From positions 192,001 through 256,000 of the forward strand of contig JAYQLI010000035.1 of NCBI GenBank assembly GCA_038143065.1: DNA of 64,000 nt, given 5' to 3'. Made by a program: the position numbers and the translations under genes. The notes under the pieces are model-generated. The model saw only the letters and a list, made by a program, of their open reading frames with translations. It ran no database searches and was not told the DNA's origin. Shown piece after piece: positions 1-64,000 of this stretch. Each line of letters begins with the position of its first letter. Within the stretch, counting starts at the first letter, position 1. This DNA comes from Rhodospirillales bacterium (lineage in GTDB: Bacteria > Pseudomonadota > Alphaproteobacteria > Bin95).

Positions 1-282
1 ATCAGTGTTTATCTCCAACTCGCTTAGAAAAGAGGATGTAAGCTCGGAAAAAACTGGTGGAGCTGCGTCAGAAGCGGCTTTCCAGGCGGCGGATGGAGCG
101 GCACCTGAGATCATTGCGGGTCTTATAATTGTCCAACCAAACTGAAGAACACCAGGAAGTGTCGCTAGGTAACGCTGCAAGGTTGACACGTAGGGCACGC
201 CAGAGCAAAGCCGAATTTCCGCATATATCTCTTCTATTTCTCCAGAAGCATCGGCTTCAAAAAGTTCATGAAGATAACTCAT
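1..282 (-). CDS. Hypothetical protein with DehI/AhpD-like N-terminus (partial, runs off window start)
   Basis: Not in the ORF track. Reverse strand from ATG at 282 is open to position 1: MSYLHELFEADASGEIEEIYAEIRLCSGVPYVSTLQRYLATLPGVLQFGWTIIRP... The EADASGEIEEIYAEIR..GVP pattern resembles DehI-like proteins. Overlaps the upstream gene's 3' end. Confidence 0.6.
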   Translation of the reverse strand, partial: MSYLHELFEADASGEIEEIYAEIRLCSGVPYVSTLQRYLATLPGVLQFGWTIIRPAMISGAAPSAAWKAASDAAPPVFSELTSSFLSELEINTD

Positions 283-1231
283 GTATAATTCCATGAAGAT
301 TTTTTTTTAAAATAATAACATGACACCCCTTTACGCCATTAACGACCTGAGAGACCCTTAAATCTCCGCAAATACTCAAAAGTGCATAGACGTCTTCTGG
401 TGAGAGATCACTTCGACAAGTCGCAAGCTTAATCATTTCTCTCAAGGCTTGCTTTGCAGCTTGATCCAGATCAGGGTCTAGACCGAGGGTAATGTAATGA
501 CTGTCTGTTTCTGCATAAGGCAAAGCAATTTTTTGGTCTTTGTGTAGATGAAACTCAAATGTCCCGGTCAGTGCTGTTTCTATTGCAGTTACGTTTACTT
601 CCCCGTCGCCTTGTAGGGCATGCCCGTCACCTGCAGAAAAGTTTGCGCCATCAACAAAAACGGGAAAGAAAATTCGAGCGCCTACCCCTAATTCTTTGCA
701 ATCTAGGTTTCCACCAAATGCTCTAGGTTCAATAGATCTAACCATTCCCCAGTTTTCAGGCGGTGCAGTACCCATGACGCCAAAGAATGGATTTAAGGGC
801 AATTCAACTCCCCATGGTAATCGGCCTAGCATTCGGTCTTGATTCAGTGCGATATGGATTAATTTGTATTCATCAAAGTCTTCATAAAGAGCACCAGAGA
901 GAGGCCTGATATAATTCCAGCCCCAGTCAGATCCAAGCTTAATGTCCTTCACCCGCACTTCTAAAACATCACCCACTTCTGCCCCAGCAACCTGAATTGG
1001 CCCAGTCAAAATATGGCCACCTTTAAATGGTGGCTCGAGATTTTGGTGAATGTCACTATAAGCTGGGGGTACATAAAATCCGGTTTTAGGAACTACTGTG
1101 GGCCCGCCTGAGATAGCTTCAATCACCACAGTATCTCCAGGAGAGATTTGTAATACAGGCGCAATATCAGCTGAAAAATTACCCCAGTGGCAAGTTTTGG
1201 CGCTGGCCGAAAGTAGGTGCGTTTTAGTCAT
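266..1231 (-). CDS. Acetamidase/formamidase family protein
   Basis: Motifs GHILTGPI, PFFGVMG, GGNLDCKEL, GDGHALQGDGEVNVTAIE. Confidence 0.9.
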   Translation of the reverse strand: MTKTHLLSASAKTCHWGNFSADIAPVLQISPGDTVVIEAISGGPTVVPKTGFYVPPAYSDIHQNLEPPFKGGHILTGPIQVAGAEVGDVLEVRVKDIKLGSDWGWNYIRPLSGALYEDFDEYKLIHIALNQDRMLGRLPWGVELPLNPFFGVMGTAPPENWGMVRSIEPRAFGGNLDCKELGVGARIFFPVFVDGANFSAGDGHALQGDGEVNVTAIETALTGTFEFHLHKDQKIALPYAETDSHYITLGLDPDLDQAAKQALREMIKLATCRSDLSPEDVYALLSICGDLRVSQVVNGVKGCHVIILKKNLHGIIHELSS

Positions 1232-1437
1232 ATTTTTTTATGCCATTAGAAATGTTGCAGCTTTGATTAATCTTTGAGTCGAGTTTGGTGTAGACGTCTG
1301 TGTCTATCATAACAATGAAATTTTCTCTTAGGTAACAGGCACTATTCAGGCTTCCATTTCAGATGACGTTTTGAATTGTAATTAGCAATTTCCCCTAATT
1401 TTTTAGTTAGATCGGTCATAAGTTTCTTAAAATTAAC

Positions 1438-2299
1438 TTAATTCGTCCGAGATTTTTTGAGCCAAAGTGAAGTTTCCAACGCGCCATTAGGGGCAGGTGG
1501 AAGATCAGAAAAAAGATCTTCAATAGTGTTTTTCATATGCATGCGGGCAAATTGGTTTGCAGCAATTATTTGATAACTCCCCCCTGCGAGCATAGTCCCT
1601 AAGGCGTTCTGTTCGTTATAGCCTCGCCAGTCCCAGTGAGAGGGGTAGGGTGAAGGCAGAAAGATGTCATGGATATGGATGAATACACCCACTGGTAAGA
1701 TGGGCAGTACTCGGTTGAAGAGAATGTCTACGTCTGAACCAGGCATAAGGATATGGCTGGAGTCTATGAAAAGGATGTCGCCTTTCTTCAGTTTTTTAAA
1801 AATATCTAAAGGCGTTGACTGCACACTTTCTAGCCTAATTTCTACGCGGTCCGTCAACGCGCTGATATCGGCTCTTGGTGCTGGATCGATGGCAATGATC
1901 TTGCCTTCTATTTCTCCATCAACCAGCGCTTGTGCAGTAAACCTTGTTGAATGACCACTGCCTATTTCCACAATTAGATTTGGCTGTTGTGTTCTTACCA
2001 AGCCATACAGCACAGCTGCATCAAGTCCTGGAAACCAATCTTGGTTAAATCGAGGAAAAGGAGGGGGGCTATTTCCTAAAAATCTGCGCCAGGTCTCACT
2101 GAACTGTGCGACTTTTTCTAAGGTGAGGGTTATCTCAGTTTGTGCCGCCAGGAAAATATCTGCAGGGTAATTTATGTCTGGTGAAGGTGATGTATTGATA
2201 TAGCGATAGGGTATAAACCATCCGCGTCTTAGCAATACCTAGTGCGTGCTCTAATTGAAATCGCTTGAAGCGAAAGTGTCTGCGGAACTCCAGTTTCAA
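1438..2299 (-). CDS. Class I SAM-dependent methyltransferase (Methyltransf_24-like); indel near 2230
   Basis: IVEIGSGHST, ILFIDSSH, IHIHDIFLP. An N-terminus MKLEFRRHFRFKRFQLEHALGIAK from TTG 2299 is one frame off and overlaps the upstream stop. Confidence 0.8.
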
Positions 2300-3132
2300 A
2301 GGGTCAATGTCTCGCCTTCAAGAGCAGCAATAGTTCCAGGGCGGCGCTTGGATGCTTCAGAAACAATTTTGTCCATTTCCTCATCCGTTCGAGATGGGTC
2401 GTGGTGGAATAAGACTAGCTGTTTTGCGCTTGCCATATTGGCCAACTTTATTCCTTCCTCCCAAGTGGAATGGCCCCAGTCTGGTCGAAATGGTCCTTAA
2501 ATTCCTTCTTCAGTGAACATTGCATCATAAATTACAATGTCAGCATCGTGCATTAATTTCAGAGCGTTGCTATTAGGATCGCCTGGTACGTGAGCCGTAT
2601 CTGTAACCACTGCGATAGATTTGCCTGCAAATTCAATTCTATATCCAGTAGCCCTGCCAGGATGATCTAGCGGTGCTGTTTTGACCGTTATTTCTGGCGT
2701 TAGAGAAATTGTTGAATTTTCGTCGAAGTCGATGAACGACACCTTTGCTTGAAAGACAACTGGTGGAACGGGGAAAAGTGGATCTGACATTAGGTGGCGG
2801 CATGCACCTTCTAAAGACCGCTCCGGAAGCAAATGCCCCGCCCAAAAACGAATTGTATTTTGTGGATTATAAGCAGGAGCGAAAAACGGCAGGCCGACAA
2901 GATGATCCATGTGGGTGTGAGTAAACAGTAGGTCAAGGTTTTTGCCTTTACCTTCCTGAGCTAACTTCACTCCTAATCGCCGGATGCCGGTCCCGGCGTC
3001 AATTATAACCGTATGATCGTCACACTGTATTTCGATACACGGTGTATTACCGCCATAGCGTTGTGTGCTGGGGCCCGGAGAGGCAATACTACCTCGCACC
3101 CCCCAAAAGGTCACAGAAATTTGCGGACTCAA
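2296..3132 (-). CDS. MBL-fold metallo-hydrolase; frameshift near 2500
   Basis: WGVRGS, YGGNTPC, THTHMDH, HPG. The C-terminus WGHSTWEEG...LFHHDP continues in another frame to TGA at 2296. Confidence 0.88.
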
Positions 3133-3200
3133 GACTTACTCCACTTACGATCCAAGAGTCATCGTATACTTGCAGTTTCAAAACACTCATCGGGGACTGT

Positions 3201-3218
3201 ATAGATTGCACAATCTAT
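3201..3218. promoter_or_regulatory. Perfect inverted repeat ATAGATTG-CA-CAATCTAT, candidate operator
   Basis: 8-2-8 palindrome in the divergent intergenic region. Confidence 0.4.
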
Positions 3219-3366
3219 GACAAGACACGGAATTCTCTGCAAATAACTCTCCGCCTTCATAACAAAGTTTCTATTTGTTAAAAAAATTGGGAAGATTGTG
3301 ACTCCACATACTTCCAATCACAGGGCAATATTTAAAGCCCAGTAATGAATTTGGAGCGGCTTGGTG

Positions 3367-4659
3367 ATGGCTGCACCTACAGAGAGTTTCTCGAGAAATT
3401 TTTGGTCTCATACTGCTGAGGCTCCGCCCGATACCCCCTCTTTATTAGGGGCGCATCGTTCTGATGTGACTGTAATTGGAGGTGGTTACACAGGTCTATC
3501 GACGGCTCTACATTTAGCAAAGAATGGCGTTAATGTTCGTGTGCTGGAGGCTGAACAAGTGGGTTTTGGCGCATCTGGCCGTAATAACGGACAGGTTATT
3601 CCGGCATATTCACGGCATAATCCGGATGATATCGAGCGAATATTGGGCAAAGATGCTGGCAGGAGTTTGAATGACTGGGTTGCGTCCTCAGCTGATTTAG
3701 TTTTCGACCTCATTCGACAGTATGATATCCATTGCGAGGCAGCACAGAACGGATGGCTGCAGCCAGCTCACAGACAAAGTAGAATGAAGGGAGTTAAAAA
3801 AAAGCAAGCTTCTTGGGAGGCAATAGGTCAACCAACACGTTTATTAACTGGCGAAGAGACTGTTCAACTCACTGGCTCACCAATTTATTGTCATGGGGGC
3901 AGGGTTCATGAACGTGGCGGTCATATCCAGCCTCTTGGCTATGCTCGCGGTTTAGCTCGTGCAGCAATAGCTGAGGGTGCAAAAGTTCATGGGGCTTCGC
4001 CTGCTATCTCTGTTAATAGAATTGAGGGATATTGGCGAGTTGAGACCGGTGCGGGTCACATAGATAGCGATAATCTCGTGTTCGCCACCAATGGTTATAC
4101 GGAAGCGCTCTGGCCTAAATTGCGGCAAACTATTGTGCCTTTCCGAACATTTCATGCGGCCACTTCACCTATTACGGATAATATTGCTAGAAGTATTTTG
4201 CCGGAAAACCACGGCTTTTCAGATACCAGACAAGCGTTATGGGCTTTTCGGAAGGATTTTGGGAATCGACTTATAACAACAGCAGCACCCATCGTGCCGT
4301 TAGGAGCAGAGGGCAAAATTAATGCTTCAACTAAGACGCGGCTATTAAAAGTATTTCCTCAAATCGGTGATATAGAAATCGAGTATATTTGGCAGGGATG
4401 GATTGCGATGACGCCGGAGCGCCTCCCTCGTTTGCACGAGCTGGCACGCGGCGTTTTCGCGGGAATGGGTTATTCTGGTCGCGGTATTGCCATGGCAACA
4501 GCTATGGGGAAATCTATTGCTGAAAGAATATCTGGAGCTCCATTAGATGCGATAGGGCCATTACCAGTTCCAATTAAGGTTTTACCAATGCATGACGTCA
4601 TTTCTCCGTTAAGTAGAGCTATGATCGGAATGTATCGATGGAAGGATAATCGAGATTAA
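3367..4659 (+). CDS. FAD-dependent oxidoreductase, DAO/PuuB-like family
   Basis: IGGGYTGLSTALHLA, GASGRNNG, GYSGRGIAMAT. Confidence 0.85.
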   Translation: MAAPTESFSRNFWSHTAEAPPDTPSLLGAHRSDVTVIGGGYTGLSTALHLAKNGVNVRVLEAEQVGFGASGRNNGQVIPAYSRHNPDDIERILGKDAGRSLNDWVASSADLVFDLIRQYDIHCEAAQNGWLQPAHRQSRMKGVKKKQASWEAIGQPTRLLTGEETVQLTGSPIYCHGGRVHERGGHIQPLGYARGLARAAIAEGAKVHGASPAISVNRIEGYWRVETGAGHIDSDNLVFATNGYTEALWPKLRQTIVPFRTFHAATSPITDNIARSILPENHGFSDTRQALWAFRKDFGNRLITTAAPIVPLGAEGKINASTKTRLLKVFPQIGDIEIEYIWQGWIAMTPERLPRLHELARGVFAGMGYSGRGIAMATAMGKSIAERISGAPLDAIGPLPVPIKVLPMHDVISPLSRAMIGMYRWKDNRD

Positions 4660-4660
4660 T

Positions 4661-5632
4661 ATGAAAAAGTTGTTGCAGAACTCTCTCGGTAAAACTGGTC
4701 TCAAAATCCCAGAGTTGATCCTTGGTGGAGGCTTTGTAGGAGGGGTAATGATCCACTCTGATAAAGCCACGCAAGAACAGGCCATCCATCGTTGCCTTGA
4801 GGTTGGGTCTGACTGGATTGATACAGCTCAAATGTATGGTGGCGGAGAGTCCGAAACCAATATTGGAGAAGTGTTGGCGGGAATGCCTGCAGCACATCGA
4901 CCTCGTGTTTCAACTAAAATTGCTCTTTCTCCTGAGGATTTGCATGATGTGAATAGCTCTGTTCGACGTGCGGTTGAAGCTAGCTTGAAAAGATTAAAAT
5001 TGGATAAAGTTGAGGTCTACCAGCTTCACAATCGTATTGGTGGTGGAGACAGTAACTGGCTATCAACCTACGATATTCTCAAACCAGGCGGTGTTGCAGA
5101 TGCTTTTCAATATATTAAGGAAGCCGGTCTCGCAGATCACGTGGGTATAACAGCTCTCGGTGAGCCAAATTCTGTTCGGGATGTGATTGCAAGTGAAAGG
5201 TTTGAAACTGCACAAGTTTATTACAACCTGCTGAATCCTTCCGCGGGTAAAAACGTTTCTCCAAATTTTGGAACAACTGATTTTCGGGGGATCCTTGGTG
5301 CTTGTTATGCACATGGACTGGGTGTCTTTGGGATACGAATCTTAGCTGCAGGAGTGCTGGCAACCAATGAACGTCATGGGCGTGAAATACCCATAACTGA
5401 AAATTCTGATCCTGACGCAGAAACGGCAAGAGCAGATGCAGCATGGCAAGTGCTTGGCAAACGAGATGAGGACCATGCTGCAACCGCAATTCGATATGCT
5501 TTAGCAGAACAAAAGATCTCAACCTCAATTTTTGGGGCAGCCAGTCTTCAACATATTGATGTTGCCTTGTCCGCTGCATTTGATGGGCCTTTGGAAGCTG
5601 AAGCCATCAATAAAATAGACAGTTTGCTTTAG
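4661..5632 (+). CDS. Aldo/keto reductase
   Basis: LGKTGL, IDTAQMYGGGESE, STK, YQLHN. Confidence 0.88.
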   Translation: MKKLLQNSLGKTGLKIPELILGGGFVGGVMIHSDKATQEQAIHRCLEVGSDWIDTAQMYGGGESETNIGEVLAGMPAAHRPRVSTKIALSPEDLHDVNSSVRRAVEASLKRLKLDKVEVYQLHNRIGGGDSNWLSTYDILKPGGVADAFQYIKEAGLADHVGITALGEPNSVRDVIASERFETAQVYYNLLNPSAGKNVSPNFGTTDFRGILGACYAHGLGVFGIRILAAGVLATNERHGREIPITENSDPDAETARADAAWQVLGKRDEDHAATAIRYALAEQKISTSIFGAASLQHIDVALSAAFDGPLEAEAINKIDSLL

Positions 5633-5641
5633 GAGTAATTT

Positions 5642-6562
5642 ATGTCCCGACCTGCATACCAGCCAATTGAGCATCATAATCGGTTTTCATACTCAAATAT
5701 CCTAGAAAGGCCGCGTTATGACTGGCCAAACGGCACGCGACTAGCCGTTTTTACAGCTCTTAACATGGAAGTTTTTAGGTTTGGAAAAGGCAAAGGTGCT
5801 GGGATTGCCCCTCCTGAGCAAGCAAATAGTGAGAGTGTTTTTTCGTGGCGCGAATATGGAAACCGGGTTGGTTTTTGGCGACTAATGGAAATGTTCGACG
5901 ATTTTAATGTTCCATTACAGGCTCAATTTAATACTGCTCTGTACGATCATGCGCCAGATATTGCAGCTAAGTTTAGATCGCGACGTGATGAGTTTCTCGG
6001 CCATGGACACACAAATTCGGATGAACAAGGTAAGTGGTCAGAAGCTGAAGAAAAAGCTCTGATTGAAAGTTGTCGAGACCGTATCAGTGAAGAGGAGGGG
6101 AACCCTCCGACTGGTTGGATGAGTCCTTGGCTTTCCAATTCCTCGGTGACGCCGGATTTATTGCAAGAAGCAGGTTACAAGTATTTTATGGACTGGACGA
6201 CTGACGATCAACCAATCTGGTTTAAAACGCGGTCTGGGGAGCGCATTTTATCGATGCCATATCCAGTAGAGTGCAACGATAATCGTGCTCTGGTTTTCTT
6301 TCGATACACGAGTCAAGAATTTGCAGACATGTTGATCGATCAGTTCGACGAAATGTTGCGACAGGCAGAAAATGGGACGCCAGTTGTTTGTCCTATCTCT
6401 CTCCATCCTTTTAGCGTTGGTCGTCCATATCGAATGCCTGCTATGCGACGGGTTTACGAGCATATTTTAAAACACCAGGATAAGATTTGGATGACTACAC
6501 CTGGAGAAATTTGCAAGCATATAGAAAGCTTGCCGTTGGGAACTGTACCTGGTGACGCTTAA
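5642..6562 (+). CDS. Polysaccharide deacetylase family hydrolase (PuuE allantoinase-like)
   Basis: WPNGTRLAV, WREYGNRVGFWRL, GHGH, GWMSPW, ISLHPF..GRPYR. Confidence 0.82.
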   Translation: MSRPAYQPIEHHNRFSYSNILERPRYDWPNGTRLAVFTALNMEVFRFGKGKGAGIAPPEQANSESVFSWREYGNRVGFWRLMEMFDDFNVPLQAQFNTALYDHAPDIAAKFRSRRDEFLGHGHTNSDEQGKWSEAEEKALIESCRDRISEEEGNPPTGWMSPWLSNSSVTPDLLQEAGYKYFMDWTTDDQPIWFKTRSGERILSMPYPVECNDNRALVFFRYTSQEFADMLIDQFDEMLRQAENGTPVVCPISLHPFSVGRPYRMPAMRRVYEHILKHQDKIWMTTPGEICKHIESLPLGTVPGDA

Positions 6563-6586
6563 TTATTGATATTGGAGACAAAGGGC

Positions 6587-7340
6587 ATGGGGTTATTAGA
6601 CGGACATTTAGCACTTGTGACTGGTGGCGGTTCCGGTATTGGTCGAGGGATAGCGCAAGGTTATTCGAGAGAGGGTGCTAAAGTAATTGTAGCTGATATC
6701 AATGTTGCAGGTGCAGAAGAAACGGCCCGCCTTGTGGAGGATGCCGGGGGAAGCATGGGCAATAGAACTCGATGTAGCCAACATGCAGGCTGTCCAATCT
6801 GTTGCTCGAAAGGTGGAAGCGGATATTGGGCCAATTTCTGTGTTGGTAAACAACGCTGGTATTGTGAGGCGGGCTACTATCGATAGCACTACTGCTATAG
6901 ATGACTGGAATGATACTGTTGCAATCAATATTTCTGGTCTTTTTAACTGCGTGCACAGCTTTCAAGATCAGTTGAAATCAACAAAAGGCCGGGTGATAAA
7001 TTTGGGTTCGATTCAGAGTTTTGTGCATACGGCTAATTCGGTTGCTTACACGACATCAAAAGGTGCAGTAAAAAATTTCACTATTGGTATGGCAGCAGAA
7101 CTTGCTCCCTTTGGAGTAAGAGTTAATGCAATTGGCCCAGGTCTGATCTTCACGCCTCTGAATGAGAAAGGGATCCAACAAAATCCCGAAATGTTAGAGC
7201 GTTTTATGCGGCATATCCCTATGGGGCGGCCTGGTACACCTGATGATATTGTTGGTCCAGCAATTTTTTTGGCTAGCGATCTTTCCCAATATGTAACTGG
7301 TGTCCTAATTCCCAGTGATGGAGGCTACTTAACAGTCTGA
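6587..7340 (+). CDS. Short-chain dehydrogenase/reductase; frameshift at G-run near 6750
   Basis: TGGGSGIG in fragment 1; NNAG, YTTSK, VRVNAIGPG in fragment 2. Confidence 0.88.
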
Positions 7341-7396
7341 TCTCCAAATTAGCTATTGATATAGACTTTGACGCCGCTTCTATCTGCTTCGATGCT

Positions 7397-9072
7397 TTAT
7401 GTCTGTTTCTCAAACTGACGGCAGATTAAGGCAACGGGCAGCAGCCCAATTGCTAGAATAATAAGAGACGGTAAGGCCGCCTCATATAATCGTTCATCTG
7501 CTGCAAGCCTATGTGCTTGAACCGCTAGGGTGTCCCAATTAAACGGCCTTAAAATTAAGGTTGCAGGCAACTCTTTCATTACATCCACGAAAACAATAAG
7601 GGCAGCGGTAAGAAGACTAGGCGCAAGAATTGGTATGTGAACACGCCAAAGAATAGAGATAGAGGAATGGCCAAGAGTGCTGGCCGCAGCGTCGATATTT
7701 TTACTAATGGTCACTTCGCCTGCCTCAAAAGCATTAATTGCAGCTGCAAGAAAGCGAGTCATATAGGCAAGTATAAGCAGTGTTATAGATCCGGTGAGCA
7801 GTAACCCAGTAGAAATATTAAACACAGATCGCATCCATGCATCTAAAAAGTTATCGATTGCAGCGAATGGGAATAAGAGACCAACAGCTATAACACCGCC
7901 AGGGACAGCATACCCAAGTCTCGTAATTGAGGAGATTGCACTCGTATAGGTGCTAGGATTCAACCGACGGCAGTATCCAATAATTGCCGCAGCCAGCACT
8001 GTCATACTGCTCGCGATCGCCGCCAGAGTGACTGAATTAACTATAAAGTCGAGATAGCGGGGTTGCAGAGAAACTTGAAAAGACGTTGCCGCCATTATCA
8101 AAAGGGGGATTGATGGACCTGCAAAGCCCAAAATAAATGGCACGAAACATAAGCACCATGCCACACAAGCTTTTTTGCCGCTCAACCTTGAAGAAGGGGG
8201 GATGTTGGAGGGTCCTAGTCTGTTATATGCAGCCTCGTTTGATCGTGTAATCCGTTCAAGAAAGATGAGAAGTAAAGAGAAGCAGAGAAGTCCTAATGCA
8301 AGCTGTGCCGCTCCCGCTCTGTCATCCATTGAAAACCAACTTGTATAAATTCCAGTTGCGAAGGTCTGCACTCCAAAATATGAGACCGTTCCGAAGTCAG
8401 CTATGGTTTCCATTACTACTAAAAGGACGCCTCCTGCGATTGCTGGACGGGTCATGGCAATGTAACAGTTAAGAATGCGGAAATTGGTCCCTTGCCGAGG
8501 GTGCGGGCAGTTTCAAATCCCCGCAAACCTTGTTGGATGAAAGCGGCTCTAGCAAGGAGGTAAACGTACGGATAAAGTACAAGCGTTAGCATCAGGGCAG
8601 CGCCACCTAAGGATCTAATTTCAGGGAACCAATATTCCTTTGGACCCAGAACAAAGGTGTCTCTTAAGAATGCTTGAACTACACCAGGATGATCAAACAC
8701 GTGAGTATAGGCATAGGCAAGAATATAAGCAGGAAATGCAAGTGGCAGCACTAACGATAATTGAAAAAATCTGCGCCCTGGAAAGTCATAGGCAGTTACC
8801 AGCCAAGCTGCACCAACACCAATAAAGAATGCTCCTGCAGCTACTAGGACAGAAAGTTGAATAGTCGAGATTATATAGTCTGTGAGGACGGAGCTTACTA
8901 AGTGATTGAGGGTTGTCGTTTCTGCAGAAAACGCGGCAAATACAACCATTAGCATTGGAAGACAGCAAGCAATGCTAATAAAAGTTGCCAGTCCCGTAAT
9001 CCACGCGCGCCAATTCATACTCGCTCGCGGAGTATGATCCTGTGTTGATTTGTGTGTGGCCGGATTGGCCAT
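7397..9072 (-). CDS. Fe3+ ABC transporter permease (FutB/FbpB-type); frameshift near 8455
   Basis: Two abutting ORFs give the duplicated permease: FPGRR, YPYVYLLARAAF, METIADFGTV, GYAVPG, KELPATL. Confidence 0.9.
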
Positions 9073-9188
9073 ATGGTTAAGTCTCCAAACTTTTTAGAAA
9101 CGTTAGAAGTCCGTCTTATTCAAAAAATTTTTGCCTTGAGTCATCAAATTTATGTCAAAAGGGGCTATTAATTCCTATATACAATGCG

Positions 9189-9207
9189 AATGAGAATAGT
9201 TATCATT
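9189..9207. promoter_or_regulatory. Fur-family operator (Fur box) AATGAGAAT-A-GTTATCATT
   Basis: 16 of 18 positions match the 9-1-9 AATGATAAT-N-ATTATCATT box; extra AATGCG hexamer upstream; lies between divergent iron-uptake genes. Confidence 0.8.
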
Positions 9208-9249
9208 TGTAAGTATTGGAAGAGCTTCCGTTCAGTTTTGGAGAAAAAT

Positions 9250-10284
9250 ATGCCGGTGGGTTATCCGCTTGTTGCCCGCATTGCTATCATTCTTGTCATG
9301 GTCGCGAGTAGCTTTCATACAGCTACCTCTGCGGAAGAGTTAAATCTTTACTCCTCTAGGCATTATGAGACTGACGATAGGCTGTTCACAGATTTTGAAA
9401 AACAGACAGGTATCCGAATAAATCGTATTGAAGGTAACGCAGATGAACTGATTGCCAGAATGCGGGCAGAGGGTCGCAATTCTCCCGCTGATATTTTGTT
9501 GGCAGTAGATACCTCTAGGCTTCAAAGAGCAAAGGTTGCTGGAGTGCTTCAGCAGATAAATAGTCAGGTTCTTGAAACCCGTATTCCTGGATACCTCCAA
9601 GATAACGAAAATTATTGGTTTGGCTTTTCTATGCGCGCACGAATAATTTTCTATGATAAGAAGGATATCAGTAATCCACCCCGGACATATTTAGAGCTCG
9701 CGGATAATCAATACAAAGGTCAGGTATGCAGTCGCTCAGCTACTAACTCGTATACTCAGACGCTACTGGCAGCCATCATTCAAAATCATGGAAAGAAAAT
9801 AGCTAAGAAGTGGGCTGCAGGCGTCGTAGAAAATTTTGCTCGTGCACCGCAGGGTGGTAACACAGACCAATTGCGAGCATTAATTTCAGGAGAATGTGAT
9901 ATCTCCCTTTCCAATACTTATTACTTTGCTCGATCGCTTCGCATCTCAGTAAAAGGTTTATCTGGAAAGGGGCAGTCAGATATTGGCTGGGTATTTCCAT
10001 CACAGGCTGCTGAAGGCGCCCATATGAACTTGTCAGGTGGAGGAGTGGCTGCTCATGCCCCAAATAAAGCTAATGCTGTGAAGTTTCTAGAATATCTTAC
10101 AAGTGATAAGGCTCAAGAACATTTCTCTGCGGGTAATGATGAATATCCAGCCGTACCGGGCGTTTCAGTCAGTCCATCAGTTGCGGCGCTAGGCTTTTTT
10201 AAGCCTGACGACATAGACCTGTCGGAAGTGGCAAAAAATATACCTGCAGCGCAAGTCATATTTAATGAGGTAGGTTGGAAGTAG
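9250..10284 (+). CDS. Fe3+ ABC transporter substrate-binding protein (FutA/IdiA-type)
   Basis: YSSRHY, SPAD, RARI, YTQ and NTYY tyrosine ligands, signal peptide; GGAG SD before ATG 9250. Confidence 0.92.
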   Translation: MPVGYPLVARIAIILVMVASSFHTATSAEELNLYSSRHYETDDRLFTDFEKQTGIRINRIEGNADELIARMRAEGRNSPADILLAVDTSRLQRAKVAGVLQQINSQVLETRIPGYLQDNENYWFGFSMRARIIFYDKKDISNPPRTYLELADNQYKGQVCSRSATNSYTQTLLAAIIQNHGKKIAKKWAAGVVENFARAPQGGNTDQLRALISGECDISLSNTYYFARSLRISVKGLSGKGQSDIGWVFPSQAAEGAHMNLSGGGVAAHAPNKANAVKFLEYLTSDKAQEHFSAGNDEYPAVPGVSVSPSVAALGFFKPDDIDLSEVAKNIPAAQVIFNEVGWK

Positions 10285-10285
10285 A

Positions 10286-11272
10286 TTACTCCAACTCTGC
10301 GGTGGGCGATGGCCGCGACATCAAACTAGCAACTGCTTTATGAAGACTAAGCTTACCATTCAAGACATGACTGACCGCAGAGATTATTGGAGCATCAACT
10401 CCATGTTGTGCAGCTAAAGCTAAACCGGCCTGGGCTGTTTCCACTCCTTCAGAAACGCCACTTCGTTCTGATAAGATGTCATTGAGGGTTCGGCCTTTGC
10501 CGAGTTCTACTCCCAAAGAATAATTTCGAGATCTATAACTCGAACAGGTAAGCATAAGATCTCCTAGGCCTGCGAGCCCCATGAGCGTTTCGCGCTCTGC
10601 CCCCATGGCTGATGCTATTCGTGCGATTTCTGCCAGCCCTCGGGTAGTGATCGTTGCACGTGCGTTTTCACCGAGCCCTGCGCCTTCGACAGCACCGGCG
10701 GCGATAGCGATAACATTTTTTAAGGCACCACCAAGAGCCACTCCTTTTAGGTCTGCGGATGGATATAGCCGAAGGGATGGTGTTGCGAGTTGTTGTGCCA
10801 GCTGGACTGCGTCTGCGAGATTTTCTCCGGCAAGCGTTGCTGCTGCGGGCAAGCCGCTTGCAACTTCGATGGCAAAATTTGGCCCACTCAAAACAAAGAT
10901 ATTTGCTTTATGCAGAACTTCTTTAGCCATTTGGGGCATCAAAAGCCCTGTGGTTCGTTCGATGCCTTTGCAACAAAGAATAACATTCCCAGTTGGCGCG
11001 AGAGACCTGAGAATTTCGCGTGTTACCTGTGCTGGTGTGACTACAATGAGGAATTTCGCAAATTTACTCTCGGACAGGTCAGCCGTAACCCGCACATTTT
11101 TGGGGAGTGTTAAATCCGAGGTAAGATACGGGGAAGCTGTTCGTGTCTCCGCTATTTTTGCAGCCTGCTCCGGGCGCCTCGCCCAGAGCAGGACTTCAGT
11201 TTTATTAGCGGCCTGCGCGATGGCTAGAGCGGATCCCCAAGCACCAGCCCCGAGCACACAGATATCCGCCAT
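10286..11272 (-). CDS. gpsA: NAD(P)H-dependent glycerol-3-phosphate dehydrogenase
   Basis: GAGAWGSALA, KGIE, LSGPNFA, GALKNVIAIA, GLGDL..TC..SRN. Confidence 0.95.
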   Translation of the reverse strand: MADICVLGAGAWGSALAIAQAANKTEVLLWARRPEQAAKIAETRTASPYLTSDLTLPKNVRVTADLSESKFAKFLIVVTPAQVTREILRSLAPTGNVILCCKGIERTTGLLMPQMAKEVLHKANIFVLSGPNFAIEVASGLPAAATLAGENLADAVQLAQQLATPSLRLYPSADLKGVALGGALKNVIAIAAGAVEGAGLGENARATITTRGLAEIARIASAMGAERETLMGLAGLGDLMLTCSSYRSRNYSLGVELGKGRTLNDILSERSGVSEGVETAQAGLALAAQHGVDAPIISAVSHVLNGKLSLHKAVASLMSRPSPTAELE

Positions 11273-11284
11273 TATCGAATAGCC

Positions 11285-12780
11285 TTACTGGTTCGACATT
11301 GCCTGTTTTCCAGCTGACGCCCCGGAAATTTTTCCAAACACTGCACCAGCCATCAGGCCAGTTCCACCTGGATAGTTCATGTAAAATAACCCACCGGTTA
11401 GTTCACCTGCTGCATATAAGCCAGAAATTGGTTCATCAGATGCATCAAGGACAGCACCAGTCTCAGGATTAATTTTTAGGCCACCAAAGTGAATGTCAGA
11501 CCACAAGTGGTCTGGTATGCCTCAAATGGAGCCTCGTCTAACGTATTTGCCCAGTTTGTTTTATCTATTGGTAAGCCTTCCGTCCGGCGACCATCTTTAA
11601 CGTTTGGATCAAATTTAATATCGGTCCGAACTGCGTCATTGTAAGCTTTGATTTCTCTTAAAAAGCCTTCTTTGTTCACCCCATCTAGCTTTTCAGCTAA
11701 CTCTTCTATGGTATTGGCGCGGACCTTGGTCACTTGACGAATCCGATACTCATCACGAAGCATTGGGATGATTTTATTATCAAATACCTGCCAAGCCATT
11801 TGATTGGGCTGCTCTAAAACCTTCCGACCGTAGCTGGCATAGGTATAGTTTCTGAAGTCGTAGCCTTCATCCACAAATCGTTTGCCTTCGGCATTGATCA
11901 TCAAGCCCCACGGATATGAATGTTTTTGGAAGTTGTCGCCGACATGGATGTCACCAAATTCTGGTGCGTTGTAATCCCAACCCACGGCATGGCATCCAGA
12001 CCAATTTCCATGAGGTCTCGCACCTATATCCATGGCCATTTTAATTCCATCGCCCATGTTGTAGCGCGTGCCACGAACCTTCGCGAGATCCCAACCTGGC
12101 CCAAGATATCGAGTACGCCATTCTGCATTTGACTCAAAACCGCCACATGCTAGCACTACAGATTTACAGGCTATCGTATAAGTTTCACCGTTTTGTTTGA
12201 CTTTGATTCCGTGAACGCCGTCGTCATCTGCAACTAATTCAAAACCGCGGGCGTGATAACGTACTTCTATGCCTTCTTTTTCCGCCTGTTCATGCAATGC
12301 ATCAACGAGGCCAGGGCCACCACCCCAAGCCGAAACAGTCAGTCCGCCCCAGAAAACAAAACGACCATCAATCTTGTAAGCCTGCTTTCCATAGATTGGC
12401 AGGAAGCGTACGCCTTTGGTCCGCATCCAATGCATTGTGTCAAGCGACTTTGTAACCAGGGCCTCACACATATCAGGGTCAGTACGATATTCAGTTAAAC
12501 GCCCCATATCATCATAGAACTTATCTTCAGTATAAGTGCCAAAGTCACTTATACTGATTTCTTCTTCAGATAGGTCTGGGCAAAGCGCTACAATATCGTC
12601 TTTTCCGTTATACACAGTACGAATATTGCCGGCAGTGTATGCTGAATTGCCGCCTCGATTTTCAGGGTCAGCCCACTCTAGCACTATAACGTTAGCGCCT
12701 GACTCTCGGGCGGATAGAGCGGCACACATCGCGGCGTTACCTGCGCCAACTACGACGACATCTGTGCTAGTATCTTGCAT
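11285..12780 (-). CDS. tcuA: FAD-dependent tricarballylate dehydrogenase TcuA-like; frameshift near 11490
   Basis: GAGNAAMCAALSARE, RGGNS, GGFE, RFVDEGYDFRNYTYA, then GGLKI...YAAGE...NYPGGTGLM in the next frame. Confidence 0.78.
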
Positions 12781-12893
12781 CGAAAATGACTCCAAAAATT
12801 TTTCAATTAGTTAGAAGTTAAAATAGTCTCTTTGGTTGCGGTCTCAAGAGAGTTTTGGATCGCGTTGAGAGTGTATTTTGATGATTGTTACCT

Positions 12894-13232
12894 TTAGTGG
12901 TCGCTGCCATGGAGAATTTTATCACGAAGTCCAGTTTCTGTCGCTCTGCCAACCGGCGTGAGTACCAAAGTACCTCCAGGCCTCACTTCGATCATCCCTT
13001 TGCGCTCCAAAACTCGCAACACAGCTTGATTTCTTAGTCCAGATGCGTCTTTGGACATCACAACACGAGACCCAATATGAAAATGGATACCGTGAGGCTC
13101 AGGTAACATCCTGATAGCAATCGACCCTGTACTGTCCTCTGGCTCAGAAAATATTGGATGACGGGCCACTTCTTGAAGAAGAGTTAAAGTCTTCTGGTGA
13201 AGGGGATTAAGAGGGATAGTCGATGATGGCAT
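12894..13232 (-). CDS. Hypothetical 112-aa protein with winged-helix-like C-terminus
   Basis: Fills the gap between co-oriented genes; VLRVLERKGMIEV...LVLTPVGR resembles a wHTH wing. Confidence 0.55.
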   Translation of the reverse strand: MPSSTIPLNPLHQKTLTLLQEVARHPIFSEPEDSTGSIAIRMLPEPHGIHFHIGSRVVMSKDASGLRNQAVLRVLERKGMIEVRPGGTLVLTPVGRATETGLRDKILHGSDH

Positions 13233-13298
13233 TGCTGTCTCTTATTTTACAGGGGGGCACGGAGCTTTGTTAACAATAATAAGATCTTCTACCTTACA

Positions 13299-15312
13299 TC
13301 AATTGGAGCTTTTTCCATCCGGATATTCATAAATTATCTTTGTTTTTGGTGTAACCCAGGTTGAAATTCGAGATAAAGCTCGTTCAGCTATATTCTCCTC
13401 AGACCTAGCAACATATCCTGAAACCCCAGGTAGAGGTTTACGTGAGAACAGTGATCGGCTGTTCATCATGAACTCATGCCAAATACGAGCAGGTAAACCG
13501 CCGCCAGTTAGACCAGGAACTGGTCGATCAGCATCGTGTCCAACCCACACCCCAACGGCAATATCTGATGTGTAACCAATGAACCAAGCATCTCTATTTC
13601 TTTGACTGGTCCCAGTCTTGCCAGCTGCATCGCGATCAATTTTTGCAGCCTTTCCAGAACCCCAAGAAACAACTGCACTCATCATATTATTAATACGCTG
13701 AACAACCTCAGGCTGCATTACCTGCGTGGGTTTAGTAGATGGCGTAAATAGAGGTATTCCAGACCTACTTCGTATTTCCTTTACTCCGTAAGGGGGAACA
13801 AATTTGCCGCCAGACGCTAGGGCAGTAAATGCGCCGGTTATCTCGAGCAAAGAAGTTGTTCCTGCCCCTAACGTTACACTGGGAGTTGGCATAAATGTGC
13901 TGCCTATACCTAATCTTCTTGCCACAGTAATTGCTTTTTCACGTCCTATTTGCTCAGCTATTCTCACTGCTGGTGCATTTAATGACCGTGCTATTGCTTC
14001 CCGTAACGTTACTTTTCCATAATATTTATTGTTGTAGGCTCGAGGTTGCCAGTTGCCGACCTGAATTGGAGCATCAAGCACATAATCGTCAGGTTCCATT
14101 CCTGCTTCTATCGCTGCGATGTAAACAAAGGGCTTGAATATAGATCCCATCTGCCTTTCCGCTTGCACAGCACGGTTGAATTGACTTTCCGAGTAATTTC
14201 TTCCTCCTACCATTGCTCGAACAGCGCCATCACGAGTAATTGCGATCAGTGCGGCTTGGGATGGCCAATTGCTTGATGAAACAGTTTTTTGGCTTACTCT
14301 TTAAGCCATTCGAAATGGCTTGTTCAGCAATTCTTTGCAATTTGGGGTCGAGGGTCGTTTCTACAAGTACGTCTCGACTTAGGCCTCCCAAGAACCCCTC
14401 TGCTTGATCAAGAGCCCAATCGGAAAAATACCTGGCATTTCCGGACACTGGTGATTTTCTTGCGGTAGCGGCAGAAGCTAATAGTGCGAGAGTCTGATTT
14501 TCTACACTTGCTGGGATATAGCCTACGTCAGTCATTGCTTTTATAACGAGGCGAGCGCGGGCTGCTGCACCTTCTGGATTACGATCAGGCGCTAAGCGCG
14601 ATGGTGCTTTCAAAGACCCTGCAAGAAGCGCAGACTCCCAAAGGTTAAGCTTGGAAGCTGATTTACCAAAAAATCTCCTTGCGGCAGCATCAACACCATA
14701 GGCGCCCCCACCAAAATAGACTCTGTTCAGATAAATGGAGAGTATGTCATCTTTTTTAAATCTGCGCTCCAATTCTAGAGCTAGCAGGGCTTCGCGTGCC
14801 TTTCGCCCAAAACTCCTCTCATGTGTAAGAAGTAAGTTACGGGCAAGCTGTTGTGTAATAGTGCTTGCACCTTGGCGAAAGCTTCCTTTGGTAACATTCA
14901 CAACAATGGCACGCGCTATGCCTCTGAAGTCGATACCAATATGCTCATAAAATCGCCGGTCCTCTATGGCAATTATGGCGCGCGGCAGGTGGGCGGGTAG
15001 GTCCGCAACAGTGACCATATCGCCGCGTAATTCTCCATATGACGCAAAGAATGCGCCTTCACGATCTAAGAGAGTGGCGGTAGGACCACGTTTTAGTTGA
15101 GTGGCTTGGTCTAATGGGGGTAGCGTTACATAAAAATAAGCTGCGGTCGCGGCACAAAAAATGGTTCCCCAAATCACAATCAGCGCTACCGCACGCGTGA
15201 GGCTTTTGTACCACGCACGTTTTTCCAGCGATTTTTGCTTGTCTTTAGGAGTGGTTCGCTTTTGACCTTTTGCAGGCTTGCGAACCACTTTTTTAGTTTT
15301 TGTGAGAGCCAT
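13299..15312 (-). CDS. Penicillin-binding protein 1A family (transglycosylase/transpeptidase); frameshifted near 14230-14290
   Basis: EDRRFYEH, GASTITQQLARN, YLNRVYFG; transpeptidase motifs SIFK, SLN, KTGT. Confidence 0.92.
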
Positions 15313-15405
15313 GGTTAATTTTGAATCAAACTATTTGTTATGCTTATAGAAGATCCATTTTTGTTCCTTGAAAAAGATTTTTTTGTCTATCGCCATCTAT
15401 AAACA

Positions 15406-15660
15406 TTAGATGGTCTCTGCCATGCCTAAAGCACGCTTATATAGATCCAAGAGGGCTTCTTGCTCAGATCGATCATCATGGTCGAGTTTCCGCAGCCGCA
15501 ATACTTGGCGCATTATTTTTACATCAAAGCCGTTTGATTTTGCCTCAGCATAGACTTCGCGAACGTCTGCAGCGATGGCTGCTTTTTCCTCTTCTAAGCG
15601 CTCAATTCGCTCGATATAGCTTCTGAGTTGTTCAGCAGTGATACCGCCCACATCCGTCAT
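15406..15660 (-). CDS. gapR: DUF2312 / GapR nucleoid-associated protein
   Basis: QLRSYIERIERLEEEKAAIAADVREVYAEAKSNGFDVK. Confidence 0.93.
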   Translation of the reverse strand: MTDVGGITAEQLRSYIERIERLEEEKAAIAADVREVYAEAKSNGFDVKIMRQVLRLRKLDHDDRSEQEALLDLYKRALGMAETI

Positions 15661-15693
15661 AACTTCGATCCCCTCAAATAATTTTGAATGCGG

Positions 15694-15723
15694 AAATTAG
15701 GCGCGGAGCGTGGCAGGATCAAG
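15694..15723 (-). promoter_or_regulatory. Putative promoter of gapR
   Basis: CTTGATC-17 nt-TAATTT (CCTAAT context, sigma70/RpoH-like) about 35 nt upstream of the start. Confidence 0.45.
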
Positions 15724-15806
15724 GCGAATAAAATGGTAGTTGTGAGCAATCCAATTTGATGCCTGAGTTAACAGCGTTCCTATAATGGAATAAATCATTC
15801 AAGCAC

Positions 15807-17129
15807 TTAAATTGTTTGTCTTAAGAGGTCTCTTTGAGTCTTGCCTTCATAAGATTTCCTGAAACGGCCGGCTCTTTGAAATATAGGCACGACCTCATCC
15901 ACGAATTGCTCAATAGCGCCGGGAGTGTGGATGGCTGTCAACATAAAACCATCGCCGCCGACATAGTCGAAGAAGTCTATCATCTGCTCAGCGACGCTTT
16001 CGGCCGTTCCAACAAATTGTGGGAGGCCAACGGATTGTCCATGCCGAGCAGCTACTTCAGCTAAAGTCATTGACGAGCCATCAGGATTTAAAAAGCGAGT
16101 ACGCATTCGGTGAAGTTCAGGTTCTTTTCTTTCAGCCATTTTTGCGTCCAAAGGTATACCTGATAGATCAAAATCTAGATGAGCAGAGAGAATTGTTAGG
16201 CCCGCTTCCAGCGGTACTAGTTCATTATGTTGCTGTTGGAGCTCTTCTGCATGTGCTTGGCTTTCACCAATAATTGGCTGTGCACCGAACAAAACGGCAC
16301 AGTGATTTGGGTTGCGGTGAAATGTTTCTGTTCGTCTTCTTATTGAGTCGCGGTATTCTTTGGCATTTTCACGTCTTGGTTGAATGGCAAAAATGGCATC
16401 GGCGTACTTTGCTGCGAAATCCTGGCCCTTTGGTGAGGTTCCTGCTTGCAGGATCGCTGGCCCATTTTGTGGAGATCTGACTACGTTGAGCGGTCCTCGG
16501 CTCTTAAAAAATCTACCCTCATGTTCGATGCGATGCACCTTTGAAGGATTGGCAAAAATGGCATTTGCCTTATCCATTAAAATTGCGTCTTCATCCCAAC
16601 TTTCCCAAAGCTTGCGGCAAACTTCCATAAATTCGTGTGCCTGATCGTACCGTTGGTCGGTTGGAGCACGATCTACACCATAATTAGCTTGCTGGTTTCG
16701 ATTAATTGATGTGACGACATTCCAGCCAGCTCTTCCATTCGTCATGTGGTCTAAGGTTGCCCAAAGGCGGGCAGCGAAGAATGGATGCTGATTAGAAGTA
16801 GAAAATGTTGCGGCAATGCCAATACGTTCCGTCACAGCTCCTAGCCAAGAGACAAGCGGTATTGGATCATGCTCTGGGGCCTGAGTCGCATATCGTAATG
16901 CTGGGTCGAGAGTTCCAGTATATGTGTCGGCGATGTAGTTCAGGTCCGCAAAAAATACCATGTCGAAGAGACCGCGTTCACATGTGCGCGCGATGTGCTC
17001 ATACAATTGAGGACGGTTCCAGGGAGTACTTTTATAGTCAGTTTTTGGATGTCGCCACATCCCGAGAGAGTGATAACTCGGACTATGAGTTAAAAACTGA
17101 GCAAGATGGATAACAGGTTTGCCTGTCAT
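15807..17129 (-). CDS. NtaA/DmoA/DszA family FMN-dependent monooxygenase (luciferase-like)
   Basis: WRHP, ERGLFDMVFFAD, ATLDHMTNGRAGWNVVTS, QAGTSPKG..FAAKYAD. Confidence 0.9.
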   Translation of the reverse strand: MTGKPVIHLAQFLTHSPSYHSLGMWRHPKTDYKSTPWNRPQLYEHIARTCERGLFDMVFFADLNYIADTYTGTLDPALRYATQAPEHDPIPLVSWLGAVTERIGIAATFSTSNQHPFFAARLWATLDHMTNGRAGWNVVTSINRNQQANYGVDRAPTDQRYDQAHEFMEVCRKLWESWDEDAILMDKANAIFANPSKVHRIEHEGRFFKSRGPLNVVRSPQNGPAILQAGTSPKGQDFAAKYADAIFAIQPRRENAKEYRDSIRRRTETFHRNPNHCAVLFGAQPIIGESQAHAEELQQQHNELVPLEAGLTILSAHLDFDLSGIPLDAKMAERKEPELHRMRTRFLNPDGSSMTLAEVAARHGQSVGLPQFVGTAESVAEQMIDFFDYVGGDGFMLTAIHTPGAIEQFVDEVVPIFQRAGRFRKSYEGKTQRDLLRQTI

Positions 17130-17138
17130 GGGTTTTAA

Positions 17139-17975
17139 TTAGCTCTCTGACTGATTGGAAATAGCAGAACCAGAATCCTGCCTGGCCCTGAAACGCTGAA
17201 CAGCCTCTGCATGCAATTCTCTTGCCTCGTCTGTTTCAGGACTTTTCAATCGCTGTTCCATTATAAAACCGTCGTGATGAATCTTGCCCCGAACTAGAAG
17301 GGCGGTGGGTGTTGGCTCATGTATTGGACGAACTCGAGCAGGAATAAAGGAAAGCCAGACCCCAATCCGTCGGTCATGGTAATTATTTTCGCGGCTAGAA
17401 TGCACAAGCTTAGTATGGTGTAAAGACATCTCTCCGGCTTTGAGAGGCATGGGCAAACCGTCTGTGTCGCCAAAGCCGTTTATTCCTTGTCCCCTTTTGA
17501 TCATGTTATTCGGCCCTAGGTCATCGAAGTGCGGGAGCCAAGGACCCTTGTGTGAACCTGGGATCACATGCATACAACCGGACACTTCAGGCGCATCTGA
17601 GAGCGCGACCCACGCCGTAACTTGCTCAGCTGGATCTAGGAAGAAATAGGCACCATCTTGATGCCATAAAACGTAAGAGGGGCCCCCGGCTTCCTTAGTC
17701 CATAGCGTGATGTGATACAGCAAAATATCAGGTCCAAGGAGGTCTTCAACAGCATCTAAAACAGCAGGATGGTGAGCGATTGCATCCGCCCAACTAAACA
17801 ACATGTGTGGCTTGGATTTTTCTGGAAAATCTAAGGGATGCCCGATAGCTTTTTCGTATCGCTCTAAATCAGCGCGAAAATCTTTACACTCTGAATGATT
17901 TAGTACTGATACCGGGAAACAAAAACCTTCGGAGTGATACTGAGAAATTTGTTCTTCCGTTAGTCGTTTTGGCAT
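17139..17975 (-). CDS. Phytanoyl-CoA dioxygenase (PhyH) family Fe/2OG dioxygenase
   Basis: WHQD, VTAWVAL, GCMHVIPGSH, LVHSS..N...RRIG. Confidence 0.88.
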   Translation of the reverse strand: MPKRLTEEQISQYHSEGFCFPVSVLNHSECKDFRADLERYEKAIGHPLDFPEKSKPHMLFSWADAIAHHPAVLDAVEDLLGPDILLYHITLWTKEAGGPSYVLWHQDGAYFFLDPAEQVTAWVALSDAPEVSGCMHVIPGSHKGPWLPHFDDLGPNNMIKRGQGINGFGDTDGLPMPLKAGEMSLHHTKLVHSSRENNYHDRRIGVWLSFIPARVRPIHEPTPTALLVRGKIHHDGFIMEQRLKSPETDEARELHAEAVQRFRARQDSGSAISNQSES

Positions 17976-18083
17976 TTTACCTTCCCTCCACAAAACCAGT
18001 TTGGACCGTCCTCATAAAACAGGTCAAATTCTTCTAAATTATCACTAGTCTGTCGTAGGATTCGTATTTTGGAGAAACTTTCC

Positions 18084-19067
18084 ATGTCGTCTTTGGGGCA
18101 AGCTGCTCAAACCTTTGCCAAAACATTAGACCGAAATGGTGGTGGTCAGGATGTTAGTTTAGGAGCAATTCCGACTAAGGGTTTTCTCTGGTGTCATATT
18201 AAGTGGGATGACGAGAGCGGTGTAGCTTGGCTCAGAAATCAATCTGGACTCCATTCAGATATTGTTGAAGCGTTATTAGCTCCAGATACAAGGCCTAGAT
18301 GTACCGTGCATAAAACGGAGTATGGCAATGGAGTATTCATCAACCTTCGCGGTGTAAACTTAAACGATGGTGCTGATCCAGAAGATATGATTTCTATCCG
18401 GATATGGGTGGAAGGAATCCGAGTAATAAGCGTCTGGAAAAGACGACTTCGTGCGGTTGCTGATATTGTTGAAGGTATTGAGCGTGGCCAAGGCCCGTTG
18501 AGCCCGGATGATTTGATTGCAAAGTTGGCGCTTCGATTGGCAGATCGAGCTGAGCCAATAGTAGCAACGCTAAATGAAACCGTTGATAGAATGGAAGAAG
18601 ATATTTTATCAAACATTCCAGGACGTGAATTCCGGGCAGAATTAGCTGATTTGAGGCGTACAGCGATTGTTCTTCGCCGCTTTATGTTTCCTCAAAGAGA
18701 TGCATTATCAACTTTAGCCATAGAAGATCTCGAATGGCTCTCAGAGAGAGGCCGCACGAGATTGCTAGAAGCTACTGACCGTATTACCAGGCTTTCTGAA
18801 GAGCTTGATGCTATCCGCGATCGTGCAGGTGTTGTTCAAGATCAAGTAGTGGAAGCGCGCGGCGAAGCCATGAACCGTAGCATGCTAATTCTATCGGTTG
18901 TGGCGGCAATTTTCTTGCCGCTTGGTCTATTAACGGGTTTGCTTGGCATCAATGTGGGAGGGATCCCAGGCGAAAATACTTCTTGGGCTTTTTGGGCCGT
19001 GTGTATGTTACTGGCGATCACAACTGCGTTTCAGCTTTGGCTCTACAGAAAGCTGCGGTTGATTTAA
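18084..19067 (+). CDS. zntB: Zinc transporter ZntB (CorA family)
   Basis: TRPR, LRGVNLN, DMISIRIW, FLPL...GLLGINVGGIPG. Confidence 0.88.
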   Translation: MSSLGQAAQTFAKTLDRNGGGQDVSLGAIPTKGFLWCHIKWDDESGVAWLRNQSGLHSDIVEALLAPDTRPRCTVHKTEYGNGVFINLRGVNLNDGADPEDMISIRIWVEGIRVISVWKRRLRAVADIVEGIERGQGPLSPDDLIAKLALRLADRAEPIVATLNETVDRMEEDILSNIPGREFRAELADLRRTAIVLRRFMFPQRDALSTLAIEDLEWLSERGRTRLLEATDRITRLSEELDAIRDRAGVVQDQVVEARGEAMNRSMLILSVVAAIFLPLGLLTGLLGINVGGIPGENTSWAFWAVCMLLAITTAFQLWLYRKLRLI

Positions 19068-19094
19068 AAAGCTTGGTAATTTTCGCGTGTAAAA

Positions 19095-20732
19095 TTAATG
19101 CAAAGCCTCGGCCCAAGCTTTTAGGCTAGCAAGATGACTGGATATGCTAGGGTCAACGATTGGAACGGCGCCAAGATAAATTTGCCCGTCACCCCCGTCG
19201 ATTGTTATCGACTCTCCAGCCATAATTTTGTGCGGCCCCGCAATAAGTAATTTCTTTTCAAAATCTATGGAAACGTCAACAGCTCCTGTCACGCAGGGGC
19301 GCCCTAATCCCCTGGCAATAATGGCGGCATGAGATGTAACACCGCCTCTGGTTGTTAATACACCGCGCGCTGCGTGTATCCCTCGGATATCTTCGGTGCT
19401 TGTTTCCTTCCGCACAAGAATCACGCTTTCTCCGGTTTCGGCAAGCGCTACTGCCTCCTCTGTGTCAAAAGATATACATCCGGTAACAGCACCAGGAGAT
19501 GCTGGAAGCCCGCTAGCGATTTGAGCTCGTTCTGCTTCGGGATCGATAATGGGGTGTAGAAGCGAAGTTAGAGCATTTGGGTTAGCGCGAATAACTGCCT
19601 CTTGTGTCGTTATCAGGCCTTCATTTGCCATATCAACGGCTATCCGAATTTTAGCCTCTGGCGACCGTTCACCCGATCTTGTCTGCAGGACCCATAGCCG
19701 GCCTTGCTCAATAGTAAACTCAATATCCTGCATGTCTCTGAAATGATTTTCTATACATGCTTGGATTTTAGAAAGTTCCTGAAATGCCTCAGGAAAGGTC
19801 TCTTCCATACTTGCTAGATGTGAATTTCTTTTGAGACGATCTTTGGCAGTTAAAGCTCTGGGGGTTTTAATACCAGCTACGATATCTTCACCTTGAGCTT
19901 GGATTAGAAACTCTCCATGAAGAGCCTTTTCGCCAGTTAACGGATTCCGCGTAAACATTACCCCTGATGCTGAGGTGTTATCTCTATTTCCGAAAACCAT
20001 TGCTTGAATGGACACGGCTGTTCCAAGCTTTTCTGAAATGGCGTGCAGCTGGCGATATGAGATGGCAGGAGGATTTTCCCAACTTTTAAAAATTGCCGCT
20101 ATAGCATCCAAAAGCTGGGTCTCAGGATCTTCAGGAAAAGGAAAATTTAACCTCTCTTCTACCAAGTCTTTGAAAGCGGATATAATCAAGACCAAGTCTT
20201 TAGAGGTTAGTTCCTGGTTCAGTAAAAGATTGTGATCCTTCTTGTAGCAATCGATAATTTCTTCAAAGCAGTTAGCTTCCATACCAAATACGACACAGCT
20301 GTACGTTTGAATGAAGCGTCGGTAGCTATCCCAAGCAAATTTCTCAGATCCAGTTGCAGCTGCAAGGCCTTGTGTGGTTTTAGTGTTGAGGCCCAAATTA
20401 AGGATGGTGCTCATCACTCCAGGCATAGAGGCTTTGGCCCCTGATCTTACTGATAGTAATAGTGGGTTTACTGCACTACCAAAATTCTGCTGAGTTTCCT
20501 TTTCAATTTGTTTTAGTGCACTTTTAATCGAATTTTGCAGAGTTCTTAAGCATTCATGGCCATTTCTGAAGAAGTCCTGGCAAACTTCTGCCGAAATTGT
20601 GAAACCGGGAGGCACGGGGACACCAAGCTTGGTCATTTCAGCAAGAATTGCACCTTTGCTACCAAGAAATTCTTTCGTCTCAAGGCCACCATCGGCCCTG
20701 CCGTTGCCGAAGCTAAATATTAATTGGCTCAT
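19095..20732 (-). CDS. ppdK: Pyruvate,phosphate dikinase-like protein, truncated (ATP-grasp plus phospho-His domains only, 545 aa)
   Basis: LGSKG, VPPGFT, SVRSGA, QGEDIVAG, DIEFT..LQTR, GGVTSHAA; ends AWAEALH* at the start of the PEP-binding barrel. Confidence 0.85.
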   Translation of the reverse strand: MSQLIFSFGNGRADGGLETKEFLGSKGAILAEMTKLGVPVPPGFTISAEVCQDFFRNGHECLRTLQNSIKSALKQIEKETQQNFGSAVNPLLLSVRSGAKASMPGVMSTILNLGLNTKTTQGLAAATGSEKFAWDSYRRFIQTYSCVVFGMEANCFEEIIDCYKKDHNLLLNQELTSKDLVLIISAFKDLVEERLNFPFPEDPETQLLDAIAAIFKSWENPPAISYRQLHAISEKLGTAVSIQAMVFGNRDNTSASGVMFTRNPLTGEKALHGEFLIQAQGEDIVAGIKTPRALTAKDRLKRNSHLASMEETFPEAFQELSKIQACIENHFRDMQDIEFTIEQGRLWVLQTRSGERSPEAKIRIAVDMANEGLITTQEAVIRANPNALTSLLHPIIDPEAERAQIASGLPASPGAVTGCISFDTEEAVALAETGESVILVRKETSTEDIRGIHAARGVLTTRGGVTSHAAIIARGLGRPCVTGAVDVSIDFEKKLLIAGPHKIMAGESITIDGGDGQIYLGAVPIVDPSISSHLASLKAWAEALH

Positions 20733-20736
20733 AGGT

Positions 20737-22835
20737 TTAGCCTTGGATTTTTCCAAAATCCGCAACTAAACTCATTGTATTAACAATGTTTGATAAGAGA
20801 TTTAGTCGATTAGAACGGGTTGTAGGGTCCTCAGAATTCACAGTTACTTTTTCAAAAAACGCATCGACTGGATTTCTTAGTCTTGCAAGCTCTCCCATAG
20901 TTTCTTGGAAATGCCCTCGATCGAGATGTTCTTCGACGCGGGGCTTTGTCGAAAGTAATATATCGAAAAGCTTGGTCTCTTCATCTTGCGTAAATAAAGA
21001 CGGGTCTACTGTTCCGTCATAATTTACGTTCTCCTTTTTAGCTTCGATAGACGAAATGTTTGCTGCTCGAGTGAAAGCAATTAGTAAATTTTCACCGTCT
21101 TCACTCGCGAGGAATTGACCTAGGGCAGCAGTTCTTTCAACTAGCCGAACAATGTCATCTTCCTCACCAATGGCAAATACTGCAGCTATATGATCGTACT
21201 TGATACCTTCAGCACGGAGATGATTATTAAGTCGATCTATCAAAAACTGTAAAAGCGACTCTGCTGTTTCATCAGCAGACATGCACTCTGCAGGAAGCTT
21301 TACGTAGGCTTGATAAGCATTACGAATTACGTTTCGAAGAGGTAGATGAATCCGATTAACGATTACCAATCGGATGACGCCAAGCGCGGCGCGCCTTAGA
21401 GCATAAGGGTCTCGACTTCCTGTTGGCTTTTCATCAATTGCGAAGAACCCAACAAGGGTATCAATTTTATCAGCAAGAGCGACAGCTACGGATACTGGAG
21501 TTGTAGGACAGAGGTCGCTGGGGCCCTGCGGGGCATAATGATCCCTTATGGCATCGGCAACTTGAGAATTTATTCCCTCTTCATTTGCATAATATCGTCC
21601 CATTACGCCTTGAAGTTCTGGAAATTCTCCGACCATGCCAGAAATTAAATCAGATTTTGAAAGCATGGCGGCTTGATCAACTAGTTCTAAGTCTGCGCTT
21701 TGAATAGCTGGTGCTAATAACTGGCTTAGGACACGTATCCGTTTCACACGATCTGCAAGAGTGCCGAGTTTTGCGTGAAATATTACTTTATCAAGCCCAT
21801 CTAATCGGCTTTTCAGCGTGGCTTTGCGGTCTTGGTCCCAGAAAAAACGCGCATCTGCTAGCCGTGCGCGTAACACTCTCTCATTCCCTGCAATAATTTG
21901 TTTACCACCATCGTTACTCTCGATATTGGCTACTACTGCAAATTTTGGAGCAAGGTTTCCGTCTGCAGTTTCAAGAGCAAAGTACTTTTGGTGAGATCTC
22001 ATTGAAGTGGTGAGTACTTCTGCGGGAACCGACATAAATTCTTCGTCAATAGAGCCTGACAATACTACAGGCCATTCAACGAGACCATTAACTTCGGCGA
22101 GTAGTCCTGGGTCTGATTTGACTTTTAGGCCATGTGTTTTTGCGACTGTATTCAACCCTTGCTCGATTTTTAATTTTCTAGCCGCAGGATCTAAGATTAC
22201 GTGGGATTGCAAAAGATTTTGCTCATATGAAATGAAGTCTGAGAGCGGAATTATGTTGTCCTCATCCATAAACCGATGGCCGCGGGTGAATGACACAAAA
22301 GGCTTTAAGCCCATGGATCCGCCAAAATTGACAGAACCATCAAGCAAAGCACCGTCAAACACTGCAGCAACCTGCTCTAAGGGCCGAACGTACCGACGTT
22401 CGCTATCGCCCCAACGCATTGACTTTGGCCATGGGATAGCATGGATAGCTTCTGCAATGAGTTGCGGAAGAACACTCTGCGCTGGTAGGCCTTCAATAGT
22501 GCGTACCACGAAATAAAAGTCGGAGCCTTTGACTTCCCGGATTTCACATTCCTCAACCGAGGATAAATTGTTTGCATTAAGGAAGCCCTCTAGTGCTTTT
22601 TCCGGTGCGCCTACGCGTGGACCTTTTCGGACATCCTCTCGGGTTGGTTGCGCGAGTGGTATGCCTTCCAGTACAACAGAGATCCGTCTAGGTGTTGTGA
22701 AAAAGCGAATTGAATGAGCCGCTAGGGCAGCCTCTGACAGCTTTTCTGACAAAATGCGTGAAAAGTCTTCTCCAGCCCGAGTTTGCATCCGGGCAGGATT
22801 TCCTCTGATAGAATTTCGATTAAAAGCTCTGCCAT
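20737..22835 (-). CDS. glyS: Glycine-tRNA ligase beta subunit; frameshift near 22795
   Basis: MAELLIEILSEEI (ATG 22835) then PARMQ, TPRR, WPKSMRWG, EFPELQG, DPYALRRAA. Confidence 0.96.
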
Positions 22836-22838
22836 GGT

Positions 22839-23720
22839 TCAGACTCCCATCTTTTCGTCAAGATGACCGCGGGATTTCAACCAGACCGTTGCAGATGTCC
22901 GCGCCAGAGCCCTAACACGAGCAATATAAGCAGCTCTTTCGGTAACACTTATTACCCCACGGGCGTCTAAGAGATTAAACGTGTGACTGGCTTGAATGCA
23001 TTGATCGTAGGCGGGTAGGGCTAGTCCGGCATGTGCTAATTTTTGACATTCATTTTCGGCGTCGGTGAAGTGACGAAACAAAGTTTCCGTATCAGCATGT
23101 TCAAAATTGTAGGCGGAGAATTCTCGTTCGGCTTGGTGGAAGACATCCCCATACGTCATCCCTGCGCCATTAAAATCAAGATTGTACACATTATCGACGC
23201 CCTGAACGTACATAGCCAGTCGTTCTAAGCCATATGTGATTTCGCCTGATACTGGAGAGCAGTCATAACCACCTACCTGCTGGAAGTAGGTAAATTGAGT
23301 TACCTCCATTCCATCACACCAGACCTCCCATCCAAGTCCCCAAGCTCCAAGGGTAGGGCTTTCCCAATCATCTTCTACAAGACGGATATCATGAGCACGA
23401 GTATCAATTCCAATCGCTTCGAGAGACTCAAAATACTTATCTAAAATATCTGAAGGGTTTGGCTTAAGTATTACCTGATATTGATAATAGTGCTGAAGCC
23501 TGTTTGGGTTTTCACCATATCTACCATCCGTTGGTCTTCTTGATGGCTGAACATATGCAGCTTGCCATGGCTCAGGCCCCAGGGCACGAAGTGTTGTTGC
23601 TGGATGGAATGTTCCAGCACCAACACTCATGTCATAAGGCTGCAAGACTGCGCAGCCTTGTTTCGACCAAAAATTAGAAAGGCGTAAGATTAATTCTTGG
23701 AATGATATAGGCGCTGACAT
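22839..23720 (-). CDS. glyQ: Glycine-tRNA ligase alpha subunit
   Basis: [34 protein letters not shown]. Confidence 0.98.
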
Positions 23721-23750
23721 TTGAATGGAGTTCTCTTATTGCGACGCAGC

Positions 23751-23779
23751 AAAATAGAAAAGCTATCCTGGGTGGTCAA
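23751..23779 (-). promoter_or_regulatory. Putative sigma70 promoter of glyQ-glyS-ppdK
   Basis: TTGACC-17 nt-TATTTT. Confidence 0.5.
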
Positions 23780-24075
23780 TCACAGGTTGTAACGTGTAAA
23801 AGTGATCTTGAATTTTTCCCAAAATTATTGGCTTCTAATCGCATCATTCTGAGAAATTTGCATAAAGTAAGAGTAGAAGTGCCCATAATATCCAGTTCCA
23901 AGATGTCGGAAGATGAGGTTGTTAAGAAGGAGACATGCTTCTGAAATATGGTTTTGGTTTCTGTCTTTAACTTGACCTCAGATTTAATGGCGCTATCCAT
24001 TCTGTACCCTAAAGGTGTAGAAAATTTTGGGTTTGTAGTAAGCATCGAATTTTTGAGGTACCGCGTTAAAGTGAA

Positions 24076-24717
24076 TTGTGCCTCTTAAGGTTCTTGAGAG
24101 AAGTTGGGAGTAGTCCGATCTCGAGCGGTTTTGACAAATCTGAGCGCAAAAGGTTTCACAACCTTTTGAAGCTTGCAGCTGAAAGCCCGTTTGAAGGTGA
24201 GCGCGAAGCCGCGCTCGCGGCAGCAAAGCGATTGGCAGCAAAGCATAATATGGATCTCAGAGATGCGGCTGCCCAAAGTGAACCAGAGCCAGATCCAGAA
24301 GAAAATGTGACCTCTTCAACAGGTAGTTCGGGGCCGAATAATTGGGATACGCCTGGCTATGAGCCGCCCCCTGGATTTGAAGAACGTTGGGGGCAAACCA
24401 AGAGAAGTACTGAAGCCTATACAACGGCTGGGGCCGAAGCAGAAAAACGACGGTGGCGCGCAGCTTATGACGCGGCTCGTAGGCGGGGTTTGGATGAGGG
24501 TGAACCGCAACCACAGGCAAAGCCAAAGCGTAACTTTAGTCAGCCAAAGAGCAAACGTAGAATGAATCCGTTGATTCACGCTCGTACGCTCATTCAGGAA
24601 ACTACCCTGCCACTCGCCGAAATTGCTGGAATAACCCAGCTTTCCATGCATGAAATTGTGGCCTTAAAATTGAAATTGCGTGCTGAAGAGAAGAAGAAAG
24701 CCAGCGCTCGACGATAA
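24076..24717 (+). CDS. Hypothetical protein, DUF2786-like N-terminus and HTH-like C-terminus (start uncertain)
   Basis: NLLKLAAESPFEGEREAALAAAKRLAAKH; C-terminal TTLPLAEIAGITQLSMHEIV. Confidence 0.65.
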   Translation: MCLLRFLREVGSSPISSGFDKSERKRFHNLLKLAAESPFEGEREAALAAAKRLAAKHNMDLRDAAAQSEPEPDPEENVTSSTGSSGPNNWDTPGYEPPPGFEERWGQTKRSTEAYTTAGAEAEKRRWRAAYDAARRRGLDEGEPQPQAKPKRNFSQPKSKRRMNPLIHARTLIQETTLPLAEIAGITQLSMHEIVALKLKLRAEEKKKASARR

Positions 24718-24737
24718 TCGAAATATGGAGTTAAGAA

Positions 24738-25259
24738 ATGCGCTATTCACTTGATGGTGTTGGGGTAAATGCTCATCCCGAAAGTTGGATCGCAGAAAAC
24801 GCGGTAGTTATTGGCGACGTTGTGCTCGAGAAGGATGCAAGTATTTGGTACGGAGCAGTCGTTCGTGGAGATAATGATAAAATCATTATTGGAGAAGGAT
24901 CGAACGTTCAAGATGGGTCGGTGCTACACGCTGATCCTGGGTATCCGCTCACACTGAATAAAAATGTAACTATTGGCCATATGGTAATGCTACACGGATG
25001 CACTATCGGTGAAGGGTCACTGATTCGCATCGGAGCGGTAATATTAAATGGCGCAAAAATAGGTAAGGGCTGCTTAATTGGAGCTAAATCCTTGATCGCT
25101 GAAAATAAGGAAATACCAGATTATTCGTTGGTTATGGGGGCACCAGGAAAGGTTGTTCGCACATTTACGCCTGAGGAGGCGCAAATGATGCTTAGGAATG
25201 CTGTTAGTTATCAGAAAAACTGGAAGCGTTTTAGTAAGGGCGTAAAAAAAGAGGGCTAA
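24738..25259 (+). CDS. Gamma carbonic anhydrase family protein (YrdA-like)
   Basis: Hexapeptide repeats, RGD, NVQD, Zn-ligand His in VLHAD and IGHMVMLHG. Confidence 0.92.
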   Translation: MRYSLDGVGVNAHPESWIAENAVVIGDVVLEKDASIWYGAVVRGDNDKIIIGEGSNVQDGSVLHADPGYPLTLNKNVTIGHMVMLHGCTIGEGSLIRIGAVILNGAKIGKGCLIGAKSLIAENKEIPDYSLVMGAPGKVVRTFTPEEAQMMLRNAVSYQKNWKRFSKGVKKEG

Positions 25260-25263
25260 TTTT

Positions 25264-26055
25264 CTATTTTTTTTTACTAGGTCGGCCAGGTATGTGCCTT
25301 AGGATGGAAGAGGCAAAACCGCCATCAACGACTATATTTTGGCCAGTTACGTATCGTGCATCATCTGAAAGTAAAAAAGCAGCCACGTCGGCTATATCTT
25401 CCGGCAGTCCTACACGTCCTAAGGGCACAACATCATTTCGGGCGTTTGCTAACTCGTTGTTAGAGTACACGTTTGCTGTGAATGGTGTGCGGATCATCCC
25501 TGGTGCAATTGAATTGCATCGAATTCTATCTGACGCCCATTCTATTGCCATCATCGCGGTAACGTTAATACATGCTGCTTTGGAGGGGCTGTAAGCTCCA
25601 AGGTCTGGGTGTGGACCTAGGCCTGACATCGACGCTATCGCCAGATAAGCTCCTTTACTGGCTTTAAGATAGGGGTATGCAGCCTTCCCAAGCAGCCAAC
25701 CTGCTCGAGTATTCACATTCATTACCCGATCCCAATCTTCTACTTTTAGATCCTTCATCAATCCAGGTATGACCAGACCTGCATTAGATACCACTGCATC
25801 CAGACCGCCAAATTCTTCTGCTGTAGTCTCCACCAGTGAAGTTGGGCCATTTGGATCACTTAAATCAGCATAAGGAGTGATAACTTTTGCACCCATATCT
25901 TCCAGCTCGTTGCGAATAGCGTCATTATCTGGGGTCTGGGCATATTCAGAGGCTGCAATCTGGAGTGTTTTGCCATCTCTTTTTGCGTTTCGTGCTAAGC
26001 GCTTACATATGGCCCCGCCAATTCCTGCACTTGCGCCAGTGACTAATACTCTCAT
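25264..26055 (-). CDS. Short-chain dehydrogenase/reductase
   Basis: TGASAGIG, SNAG, YSPSK, IRCNSIAPG. Confidence 0.9.
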   Translation of the reverse strand: MRVLVTGASAGIGGAICKRLARNAKRDGKTLQIAASEYAQTPDNDAIRNELEDMGAKVITPYADLSDPNGPTSLVETTAEEFGGLDAVVSNAGLVIPGLMKDLKVEDWDRVMNVNTRAGWLLGKAAYPYLKASKGAYLAIASMSGLGPHPDLGAYSPSKAACINVTAMMAIEWASDRIRCNSIAPGMIRTPFTANVYSNNELANARNDVVPLGRVGLPEDIADVAAFLLSDDARYVTGQNIVVDGGFASSILRHIPGRPSKKK

Positions 26056-26081
26056 GATTTATCCTCTTCTTACTGCTCTTA

Positions 26082-27209
26082 TTATCGAGCCATTGCTTTG
26101 GAGCGTTTGTCTAGCCACCAGCCAGATTGTTTCGGCCACAATTCAAAATCAGGATCTTGTCCCAAAGCATGCGCAGCGTCATGGGCCCAGTGGGGGTTTT
26201 TTAGAGCTTCGCGACCAATCGCAATAAGATCGGCATACCCATCCGCCAAAAGTTTTTCAGCCTGAATGCCGTCAAGTATTAACCCTACGGCCATTGTTGG
26301 AATGCATGCGGCTTCACGCGTCTCCTTTGCAAATGGAGCTTGATAGCCTGGGCCTCTCTTGGAGTTTTGAGTAGTGCTTGATCCTGTGAGTCCCCCAGAA
26401 GAACAATCAATAACATCTACTCCAACAGCTTTTAACTCAGCCGCTAACACTACCGTGTCGGACATATCCCATCCATCCTCAGCCCCATCAACTGAAGAGA
26501 CACGGAAGAATAAAGGTTTGTGAGATGGAAGTTTCTCCCGCATTGAGCGTGCAATTTCCAATGCAAAACGCATTCTACCTTTGCGATCTCCACCATAAAG
26601 GTCATTTCGTTTATTTGTAATTGGAGAAAGAAAGCTAGCAATCAAATAGCCATGGGCTCCGTGAATTTCTACTGCGTCAAATCCGGCAGCATCGGCTCTT
26701 GAAGTAGCTTCCGAAAATTTGTTCACAAGATCACTAATATCTGACTGAGATAGTTCAGCTGGTTTTATGTAGCCCTCATCTACCGCAATTGCAGAGGGTG
26801 CTTTTATTGACCAAGGTTTGTCGCCTCTTGAAAAATCAGTTTCATCAAGAGGGCCATTACCGTTCCAAGGCCTTTGCATGCTTGCTTTGCGTCCTGCGTG
26901 GGCAATTTGGATGGCAGGAATAGAACCCAGACCACGGATAAAATTTGTGACTTGCTGCAAACGGGCAATATGCGTGTCATCCCAGAGCCCTAAGTCACCA
27001 TGAGTAATGCGACCCTCTGGTTCTACGGCCGTTGCCTCTGCCATGACACACCCAAAGCCTCCCATTGCATAGCGACCAAGATGGACAAGGTGCCAGTCAT
27101 TGGCGTAGCCATCTTGTGCGGAATATTGGCACATGGGGGCTAAAACAATGCGGTTTGGGAGCACAATGCCTCGAAGTGGCATCGGCTGAAAAAGATGGGG
27201 CTTTGACAT
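26082..27209 (-). CDS. NADH:flavin oxidoreductase (Old Yellow Enzyme, NamA/YqjM-like)
   Basis: PMCQYSA, QIAHAGRKAS, EIHGAHGYL, NKRND.YGG. Confidence 0.92.
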   Translation of the reverse strand: MSKPHLFQPMPLRGIVLPNRIVLAPMCQYSAQDGYANDWHLVHLGRYAMGGFGCVMAEATAVEPEGRITHGDLGLWDDTHIARLQQVTNFIRGLGSIPAIQIAHAGRKASMQRPWNGNGPLDETDFSRGDKPWSIKAPSAIAVDEGYIKPAELSQSDISDLVNKFSEATSRADAAGFDAVEIHGAHGYLIASFLSPITNKRNDLYGGDRKGRMRFALEIARSMREKLPSHKPLFFRVSSVDGAEDGWDMSDTVVLAAELKAVGVDVIDCSSGGLTGSSTTQNSKRGPGYQAPFAKETREAACIPTMAVGLILDGIQAEKLLADGYADLIAIGREALKNPHWAHDAAHALGQDPDFELWPKQSGWWLDKRSKAMAR

Positions 27210-27211
27210 AA

Positions 27212-28000
27212 TTACGGGCGCCAGTTTGGAGTACGCTTTTCGATAAAGCTATTGAGCCCTTCTGTAGCTTCTTCCGTTAGACGCTTCCGGGCGTGTGGTT
27301 CAGCTAGAGCTGCTGCTTTAGCGTCATCAATTATAAGAGCCGCACAATCAAGGATGCTTGCTTTGCTCTCGGCAAGAGCATTTGGCGGGCAATCAAGTAG
27401 TTGATCTATCAATGGTGCTGCTGTTTCATCTAATTTTCCGGAAGCACATACCTCATCCACGAGACCAATTTCTTTAGCCTTATGAGCGTCAAACCTTTCG
27501 CAGGTCAGAGAAAAGCGACGAGTGTGAGCAACCCCTAATCGAGCAATCAGTTGGGGATATATTGGGGCCGCCATCAGCCCCCATTTTGCTTCGGTTATAG
27601 CAAAAAACGCATCTTCAGAAGCGATAACAATATCGCAGCTGGAAGCAACACCTACGCCTCCACCAAAGCATCCACCATGGATGAGAGCAATGGTTGGTTT
27701 TGGAAACTCATTTAAACCTCGGACTGCGTCTGTTGTAGCTTTGGAAACAGCTAAATTGGCATCCCAATCGCTGGCCTTTAGAGACATAATCCATTTGAGG
27801 TCAGCACCTGCTTGGAAATGCTTACCTTTACCACGCAGAACTACTACTCTTGCTTGAGAATCTTTAGCAATTTGGTCGAAGGCTGTTAAAAATCCTTGGA
27901 TCATGTCACCATTATAGGCGTTGTTTACGTCCGCACGATTAATGGTAACCGTGGCGACGCCACGGCGGTCGACTTCGGTCAAAACAAGGTCAGCAGTCAT
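27212..28000 (-). CDS. Enoyl-CoA hydratase/isomerase (methylglutaconyl-CoA hydratase-like)
   Basis: NRADVNNA, FQAGADLKW, GGGVG, ITEAKWGL. Confidence 0.85.
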   Translation of the reverse strand: MTADLVLTEVDRRGVATVTINRADVNNAYNGDMIQGFLTAFDQIAKDSQARVVVLRGKGKHFQAGADLKWIMSLKASDWDANLAVSKATTDAVRGLNEFPKPTIALIHGGCFGGGVGVASSCDIVIASEDAFFAITEAKWGLMAAPIYPQLIARLGVAHTRRFSLTCERFDAHKAKEIGLVDEVCASGKLDETAAPLIDQLLDCPPNALAESKASILDCAALIIDDAKAAALAEPHARKRLTEEATEGLNSFIEKRTPNWRP

Positions 28001-28061
28001 AGGGACTTATATCTCCTAAATTTAAAGGTCTGGCGGTATTCTAGCCTGGATATTAACGAAG

Positions 28062-29142
28062 GTGGGAGGGGAAAGCTTGTCAGAGAAAGTGGACTATTTT
28101 TCTGGTGTGGCTATGGAATTTGGTAAGTCATGCCAAATACGGTGGCCGAAACTGTGGGCTGCAGAAAGTATTCCAACCTCTCTGTGGCAGGAGTTAGGAA
28201 AATTAGGCTTCTTAGGCCTATCCGCTCCTCAATCATTTGGTGGGCAGGGGATGTCGGTGGGAGACATCGCGCACGTTTCCAGAGTTTTTGCCCGTTCCCT
28301 TGGAGTACAAGGTTTAATTATGGCGGTTCAAAGCCACAACCTTATGGCGGATTGGATCCTAGGTAAGTTTGGAAGCTCTCAACAGCAAAATGCTTTATGG
28401 CCAAAGATCGCAAAAGGTGAAGCGACGATTGCATTCGCTGTCTCGGAGAAGGGCGCAGGAGCACACCCCAAGAAACTATCTTCTACGGCTGTTAGAGAAG
28501 GGGACGTCTGGAGGCTCAATGGACAAAAAGCGTACGTAACAAATGGGCCAATCGCTTCTGTATTTTGCATCGTAGCCATCGCTGAAAAGGCTGATGTTCG
28601 CAATAAATTTCAAGCGTTCTTGGTGTCGCGTGAAACTTCTGGCCTAGAGATTTTTGAAAGTGAGGAGGTTACGTACCTAAAGCCTTCTGGCCATTCTTCA
28701 TTATCATTTAAAAACCTTTATGTGCCAGACACAGCGCGTTTGACTAATCTAGAAGATGTTTATCCAAATATCGTTAAGCCGCTGCGCGATCATGAGGATG
28801 CAGCTAGTGTTAGGGCTCACCTTGGAGCCTATGAAAGAATTGCCAACTCACTCGCAAGATACTCTAAGGAGCTAAGTATTGCTGGGAAAATAGCAGCCCG
28901 TTTGCGCGCAATTGCGCTTTGTCTTAACCATGATTGTAGTGCTGAGGGGTCTTCTTGCGGCACGAGCAATTCTCTCTGACGTTTCAAATATGGTCCGTGC
29001 ATTAATTGCAGAGAATAGTGGGGTGTTGGACGAAGGAGATACAGTCCTCGCATACGATCTGATTAAACTAGGAAAGGTTGCCTCCTATGCCATCGATGCC
29101 CGCTTCACTTTGTTCGGGAACAACCTTCGTTATTGCACCTGA
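28062..29142 (+). CDS. Short acyl-CoA dehydrogenase-like protein; frameshift near 28930
   Basis: LGFLG...FGGQG, FAVSEKGAG, LNGQKAYVTNG; divergent, short C-terminal domain. Confidence 0.7.
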
Positions 29143-29197
29143 GCTTAGGAACGTTTAGCTCATATCTGAAATTGAAGTTACTGAAGATTGATATCAA

Positions 29198-31112
29198 ATG
29201 ACTGCTGATGACGAAATAAGACTGGCTGAGGGTTTTGAACCTCAAAGTTACCAAACTTGGAAAAATTCAGTCGAAAAGACTTTGAAGGGTGGTGATTTTG
29301 AAAGCCTTTTGAGCTTCAAGACTTACGATGGTCTTCAGATAAATCCTCTTTACATGCGTGATGATCTTCCATCGGTGCTCCTGCGTCCAGACACGGGCCG
29401 AAGTGTAAAAGCTGAAGTATGGGACATACGTCAAGCTCTGACAGGCCCTAGTTGCGATGATGTCATTAGACAAATTAATGAGGAATTAGCAGGGGGGGCG
29501 TCTTCAGTATTATTGAGACTTGATGCTGGATTGCGGATGGGACGGACTGTTTTCTCCAATCCTGAATCTGTTGGTATTGACGGTGCTGCACTTCACAGCG
29601 TCACGGCACTCAACAAAGTCCTCCGAGAATTACCTGAAGAGACGCCAGTTGCATTCGATGCAGGTGCTGCTGGTCTTGAGGTAATGAGATCTTTACCACA
29701 TCGAAACTGGGTTAAGGGTTCTAGCTTTGGACTTGATCCAATGGGCGTAACTGCTACCGCAGGATTAGATCCATCATCTCATGATGAGTGGTTTCAGTTT
29801 GCTTCAAATGAGATACCCGAAGGAGTGACGCCTCTAACTGTCTCCTCGATACCTTATTACGATGCGGGTGCTACTGAAGCCCAGGAATTGGGGATTTTGA
29901 TAGCAACAGGGGTTGCATATCTTCGGGCACTGGAAGCGAAGGGCCTTTCAGTCGAGTTAGCTGCTCAAAGGATGAATTTCGTTGTTGGTCTTTCTCAGGA
30001 TCAATTTACAACAATTGCCAAGGTGAGAGCTGCACGTGCTTTGTGGTCTGCAATTCTAAAAAGCTCAGGAGTAAGTGGATCAGCAATGCGTCTGGACGGT
30101 GTTACGTCATCTAGGATGTTCACCCGGCATGACCCTCATGTGAATGTCCTCCGCGCTACAATTGCTGGTTTTGCAGGCGCTGTAGGAGGCCTTGATAGCA
30201 TAACGGTACTGCCATTTGACACCAGGATGGGTGGATCTCAAGCACTTGCCCGTCGGAGTTGCTCGCAACTTGCAGGTCATTTTGGCCGAGGAGAGCAACC
30301 TTTACCGTGTCGCGGACCCCGCTGGTGGGTCATTTTATGTCGAAAGACTAACCAATGACTTGGCGGATGCCAGTTTTGCTGAGTTTAAGGCTATTGAAAA
30401 AGCAGGTGGAATAGTTGCCGCAATCTCAAATAGAACTTTGGCGCGCAACATTAATCAATCCAATGAAACTAGAAAGGCTAATATAGCTTCCCGTAAAGAC
30501 GCTATCACAGGAGTTTCCGAATTCGCTAATCTCGAGGACCAGCCTACAAGTAATTTGGACCTTACGTCTCTTCGGGAGTCTATCAAAGCGGACCTTGCCG
30601 CAAACAAAGCATTATTGTCCGATGTAATTGGTTCGGGATCGGGCCAATTCAATCCGAAACCTATTGCTTCCGTCTTCGAGGCGTTAAGGGATGCAAGTGA
30701 TGCCTATCATGCCAAGACTGGTGGGCGTCCGAAGGTATTTCTAGCGAACATTGGAAATCTTCAAGATTTTAATGCTCGAGCAACCTTCGCTGCGAATGCT
30801 TTCGCTGCGGGGGGTATTGGCATCGCAGGTAATTCAGATGATGGCTATGACACTGGCGCTTCTGCTGCAGATGCTTTCAAGGCTAGTGGAGCTAAGATTG
30901 CATGCATTTGTGGCTCTGAAAGTGGTTATGGCGAAAAGGCTATAGATTTTGCTCAAGCCCTAAAGACGGAAGGGGCCTCGCAGATATGGCTTGCAGGTCG
31001 TGCAGGGGGTAATGAGGAAGCTTATGCGGGTTCCGGTATCGATGGATATATTTATGTAGGGGCGGATATACCGAATGCCCTAAAGTTGGCACAAGCGGCA
31101 ATAGGAGTCTGA
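29198..31112 (+). CDS. mutA: Methylmalonyl-CoA mutase small (non-cobalamin-binding) subunit; frameshift near 30255
   Basis: [56 protein letters not shown]; lacks DxHxxG. Confidence 0.88.
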
Positions 31113-31116
31113 TTTT

Positions 31117-33265
31117 ATGTCTCAAATCCCAGACTTTTCGGATATTTCCTTTAATTTTGAAGGTTCCAGTTCAACTCATCCTCAGGGCAAATCCAGCTGG
31201 GAAACCCCAGAAGGTATTAGTGTGAAATCATCTTATGGGCCTGATGATACTGCTCAGCTTGATTTTTTGGATGGCGTGCCGGGAGTGGCACCTTATTTGC
31301 GTGGACCATACTCCACTATGTATGTTCAGCGACCCTGGACGGTTCGTCAGTACGCTGGCTTTTCTACAGCTGAAGACTCAAATGCATTTTATCGACGAAA
31401 TTTAGCAGCAGGACAAAAAGGTCTTATCAATTGCCTTTGATCTTGCAACACACCGTGGCTATGACAGCGATCACCCGAGGGTTACAGGTGATGTCGGCAT
31501 GGCAGGGGTGGCGATAGATTCAATTGCCGACATGCAAATACTGTTTGATGGAATTCCGTTGGATGAGATGACTGTTTCTATGACAATGAATGGAGCAGTT
31601 TTGCCGATAATGGCGCTCTACATTGTTGCAGGTGAGGAGCAAGGCGTGCCACCTGAAAAGCTCGCGGGCACCATACAAAACGATATTCTAAAAGAGTTTA
31701 TGGTTCGAAATACCTATATTTACCCACCAACACCATCCATGAGGATTATTTCAGACATCTTCGCCTATACCAGCAAGAAGATGCCCCGGTTTAACTCCAT
31801 ATCTATTTCTGGCTATCACATGCAGGAGGCTGGTGCGACTGCAGATCTAGAACTTGCTTACACGCTGGCTGATGGGGTCGAGTATGTGCGTGCAGGAAAA
31901 AAAGCAGGCCTATCCGTTGATGCGTTTGCTCCCCGCCTAAGTTTTTTCTGGGCAATTGGGATGAATTTCTTCATGGAAGTTGCAAAAATGCGGGCTGCCA
32001 GGTTGCTATGGTCCCGATTAATGAAGAACGAGGGAGCTAACAATCCTAAGAGTCTTGCTTTACGAACGCATTGCCAGACAAGCGGTTGGAGTTTGGCGGC
32101 ACAAGACGTTTACAACAATGTAGTGCGGACGTGCGTTGAGGCTATGGCAGCAACTCAAGGACACACTCAATCATTACACACAAATGCGTTAGATGAGGCA
32201 TTAGCTCTTCCAACCGATTTTTCTGCGCGTATTGCTCGCAACACGCAGCTAGTTCTGCAACAGGAAAGTGGAACGACGCGCGTGATAGACCCCTGGGGTG
32301 GATCCTATTATGTCGAGCGCCTGACTGCAGAAGTTGCAAAGAAAGCTTGGGCACACATTGAAGAGATTGAGGCAATGGGGGGAATGGCAAAAGCCATTGA
32401 AGCAGGTCTGCCCAAACTGCGTATTGAAGAGGCTGCTGCAAAAACCCAAGCTCGTATTGATAGTGGTCGTCAGACTATTGTGGGTGTCAATAAATATCGG
32501 CCAACCGATGACGCACAGGTTGACGTTCTTAAAGTTGACAATGCCAAGGTGCGTGAAGCTCAGATTGCAAGATTGAAGCGAATTTGGTCTGAACGGGACC
32601 AGGCTGCAGCTCAGAGTGCAATGGATGCTCTTACCCGATCGGCAGAAAGTGGAGAAGGGAATCTACTTGAGCTGGCTGTAGACGCTGCACGCAAGCGTTG
32701 CACAGTTGGAGAAATTTCCTATGCCCTTGAAAAGGTATGGGGAAGGCACGTTGCGGAGGTTAAAGCTGTGTCGGGAGTATATGCAGGAGAAATGGGAGAC
32801 GATGCAGAGCTTGTCTCAAAAGTACGTGAGAAGGCAAATAATTTTGCCAAGGCGGATGGGCGACGGCCTCGAATTTTAATTTGTAAAATGGGTCAGGATG
32901 GACATGATCGAGGGCAAAAGGTGATAGCCACAGCCTTCGCAGACCTTGGATTTGATGTTGATATTGGTCCTCTTTTTCAAACGCCAGAAGAAGCAGCTAG
33001 GCAGGCAGTCGAAAATGACGTGCATATTGTTGGAGCATCTTCTCTTGCTGCAGGGCATTTAACCTTAGCTCCAGCATTAATTGATTCTCTGAAACAAGAA
33101 GGCAGAGAAGATATTCTTGTGGTGATTGGTGGTGTCATTCCGGCCCAGGATTATGAAGCACTCAATAAAGCTGGAGTAGCGGCGATTTTTCCGCCCGGCA
33201 CTGTTATAGCAGAGGCTGCTGATGGACTTCTGGAACGACTAAACAAAGAGCTCGGTTATACGTAA
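31117..33265 (+). CDS. scpA: Methylmalonyl-CoA mutase large subunit; frameshift near 31425
   Basis: [35 protein letters not shown] cobalamin motif. Confidence 0.96.
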
Positions 33266-33392
33266 AAAAAAAAAAAACGATGGTAACGTGGACCAGGATG
33301 GTTTTTTAATCGCTTAGCGATGACCGTGAAGCCAAATTTTGTTTTACATAGCTGATCTGGATTGAGAGCACCAAGCAAGGGTTCGCCTTGGA

Positions 33393-35033
33393 TTATTTGA
33401 GCTTTTGAAGAAATTCGATCAAAGTTTTTCTCATCGCGGGATCCGGAATGCCACTGTATGCCATAGAAGTGCCAGGTACTGCTGTTCCGGGTGATTCAAG
33501 AAATTTGTCCAGTTTGCTAGGAGTCCAATTCCCATTGCTACTGTTCAGAGCAGGTGAATATTTAAAGTTTGATTGACTGCCAATGCGGCGCCCTACAATT
33601 CTCCATAGTGAGAGTTGGCCTTGTTGGGTTTTGCCTGGGTTGAAGATATGACAGGCATTACAATCTTCTACAATTTGCTTTACCGGATCAGCAAGTTGAG
33701 CCGTCAATAGATCTGCTTGGGAAGGCGCTTCCAGCCTTTTTATGTAAATTAATTTTCCCGTATCAGTCCATAGAACTATGGTTCCGTTTCTAAGCTGAAT
33801 TATGTCTCTTATTCGCTCTCCAATGGGTATTGGAGAAGCGTACATAGGTCGATTGCCGTCAAGGCGGATACGGTAAAGCGTTTCTCCTTTAAGACTGGAA
33901 ACTAATAAGTCGCCGTCCCAAAGCGGAGCAAAATTAGTGACCTCAATCAGGTTACTAATCCCTATCGATGGCAGAAAAGCCCAACGTGGTTTTCTAAATT
34001 CGTGATGTCTACCTTCTACTTGCCAATCGCAGCCATTGCAGTCTTTACCTAGCGTCACCTTCGGCCAACCATAATCGACGCCTGAAAAAATTTGATTGAT
34101 TTCATCACCACCTGTAGGCCCATGCTCAGTCAGCCAAATTTCGCCATTTCGTCTCAGCACTAGGCCTTGAGGATTGCGGTGACCAATCGTGTAATTTTTT
34201 GAATTTGTCTGGAGTTAACATCAATAAGATGTGTTTTCCCATAGGTATTATTTAGGTCGGCTGTGGTAATGCTGCGCTTATCTCCATCATTTTTGAAGTC
34301 ACCGACCGTTACAAGGACCTTACCGTTACTAAGTTCAACCATCCTTCCACCAGCCTGGTGACCTGCAAATGGCTTGTTTTTTTGTGGTCCAAGCTTAAGG
34401 CATGGAGTTGTTTTAAATATTTCTTGCCATTCGCCGACGGTAGGAAGGTCTTTGTTTTGCTGCAAGGTTGCAATTGAAAATATTAATTCAGCACAAGCGC
34501 TCTCATCATTCCAGTGGGTATAAGAAGCCATAACTCGGTTCGTGTCTTCAAGAAAAAGCAAATCGTGGACACGCATTCCAAGGCCAGCATAGCCTACATT
34601 GGTACCTGGCTTAACGGCATACCCACGTGCTCTGGCCTCGCGCTCAAAACCCTCCTGATTAATGTCTATGAAGATATCCGTTTGTTGTAGGCCTGGCTGA
34701 TCATTTTCAGCTTCATTTAAGAAAAAATCGTCCACTTCTTTCAGCTATTAAAATACCTTTTGCAATTTCTGCTATTGCTCCACCCCCGCTTTTTAGGCCC
34801 TGTCCCATTGCTGCCAATGCCATATCGCGGCGGGAGAGGGTGTAGAAATTTGTTTCAATTGAGTTTTTGGAAACAATTGACTGTGTTTTTGTTATTATTG
34901 GGTTGTATTTGACTAAAGAACGAAGTTTTTCAGGAGTTATCATTCCTGAATGCAGCGCTATGAAAAGGGCTACCAAAGCTAGAACAGCGAATGCACCGAT
35001 TGCACTGGTGGCATATAACAGCCTCTTTGCCAA
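33393..35033 (-). CDS. Membrane-anchored PQQ-dependent sugar dehydrogenase (GSDH family) fused to C-terminal cytochrome c; split into three ORFs
   Basis: N-terminal TM helix; GHQAGGRM, EHGPTGGDEIN, YGWP; CNACH heme motif, YSPAL, PGTSMAY. Confidence 0.8.
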
Positions 35034-35223
35034 ATTAAGTGCCCTTTCGTATTTTATCGTTGAGCATCAAGGCAGTGCGGGGGATGCCAACGAGTTGTTT
35101 AATGATTTTTATATACAGTTCGAGTAATTAGACAAAAATTTTGTCTCGTAGATAGTAGGACATGCTTCTACTAAAAGTTGTTTGATCTTTTTGTGCATTT
35201 AGTGGAGTTACCAGACCATTTAA

Positions 35224-36103
35224 CTAAACTGGCCGTGTTCCTTTTACCACCGTTCGGTGCAGAATACGCGGATGAAGGCTCATATCATAATTCCTGTCGG
35301 CTCTATGCAGCAGGACACGATTATCCCAAAGGGTTAGATCACCTTTCTTCCATCGATGGCGGTATACAAAACGATCTGCCGTAGCTCTTGTCAGTAGTTT
35401 ATCAAGCCAAATTCGACCTTTTTCGTGATTTTGATTCTTAATGTGGCTTATGTGGGTTCCCAACACAACGACTTCTTCCCATTCTCGTGCGTGCGAACGA
35501 GAGGATGGGACACTGGGGGTCGTTCCTTTTTCTGTTCCTCAGTGGCTGGTCGATTGCCAGTGTTGCGTCGGCTGGCCTCCCATGAATGTATGGCGTGCAT
35601 GCTAGAAGCCTGATCTTTTTCGGAGGATGACAGCGATTCATACGCCAATAGCATATTGGCGAAGAGGGTATCTCCACCGTCGGGAGGAAGTTGTATTGCG
35701 TGGAGCATTGTAAGTAATGACGGAATGGCATGATAAGATTTATCGGTATGCCAAAAATAATTGCCATCACTAGCTGGTTTTAACGTAGGTTTCCCAGTGA
35801 CCTCATCAAGATTTGTAACCGTGTGTACCAAAGGGTAGCGTTCGCCGGATTTTAGCTCACCAACATGCCCTTCAATCTCACCAAAATTAAGGGTGAAATT
35901 GTATTGAGCTTCCTTAGTCAGGTCTTGGTTTCGAAAACATAGGACATGAAATTCTTCCATTGCATGCAGGATACCAGCTCTTAGCTCTGGTGATAGAGCC
36001 TTTGAAAGGTCAAGTCCTTCAATTTCTGCACCTGCAACATTAGACAGTCGAGTGATTTTGAATGGGATGTAACAGATGATAGGTTCAAGTTTTCTTCATT
36101 CAT
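35224..36103 (-). CDS. TauD/TfdA family Fe/2OG dioxygenase; frameshifted
   Basis: GAEIEGLDL, WHTDKSY, GGDTLFAN, HPLVRTH, WDNRVLLHRA, RILHR. Confidence 0.88.
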
Positions 36104-36214
36104 TTCCAGCACTCTAAAAATTTATTTATACTAGTAGTGCTTGTTTGAGCTTCACAATAGTGGCGATCCCTCTTATCAAATCTCTCAATAAAAATTTTTG
36201 ATTAACACAAATAA

Positions 36215-37253
<1,039 letters not shown>

Positions 37254-37254
<1 letters not shown>

Positions 37255-38421
37255 TGGTGATTCCGTACGGTCGGCAGGATATTCGGCAAGAGGATTTGTC
37301 GGCCGTTCTCGAGGTGCTGCAATCAGATTTTCTGACTCAAGGCCCTACAGTGCCTCGGTTTGAAGAAGCTGTAGCTTCATATTGCAATGCGCGTCGGTCT
37401 CTTGCAATGAACAGCGCTACATCCGCTTTGCATATTTCGCTTTTAGCGTTAGGTGTTGGTCCTGGCGATTGGGTATGGACATCCCCGAATACCTTTGTTG
37501 CGTCATCAAATGCTGCACTATATTGCGGCGCTAGTGTTGATTTTGTGGATATCGACCCTGATACCTTCAATATGTCAGTCAGTATTTTGGAGAATAGACT
37601 GGCTGAAGCTCAGAAAAATGGAAAGCTGCCCAAGGTAGTAGTGCCAGTCCACCTGGCAGGGCAATCTTGCGACATGCTCGGTATCCATAAATTAGCTAAA
37701 CGTTATGGTTTTAAGATTGTCGAAGATGCCTCTCACGCTATCGGAGGACAATATTTAGGACTTCCAATTGGTAACTGCATATACAGCGATATAACAGTAT
37801 TTAGTTTTCATCCTGTTAAAATCATTACTTCAGCCGAAGGTGGAATGGCGTTAACTAATGATGATGCCTTAGCAGATAAAATGAATTTACTTAGAAGCCA
37901 TGGAATCACTCGAGATCCTGCTCTGATGTCTCATAGCCCAGATGGTCCATGGTACTATCAGCAAGTTGCCTTGGGATATAATTATCGGATGTCAGACCTG
38001 CACGCGGCACTTGGTTTGAGTCAAATGGCGCGGCTTAATGAGTATGTAGACAAGCGGCATAAGATAGCGGATTTGTATAATAAGGAATTAGAGACTTTGC
38101 CGTTGGAGCTTCCGTTCCAAGAAAGCTATAGCCGTTCTTCATACCATCTTTACATCATTCGATTGCAACGGGATAAAATTGCTCCACTGACCCATAACCA
38201 GGTTTTTGAAAAGTTTGCGAGATCAAGGTATTTTAGTGAACATTCATTATATTCCTGTGCATATGCAGCCTCAATATCGCGCAATGGGTTTCAAGTGGGG
38301 GGATTTTCCTAATGCTGAAGCCTACTATCGATCGGCTATTTCTTTACCGATGTTTCCAACCCTCAACGAGACAGACCAAAAATATGTTATTAGTAGTCTT
38401 CAAGAAATTTTAAAAAATTGA
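37254..38421 (+). CDS. pseC: UDP-4-amino-4,6-dideoxy-N-acetyl-beta-L-altrosamine transaminase; frameshift near 38210
   Basis: IPYGRQ, LTQGP, NSATSALH, FSFHPVKIIT.AEGG, GYNYRM; TGATG overlap with pseB. Confidence 0.92.
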
Positions 38422-38515
38422 GAATTCTATCTAACGTAACAAGAAATCTTAATAAATTTTATGCTTATTCGGCGCGTTAAATAAAAATAATGGACAGTTT
38501 TCTTGAAAAGTATTC

Positions 38516-39829
38516 TCACGGATGTATGTGAAATTGGCCGTCGCCGATTTTATGTACTTTGGGCATCGATACCTCATCAAGCATCGAGGTCAGGGTTTGA
38601 AGTCGCGCTTCTACGTCACTGTTTTCAATTGGAGGAAAAATTCTCTTTTGAAATTTGCTGGGCCTCCATTTGCGACGGAACATAAATCCAGGTTTCCAGT
38701 CTGATAGTTCTTTCGGGGGAGTTTGTGTCAAAGCGAGTGAGACACAAAGTTTGCAATCCTTTCAGCAGCTAACTGGCCAGATTGAGCTGCAAAAAAATTT
38801 CTCAAACACTTTACGCGTATCTTTATTGGAAAGATTGCTATCTCCTCCTGATATAATCACCCTTGCAGCCTCGATAACCTGGTCTTCGCTTTTGGCGCTT
38901 ACGCTTAACGCACTAGACAGAAAGTATGTGTGCATAGAAGAAGGTGAAGTTTCGAAACATATTGCAGGTTGCCCGAGAGCAAACGCTTCCGTAGCAGTGG
39001 TACAACTCGTGTGGACCAGTACTTCAGATGCGGTTAGCCAAGCTGCGGCTGGACCTTCCCTAATTATCTTAATTCGTGGCAAGCCTTGCAGTTCTTGTAA
39101 ATAAGGCTCAATTTTTCCGTTGGATGGGGGCGCAAGACAATAGTATGTTCTGGAAACTCTATTGCTAGCCTTCGAGCTAGATGGGGCGCTGCGGAAAAGT
39201 TAGCCTCTTCGAAAGATTGAAGATCATTAACAAATTTTCGGTCTTCTTCAATTTTTAAGTTTATGCGTCCATCCCGGCTAAGTGCACGTATAAGTCCCGT
39301 CGCGGTATTTTTTGCCGAATTTACAAGGCCAATATTGGTATTGATTAATATTATTCGACCATGTTCGGACCTGATTTTTGCAGCGTCGTCTGCATATAAT
39401 TTCCGTAACTCAGGACGTAGGAAATCCCAACGTGGGTTGCCTGTTATGTGAAGTTTTTCTTGATGATTGGGATAAGATCAATCATGGACGAAACATGCTG
39501 ATCGCCGAGGCAGAATATAGCCTCAGAAGCTTCAACGGACCTTTTATCTACCCATCTTAGTCTCTTGCAACCTTCCCTAATCCAGGCATCTCTTCATCAA
39601 TCGCGCCAATTCTGTGGCCTAACTTTTTAATTCTGTGCATTGCCTTAGCATCGCCAGGCGTCAACGTTTTAAAAATCCAGAAACCTTAGGCAGCCAGCGC
39701 GCATTCTTCTGGAGCAACCATTTTTGGCCAATTATAACTTCTAATCCCGCCTTGTTAGCGAACAGTGTTATCAGCAACCTAGAATCCAGCTCGAGAGGCT
39801 ATTTCCATAGGCATATAGAGAAAGTTCAT
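38516..39829 (-). CDS. Surface carbohydrate biosynthesis protein (LIC13510/TIGR04396-like); heavily frameshifted
   Basis: Stitched by eye: MNFLYMPMEIASRELDSRLL..IIGQ..IDEE..TGNPRWDFLR..ILINTN..VLRPHPTE..HTSCTTATEA. Confidence 0.72.
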
Positions 39830-39929
39830 TGAAATCCTTTTGGATCGTATAGAAGTTCAGGTCTGCAGTTTTGTTGGTAAGAGCCGCGTTGAGTTTGTTA
39901 GATAGATGCCACTTTTTTTTTAAAAAGTA

Positions 39930-40334
39930 TTAAGCGTCCCCAATTCTCTCCCAGAACATTTCTCGATGCTCTAAAATTCCATCCTTCTCTCGTGGAGGGG
40001 GTTCGAGCACTAGAAGCTTACCATCCATCCTTACTTTCCGAATTTGGTCAGTGCCAAATCGGTTTGGATCAGAGCAAGCGTCCACTCGTGTCACTAAGGT
40101 GCTGCCATCAAAGGAAAAGGTGCCACAGTAAGAAGTGTATTCCCTCTCTCCTGTACCCGGTATTTCCGAACGGCTATCACACAGAACAGATACCATCCTT
40201 CCGTCTTTGCGGAGCGCTAGTAAAGCCATTGCGCCCCTCCCCCATAAGGAGGAGGTCTCAGGTTGCCCGAAGGGTCCTTTGTTATACCCTTAATCAAACG
40301 CCAGGTTCCATATACCTCGGTTTTTTTCAATCAT
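39930..40334 (-). CDS. Lipocalin-like domain protein (Lipocalin_5-like); frameshifted at N-terminus
   Basis: GTWRL near the start, DGRM, YTSYCGTF, GTDQIR, FWER. Confidence 0.75.
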
Positions 40335-40652
40335 CTCTGCTACCCTAATATTCCTAAGATTAGATCATCTATCTGGTAAAAAGCTAAGCAACTAAATTAC
40401 AAAGAATGCTTGGAAGTGTTTTTATCAAGGTCTTTTTCGGTTTATAGACTTTCTAATTTATGGTTGGGTTGAAAAACGTATTGTGACGGTACCATAAATT
40501 TCTAAAAGTTGACTATTAAGCGGCATGGTGTTTTTTATTTTTTGTTGACCCTGAAAGTGTTCATATTCTTGCAGCTACATTTATCCCATTTTTGGGATAT
40601 CAATGGAAAATAGCTTCTAAATATCGAATATTCTTTACTTGAGAGCCATTGG

Positions 40653-41339
40653 ATGAAGCCTGTTTGTATAATTCCTGCTCGGGGTGGTTCAAAACGAATA
40701 CCGAGAAAGAATATAACTCCATTTCATGGTCGTCCCATGATCGGTTGGTCTATTAGTGCCGCACTTGAAGCGGAAATTTTTGCTCGGATTATTGTTTCCA
40801 CTGACGACGAAGAGATTGCAGAAATTGCTCTTCGTGAAGGAGCGGAGGTTCCGTTCCTGCGCCCTACTTCTTTATCGGATGATTTGACTCCCACTGTTCC
40901 TGTAATTGCCCATGCGATACAAGCACTTTCAATTACAGAAGATGTGGCAGTTTGTTGTCTTTATGCTACTGCCCTTTCGCAATTATAGAAGATATACGTG
41001 CTGGCGTATTCGCTTTTAGATGGTAAAGGTTACGTAGTCTCTGTTACTAGTTACCCCTTTCCAATCCAGCGGGCTTTGCGCAAAAGCAGTGTTGGACAAA
41101 TCGAGATGCTGCATCCTCATCATATGACAACCCGATCTCAAGACTTGGAAGAGATGTGGCATGATGCGGGCCAGTTTTACTGGGCATCTGCGTCTACTTG
41201 GTCAGAAGGTAGGCCAATATTTGGAGCTGGAACAAAAGGATTAGAACTTCCTAGATTTAGAGTGCAAGACATAGACTCATGGGAAGATTGGAAGCGAGCG
41301 GAAGTTTTATTCTCAGCTATCAAGAACCCAGGAGGATAA
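40653..41339 (+). CDS. pseF: Pseudaminic acid cytidylyltransferase; frameshift near 40980
   Basis: IPARGGSKRIPRKNI, VSTDDEEIA, CCLYATA, RSQDLEE.WHDAGQFYW, VQDID. Confidence 0.92.
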
Positions 41340-41495
41340 ATATTCTTTATTTGCTCAATAAAAGTTCAGCTGCATTAACGTTATTTAGGTACAATCAACC
41401 CTAAAGGGCAGCAAGAAAAGAGCAGGTTCGGCTTGTACGCAAAAAATGCATACACAACTATGAGTGCAGCGTATAAGTTAATGTTTGAAAAAGTT

Positions 41496-42544
41496 TTAGT
41501 TTGTATCCAGTACCGAAAAAGATACTGGTTCGCCAAATTTTACGTCCGTTGTTAATTTCATTCCTAAAACAGTGTCTAAGTACTTTGGTGGCAAGCCGTA
41601 ACCTGGCCTGATGCGTCGGATATCGGAATTTGTGATTACATGACCTTTGCTGAGATTTTTTCACAAAATATAGAGAGCGTCGGAATACCATATTTTGCTT
41701 TTCTGAGGAGGCGCGGTTTAAACCAGCTTGTCCTTTAGCAGTCCAAGCTTGATTGCACTCATTAACCAAATTCTTGAGTTCATCTTCAGTTAAAGAGAAA
41801 CTAGCATCTGGACCGCATTCCAGCTCATCGAGTTTGAAATGTTTTTCGATGGCAACAGCCCCTAACCCAATTGCTGTTAGGCAGCAGCAATGTTGTTGGT
41901 AGTGTGATCTGACAATCCAACCTGGACATTAAATGTATCCCTCAGCCAACTAATATTTTGTAAATTAGACTCTTCGGTAATAGTTGGATAACTACTGATA
42001 CAATGGAATAACAATAACTCAGCGTCTGTAACCTCGCGAACTACATCAACTGCTTGCTGTACTTCCTCTTTTGATGCCATGCCGGTAGACATTAATATGG
42101 GTTTATTTTTCTTTGCGATGTATCTGATCAGAGGAAGGTCAATGATTTCAAAAGAGGCTATTTTATAAGCGGGAGTATTAAGTGACTCGAGCAGGTCTAC
42201 TGCCGTTTCATCAAACGGCGTGGAGAAAATTGTTATCCCATGCTCGGATGCGGTTTTGAATAAATCCTCGTGCCACTCAAAAGGTGTATGAGCTTCTGTA
42301 TATAAATCATAGAGGGAACGATTAGCCCAAAGTCCTTCTTTTTCACTAAAAAATCAGGTAGTGCGCAGTTAAGAGTCATCGTGTCTGGCGTGTAGGTTTG
42401 AATCTTGACGGCTGAGGCACCAGATTTTGCGGCTACTTTGATAGAGTTTTTTGCTCTATCCAAATCCCCGCCGTGGTTAGCTGATAATTCGGCGATAATA
42501 TATGGCTTATTGTCCCTATTAATAACTCTATTATTTATTTTCAT
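41496..42544 (-). CDS. pseI: Pseudaminic acid synthase; several frameshifts
   Basis: IIAELSANHGG, KIQTYTPDTMT, AYKIASFE, STGMA, GLSDHT, EKHF, FRRSLY, IRPGYGLPP. Confidence 0.9.
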
Positions 42545-42547
42545 TTA

Positions 42548-42985
42548 ACGACTCGAGATTTGATGCTCTAGTTTAAAACTAATTTGAGTTGCGGAATTTG
42601 TAATTCCTTGAATATCTCAATCAGTTTTTGGTTTTTTGATGACACGTTTAGATAAAGTAGCTTGGTATTTCAGAAGGTATTGGAGGACGCGGGGAAAAAT
42701 TTAGATTTATGAAATCAATGCATTCTTTAACGAGTATTATATTCGGATTTTCGACATTTAGTCCGATTGAGTTATCATTTTTGATATAAAGAGTTCCTAA
42801 GTATTTGTTTTCTAACCTGATTAAGAACCACGCAAGATAGGAATGGTTTTTTACAAACAAGGTATGATCGTCAAACGATGGTAAATTTACATGGCTGATA
42901 GAATGTTCTCTTGTTTTTAACAAATCATAAAAAGGATTTGGATTTGATCTTCGGTGCCATGGATGGACTCAAATTTGTAGGTCAT
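42548..42985 (-). CDS. GNAT-like protein (possible PseH-type N-acyltransferase); frameshifted, end approximate
   Basis: LKTREHSISH..LPSFDDHTLFV..Y.AWFLI..LGTLYI.NDNSIG; directly upstream of pseI. Confidence 0.5.
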
Positions 42986-42989
42986 GATG

Positions 42990-43634
42990 TTAACTGAGTT
43001 TTCGTTCTATCTTTAAAATATATTCAGCTCCATCGTATTCAAAAAATGCGGGCCAGTCTGAATTGTTACAAACTCTATTTTAGCAAGTTGAACTGTTCTC
43101 TTATAGATTTATCGAAATCCAAGCGCGAGTCATCTGGTTTTCTCCTCCTGTAAAACGATGGGCAGCCTAATTCTGTTTTATTGCTTCACAGTTCGGATAT
43201 TTTTCCAGAAATTGAGAAATCAAATCGAAAGTAGCTGCCGCTTGTTTTAGATCTCAACTCCTCATAAAGCTCCTTACCATCGAGCTGAATATTGCTTCGT
43301 AGATAAACATTCCCTTCATCAACCTTTTCTGCAACTTCAAGCAAACAAATTGGAATTGTGTTTTTACCCTCCAATATCTGCCATTGCATTGGAGCAAATC
43401 CACGGCCTTCAGGTAAGTTGGCTAGAATGAACAACTAAAAGAAGTTTATTTAATTTAGAATTTCACCCTTTAATATCCTTGTGTAACCAAGAACAAATAC
43501 TAAATCAAAATCCCGGACATCTTCTTCTTCATAGCATTTTTTAATATGAAATTTATGATTTGTATTGAGATGTGCAGGAAAGTGGTTGCAATCCAATTAT
43601 TTTTTTTATCAAATAAAAAAGCTATTTTTATCAT
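42990..43634 (-). CDS. Formyltransferase (Fmt-fold, sugar N-formyltransferase-like); frameshifted
   Basis: FVLGYTRIL, VVH, LPEGRGFAPMQWQILEG, EKVDEG, FYRRRKPDDS, QFNLL, WPAFF. Confidence 0.8.
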
Positions 43635-43692
43635 GAAATCATTCCCTTTGTGTAAAGGCAATATCAATCAATTCGGGAGTCGTCAGCGGTCC

Positions 43693-43784
43693 TGGCGGAG
43701 GGAGAGGGATTCTGAACCCTCGATACGCTATTAACGTATACACGCTTTCCAAGCGTGCGCCTTCAGCCGCTCGGCCACCCCTCC
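43693..43784 (-). tRNA. tRNA-Ser (GGA)
   Basis: GGAGGGGTGGCCGAGCGGCTGAAGGCGCACGC-TTGGAAA-GCGTG, long variable arm, encoded CCA end; one extra base in the T-loop. Confidence 0.95.
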
Positions 43785-43802
43785 TAGTCCGTATTAAACG
43801 GA

Positions 43803-43876
<74 letters not shown>

Positions 43877-43913
43877 TTAATAGGTCTTCGACTTCGATGA
43901 ATTTAGTCGGAGA

Positions 43914-43948
43914 GCGCGGAACATGCCAAAGGCGTTTGTTTTACGCAA
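43914..43948 (-). promoter_or_regulatory. Stable-RNA-type sigma70 promoter for tRNA-Thr/tRNA-Ser
   Basis: TTGCGT-17 nt-CATGTT followed by GC-rich discriminator CCGCGC. Confidence 0.6.
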
Positions 43949-43964
43949 GTACCTCAATATTCAA

Positions 43965-45143
43965 TTATTCTTTTCCAAGCGCGGCATAAAGACCGCGTTC
44001 GAATGAATCATATACTTGCAATATTTCAGGATCAGCAAAGGGTAATAATTGAAAGAAAATGCTGCCAGCTATCCCGCTGGCTCTATCAACCCAGAAGTAG
44101 CTATTACGTAGTCCAGCCCATGACAAAGAGCCCGCCCGTCTTCGACCTTCTAGGTCCTGCTGGTTAATCATAAAGGATAAACCCCACTTTTTTGTTACTT
44201 CTGGAAAGAAGTCAAATGCGTTCGTTAATTCTGGGCGCGTAGTGGGTAACCCAGTCATAACGAGATCACCGATGTGATTTTTGCACATCAAATCAATGGT
44301 TTGAGGTTTTAGAATTTGAATTCCGTCTAAAGAACCGTTGTTAAGGAGCATACGCATAAAGCGGCCGTAATCTTCCGCCGATCCAAACATTCCTCCCCCG
44401 CCAGTATATGCAGCGCCTGCTATTCGTGGGTGCTCAAAGTCAACGGGCTGTATAGTTCTATCTTGGGTGCGTTGGTGAACGCCAACCATTCGTGAGCGCT
44501 GAGCATCAGTTGGTACAAAGCCTGTTGATGTCATTTCTAGGGGGTTCAAGACATTCTCTTGAAGATAGGCATCGAGAGTTTGTCCTGTTACAGCCTCTAA
44601 TACTTTACCAGCCCAATCTATATTTATTCCATATTCCCAGCGCTCTCCTGGATCAAAACCCAATGGTGGGCAGGAGTCAGGATTGTTATAAAAATTGCTC
44701 CTACCAATACCGGTGGAAAGCATCCATTGGTTCATGCCCGAGTTCCACTGCTCATAAACAAACCCAGCAGTGTGCGTTAAAAGGCGCCTTAAAGTTATCT
44801 TACCGTTAGCTGGCCGCGTAACTGCTTTTCCATCCTTATCAAAATTAACGAGGACTTTTGGATCAGCTAACGCGGGCACAAAAGCTCCACAGTCATCATC
44901 CAAGTCAATGGCACCCTGCTCCACAAGTTGCATACACCCTGTACCGGTGATTGCCTTAGTCATTGAATGAAGTTGAAAAATGGCATCAGCACGGATTTCA
45001 TCATTGCGATCAATTCTTGTAGGGCCAAACGCGCCTGTGTAAATCACTTCATTTTGATCGACTGCAATTGCAGCGACAGGCGGTACCTGGCCACTTTCGA
45101 CAGCTTCTGAAAGAATCGTATCAAGCGAATTAGAAATACTCAT
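43965..45143 (-). CDS. Serine hydrolase, beta-lactamase class C-like esterase
   Basis: SMTK, LLTHTAG, PGERWEYG, WAGL. Confidence 0.88.
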   Translation of the reverse strand: MSISNSLDTILSEAVESGQVPPVAAIAVDQNEVIYTGAFGPTRIDRNDEIRADAIFQLHSMTKAITGTGCMQLVEQGAIDLDDDCGAFVPALADPKVLVNFDKDGKAVTRPANGKITLRRLLTHTAGFVYEQWNSGMNQWMLSTGIGRSNFYNNPDSCPPLGFDPGERWEYGINIDWAGKVLEAVTGQTLDAYLQENVLNPLEMTSTGFVPTDAQRSRMVGVHQRTQDRTIQPVDFEHPRIAGAAYTGGGGMFGSAEDYGRFMRMLLNNGSLDGIQILKPQTIDLMCKNHIGDLVMTGLPTTRPELTNAFDFFPEVTKKWGLSFMINQQDLEGRRRAGSLSWAGLRNSYFWVDRASGIAGSIFFQLLPFADPEILQVYDSFERGLYAALGKE

Positions 45144-46770
45144 ATTATTGCGGGCTCCGGTGCTTCGCGACCCAACATCATATCGGCTGCCTTCTCCGCT
45201 ATCATCAATGTGGAGGCGTTCGTATTTGCGGAAGGCATTGTGGGCATGACTGAAGCATCCACGACGCGTAGGCCAGCCAGGCCGTGTACTCGAAGTTCGT
45301 CATCAACTACCGCTGTGGGGTCATTAGTTGGGCCCATTCGGCATGTACCCATCAGATGAAAAGCTGTGGTTCCAATTCCGCGAGCAAAATCAAGAATTTC
45401 ATCATCTGATTGAACCTGGTTGCCGGGTTTATCTTCGCGGACAACATATTTTCCAAGCTCTGGGGTATGAAGTAATCGGCGAGCGAGTTTGACGCCACCA
45501 ATTATGCATTGCTGATCGATTTCATGTTTAAGATAGTTTGGTTGCAGTTCTGGTTTTTCAAAAGGATCTGAAGAACGGGCATGGACGTAACCTAAACTTT
45601 CGGGACGCTGCTGCCAGGCAGCAACCGTAACGCCAGGAAAATCGTCTAATTTTGATTGGACGCCTTCTTTATAGCTTGCTGGAGTAAATGTTAGCTGAAG
45701 ATCTCCTGCATCGAGGGCTTCGTTAGACTTCCAAAAGCAGTGAGCAAGGGTAGGGGAAAGGCCCAGAATTCCCTTCCGAGTAGCTGCATATTTTAATGCC
45801 TCATAAACTACATTGAGGCCACGTACTCTTTCGTTAACAGTTTTAACGTTTACTTCACCAACAAGGCGAGCAGGATAGTGATCACGAAGGTTTTCACCCA
45901 CACCCTTCAGTGAGTGGTGTACTTCAATCCCTCGTGACTGGAGGAAATCTGGTGCACCAATGCCAGATAGTTGGAGTAGTTGGGGGGAGTTTACCGTTCC
46001 GCCACACAACACAACTTCTTTTGTTGCTCGGACCTCTCGAGCTTTTCCTCCACGACCTCCTTTTGAATATGCAACTCCAACAGCTTTATTGCCTTCGAAG
46101 AGAATTTTTGTCGTATGCGCGTTCGTCCTAATATCAAGATTGCCAGTCTTTTTTACTGCTGGATGTAAAAAACCTCTCGCTGCAGACATTCTTCTGCCAT
46201 TTAGAATGGCTCGCTGGAAGTAACCAACTCCCTCTTGTGACGAGCCGTTGTAATCAGGGTTTTTGGGATGCCTAGGCCGACTGCACCCTCAATGAAGGCC
46301 TCGCACAAGGGATCACGCCAGTCGATATCTGTTACCGTTAGTCCGCCATCTCTGCCCCGAAACGTATCATCGCCACCACCAATACGCTTCTCTGTCCGAC
46401 GGAAGTACGGGAGGATATCTGAATACCCCCAACCCCGGTTGCCCATTTGTGCCCAGCCATCAAAATCAGCACGCTGACCCCTGATATATATGTGGCCATT
46501 AATTGATGATGATCCACCAAGCGTTTTTCCCCGCGGTGCGTGTACTCGACGGCCGTTGGTACCCTCGCTTGGTTCGCTCTCATACATCCAATTTACGCGG
46601 GGATTTACTAAAGTGTACATAAACCCTGCTGGTATATGACTGAACGGATGTAAATCTCTGGGACCGGCTTCTAGAACACAGACCTTTTGTCCTGCTTCTG
46701 CTAGCCGAGCAGAAAGGACGGAGCCAGCTGAACCTGCCCCTACGATTACGTAATCGAAAAGGTCTGACAT
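45140..46770 (-). CDS. GMC family oxidoreductase (choline dehydrogenase-like); frameshift near 46260
   Basis: VGAGSAG, PRGKTLGGSSSING, NSPQLLQLSGIG, HLMGTCRMG, SANTNA. Confidence 0.9.
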
Positions 46771-46914
46771 GTTGGAAACCTCTTTAATTTATCAATTAAT
46801 TTCTGGGTAATATTCCCAAAAAGAATAATTAATAAATCATTATTTAAAACAACTCATTGGTGGAAAATTCATTTCAAGGCTGAGTGAAAAAAGTAGAATT
46901 TCTTGTAACTGAAA

Positions 46915-48491
46915 TTAATCAAATTTAAGCGTCTTCACTGTAAGTACATCTGGTAAGTTTTCTAAGGTTTTAAGGACTTCTGGGGAACATGCACTATCGA
47001 GCTGTATTAGTGCGACAGCAGACCCGTCGCCCTCTGCACGTCCAAGATGAAAATTAGCAATGTTTACACCAGCGTTGCCTAGAGTTGAACCAAGGCGGCC
47101 TATGAACCCTGGTTTGTCTTCGTTGCGAACAAATAACATGAAGCCTTTGAGTTCTGCTTCCATCCGTGCATCGTGCATACGAACTAAACGAGGTGCACCA
47201 CCGAATATAGCCCCGGATGCACTGCGCTGACGGCGGTCTGTCTCAACAGATACAGTAATAGTTGCCTGATAATTTTCTATTTCTTGATTGGAAACCTCCG
47301 TAACCTCAATTCCTCGCTCTCGTGCCATTAAAGGAGCATTGACCATATTCACACTGTCAACTTGAGGCCTTAGCAGCCCTTCCAGCGCGATAGCAGTCAG
47401 TGGGCGTGTGTTAAGGGTAGCCACATGGCCACGGTAGGTAAGTGTAACTTTTCGAAGACCGGTTTCAGTTAATTGCCCAGCAAAACTTCCAAGTCGTGCA
47501 GCTAAATCCATGTAGGGCTTTAGTTTAGGAGCATCTTCAGCCGATATCGAAGGCATATTTATCGCGTTTGAAACGGCCCCATTTAACAGGTAATCAGACA
47601 TCTGCTCTGCTACCTGAATTGCAACATTCTCTTGCGCTTCTTCAGTTGCGGCACCTAGGTGGGGGTGGCAATAAAATTTGGACAGCCAAAGAGAGGATTA
47701 TCTTTTGCGGGTTCAACCGCGAAAACATCGAAAGCGGCTCCAGCAACCTGGCCTGATTTAAGCGCTTCAGCCAGGTCCTCTTCAACTACTAGACCACCAC
47801 GAGCGCAATTCACAATTCTTACGCCAGGTTTGCATTTGGCGAGAGATACCTTGTTAATCATTCCCCGTGTCTGGTCAGTCATTGGGGTGTGGAGGGTGAT
47901 GAAATCCGAACGTACAAGAACTGCTTCTAGGTCACCCTTTTCAACGCCTAGGTCGCGTGCTCTATCCTCTGAAAGGAAGGGATCGAATGCTAACACGCGC
48001 ATGCGAAGGCCTAAGGCACGCTCTGCAACAATAGAGCCAATGTTCCCACAGCCGATAAGACCTAAGGTCTTTCCAGTAAGCTCTACGCCCATGAAACGGG
48101 ACTTTTCCCATTTGCCAGCTTGAGTAGACGCATCGGCCGCAGGTATTTGCCGCGCCGTTGCGAACAGCATGGCAATGGCATGTTCCGCGGTCGTAATTGT
48201 GTTGCCATGAGGGGTGTTCATTACAACTACACCACGCGAAGTAGCTGCAGACACGTCTACGTTATCTACGCCAATACCTGCGCGTCCTATCACTTTAAGG
48301 TTGGAAGCAGCAGACAGCATTTCCGCAGTAACTTTTGTAGCAGATCGGATTGCTAAACCATCGTACTTACCAATAATTTTAATTTGCTCATCAGCAGGCA
48401 GGCCAGGCTTGAAATCAACCTCAATTCCGCGTGTCTGAAAAATTTCTAGAGCACGTTCAGAGAGTTGGTCAGAGATAAGTACCTTAGCCAT
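46915..48491 (-). CDS. serA: D-3-phosphoglycerate dehydrogenase; frameshift at C-run near 47660
   Basis: [29 protein letters not shown] split by an indel; C-terminal ACT domain (DKPGFIG). Confidence 0.95.
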
Positions 48492-48494
48492 TAT

Positions 48495-49669
48495 TTATAC
48501 AGCCTTTTTGAAGGTTTCAGCTTTTGTGATCTGATAGGACCAGTCTAGCCAAGGAAGCAAAGCGGCCATGTCGCTCTCTTCAACTGTTGCTCCTCCCCAA
48601 AGTCTTAAGCTTGGGGGCGCATCACGATGATTATTTGTATCGTAAGCGATACCTTCAACTTCTAAGCGAGAGGAGAGAGATTTCGAGAATGCTCGTAATT
48701 CATCTTCCGATAGGTTTTTGAGGTCTGGGTCGACGTACTTAAGACAGATTGCTGTTGAGGAGCGTGTGTCTTTTGAAACTGCCATGAAGTCTGCCCATTG
48801 AGAGACAGCTACCCAGTCTTCTACAGCTTTTAGAGATGCTTTAGAGCGAGTGACACAAGCTTGTCCACCACCAATTTTCTTGAACCAACGAAGTCCATCA
48901 AGAGCATCTTCGACACATAACATGGACGGGGTGTTTAACGTTTCACCCTTGAACAGACCTTCGTTAAGTTTACCAGCTTTGGTCATCCTAAAAATTTTTG
49001 GAAGGGGCCATGGTGGATCATATGTTTCGAGCCTTTCAACTGCTCGAGGAGATAAAGCAAGCATGCCATGGGCAGCTTCTCCTCCCATAGCCTTTTGCCA
49101 TGACCAGGTAACAACGTCCAACTTACTCCAAGGTAATTCCATAGCGAAAGCAGCTGATGTTGCATCACATATAGAAAGTCCCTCTCTATCAGCCGGAATC
49201 CAGTCAGCGTGAGGAACGCGAACACCTGAAGTCGTTCCATTCCAACAGAAGACTACGTCTCGGTTCCAGTCAACTAAACTTAGATTAGGAATTTCGCCAT
49301 ATGGAGCCTCCAGAATTCGAAGGTCATCAAGCTTAAGCTGGGACTTAAGATCAGTTGCCCATGACTTCCAAAGCTTTCCCAGACAAGGCTATCTACACCA
49401 CGTTTTCCGAGCAAAGACCAAAGTGCCATTTCTACAGCACCGGTATCGGAGGCAGGCACAATTGCAAGGCGCCAATCTTCAGGCATTTGCAAAATAGATT
49501 TTGATTGTTCGATAACCTCAAGCAGCTTGGCTTTGCCAGGCGTTGAGCGATGAGAACGACCGAGGAGAGCATCGTCGAGAGCTTTTGTAGACCAACCAGG
49601 GCGCTTAGGGCAGGGTCCTGATGAAAAGTAGGGATTTTTCGGACGAATTGCAGGCTTATTGGTCATCAT
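48495..49669 (-). CDS. serC: Phosphoserine aminotransferase (Methanosarcina/alpha type); frameshifted near 49280-49360
   Basis: [49 protein letters not shown]. Confidence 0.93.
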
Positions 49670-49882
49670 AAAATGCTCCAAACCAGGAATGAGATTCGGC
49701 GTACGGCACGCCCCTTTTAGGCACAACAGTGCGGATCGCCGCAGACATATGATTAGTTAAAAAAAAGGAGAGATGTTGTGGGCAAAACACCTAGGATCAT
49801 AAAACATGGCAGTCAGGACTGGATTTCTAGCGATTAAAGTGAACTTAAATACTGCCTTTCGGGTGCGCAGTCTTAAATTACG

Positions 49883-50754
49883 CTATCGAGTCGGAATTGG
49901 TTCAGGGCCGCTATAGTCATAGAAGCCTCTTCCTGTTTTTCTTCCAAGCCAACCAGCTTCAACATATTTCACAAGAAGAGGGCATGGCCGATACTTCGAG
50001 TCTGCTAAACCTTCATACAGAACCTGCATAACGGATAGACAGGTGTCGAGGCCAATAAAGTCGGCGAGCTCTAACGGTCCCATTGGATGGTTGGCGCCAA
50101 GCTTCATTGCTGTATCAATTGCTTCGACAGATCCAACTCCCTCGTAGAGGGTATAAACAGCCTCATTGATCATTGGGAGAAGTATTCTATTGACTATGAA
50201 TGCCGGGAAATCCTCGGAAGAAACCGCCTGTTTCCCAAGAGCTTTGGTAAGATCGCGAACAGCTCCCACTGTTTCATCTTCAGTTGCAATACCTCTAATT
50301 ACTTCAACCAGCTGCATCATCGGCACTGGATTCATAAAGTGCATTCCGATGAAACGACCTGGACGATCTGTTGCTGCGGCAAGACGAGTGATTGGGATTG
50401 AGGAAGTATTGGTGGCTATTATTGCCTCAGAATTGAGGTGCGGAATTAACGCTTCAAAGACCGTTTTTTAACTGCCTCATCCTCAGTTGCAGCTTCAACA
50501 ACCATCTGCCGATCTAACATATCAGCCATAGATGTAGATGTTTGAACTCTTAAAAGCGCTTCGTGCTTATCAACTTCTTCAAAGAGGCCGCGGCGGACCT
50601 GACGTTCCATATTTTGGTCCATCGCTTGCATTGCAGCGTCAAGGCGATCTTCACTAATATCCATGAGCCGAACGTCTAGGCCTGATAATGCGCAAACATG
50701 CGCAATGCCAGTGCCCATCTGCCCAGCGCCGATGACACCGATACGCTTAATCAT
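49883..50754 (-). CDS. hbd: 3-hydroxybutyryl-CoA dehydrogenase; frameshift near 50465
   Basis: [36 protein letters not shown]. Confidence 0.93.
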
Positions 50755-50780
50755 ATGGATTGTCCTAAAGAAGTCGGCCG

Positions 50781-51731
50781 TTAGCTGGCCGCCTTGCGTG
50801 TTTCAATTTCTGATGTCAGTTCGGGGACCGATTTAAATAAATCACCAACAAGTCCGTAGTCGGCTACTGAAAATATTGGAGCCTCCTCATCTTTGTTTAT
50901 GGCTACTATTACCTTCGAGTCTTTCATTCCAGCTAAATGCTGGATAGCGCCTGATATACCAACAGCAATATACAATTCTGGAGCGACGACTTTACCCGTT
51001 TGTCCGACTTGATAGTCGTTGGGTACAAAACCAGCATCTACAGCAGCTCGGCTTGCGCCAACTGCTGCACCAAGCTTATCAGCTAGCTCCTCTAGGATCG
51101 CGAAATTTTCTCCAGAACCCATTCCTCGCCCACCGGAAACAATAATTCCAGCCTGAGTGAGTTCCGGGCGTTCTGACTTTGTGAGTTCACGGCCATTAAA
51201 TACGGAAAGACCAGTGTCTCCAGCGGAAGCTACATCTTCTACTGACGCCGAACCTCCTTCACTGGCCGCAGCATCAAAAGCGGTCGCTCTTACGGTAATT
51301 AACTTTATAGCATCAGAAGATTTTACTGTTGCCAATGCATTTCCAGCGTAGATTGGGCGAACGAAGGTGTCAGCATCTATGACGTCTGTTATTTCTGAAA
51401 TTTGTTGGACGTCTAATAGTGCAGATGCGCGCGGCATCACGTTTTTCCCGAAGCTTGTCGCGCCAACCAGGACGTGAGAATAACTAGACGCTACGTTTTT
51501 CACGAGGCTAGCTACATTTTCGGCTAGTCCATTTGCGTAGGCAGCATCATCAGCTTTAAGAACTTTAGCTACACCAGAAATTTTTGTAGCTGCTTCCGCA
51601 TGGCTGGAACAATCTGCTCCAGTAACTAGCATGTGGACATCACTATCAATTGCTAAAGCTGCAGTAACAGCATTCCTTGATTGAGGAACAATGCCGTTTG
51701 CATCGGTTTCAGCGAGAACTAAGACACTCAT
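50781..51731 (-). CDS. etfA: Electron transfer flavoprotein alpha subunit
   Basis: [28 protein letters not shown]. Confidence 0.97.
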
Positions 51732-52480
51732 TAGATCACCTTCGCTTCATTCATGAGCTTATCAACAAGTTGTGCAACATCTTCTACTTTGGCACCACCC
51801 TCACGCTTTGGAGGCTCAGCCACTGTTAATACTTCAAGACGTGGTGTTTCATCCACACCAAGATCAGCTGGTGACGTTTCGTCAATGGGCTTTTTCTTTG
51901 CTTTCATGATATTCGGCAGTGACGCATATCTAGGTTCGTTTAACCGCAAATCTGATGTCACAACAGCTGGAAGTGTAACAGTTATGGTTTCTAGTCCACC
52001 ATCCACTTCGCGCGTCACTTGAGCGTTACCGCCATCGACTTTCACCACGGATGCAAATGTCGCTTGAGCCCAGCCAAGGAGGGCTGCCGTCATTTGTCCA
52101 GTTTGGTTGCTGTCATCATCGATGGCTTGTTTTCCTACGATGATAAGCTGAGGTTGCTCTTTGTCCGCAAGCGCCTTTAAGCATTTGGCTACTGCCAACG
52201 GCTCTAAGTTAGCATCGGTTTTTACGAGAATACCGCGATCTGCACCCATAGCGAGAGCAGTTCTGATTGTCTCTTGTGCCTGTTGAGGACCAATAGAAAC
52301 TGCTATGACCTCTTCGGCCACGCCAGCTTCCTTCATGCGAACCGCTTCTTCTATTGATATCTCATCAAAAGGGTTCATGGACATTTTTACGTTTTGCGTT
52401 TCGACACCGCTACCATCCGGTTTCACTCGGATTTTTACGTTGTAGTCGATGACGCGTTTAACGGGCACCAGCACTTTCAT
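51731..52480 (-). CDS. etfB: Electron transfer flavoprotein beta subunit
   Basis: [34 protein letters not shown]. Confidence 0.97.
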
Positions 52481-52559
52481 TTTTGGGCGGTCGCCTTTCA
52501 AGTACTCGGGTAAAAGGAACAAATCAAACACCAGCGTGTGAGATTCAACTATATGAGAC

Positions 52560-52588
52560 GATTTAAGAAGAGCCTTCGCCTGAGTCAA
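52560..52588 (-). promoter_or_regulatory. Putative sigma70 promoter of etfB-etfA-hbd
   Basis: TTGACT-17 nt-TAAATC. Confidence 0.4.
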
Positions 52589-52771
52589 GTTTTTCAAGGC
52601 AATACTAATTACGATTATTAACTAGATTGCTTATATGACATCTCAGGTCGCAAGGAATATGCACCTCCCTAACCTCTGTGCCGTTTCCTGTTCGTTCTTT
52701 CCTCAATAAAAATTTAATGGCTAAAGATGTGCCGCATATTACATAGGTGTTTAAATCATCTTATGTCTTTC

Positions 52772-52787
52772 AAACAGTCGACTGTTT
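52772..52787. promoter_or_regulatory. Perfect 16-bp palindrome AAACAGTCGACTGTTT, candidate operator
   Basis: Sits 3 nt before the GGAG SD of panC. Confidence 0.45.
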
Positions 52788-52800
52788 TCAGGAGAAATAA

Positions 52801-53661
52801 ATGACGGCGGCAGCAGTTGATATTGTACGGACTGTCGAGGAATTGCGGAGTAGGGTTATCTCTTGGCGGTCAGAAGCTTTGAGTGTGGGACTGATCCCTA
52901 CCATGGGTGCGCTTCACGCAGGGCATTTGAGCCTCGTAGAGGCAGCCCTAAAAGAATATGACAGGGTAATAGCTACTCTATTTGTCAATCCACGTCAGTT
53001 TGATCGTCCCGAAGACCTAGCGAAGTATCCCAGGACTGAGGACGACGATGCGGCTAAGTTGGCGTCCGCTAATGCACATTTGCTGTATGCACCAAACGTC
53101 GATGAGATATACCCGTCTGGATATTCTACTAATATCTCAGTGTCGGGTGTTAGTTCAGGATTATGTGGTGGCGATAGACCAGGCCATTTTGATGGCGTGG
53201 CAACTGTGTGCACAAAATTATTTCTGCAATCCGGAGCAGATGGTGCTTTTTTTGGAGAAAAAGATTTTCAACAATTACGCGTGGTTCAACAATTTGTCAG
53301 AGATTTAAATATCCCAATACTAATTCATCCATGCCCGACAGTACGCGAAGATGATGGGCTTGCCTTATCATCTAGAAATAAACACCTCTCTGATGAAATG
53401 CGTTCTCGCGCACCCGTGTTGCACCAGCGCTTGAGGGCAGCGGCAGAACAGCTACTTAATGGTGCTCCAGTAGATGTTATTATGAAAGAATCCATAGATT
53501 TTATTTTAAAATCGGGTTTCGATCGTGTGGACTATTTTGAGCTCCGAGATGCTAAAAATCTGGGACTTCTGCAACAAAACTCTTCGAATTCAAGACTTTT
53601 CGTAGCGGCTTGGTTGGGTAAAGTTAGACTCATAGATAATATAGCCGTTATACCTTCTTAG
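52801..53661 (+). CDS. panC: Pantoate-beta-alanine ligase
   Basis: PTMGALHAGH, FVNPRQF, RPGHFDGV, GEKDFQQ, LALSSRN, RLIDN. Confidence 0.97.
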   Translation: MTAAAVDIVRTVEELRSRVISWRSEALSVGLIPTMGALHAGHLSLVEAALKEYDRVIATLFVNPRQFDRPEDLAKYPRTEDDDAAKLASANAHLLYAPNVDEIYPSGYSTNISVSGVSSGLCGGDRPGHFDGVATVCTKLFLQSGADGAFFGEKDFQQLRVVQQFVRDLNIPILIHPCPTVREDDGLALSSRNKHLSDEMRSRAPVLHQRLRAAAEQLLNGAPVDVIMKESIDFILKSGFDRVDYFELRDAKNLGLLQQNSSNSRLFVAAWLGKVRLIDNIAVIPS

Positions 53662-53699
53662 CTCAGCTGCTCAGAAAATTTCAGGGACTCAGTAAAGTC

Positions 53700-54905
53700 A
53701 TGACCACTGCTTTAGACAAAGATAGAATTCGGTTGCGCGATCAAGCTCGTGAGTTAGCGCAAGGACCTATAAGGGCCCGGGCTGCTGAAGTTGATAGAAC
53801 TGAGCAATACCCTTGGGATCATGTTGATGCGATGAAAGATGCAGGATTCCTCGGGATGACTATCCCTAAGGCTTATGGAGGGCAAAGCAAGGACTGGCTT
53901 GATGCTGTTCTCGTAATCGAGGAGATGGCTAAGACTTGCTCAATTGCAGGGCGCATTGCGGTTGAAACCAACATGGGTGCTGTTTCAGCAATAATGGCTT
54001 ATGGCTCTGAAGAACAACGTAAACTTGCGGCTGATATGGTGTTGTCTGGAGATAAGCCTGCGATCTGTATTACTGAGCCAGACGCGGGATCAGACGCCAG
54101 CGGTATGACCACGCGAGCAGATAAGCGAGGCAACCGGTATGTTATGAATGGAAAGAAGCATTGGATTACTGGGGGCGGGGTGTCGAGGCTTCATTTAATA
54201 TTTGCAAAGATATTTGATGAGCAGGGAAATTTTGAGGGTGTAGGAGGTTTTTTAGCTATCAGGGATGAAACCCAAGGGCTTGAGATTGTGAAGCGTGAGC
54301 CAACAATGGGACTTCGTGGAATTCCTGAAGCAGAAGTAGCCTTTAATGATATGGAGCTCCCTCCTTCAGCATTAATCATGCCCCCCAGAGGTCTCAAGAA
54401 AGGCTTCGCGGATCTTATGACCGCGTACAATAGCCAACGTGTTGGTGCGGGCACAGTTGCACTCGGTATCATGGAAGGTGCCTATGAACTTGCTCTTGAT
54501 TGGACGGAAGAGCGGGAGCAATTTGGGCGTCCGATAAATGAATTTCAGGGTGTGCAATGGCGTCTAGCAGATATGTCAATTCGTATCGCAGCAGCTCAGG
54601 CATTGATTTATAAAGCGGCAGAGAGTGGTAAGGGTGGCTTCCCCGATAAAATTATGGCTGCACAGGCCAAGATTTATACCTCGGAAAACGCCATTCAAGT
54701 TGTCAATGAAGCTCTGCAGCTGTTCGGAGCCCGGGGTATTCTAGAAACTTACCTCTGGAGAGAATGGCTCGCGATGTTCGCATGTTTTACAATTGGGGGC
54801 GGTACAGCGGAAGTACTACGTAACGTGGTTGCTTCGGGATTGTTGGGCAAAAAACTGCCCCAAACGCGAGATGGTTATTTGCCAAAAATGGAGGCAGCAG
54901 AGTAA
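53700..54905 (+). CDS. acdA: 3-sulfinopropionyl-CoA desulfinase-like acyl-CoA dehydrogenase (AcdA family); compensated indels near 54740-54785
   Basis: TEQYPWD, GDKPAICITEP, WITGGGVS.LHLIFA, AYNSQRVGAG, KLPQTRDGY; IGGGT replaces the catalytic-Glu motif IYEGT. Confidence 0.8.
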   Translation: MTTALDKDRIRLRDQARELAQGPIRARAAEVDRTEQYPWDHVDAMKDAGFLGMTIPKAYGGQSKDWLDAVLVIEEMAKTCSIAGRIAVETNMGAVSAIMAYGSEEQRKLAADMVLSGDKPAICITEPDAGSDASGMTTRADKRGNRYVMNGKKHWITGGGVSRLHLIFAKIFDEQGNFEGVGGFLAIRDETQGLEIVKREPTMGLRGIPEAEVAFNDMELPPSALIMPPRGLKKGFADLMTAYNSQRVGAGTVALGIMEGAYELALDWTEEREQFGRPINEFQGVQWRLADMSIRIAAAQALIYKAAESGKGGFPDKIMAAQAKIYTSENAIQVVNEALQLFGARGILETYLWREWLAMFACFTIGGGTAEVLRNVVASGLLGKKLPQTRDGYLPKMEAAE

Positions 54906-54981
54906 TTTAGGAAATTATCTTTGCGCTAATTCTGCGTTTGATCGCCCAACATTCCTCGTAATACGGGTGTTTTAATTTCAT

Positions 54982-55802
54982 TCACTTTTTGGCGTCGCGC
55001 TCTAACTGCTCCCAGTCAAACATTGCAGGCTGTTTGGTTGCGAAACGCTTGATGGCGTCTTTATGAAATTCGGTTGGGTAAAGTTGGGCTTGCCCGAAAG
55101 CTTCAAATTCTAACATTGTGCGATGATCGCTTTCGAAGCTTTTTGCAACAGCACCTTTGCAGTGGCAATTGCAGTTGTTGAAGCCTTGCAAAAACGTCGA
55201 GCAAAGTCTGAGGCGCTTGTAACCAAGTCCTCATCATTTTCTACAATGGTATGAACAAAACCAAGGCTTTTAGCTTCATCAGGTTTCACACGCCGTCCCG
55301 TAAAAATTATGTCTTTTGCTTTCTGCATGCCGATAGTGCGAGGCAACGTATACAGCAGGCCCCAGTCTGGAATGAGGCCAATACGTGCAAAGGAACATGT
55401 AAAGCGTGTTGAGGGACCGGCGAAGACGAAGTCTGCCATAAGTGCTAAGCCAAAACCGGCTCCCGCTGCATGTCCATTTACGGCCGCGATAACAGGAAGT
55501 TCAAGGTGAAGTAGCTCAAAAAGCCGAGTTTGAGAACGACGCATGCGGGCTCTACCAGCAACGACATCATTGCGTTTTGGGTCATTCATGGCTTTTACGT
55601 CGCCACCTGCACAAAATGAATTACCAGCTCCAGTTATCACTAACGCTTTTACTTCCGTCCCTGCTTTGGCCTTGAGGTCCTGAATAATCCAATCAAGGTC
55701 TGCGCGCATTTCTTCGGAAAGCGCATTGCGCGCCTCTGGGCGGTTAAGAGTGATGACCGCCAAACCATCATTTATGGAATATAAAGCGTGCTGAAGTTGC
55801 AT
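54982..55802 (-). CDS. Enoyl-CoA hydratase/isomerase; frameshift near 55150
   Basis: LNRPEARNAL, FCAGGDV, AAGAG, IGLIPDWG. Confidence 0.88.
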
Positions 55803-55857
55803 TATGCATCCCTTCGTTAAAATTTCGCACAGGTAGAATTTTCTATAGGTTGTTTTT

Positions 55858-56408
55858 TTAAACTCTTTCTGACAGCCAAATGGCGAGTTTTGAGCCTCGT
55901 TTGATAAAAAAGCTCATTACTTCAAAACCTGGAGCTTGTTCAGCGTCATGTTCGAGACCGATATCTCTGTGTTCAAGCTCTTCTGCACGGAATTCAGCGA
56001 TAGATTGTTTTAGCTTATTTTCACTTTCAGGAAGTCTGTCGAGCTGGCTCTGGTAATGCTCGTCGATAGCCTCTTCGACAGCAACTGTGCACGCCATTGC
56101 TGCCTTTGGCCCCATTAGTGCCGTGGCAGCACCTAGGCAAAGCCAGCAGCATGCCAAATTGGTAAGAGAGCTGTTGGCCTAATCCCTCGATCGCTTATGG
56201 CATCTGAGAAGAAATTAAGGTGCTTCTCCTCTTGTTCGGCCATATGTTGAATTGTGGGAGCATACTTAGACTTTCCCAGAACAGCGAGCTGTCCTGCATA
56301 AAGCCATTTTGCCCCAAACTCTCCCGCAGGATCCACGCGAATTATCCGTTCAATTTCTTCTTTTTCTGAAGGATCACCCGCCAGGCGCTGTTTCGATTTT
56401 TCAGTCAT
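55858..56408 (-). CDS. coq7: Demethoxyubiquinone hydroxylase Coq7; frameshift near 56135
   Basis: IIRVD.AGE.GA, QEEKH, RPTALLPIW, AMACTVAVEE.IDEHY, EELEH. Confidence 0.9.
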
Positions 56409-56930
56409 TTTGAAAAAATCCGTTTCACATCTCTTATCACCACATAGAGCGCGCTTGTTCCGGTGACCAGAGCAATTAAACCATTCCATCCAGCCATGGA
56501 GATGCCTAAGAATGACCAGGCTATTTCATCACAGCGTACTACAGGACGGGTAAGTAGCTGTTTTCGAATATCTTCGATATTGCCTGTACCAAATCCTTGA
56601 AACCCAGATCCACATTCTGCCGTTCCGGCCCACCAGTGCTGCTCTACACCTACATGAAAAGCAGCAAAACCGGCTCCCTGTTAATGCTGCAATGGCAGCG
56701 ATTAAGAGTAGAAGAAGGCTTATGGCAATCCGGCTTTTGCCTTCTGCTAATAAAGAAAGAAAGGAGAAAAGGACCGCAATACCCCAAGCTTTTCTTTGGT
56801 CTATACACAAAGCGCAAGGCGCAAGGTTTCCAAGGTGTTGGAACGCCAAGGCTGCAGCAAGCGCAGCAAGCCCAATACCAGCCATTAGGGCAGCCGCATT
56901 TAATCTGTTGACCGAGGCGAAGAATTTCAT
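56405..56930 (-). CDS. dsbB: Disulfide bond formation protein B family; frameshift near 56675
   Basis: PCALCIDQR, then FHVGVEQHWWAG..C..VRCDEIAWSFLGISMAGWN; ATGA overlap with coq7. Confidence 0.85.
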
Positions 56931-56957
56931 CTTATCAAGATATCATGTGATCTGAGC

Positions 56958-58077
56958 TCAACGCGAGCGTGGTGTCAGATTAATTCCGCGTTCGCTGTTT
57001 TGATTTGTTTCTCCAGCTAGAGCACTCCAACTGTCACGAATTCTGATGAGTGCTTGTCGCTCTTTCTTGGTATCAATTTTTGCTTTTACTGACATACCTG
57101 CTCGCAGCGAGCTCAAGCCTGGTCCCGGTTTTAGCCGAAGCTTAACTGGCAAACGCTGAACTACCTTTACCCAATTTCCAGTAGCATTTTGCGGTGGGAG
57201 TATTGCAAATTCTGCTCCAGTCGCGGGACTAATGCTTTCAACTTCAGCATCAATCGAAACGTCGGGATAAGCATCTGGTGAAATCACCGCAGTTTGGCCA
57301 ACTTCAATGTTTGTAAGCTCTGTTTCCTTTAAGTTAGCGATGACCCAAGGAGTTTGATCAACGATTAAACTAAAAGCTGCATCGCCGGCATCTAAATGCT
57401 CGCCAACTTGGAGATGCATGTTCGAGATAATTCCCGAAGTGGGTGCCATTACTACAGTCCGCTTCAGGTCTAGTTTCTTAGCTTCAAGTTCGGCCATTCT
57501 GCTGAGGTAGAGGGCACGCTGCTCCAGACGGGCGTTCAGGAACTCCGGAAAGTACAGCTTTTACCCGCTCAACTTTGGCCCGAACAGTTCTCAAACGGTC
57601 TTTTGCAACGGATAATTGGAGTTCAGCTTCGTCGGCGCGAGAGCGAGTGGTTACCCCTCGGGTGAGAAGACTGCGCTGGCGTTCAACATCCTTGGTGTAA
57701 TAAGAAATTCGGCTCTGCCACTCGCCTTCTTCCGTTACAGCTTCTTTTAATTCAGCTTGTAGGCTCGCAATGGCAGCACCAACTTTTGCGAGCTCAGCCT
57801 CTGCATGGGCTACAGCGATTTTAAAAGGCTCTGGATCAACTCGAAAGAGGATATCTCCAGCCTCAACTCTATCGTGATCCCTGACGAGGACGTCTATCAC
57901 TCGGCCATCTAGATCGGTGGAGATTTGAACGATATCTGACTTCACATAGGCATTTTCAGTGCTGACATATCGTCCGCCCGTTAGATAAAAATACCCGGCT
58001 GCAGCGATAGCCGCAGCTGGAAGACAGATCAGTAATACAAAGCGCATTAAGCCGCGTGAGAGTCTGCGGAAAGCCAT
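56958..58077 (-). CDS. HlyD/EmrA family membrane-fusion protein; frameshift near 57500-57525
   Basis: STENAYV, ANLKETEL, LPPQNATGNWVKVVQRLPV. Confidence 0.9.
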
Positions 58078-58082
58078 AAATT

Positions 58083-58562
58083 TTACTCCGCCGCACTGCT
58101 TTGCGCGGCTGTTTCGGGAATTGTTGAGCGTGATTGGACTACTTCGGAGAGTCGGCCCCTAACCATGGTCATGAGATCCATAAGAGTTTCACGTTGATCA
58201 TCACTGAGATCTCTTGTTGCCTCTGCAACGATTTTGTCAGCTACAGCTCGTATTTTTGCTTGGGCCGTTGCTGCGCTAGGAGTTGGAAATACGCGCCTAA
58301 CACGCCGGTCAACGGGATCGGGCTCTCTGCGAACAAGCCCATTTTCCTCTAATCGATCTAGAAGCCGTCCTGCCGTTGCTCTCTCAACCTCCATCATTTC
58401 GGCTAACTCTGTTTGGGAGCAACCTGGTCTTCGGGCTAATCGAGCGAGAACCATCCATTGAGCGCGTGTTACGCCAAGGGCATTTACCTGGCGATCAAAC
58501 TCAGTTCTCATTAGTCTTGATATGTCTGCGGCCAGAAAACCAACGTGGCGGTCGTCTTCCAA
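58083..58562 (-). CDS. MarR family transcriptional regulator (SlyA-like)
   Basis: TRAQWMVL, SQTELA, LDRLEENGLVRREPDPVDRR. Confidence 0.92.
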   Translation of the reverse strand: MEDDRHVGFLAADISRLMRTEFDRQVNALGVTRAQWMVLARLARRPGCSQTELAEMMEVERATAGRLLDRLEENGLVRREPDPVDRRVRRVFPTPSAATAQAKIRAVADKIVAEATRDLSDDQRETLMDLMTMVRGRLSEVVQSRSTIPETAAQSSAAE

Positions 58563-58590
58563 TTAACTCACACCTAAGAGAAGGGATACA

Positions 58591-59847
58591 CTACCTCACA
58601 TATATTGCCGAAAAAACTGTTGGCAAGACTATTGTTGCGTACGTTACGATTTTTTTTATTGCATCTTTGAAATATGCCATGGTCACAAGGATACAAACGA
58701 CAGTCATGGCTATAAAACCAACCTGATATGATCCTGTAAGTACAACAATTGCTGATAGCGCTTGTGGAAAAATAGTGGATCCAAAAAAGGTCAACGCCAG
58801 AACGCCAGAGGTTGCAAGCCCTACCTGGCCCGAAGGTGCGCGCTTAGCTGTCTCATAAAGCATTACGCCATTCCAAGCTAGAACACTGAGGCCAAGTACT
58901 AAGCCAAGAGTGCCAAGCAAAAATACACCCCATCCAGCATTTGCGATCAATAAAACAATTAGTGCGCAAGCCATTAGGATTGGAAGAATAGTTAACAGTC
59001 GTGCAGTTGGTGTGGTGTCGGCTAGCCAACCCCATGCAATGCGACCAAAGATTGCTGCTACTCCTGCAACGGCCAAAGGCAAGGCAGCGAGCTGTTTTGA
59101 AAGGCCAACACTGTCCTCTAAGTAAACAACCAAAAAACTTGTCACTGCTACCTGAACACCAGCGAAAGCGAGGCTGGCTAGAGCTATTCTTCTGAGATAG
59201 GGGTATTGCCTTAAAAGGGTGAGAGCTAATCGAGCAGATGTAAAACTATTGCCCATCTTTGTGCCACGCTCATCCAACATGGTGGCTGCAGTCTTCAAAG
59301 CAAGCAATGCTGCCAAACAAACGATGGCAAGACACATGAGAGACGCTCTCCAGCCTATTGATGCTTGTAGAACTGGCATAGTCACACTTGCTAAAAAGTA
59401 TCCTATGGGTACACCAGTTTGCTTGATCGACATGATCAGGCCAAGTCGGTGCTCTGGGGACCATCTCGACAATACAACAGAGCTAGCGGGGGTCATTGGA
59501 CCGTATCCAAGTCCAATTAAGAGTGCCGATGCGAACAATGCTATTGGATGACCTAGTGCTGCAAAAAGGCATCCGATGGCCGACATGCCCACACCTATCC
59601 TCACAGCAGTGATGCCTCCATAGCGGTCCACTAAACTACCGCCTCCAAGTGCAGAAATTGCTGCAGAAAAAAATACTATTCCAGTAAATATTCCTATCAA
59701 CGAGGGAGAGACTTCAGCTTCTACTGCTATTTGAACTGCAAGTATCGCAGGTGAAAGTTGAGCTGCTGCACCTAAACCTTGGCCGCTCATGGTCGCAGCA
59801 ATAGCTATGGTGGTGCGGCTGGTCCACTTTTCTTCTGGTTTTTTCAA
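58591..59847 (-). CDS. MFS transporter
   Basis: About 12 hydrophobic segments, DRYGG, SIKQTGVP, GRIAWGWLAD. Confidence 0.88.
   Translation of the reverse strand: MKKPEEKWTSRTTIAIAATMSGQGLGAAAQLSPAILAVQIAVEAEVSPSLIGIFTGIVFFSAAISALGGGSLVDRYGGITAVRIGVGMSAIGCLFAALGHPIALFASALLIGLGYGPMTPASSVVLSRWSPEHRLGLIMSIKQTGVPIGYFLASVTMPVLQASIGWRASLMCLAIVCLAALLALKTAATMLDERGTKMGNSFTSARLALTLLRQYPYLRRIALASLAFAGVQVAVTSFLVVYLEDSVGLSKQLAALPLAVAGVAAIFGRIAWGWLADTTPTARLLTILPILMACALIVLLIANAGWGVFLLGTLGLVLGLSVLAWNGVMLYETAKRAPSGQVGLATSGVLALTFFGSTIFPQALSAIVVLTGSYQVGFIAMTVVCILVTMAYFKDAIKKIVTYATIVLPTVFSAIYVR
58631..58650. promoter_or_regulatory. Imperfect palindrome, possible MarR autoregulatory operator
   Basis: ATTGTTGCGT-ACGTTACGAT (7 of 10 pairs) about 70 nt upstream of marR, inside the MFS 3' end. 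Confidence 0.3.
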
Positions 59848-59854
59848 TTTTTAA

Positions 59855-60340
59855 TCAGTCTACCAAGTGGCGGCTATTTAAGGCCCTCGACCGCAGTCTT
59901 TCGGCCGCCTTTCCAATAATTCTTGCCATCCGTTCGGATGCGAAGTCCGTTTGAGACAGAGCTATACCAATATCAAAAATTTCATCATAACGATCTATAA
60001 GATCACCTTTAAGTCTAAAGCGAGACATCCCTTCAAAAACTATCCGCTTTCCTTTCACGCCTTCAAGCTTTGAAGCATAGGAAAAACGCCAGTTTGCATA
60101 ACCAATGTCAGCGTTCGCCGGAGGTTTATCCATATCCCATCGAAATGCCTCAGCGTCACGCCAAAAATGATTTTCGAGCATGTCCTTGATCGCAGAGGGT
60201 CCATGAAACTCACCATAAAATGTGTCATGATAAATACCATCCTGGGCGAATAAAGATCCCAAAGCTGTTCCATCCCCAGCTTCAACGGCAGCAGTGAAGC
60301 GAGAGAGAATGGCATCGAACGTCATGTGTGTCGTCTCCAT
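59855..60340 (-). CDS. NTF2/SnoaL-like protein
   Basis: LFAQDGIYHDTFYGEFHG, FEGMSRF, YDEIFD. Confidence 0.82.
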   Translation of the reverse strand: METTHMTFDAILSRFTAAVEAGDGTALGSLFAQDGIYHDTFYGEFHGPSAIKDMLENHFWRDAEAFRWDMDKPPANADIGYANWRFSYASKLEGVKGKRIVFEGMSRFRLKGDLIDRYDEIFDIGIALSQTDFASERMARIIGKAAERLRSRALNSRHLVD

Positions 60341-61530
60341 GAGGTTATGATCACAGGAACCAAAAATTTTATGCCTACCAAGGCCGCTGGAAGCGAAGCA
60401 GAGATAAATATGGTTTCGTAAGAAACACCAAAATCTCTTAGAATTTTAGCGAAAAAGGGAAACGATAGCATTCCAAGAGCACCAAAGAATAGAACGCCCC
60501 CAGTAACCGGTCCGACCTGACCAGCAGGAGAAAGGCGGGCAACCTCAGATAAGAGTAATCCGTGCCAAGAAAGAGCAGAAGCCCCAAATGACAGAGAAAT
60601 GAAGCCCACGAGCCAAATATCCCATCCGTTTGCCATTCCTAGAGAAGCTGTTGCTGCCGCCATCACAAAATCAAGAACGGCTAGAACCATTCTGGCTGAT
60701 GCAAACGAAGATCCTATCCATCCCCAAAAAATCCGAGCAAACGCTGCTACTCCGTTTACGATAATTAAGATTTCTAGCGCTATATCTTTCGGGTACCCCA
60801 ATTCTTGCTGAGCATATGTGGCGAAGATGGAGTTAAAGAGACCTTGGCATCCAACAAAAGCAAACATTCCGAGAGATAAATCTCTCAAAGCAGGTGTCCT
60901 TGCCGCGTTAGAGATGTTTCGGATTGCATCTGACCAGCGAACTGGATAACCCGGATTTCTGTCATCATCGAAGCTGCGCCGCATTGGATGAATAATAACT
61001 ATCAAAATCAAACAGATGATTGATGTTGCTAGGAATGCACGTGTCCACGTCTCTGGCTGCGCAGCATCGACTAATAACCAAGCTGCCAGTACTGCAAATT
61101 GACCACCTACAGGGACCCCCGTTTGTTTTATGGAAAAAATTAGAGGTGCGTACTTCGCTGGGCTACGTCTTGCTAATAGATGAGAGCTGGCCGGGGTAGA
61201 GAACGAATTTGCAGCGCCCATCATGAGCGCGGCGAGAGCGAATGCCCATAAAGTACCAACCATACTAAGTGCTAACCCTAGTCCCAGACCTAAAAGACTT
61301 ATTTGGCTGGCGCGGATAGCTCCCCATCGGATTATCAGTCCTCCTACACTGGCCTGGAAAAGGCCTGAGATGGCGTAGAAAAGGGTAGTATGATACAGAA
61401 CAAGTTCAGCATTTAGCATCAAAGCTTGCCCTGCCTGAGGTGCAACGTTCGGTAAAACCTGCGCTGCCATATAACTCATGGCCTGCTGAAACAGCATGGC
61501 AACTATAACGATATAAAGTGCAGCATTCAT
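60322..61530 (-). CDS. MFS transporter
   Basis: TPASSHLL, FSIKQTGVPVGG, ARIFWG, WHGLLLSEVAR. Confidence 0.88.
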   Translation of the reverse strand: MNAALYIVIVAMLFQQAMSYMAAQVLPNVAPQAGQALMLNAELVLYHTTLFYAISGLFQASVGGLIIRWGAIRASQISLLGLGLGLALSMVGTLWAFALAALMMGAANSFSTPASSHLLARRSPAKYAPLIFSIKQTGVPVGGQFAVLAAWLLVDAAQPETWTRAFLATSIICLILIVIIHPMRRSFDDDRNPGYPVRWSDAIRNISNAARTPALRDLSLGMFAFVGCQGLFNSIFATYAQQELGYPKDIALEILIIVNGVAAFARIFWGWIGSSFASARMVLAVLDFVMAAATASLGMANGWDIWLVGFISLSFGASALSWHGLLLSEVARLSPAGQVGPVTGGVLFFGALGMLSFPFFAKILRDFGVSYETIFISASLPAALVGIKFLVPVIITSWRRHT

Positions 61531-62710
61531 TTTGATCTACGTTCTGGCAGAGCAAATAGTAGACCGCATAAAAGCGATGGTAGAGCTATAATCGTGAAGC
61601 CTATTCCCGGAATTCCAAGAGAAACAAAAACGGCGCCATGTAAGGCTGGAAGGACTATTAAGCCTAGAAAACAGCAAGATATAATTCCACCCATTACTAT
61701 AGGTACTTGCCCTGAGGGCGCTTGTCGAGCTACCTCTGCCAAGTGCACTCCATTCCATGAAATACCGGTTGCGCCAAAAGCTACAGCTGCCGCAGCAAGG
61801 CCCCATATTCCCCAATTTTGATCAGCCATTCCAACTGCAGCAATAGAGACAAACATGGTTATTGAGAGCCATATAAGTAGCTTTCGTGGGTCCATTCGCC
61901 CTCCGGCTATCCAGCCCCAGAATATGCGCCCAACAATCGCAACAATGCTGGCAGCTGCGTACACCCTCCCAGCAACTACTGGCTCTAATTTCACTTCCTC
62001 TACGGCAAATGCGATGAAGTAGTACATGAAAGCTACCTGTAAGCCAGAGAATGCAAAACCTGAAAAGGCTAATTTCTGTAATCCTGGTGTAGCGGTTGCC
62101 GCCTTAAAACTAGACTTGATATCCTTAATAGATATCAGACGGGACGGTGACCGCTGATCATCGAAACGGTTACGAAAGCGTTGCATCCAAATAGAAGCAA
62201 GCAAAGCGGCACAACTGGACGCCATCAGAGCAACTTGCCACGAAAACGCCTCTGCCAATGGGACTAAGACTGCACCCGCGAGAAACCCTCCCACGGGAAC
62301 TCCTGTTTGTTTTATGGAAAAAACTAAAGGAGCTTGGGAAGGTTTTGAGAAACGAGCCAGGATTTGGGAACTTGCTGGCGTGGTAGGTCCCATCCACACC
62401 CCAGCAGCAGCGCTGCTGGAATAATTAGCCAAAACTCTCCAAAGCTAGCGATTAGCATTGCGAGTGCCGCAGCGATTAGACAGATCTGGCTCGCTCTTAA
62501 TGGGCCAAACTTGATGATCGCGCTTCCCGCAGCGCTCGAAGAAAAGAAACCTATGCAATATACCAGTAGGGAATAGACGGCGATTTTTGAATCAGTCAGC
62601 CCAAAATCTGGTCCAATGAATTTCCAAAGGCTTGGAATAGCTGAGGTGCTCATTGTCATAAGCGATTGTTGAATGAGCATGGCGACGATAGCCGCCCTTA
62701 AGAAAACCAT
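61527..62710 (-). CDS. MFS transporter; frameshift near 62400
   Basis: N-part (MVFLRAAIVAMLIQQS...) joins GPTTPASSQIL, FSIKQTGVPVGG, WNGVHLAEVAR. Confidence 0.86.
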
Positions 62711-62792
62711 GGCTTCAGGCCTAAATTCTTCGGCTGCGATAGAAAAGCCGTCGCCGCACGGTTTGGAGAAAGTTCCCAGTAAAAAAGCGTTT

Positions 62793-63677
62793 TCACATTT
62801 TTGATTGGGCTGTAAAGATCGATCCATATCCAAGCCTTGCCCAGTCTGGTGGTACGGGGCAGGGTCTGGGATCTATATGGGGAAACTTAGCTGATATTCC
62901 GCGCACAATTTCTCCGGTCTTCGATGTTGGTGTTGGTGCGGCGGTCCAGGGAAACGCATCAGCTGATGAATAAACGAATAATAGGAGTGGCCGTGTTTGG
63001 TCCGTTAAATTGCTAGATGAGCCATGAACTGTCCGACAATTAATAGCAATAACGGTCCCTGCAGGGCCTGTTAGATTTACAGCATCTGCAACTCCAGCCT
63101 CATTTTCTTCATCAGGTCTAATAGATCCTGTCCAATTCTCATTTAGATCATAATGAGAAAAGATCTTGCCGTTGTGACTTCCAGGAACACAGGCTAGTGG
63201 ACCTGTTTTAGTAGTTACATCATCCAAATAAATACCGATCGTAACTGGGCTATAATTGGTATGGGGCCAAGCGGGTATGTCTTGGTGCCATTTTACGATT
63301 TCACCACCACCTGGCCATTTGTAATTCAGTTTGGCGCTGTGAAATTTAACATCAGGGCCCACAAGATCTGCTGCTATTCCGGTCAAAAACTCTGAAGTTG
63401 CTAATTCCCAAAAAAATGGATGAGCATCGACAGGGCGCCTGAGGCGACGCACATGAGGTGTTTGTGATGAATGATTGGGTCCTAAATCAAAAAATTCATT
63501 GGAAGCTTCGAGTTCACGACTTTTTTCTAAAAAATCGGCTGACATTTGCTGAATTTTTTTAAGCAGCTCTGGCGGGGTTATTGCAGGAGAAGAAGTGTAT
63601 CCTTCACTGAAGTAACGTTTGCGCTCTTCTTGTGAGAGTATGATCGGAGGGTGATTGATTATGTCTTCTGGCGTCAT
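62793..63677 (-). CDS. PhyH family Fe/2OG dioxygenase
   Basis: KLNYK, WHQD, GPLACVPGSH, VHGS..N....RPL. Confidence 0.88.
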   Translation of the reverse strand: MTPEDIINHPPIILSQEERKRYFSEGYTSSPAITPPELLKKIQQMSADFLEKSRELEASNEFFDLGPNHSSQTPHVRRLRRPVDAHPFFWELATSEFLTGIAADLVGPDVKFHSAKLNYKWPGGGEIVKWHQDIPAWPHTNYSPVTIGIYLDDVTTKTGPLACVPGSHNGKIFSHYDLNENWTGSIRPDEENEAGVADAVNLTGPAGTVIAINCRTVHGSSSNLTDQTRPLLLFVYSSADAFPWTAAPTPTSKTGEIVRGISAKFPHIDPRPCPVPPDWARLGYGSIFTAQSKM

Positions 63678-63742
63678 AGCTGCATCAATTATCCAAAGAG
63701 TCTTTTTTCAGGATACTTCAGTATTTTGATTAACTGGTAGTC

Positions 63743-64000
63743 TTAATATTGAAGCTCTTCTCTATCGCGAAATTGCTCTAAGGCTTCTGGGTTATCTAAT
63801 GCTTCTTTGTTTTTAATTGGGCGATTGTGCACAACATCACGAACAGCGAGTTCGACGATTTTTCCAGAGCGTGTGCGAGGAATGTCAGTCACTTGAAGGA
63901 CCTTTGCAGGAACGTGTCTTGGGGATGCCCCCTCACGAATGCGTTTCTTAATTCGTTGCACAAGGTCGTCACTTAACTCTTGTTGCTCTCGCAGTCTGAC
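63743..64000 (-). CDS. Acetoacetate-CoA ligase, C-terminal part (starts beyond window)
   Basis: [32 protein letters not shown]. Confidence 0.88.

Follow-up and report, generated by a model that had tools for sequence, protein, structure and literature searches.

A two-domain pyruvate, phosphate dikinase that has lost its PEP/pyruvate barrel and is kept under purifying selection in estuarine and marine alphaproteobacteria

What is left of pyruvate, phosphate dikinase (PPDK) when its PEP/pyruvate domain is gone, a decaying remnant or a protein with a use of its own? The question is raised by the gene behind glyQS in the window, the whole stretch of 64,000 nucleotides that was analysed from the genome designated G000. 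The original prediction described an uninterrupted frame of 545 amino acids ending in AWAEALH and a stop codon, with zntB 27 bp off, and this description was confirmed (Table 1). A longer reading in the ORF list, 19095..20765 on the minus strand, starts with TTG and encodes 556 residues; the ATG at 20732 yields 545, and this start matches that of the full-length orthologues in the alignment. As the glyS stop codon lies just 4 nt ahead of the ATG, glyS and the short ppdK are probably read as one operon, and the same tight order is found in full-length relatives. The convergent gene encodes a ZntB-like product that scores 238.9 bits against NF007092, under the cut-off of 292. A scan of the junction between the short ppdK and zntB for terminators and promoters found none. 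The neighbours are glyS and the transporter, and no gene for a partner or acceptor was found nearby.

Table 1. Features of the short ppdK locus, with positions in the window.
Feature	Position	Strand	Remarks
ZntB-like CorA-family transporter	18069..19067	(+)	convergent to short ppdK
Spacer between convergent stops	19068..19094		27 bp; deletion or rearrangement junction
Short ppdK	19095..20732	(-)	545 codons plus stop at 19095-19097; conserved start ATG at 20730-20732
Terminal stretch	19098..19172	(-)	aa 521-545; linker-2 helix, 532-544 in model
Phospho-histidine (swivelling, PEP-utilizers) domain	19173..19532	(-)	aa 401-520
Linker 1	19533..19667	(-)	aa 356-400
ATP-grasp (nucleotide-binding) domain	19668..20732	(-)	aa 1-355; K26, R96, D336, E338, Q350, R352 invariant
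glyS	20737..22788	(-)	upstream of short ppdK; identity confirmed
glyQ	22839..23720	(-)	identity confirmed

Pfam recognizes PPDK_N (PF01326, 2.8e-50) and PEP-utilizers (PF00391, 2e-20) in the 545-residue protein and nothing else; PEP-utilizers_C (PF02896) is absent from it, which bears out the claim of two domains without the pyruvate/PEP domain. The protein stops where the PEP/pyruvate TIM barrel starts in full-length PPDK, and its full-length relatives extend about 345 residues further, from '...VRANAETP'. In the alignment to the Clostridium symbiosum-type PPDK, residues 14–543 correspond to 10–530 of 874. The profile for the canonical enzyme (TIGR01828, EC 2.7.9.1) is aligned up to position 525 of 865 and gives 691 bits, below its cut-off of 843 (843.45). 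Of what defines a canonical PPDK, the ATP-site residues, the regulatory Thr and the catalytic His are present, and the set of three domains is incomplete, lacking the PF02896 barrel. The scores against the rifampin phosphotransferase (NF041857, 45 bits, cut-off 999) and PEP synthase (TIGR01418, 101 bits, cut-off 740) models are far too low for membership. Because the barrel has been removed, the interconversion of pyruvate and PEP is no longer possible.

An assembly or indel error would be the simplest cause of such an end, and a 1-bp homopolymer indel does split ptsP in this error-prone assembly. At ppdK the likelihood of an artefact is negligible, as was claimed from the outset. Only 27 bp separate the stop from the next gene, and the junction is spanned, without gaps or joints, by assembled DNA contigs of runs X1 and X4, each of a different study: record 1 of X1 covers 18000–20515 with 2 other letters, and record 25 of X4 covers 18000–19625 with 38. 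X1 may be the source sample. The comparison covered four of the 22 listed runs. The identical truncation and gene context were found in two of the nine other genomes of the genus that were searched, G008 (94% identical) and G005 (59%), where the order glyS, short ppdK, convergent zntB is kept and the position of the stop agrees with that in G000 within 2–3 residues. The best 14 database clusters, from four sources, are all of 527–554 residues without PF02896, and the next 106 among those listed all contain it. The homologues of about 545 residues with the same boundary, for which the original prediction had suggested a search, thus exist.

The class survey gave a match in 304 of 401 genomes (150 of 340 matches listed), and among the matches listed in the class and phylum surveys G000 is the sole true short form; two candidates, G123 and G183, were rejected, their frames being cut by contig ends. 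Searching with residues 1–300 gave, among the 120 entries listed, only fragments of full-length PPDKs. When clusters bearing PF02896 were excluded from the ESM Atlas, 25 of the 30 nearest consisted of PPDK_N and PEP-utilizers only, with 506–531 residues. The commonest named taxa of the two-domain clusters in the Atlas are Actinomycetota and Methanobacteriota, which is a lead only. Contigs of RNA libraries from two studies cover most of the short ppdK and its 3' junction, parts of the stretch being uncovered; they give a weak hint of expression, as such contigs cannot prove transcription.

The origin of the gene was traced by phylogeny. The short forms make up one clade (SH-aLRT 100); the full-length PPDKs of the genus, to which the short protein is 54–57% identical, are its sister group (98). 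The clade nests inside the alphaproteobacterial PPDKs behind several branches with support of at least 95. Descent from the local ppdK is indicated both by this sister relationship and by the shared glyQ-glyS-ppdK order. The gene is the ppdK native to alphaproteobacteria, still at its ancestral position. Its entire TIM barrel was lost through a single deletion or rearrangement in the ancestor of one sub-clade of the genus, which is low in GC and estuarine/marine. The break lies precisely where the second linker helix ends, and the event brought the zntB-like gene beside the new stop. This neighbour is common to the short-form genomes G008 and G005, and the gene downstream of ppdK differs in four full-length genomes of the genus. 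Three actinobacterial short forms of 522–570 residues, plasmid-borne proteins that stand in for Rv1127c (VadK) of Mycobacterium tuberculosis, itself left out of the tree, are placed elsewhere on long branches. Judged from this tree with its three stand-ins, common descent with the actinobacterial proteins is not found, and the truncation arose independently of mycobacterial VadK.

A truncation that killed the gene could have left a decaying relic, persisting in the glyQS operon because stops have not yet been gained. The canonical function is lost, PDRP is gone, several near-invariant residues have changed, and the short-form branches are 3–5 times longer than those of the full-length orthologues. 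The substitution pattern makes this explanation highly improbable. Between G000 and G008, the only species pair with usable dS, the short ppdK has a dN/dS of 0.133 (35 nonsynonymous and 71 synonymous differences), and neutrality is rejected (binomial P = 2e-21). By domain, the values are 0.14 for the ATP-grasp and 0.05 for the His domain, and residues 521–545 show zero amino-acid changes (dN/dS 0). The frame stays open in two lineages with saturated synonymous sites and 41% amino-acid divergence, as well as in all 14 of the best database clusters, and every catalytic residue is invariant. The original prediction had regarded full-length ppdK in relatives, combined with neutral evolution of this copy, as the mark of a recent pseudogene; full-length ppdK is indeed present in relatives of the same genus, but the evolution of this copy departs from neutrality.

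The strength of selection can be compared with that on the neighbours, for which the same genome pair gives 0.142 (glyS) and 0.096 (zntB). In full-length orthologues, the same region has a dN/dS of 0.02–0.04 in four sister-species pairs, and of 0.022 and 0.074 in two further pairs whose dS is about 1.6 or higher. Normalized to glyS, the ratio is about 0.9 for the short form vs about 0.5–0.7 for the full-length genes. Constraint on the short ppdK is looser than on its full-length orthologues. The short gene first changed in a rapid burst and then came back under purifying selection, of a strength equal to that on glyS.

The residues that were kept are those of the first half of the PPDK reaction. 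K26, R96, D336, E338, Q350, R352, T466 and H468 are invariant across 120 aligned sequences and map in the alignment to K22, R92, D321, E323, Q335, R337, T453 and H455 of C. symbiosum, for which the PDB holds the mutant entries K22A, R337A and T453A. We take these residues to have the catalytic and regulatory roles assigned to them in PPDK. The phospho-histidine domain retains T466-S-H468, the His468 codon being at 19329-19331. The quoted motifs are present, and GSKGAIL and PGVMST, which had been singled out as drifted, are true departures from columns at least 98% conserved among 105 full-length alphaproteobacterial PPDKs. In these columns G25S, M106V and D108S/G (GGKG and PGMMDT loops) are changes in the lineage of G000, and N29I is private to this genome; in the other short lineage R462, H393 and E447 are altered. 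Linker 1 carries T357S, D389T/N and a K355E-adjacent change, all common to both short lineages. Of 206 columns with at least 98% conservation in the 105 full-length proteins, 172 are kept by group A and 183 by group B. As the two loops and R462, H393 and E447 are altered, the phosphate-site chemistry of the short forms may be changed or weakened.

The AlphaFold2 model has a mean pLDDT of 91.1, and its top PDB matches are PPDKs; the folds of rifampin phosphotransferase and PEP synthase are distant matches. The model is nearer to 5JVL, 1VBG and 2R82 (r.m.s.d. 4–6 Å) than to 1KBL and 1DIK (about 14 Å). Since the alignment behind the model is dominated by full-length sequences, the state of the central domain was not deduced from it.

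The reading that we favour, with a probability of about 0.6, is that an old loss of the barrel was followed by selection of a two-domain phospho-His protein that would load phosphate from ATP. The ATP-grasp domain would run the first partial reaction of PPDK, transferring a phosphoryl group from ATP to His468 in the swivelling domain. Once phosphorylated, the protein would be a regulator or a phosphoryl donor to another protein, or a sensor of the ATP level, as proposed for VadK. We infer the His autophosphorylation, and any partner, by analogy. The stand-alone ATP-linked phospho-His protein with an unknown partner that was originally suggested is consistent with the invariant residues, the dN/dS of 0.13 and the confident model.

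The genome content agrees with the loss of the canonical role. PDRP (PF03618) was not found in any of the three short-form genomes (97.6, 90 and 96% complete) and is present in all seven other genomes of the genus. PckA, present in the five genomes checked, remains for gluconeogenesis. In G000 itself (97.6% complete), no stand-alone PEP-utilizers_C gene, ppsA or second ppdK was found; there is one PPDK_N gene and one real PEP-utilizers_C protein, PtsP (EI-Ntr). A weak second PEP-utilizers_C match, on contig C9, is an HpcH/HpaI aldolase. PtsP is also the sole PEP-utilizers_C protein of G008 and G005, which tells against the split PPDK that had been proposed as one option. A trans-complemented enzyme is still conceivable, in which the phospho-His domain would dock on the C-domain of PtsP, the sole candidate barrel in all three genomes and of one Pfam family with the lost one, and would thereby bring back PPDK-like chemistry or supply the nitrogen PTS from ATP. 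We consider it improbable: a stand-alone PPDK-type barrel was not found in the three short-form genomes, PtsP has a His domain of its own, ptsP is unlinked (about 2.5 Mb away on contig C35), and no PDRP was found, the regulator that a working PPDK would require.

The short PPDK might also act without a partner, as an enzyme converting ATP and Pi to AMP and PPi through a hydrolysable phospho-His, or as a reporter of ATP/AMP. Both domains that this would take are conserved, the neighbourhood holds no partner gene, and the VadK authors discuss an ATP-sensing role (PMC13400623). This is unlikely, as the futile hydrolysis of ATP would come at a high cost, and the low dN/dS of the His domain and of the terminal helix suggests a docking surface. 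Beyond the favoured reading of a selected phospho-His protein, it is possible, and we propose it tentatively, that trimming of PPDK to an ATP-charged phospho-His protein is a recurrent route, by which marine alphaproteobacteria would have made their own VadK-like regulator, dropping PDRP and taking a new partner. That partner could be the nitrogen PTS, via the homologous barrel of PtsP, or an enzyme of central metabolism.

Since truncated PPDKs carry the annotation 'pyruvate, phosphate dikinase' everywhere, the organisms that have them are wrongly credited with a pyruvate-to-PEP step in metabolic models. The NCBIfam model derived from the short form, NF004531 (PRK05878, 534 positions, 'pyruvate, phosphate dikinase'), fails to separate short from full-length proteins. 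The short protein passes it (479.1 bits, cut-off 456), as do 168 of 401 phylum genomes (170 matches); for 143 of the 150 listed matches the open frame has at least 866 residues, and for six it has 702–786, with positions relative to contig ends not established; the longer-frame matches listed score 499–537 bits. As mostly full-length PPDKs match, the model was rejected as proof of VadK membership.

VadK is the only studied case; it comes from a pathogen, in which it has been considered a virulence factor and drug target. A separate origin in marine bacteria that are not pathogens would point to a broader use of the two-domain protein in cells, and this origin comes with sister species that have the complete enzyme, with the concurrent loss of PDRP and with a plain signature of purifying selection. 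The short-form clade is a safe and tractable system in which to look for this use: what the acceptor is, which nucleotides are produced and what the conserved Thr does. If trimming of PPDK is such a recurrent route, the full-length sister species and the two short lineages 41% apart form a natural before-and-after series, which could show the transition from a metabolic enzyme to a signalling kinase.

With canonical PPDK the short form shares the operon position after glyQS and the catalytic residues; it differs in lacking the barrel of about 345 residues, in the absence of PDRP from the genome and in evolving several-fold faster. Over the first two domains it is 44–45% identical to the solved PPDKs of C. 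symbiosum (1KBL/1DIK) and Flaveria (5JVL). Its ATP-grasp and swivelling-His modules are held in common with rifampin phosphotransferase, PEP synthase and PigC/RedH, which contain a dedicated acceptor domain or work together with one, whereas the short PPDK has none nearby. Phenylphosphate synthase also reuses these modules. A literature search for further truncated PPDKs returned nothing relevant.

The closest parallel is VadK (Rv1127c), a PPDK without the pyruvate/PEP domain that works as a histidine (di)kinase (Pascoe et al., EMBO Rep 2026, PMC13400623; also bioRxiv 10.1101/2025.10.30.685616). This kind of protein is therefore already described, and is no longer the candidate for an undescribed function that the original prediction had seen in it; the alphaproteobacterial gene, an independent repeat of the VadK truncation, adds to a known kind. 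In the text of that article (PMC13400623), VadK autophosphorylates on its catalytic His with ATP and Mg, interacts with methylcitrate-cycle enzymes and is encoded next to prpDC; truncated forms are named there from mycobacteria, Nocardia, Streptomyces, Rhodococcus and Burkholderia ambifaria, and from no alphaproteobacterium. The activity of VadK was shown biochemically, whereas the 545-residue protein is known from its sequence and model. The short ppdK lies at the glyQS locus and not beside prpDC, in estuarine/marine bacteria and not in a pathogen. prpB is about 2.16 Mb away on the contig; in all five genomes, the PrpB equivalog scores above its cut-off and adjoins a PrpD-family gene, and the PrpD equivalog scores below its own. 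The short PPDK is 35–41% identical to actinobacterial short forms. It has the VadK-type architecture, the ATP-binding and catalytic-His domains of PPDK, and a pyruvate/PEP domain is found neither in the protein nor in a separate gene of either genome (PMC13400623). In both, the catalytic His and the ATP-site Arg are kept, and the gene has been retained under selection.

The gene referred to here as short ppdK encodes a pyruvate, phosphate dikinase (PPDK) without the C-terminal PEP/pyruvate-binding barrel (PF02896, PEP-utilizers_C). The original prediction of an uninterrupted 545-aa frame after glyQS agrees with the ORF listing and with the translation from the ATG at 20732, which in alignment falls at the same position as the start codon of full-length orthologues and lies 4 nt from the glyS stop. 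The predicted stop ahead of the barrel, with zntB close behind, was borne out by Pfam, alignment and neighbour coordinates. PPDK_N and PEP-utilizers are the only Pfam domains, the alignment spans residues 10-530 of an 874-aa C. symbiosum-type PPDK, and the protein ends 2-3 residues ahead of the first strand of the barrel ('VRANAETP'; 17 full-length relatives).

Coordinates of short ppdK and its neighbours in the window
Feature	Position	Strand	Relation to short ppdK	Remark
Short ppdK ORF	19095..20765	(-)		Uninterrupted (ORF listing)
glyS	20737..22788		Upstream	NCBIfam-confirmed
glyQ	22839..23720		Upstream	NCBIfam-confirmed
ZntB-like CorA-family gene	End at 19067		Convergent, 27 bp downstream

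Within glyS, RNA-library contigs from two runs differ from the window by a +1/-1 indel pair 5 bases apart (20970-20975), reflecting either strain variation or a short erroneous segment.

An assembly artefact or a private accident of one genome is ruled out by two further species, 14 protein clusters and bridging contigs, as had been claimed for an indel artefact. Among 40 related genomes searched, the identical short frame was found in two more species of the genus, G008 and G005 (94% and 59% protein identity to the source genome, G000), which share the order glyS, short ppdK, convergent zntB. In a collection of 5.8 billion proteins, the 14 best clusters, from four sources, were all short (527-554 aa) and devoid of PF02896, 12 at 91-94% identity and two at 58-59%, and PF02896 was present in all of the next 106 clusters listed. 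Homologues of ~545 aa with the same boundary, suggested as a check, are available from both species and these clusters. The junction is spanned without gaps or joints by DNA contigs, rather than raw reads, from two runs of two studies; four runs labelled as estuary, marine and seawater metagenomes were compared, and the run X1 may be the source sample. Homopolymer indels do occur in the G000 assembly, at least in ptsP, which is split by one; the end of short ppdK differs from this in nature.

Eight residues are invariant in an alignment of 120 sequences: K26, R96, D336, E338, Q350, R352, T466 and H468 (by alignment K22, R92, D321, E323, Q335, R337, T453 and H455 in C. symbiosum). These comprise the residues of the ATP/Mg site together with the catalytic His and the regulatory Thr; the K22A, R337A and T453A mutants have PDB entries. 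Judged by its residues, the first-half active site is intact. The AlphaFold2 model (mean pLDDT 91.1, pTM 0.78) matches PPDK structures along all 545 residues. The G000-type group retains 172, and the G005-type group 183, of the 206 columns with at least 98% conservation across 105 full-length alphaproteobacterial PPDKs. Both short lineages are altered at either end of linker 1 (K355E, T357S, D389T/N), in the helix preceding the His loop (M452I) and in the terminal helix (F534, D542, R545), positions that would correspond to contacts lost with the barrel. The motif drift noted originally is real for GGKG and PGMMDT in the G000-type lineage but absent from the G005-type lineage, which retains both motifs and is altered at R462, H393 and E447.

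Selection was assessed between G000 and G008, as had been proposed. Over the whole gene, dN/dS was 0.133 (NG86) or 0.170 (YN00), based on 35 nonsynonymous and 71 synonymous differences, and neutrality was rejected (binomial P = 2e-21). The value was 0.14 for the ATP-grasp domain, 0.05 for the His domain and 0 for the last 25 residues, with 0.142 for glyS and 0.096 for zntB. The corresponding region of full-length ppdK gave 0.02-0.04 in four sister-species pairs, and 0.022 and 0.074 in two pairs with dS near or above 1.6; glyS gave 0.04-0.07 among sister species. With glyS as the yardstick, the short form has lost less than two-fold in constraint. The G000 and G005 frames are both open, despite saturation of the synonymous sites between them. 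The substitution pattern indicates that recent evolution was constrained and that the protein is under selection.

A 23-row tree built on the shared region places the short forms in a single clade (SH-aLRT 100), whose sister group is the six full-length sequences from the same genus (support 98). Path lengths from the common node are ~0.99 and 0.73 for the short lineages and ~0.20-0.24 for full-length ones. At the glyS-ppdK locus, GC is 45-47% for the three genomes with short ppdK, against 56-66% for other genus members (L004-L023). A GC shift as sole cause of the fast change was rejected, as the G000 branch is ~2.4x that of the full-length G007 for PPDK and ~1.26x for GlyS (identity-table arithmetic, outgroup G010). 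Two of the three short-form genomes measure 2.6-2.8 Mb versus about 4 Mb for the others; G000 measures 4.6 Mb with 5.5% contamination. Downstream of full-length ppdK in G001, G002, G006 and G007 lies a gene with an FAD-binding-type N-terminus instead of zntB, and the truncation was therefore accompanied by rearrangement. The truncation goes back to a single old event within a marine/estuarine alphaproteobacterial genus, followed by fast change and later by renewed constraint.

The original proposal of a split PPDK gained no support: in G000, G005 and G008, PtsP was the sole PEP-utilizers_C gene found, a weak extra match being an HpcH/HpaI aldolase. G000 has one PPDK_N gene only, hence no ppsA. 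A search for the PPDK regulator PDRP (Pfam Kinase-PPPase) gave matches in all seven other genomes of the genus but in none of the three with short ppdK; the regulator was lost together with the C-domain. PckA is present in 5/5 genomes checked, so PEP can still be made from oxaloacetate. The ptsP gene (EI-Ntr) of G000 is split into a 210-aa GAF ORF and a 546-aa ORF (L001, G000:C35:2752017-2755883) by a 1-bp difference in a C run near position 820-830 of the locus, probably a homopolymer assembly error; in G008 it is a single 762-aa frame.

Short PPDK scores 479 against a cut-off of 456 on NCBIfam NF004531, a 534-position 'pyruvate, phosphate dikinase' equivalog passed in 168/401 phylum genomes. 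Among the 150 phylum matches listed, 143 lie in open frames of at least 866 aa (499-537 bits). The cut-off is met by the N-terminal two-thirds of full-length PPDKs, and therefore no short-form family is defined; as a marker, the model names short and full-length proteins alike. No other short form was seen among the 150 matches listed per search (401 class and 401 phylum genomes, each tally including one unpublished genome with a full-length match, G263 and G778). A family tree was built from 23 rows (13 of 20 genome-derived rows, the protein row P0014 and nine plasmid-borne proteins), with Rv1127c absent and G002, G003, G009, G012, G016, G024 and G035 left out for size. Three actinobacterial short forms, from M. 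branderi (522 aa), R. opacus B4 (570 aa) and S. atratus (548 aa), each with PPDK_N and PEP-utilizers only, fall elsewhere on very long branches, which make their exact position unsure. The contexts of the two-domain genes on R. opacus B4 pROB02 (L035) and an M. branderi plasmid (L034) vary: one lies within a P450/ferredoxin/FAD-reductase/aldehyde-dehydrogenase cluster, and the other adjoins MarR and a 543-aa protein whose sole Pfam match is a C-terminal PEP-utilizers domain. This variety suggests that the module has been put to several distinct uses. Plasmids of Methylibium petroleiphilum PM1 (L036) and Paraburkholderia (L042) encode divergent proteins of 844-848 aa under the name 'pyruvate, phosphate dikinase', with 37-39% identity to short PPDK; the Methylibium gene lies among bacterial-microcompartment shell genes (EutM, EutN, BMC).

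Canonical PPDK chemistry is impossible for the short form. It would still charge His468 from ATP, and the phospho-form would then act on something else; C. symbiosum deletion constructs without the C-domain reportedly still perform the ATP/Pi partial reaction. The experimental precedent is VadK (Rv1127c) of M. tuberculosis, which is without the same domain, encoded nowhere else in that genome, and undergoes ATP- and Mg-dependent autophosphorylation at His422 (PMC13400623). Methylcitrate synthase and dehydratase co-purify with it, and its authors propose tuning of methylcitrate-cycle flux, perhaps with ATP sensing (PMC13400623). A PrpB equivalog (about 385 bits against a cut-off of 354) with an adjacent PrpD/MmgE-family gene occurs in all five genomes considered (G000, G001, G005, G007, G008). 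The pair is distant from short ppdK (G000:C35:2369091-2370454) and the PrpD-family gene scores far under the PrpD equivalog cut-off in all five, so these loci speak neither for nor against a methylcitrate link. The PrpD-family frame is 288 aa in G000, which may be another indel, 512-517 aa in G001, G005 and G008, and 752 aa in G007. At G000:C35:893899-894656, a PrpB/PEP-mutase-family gene is divided into two neighbouring pieces, one of them interrupted by an in-frame TGA; either the gene is broken or the assembly contains a further error here.

Short PPDK is a real, selected two-domain PPDK remnant. Its value lies in an independent origin, a clean comparison with full-length sister species and the harmlessness of the organism. 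By its two-domain architecture it resembles VadK, but the alphaproteobacterial short forms nest within alphaproteobacterial PPDKs and hence are not VadK by descent; short PPDK is its convergent counterpart.
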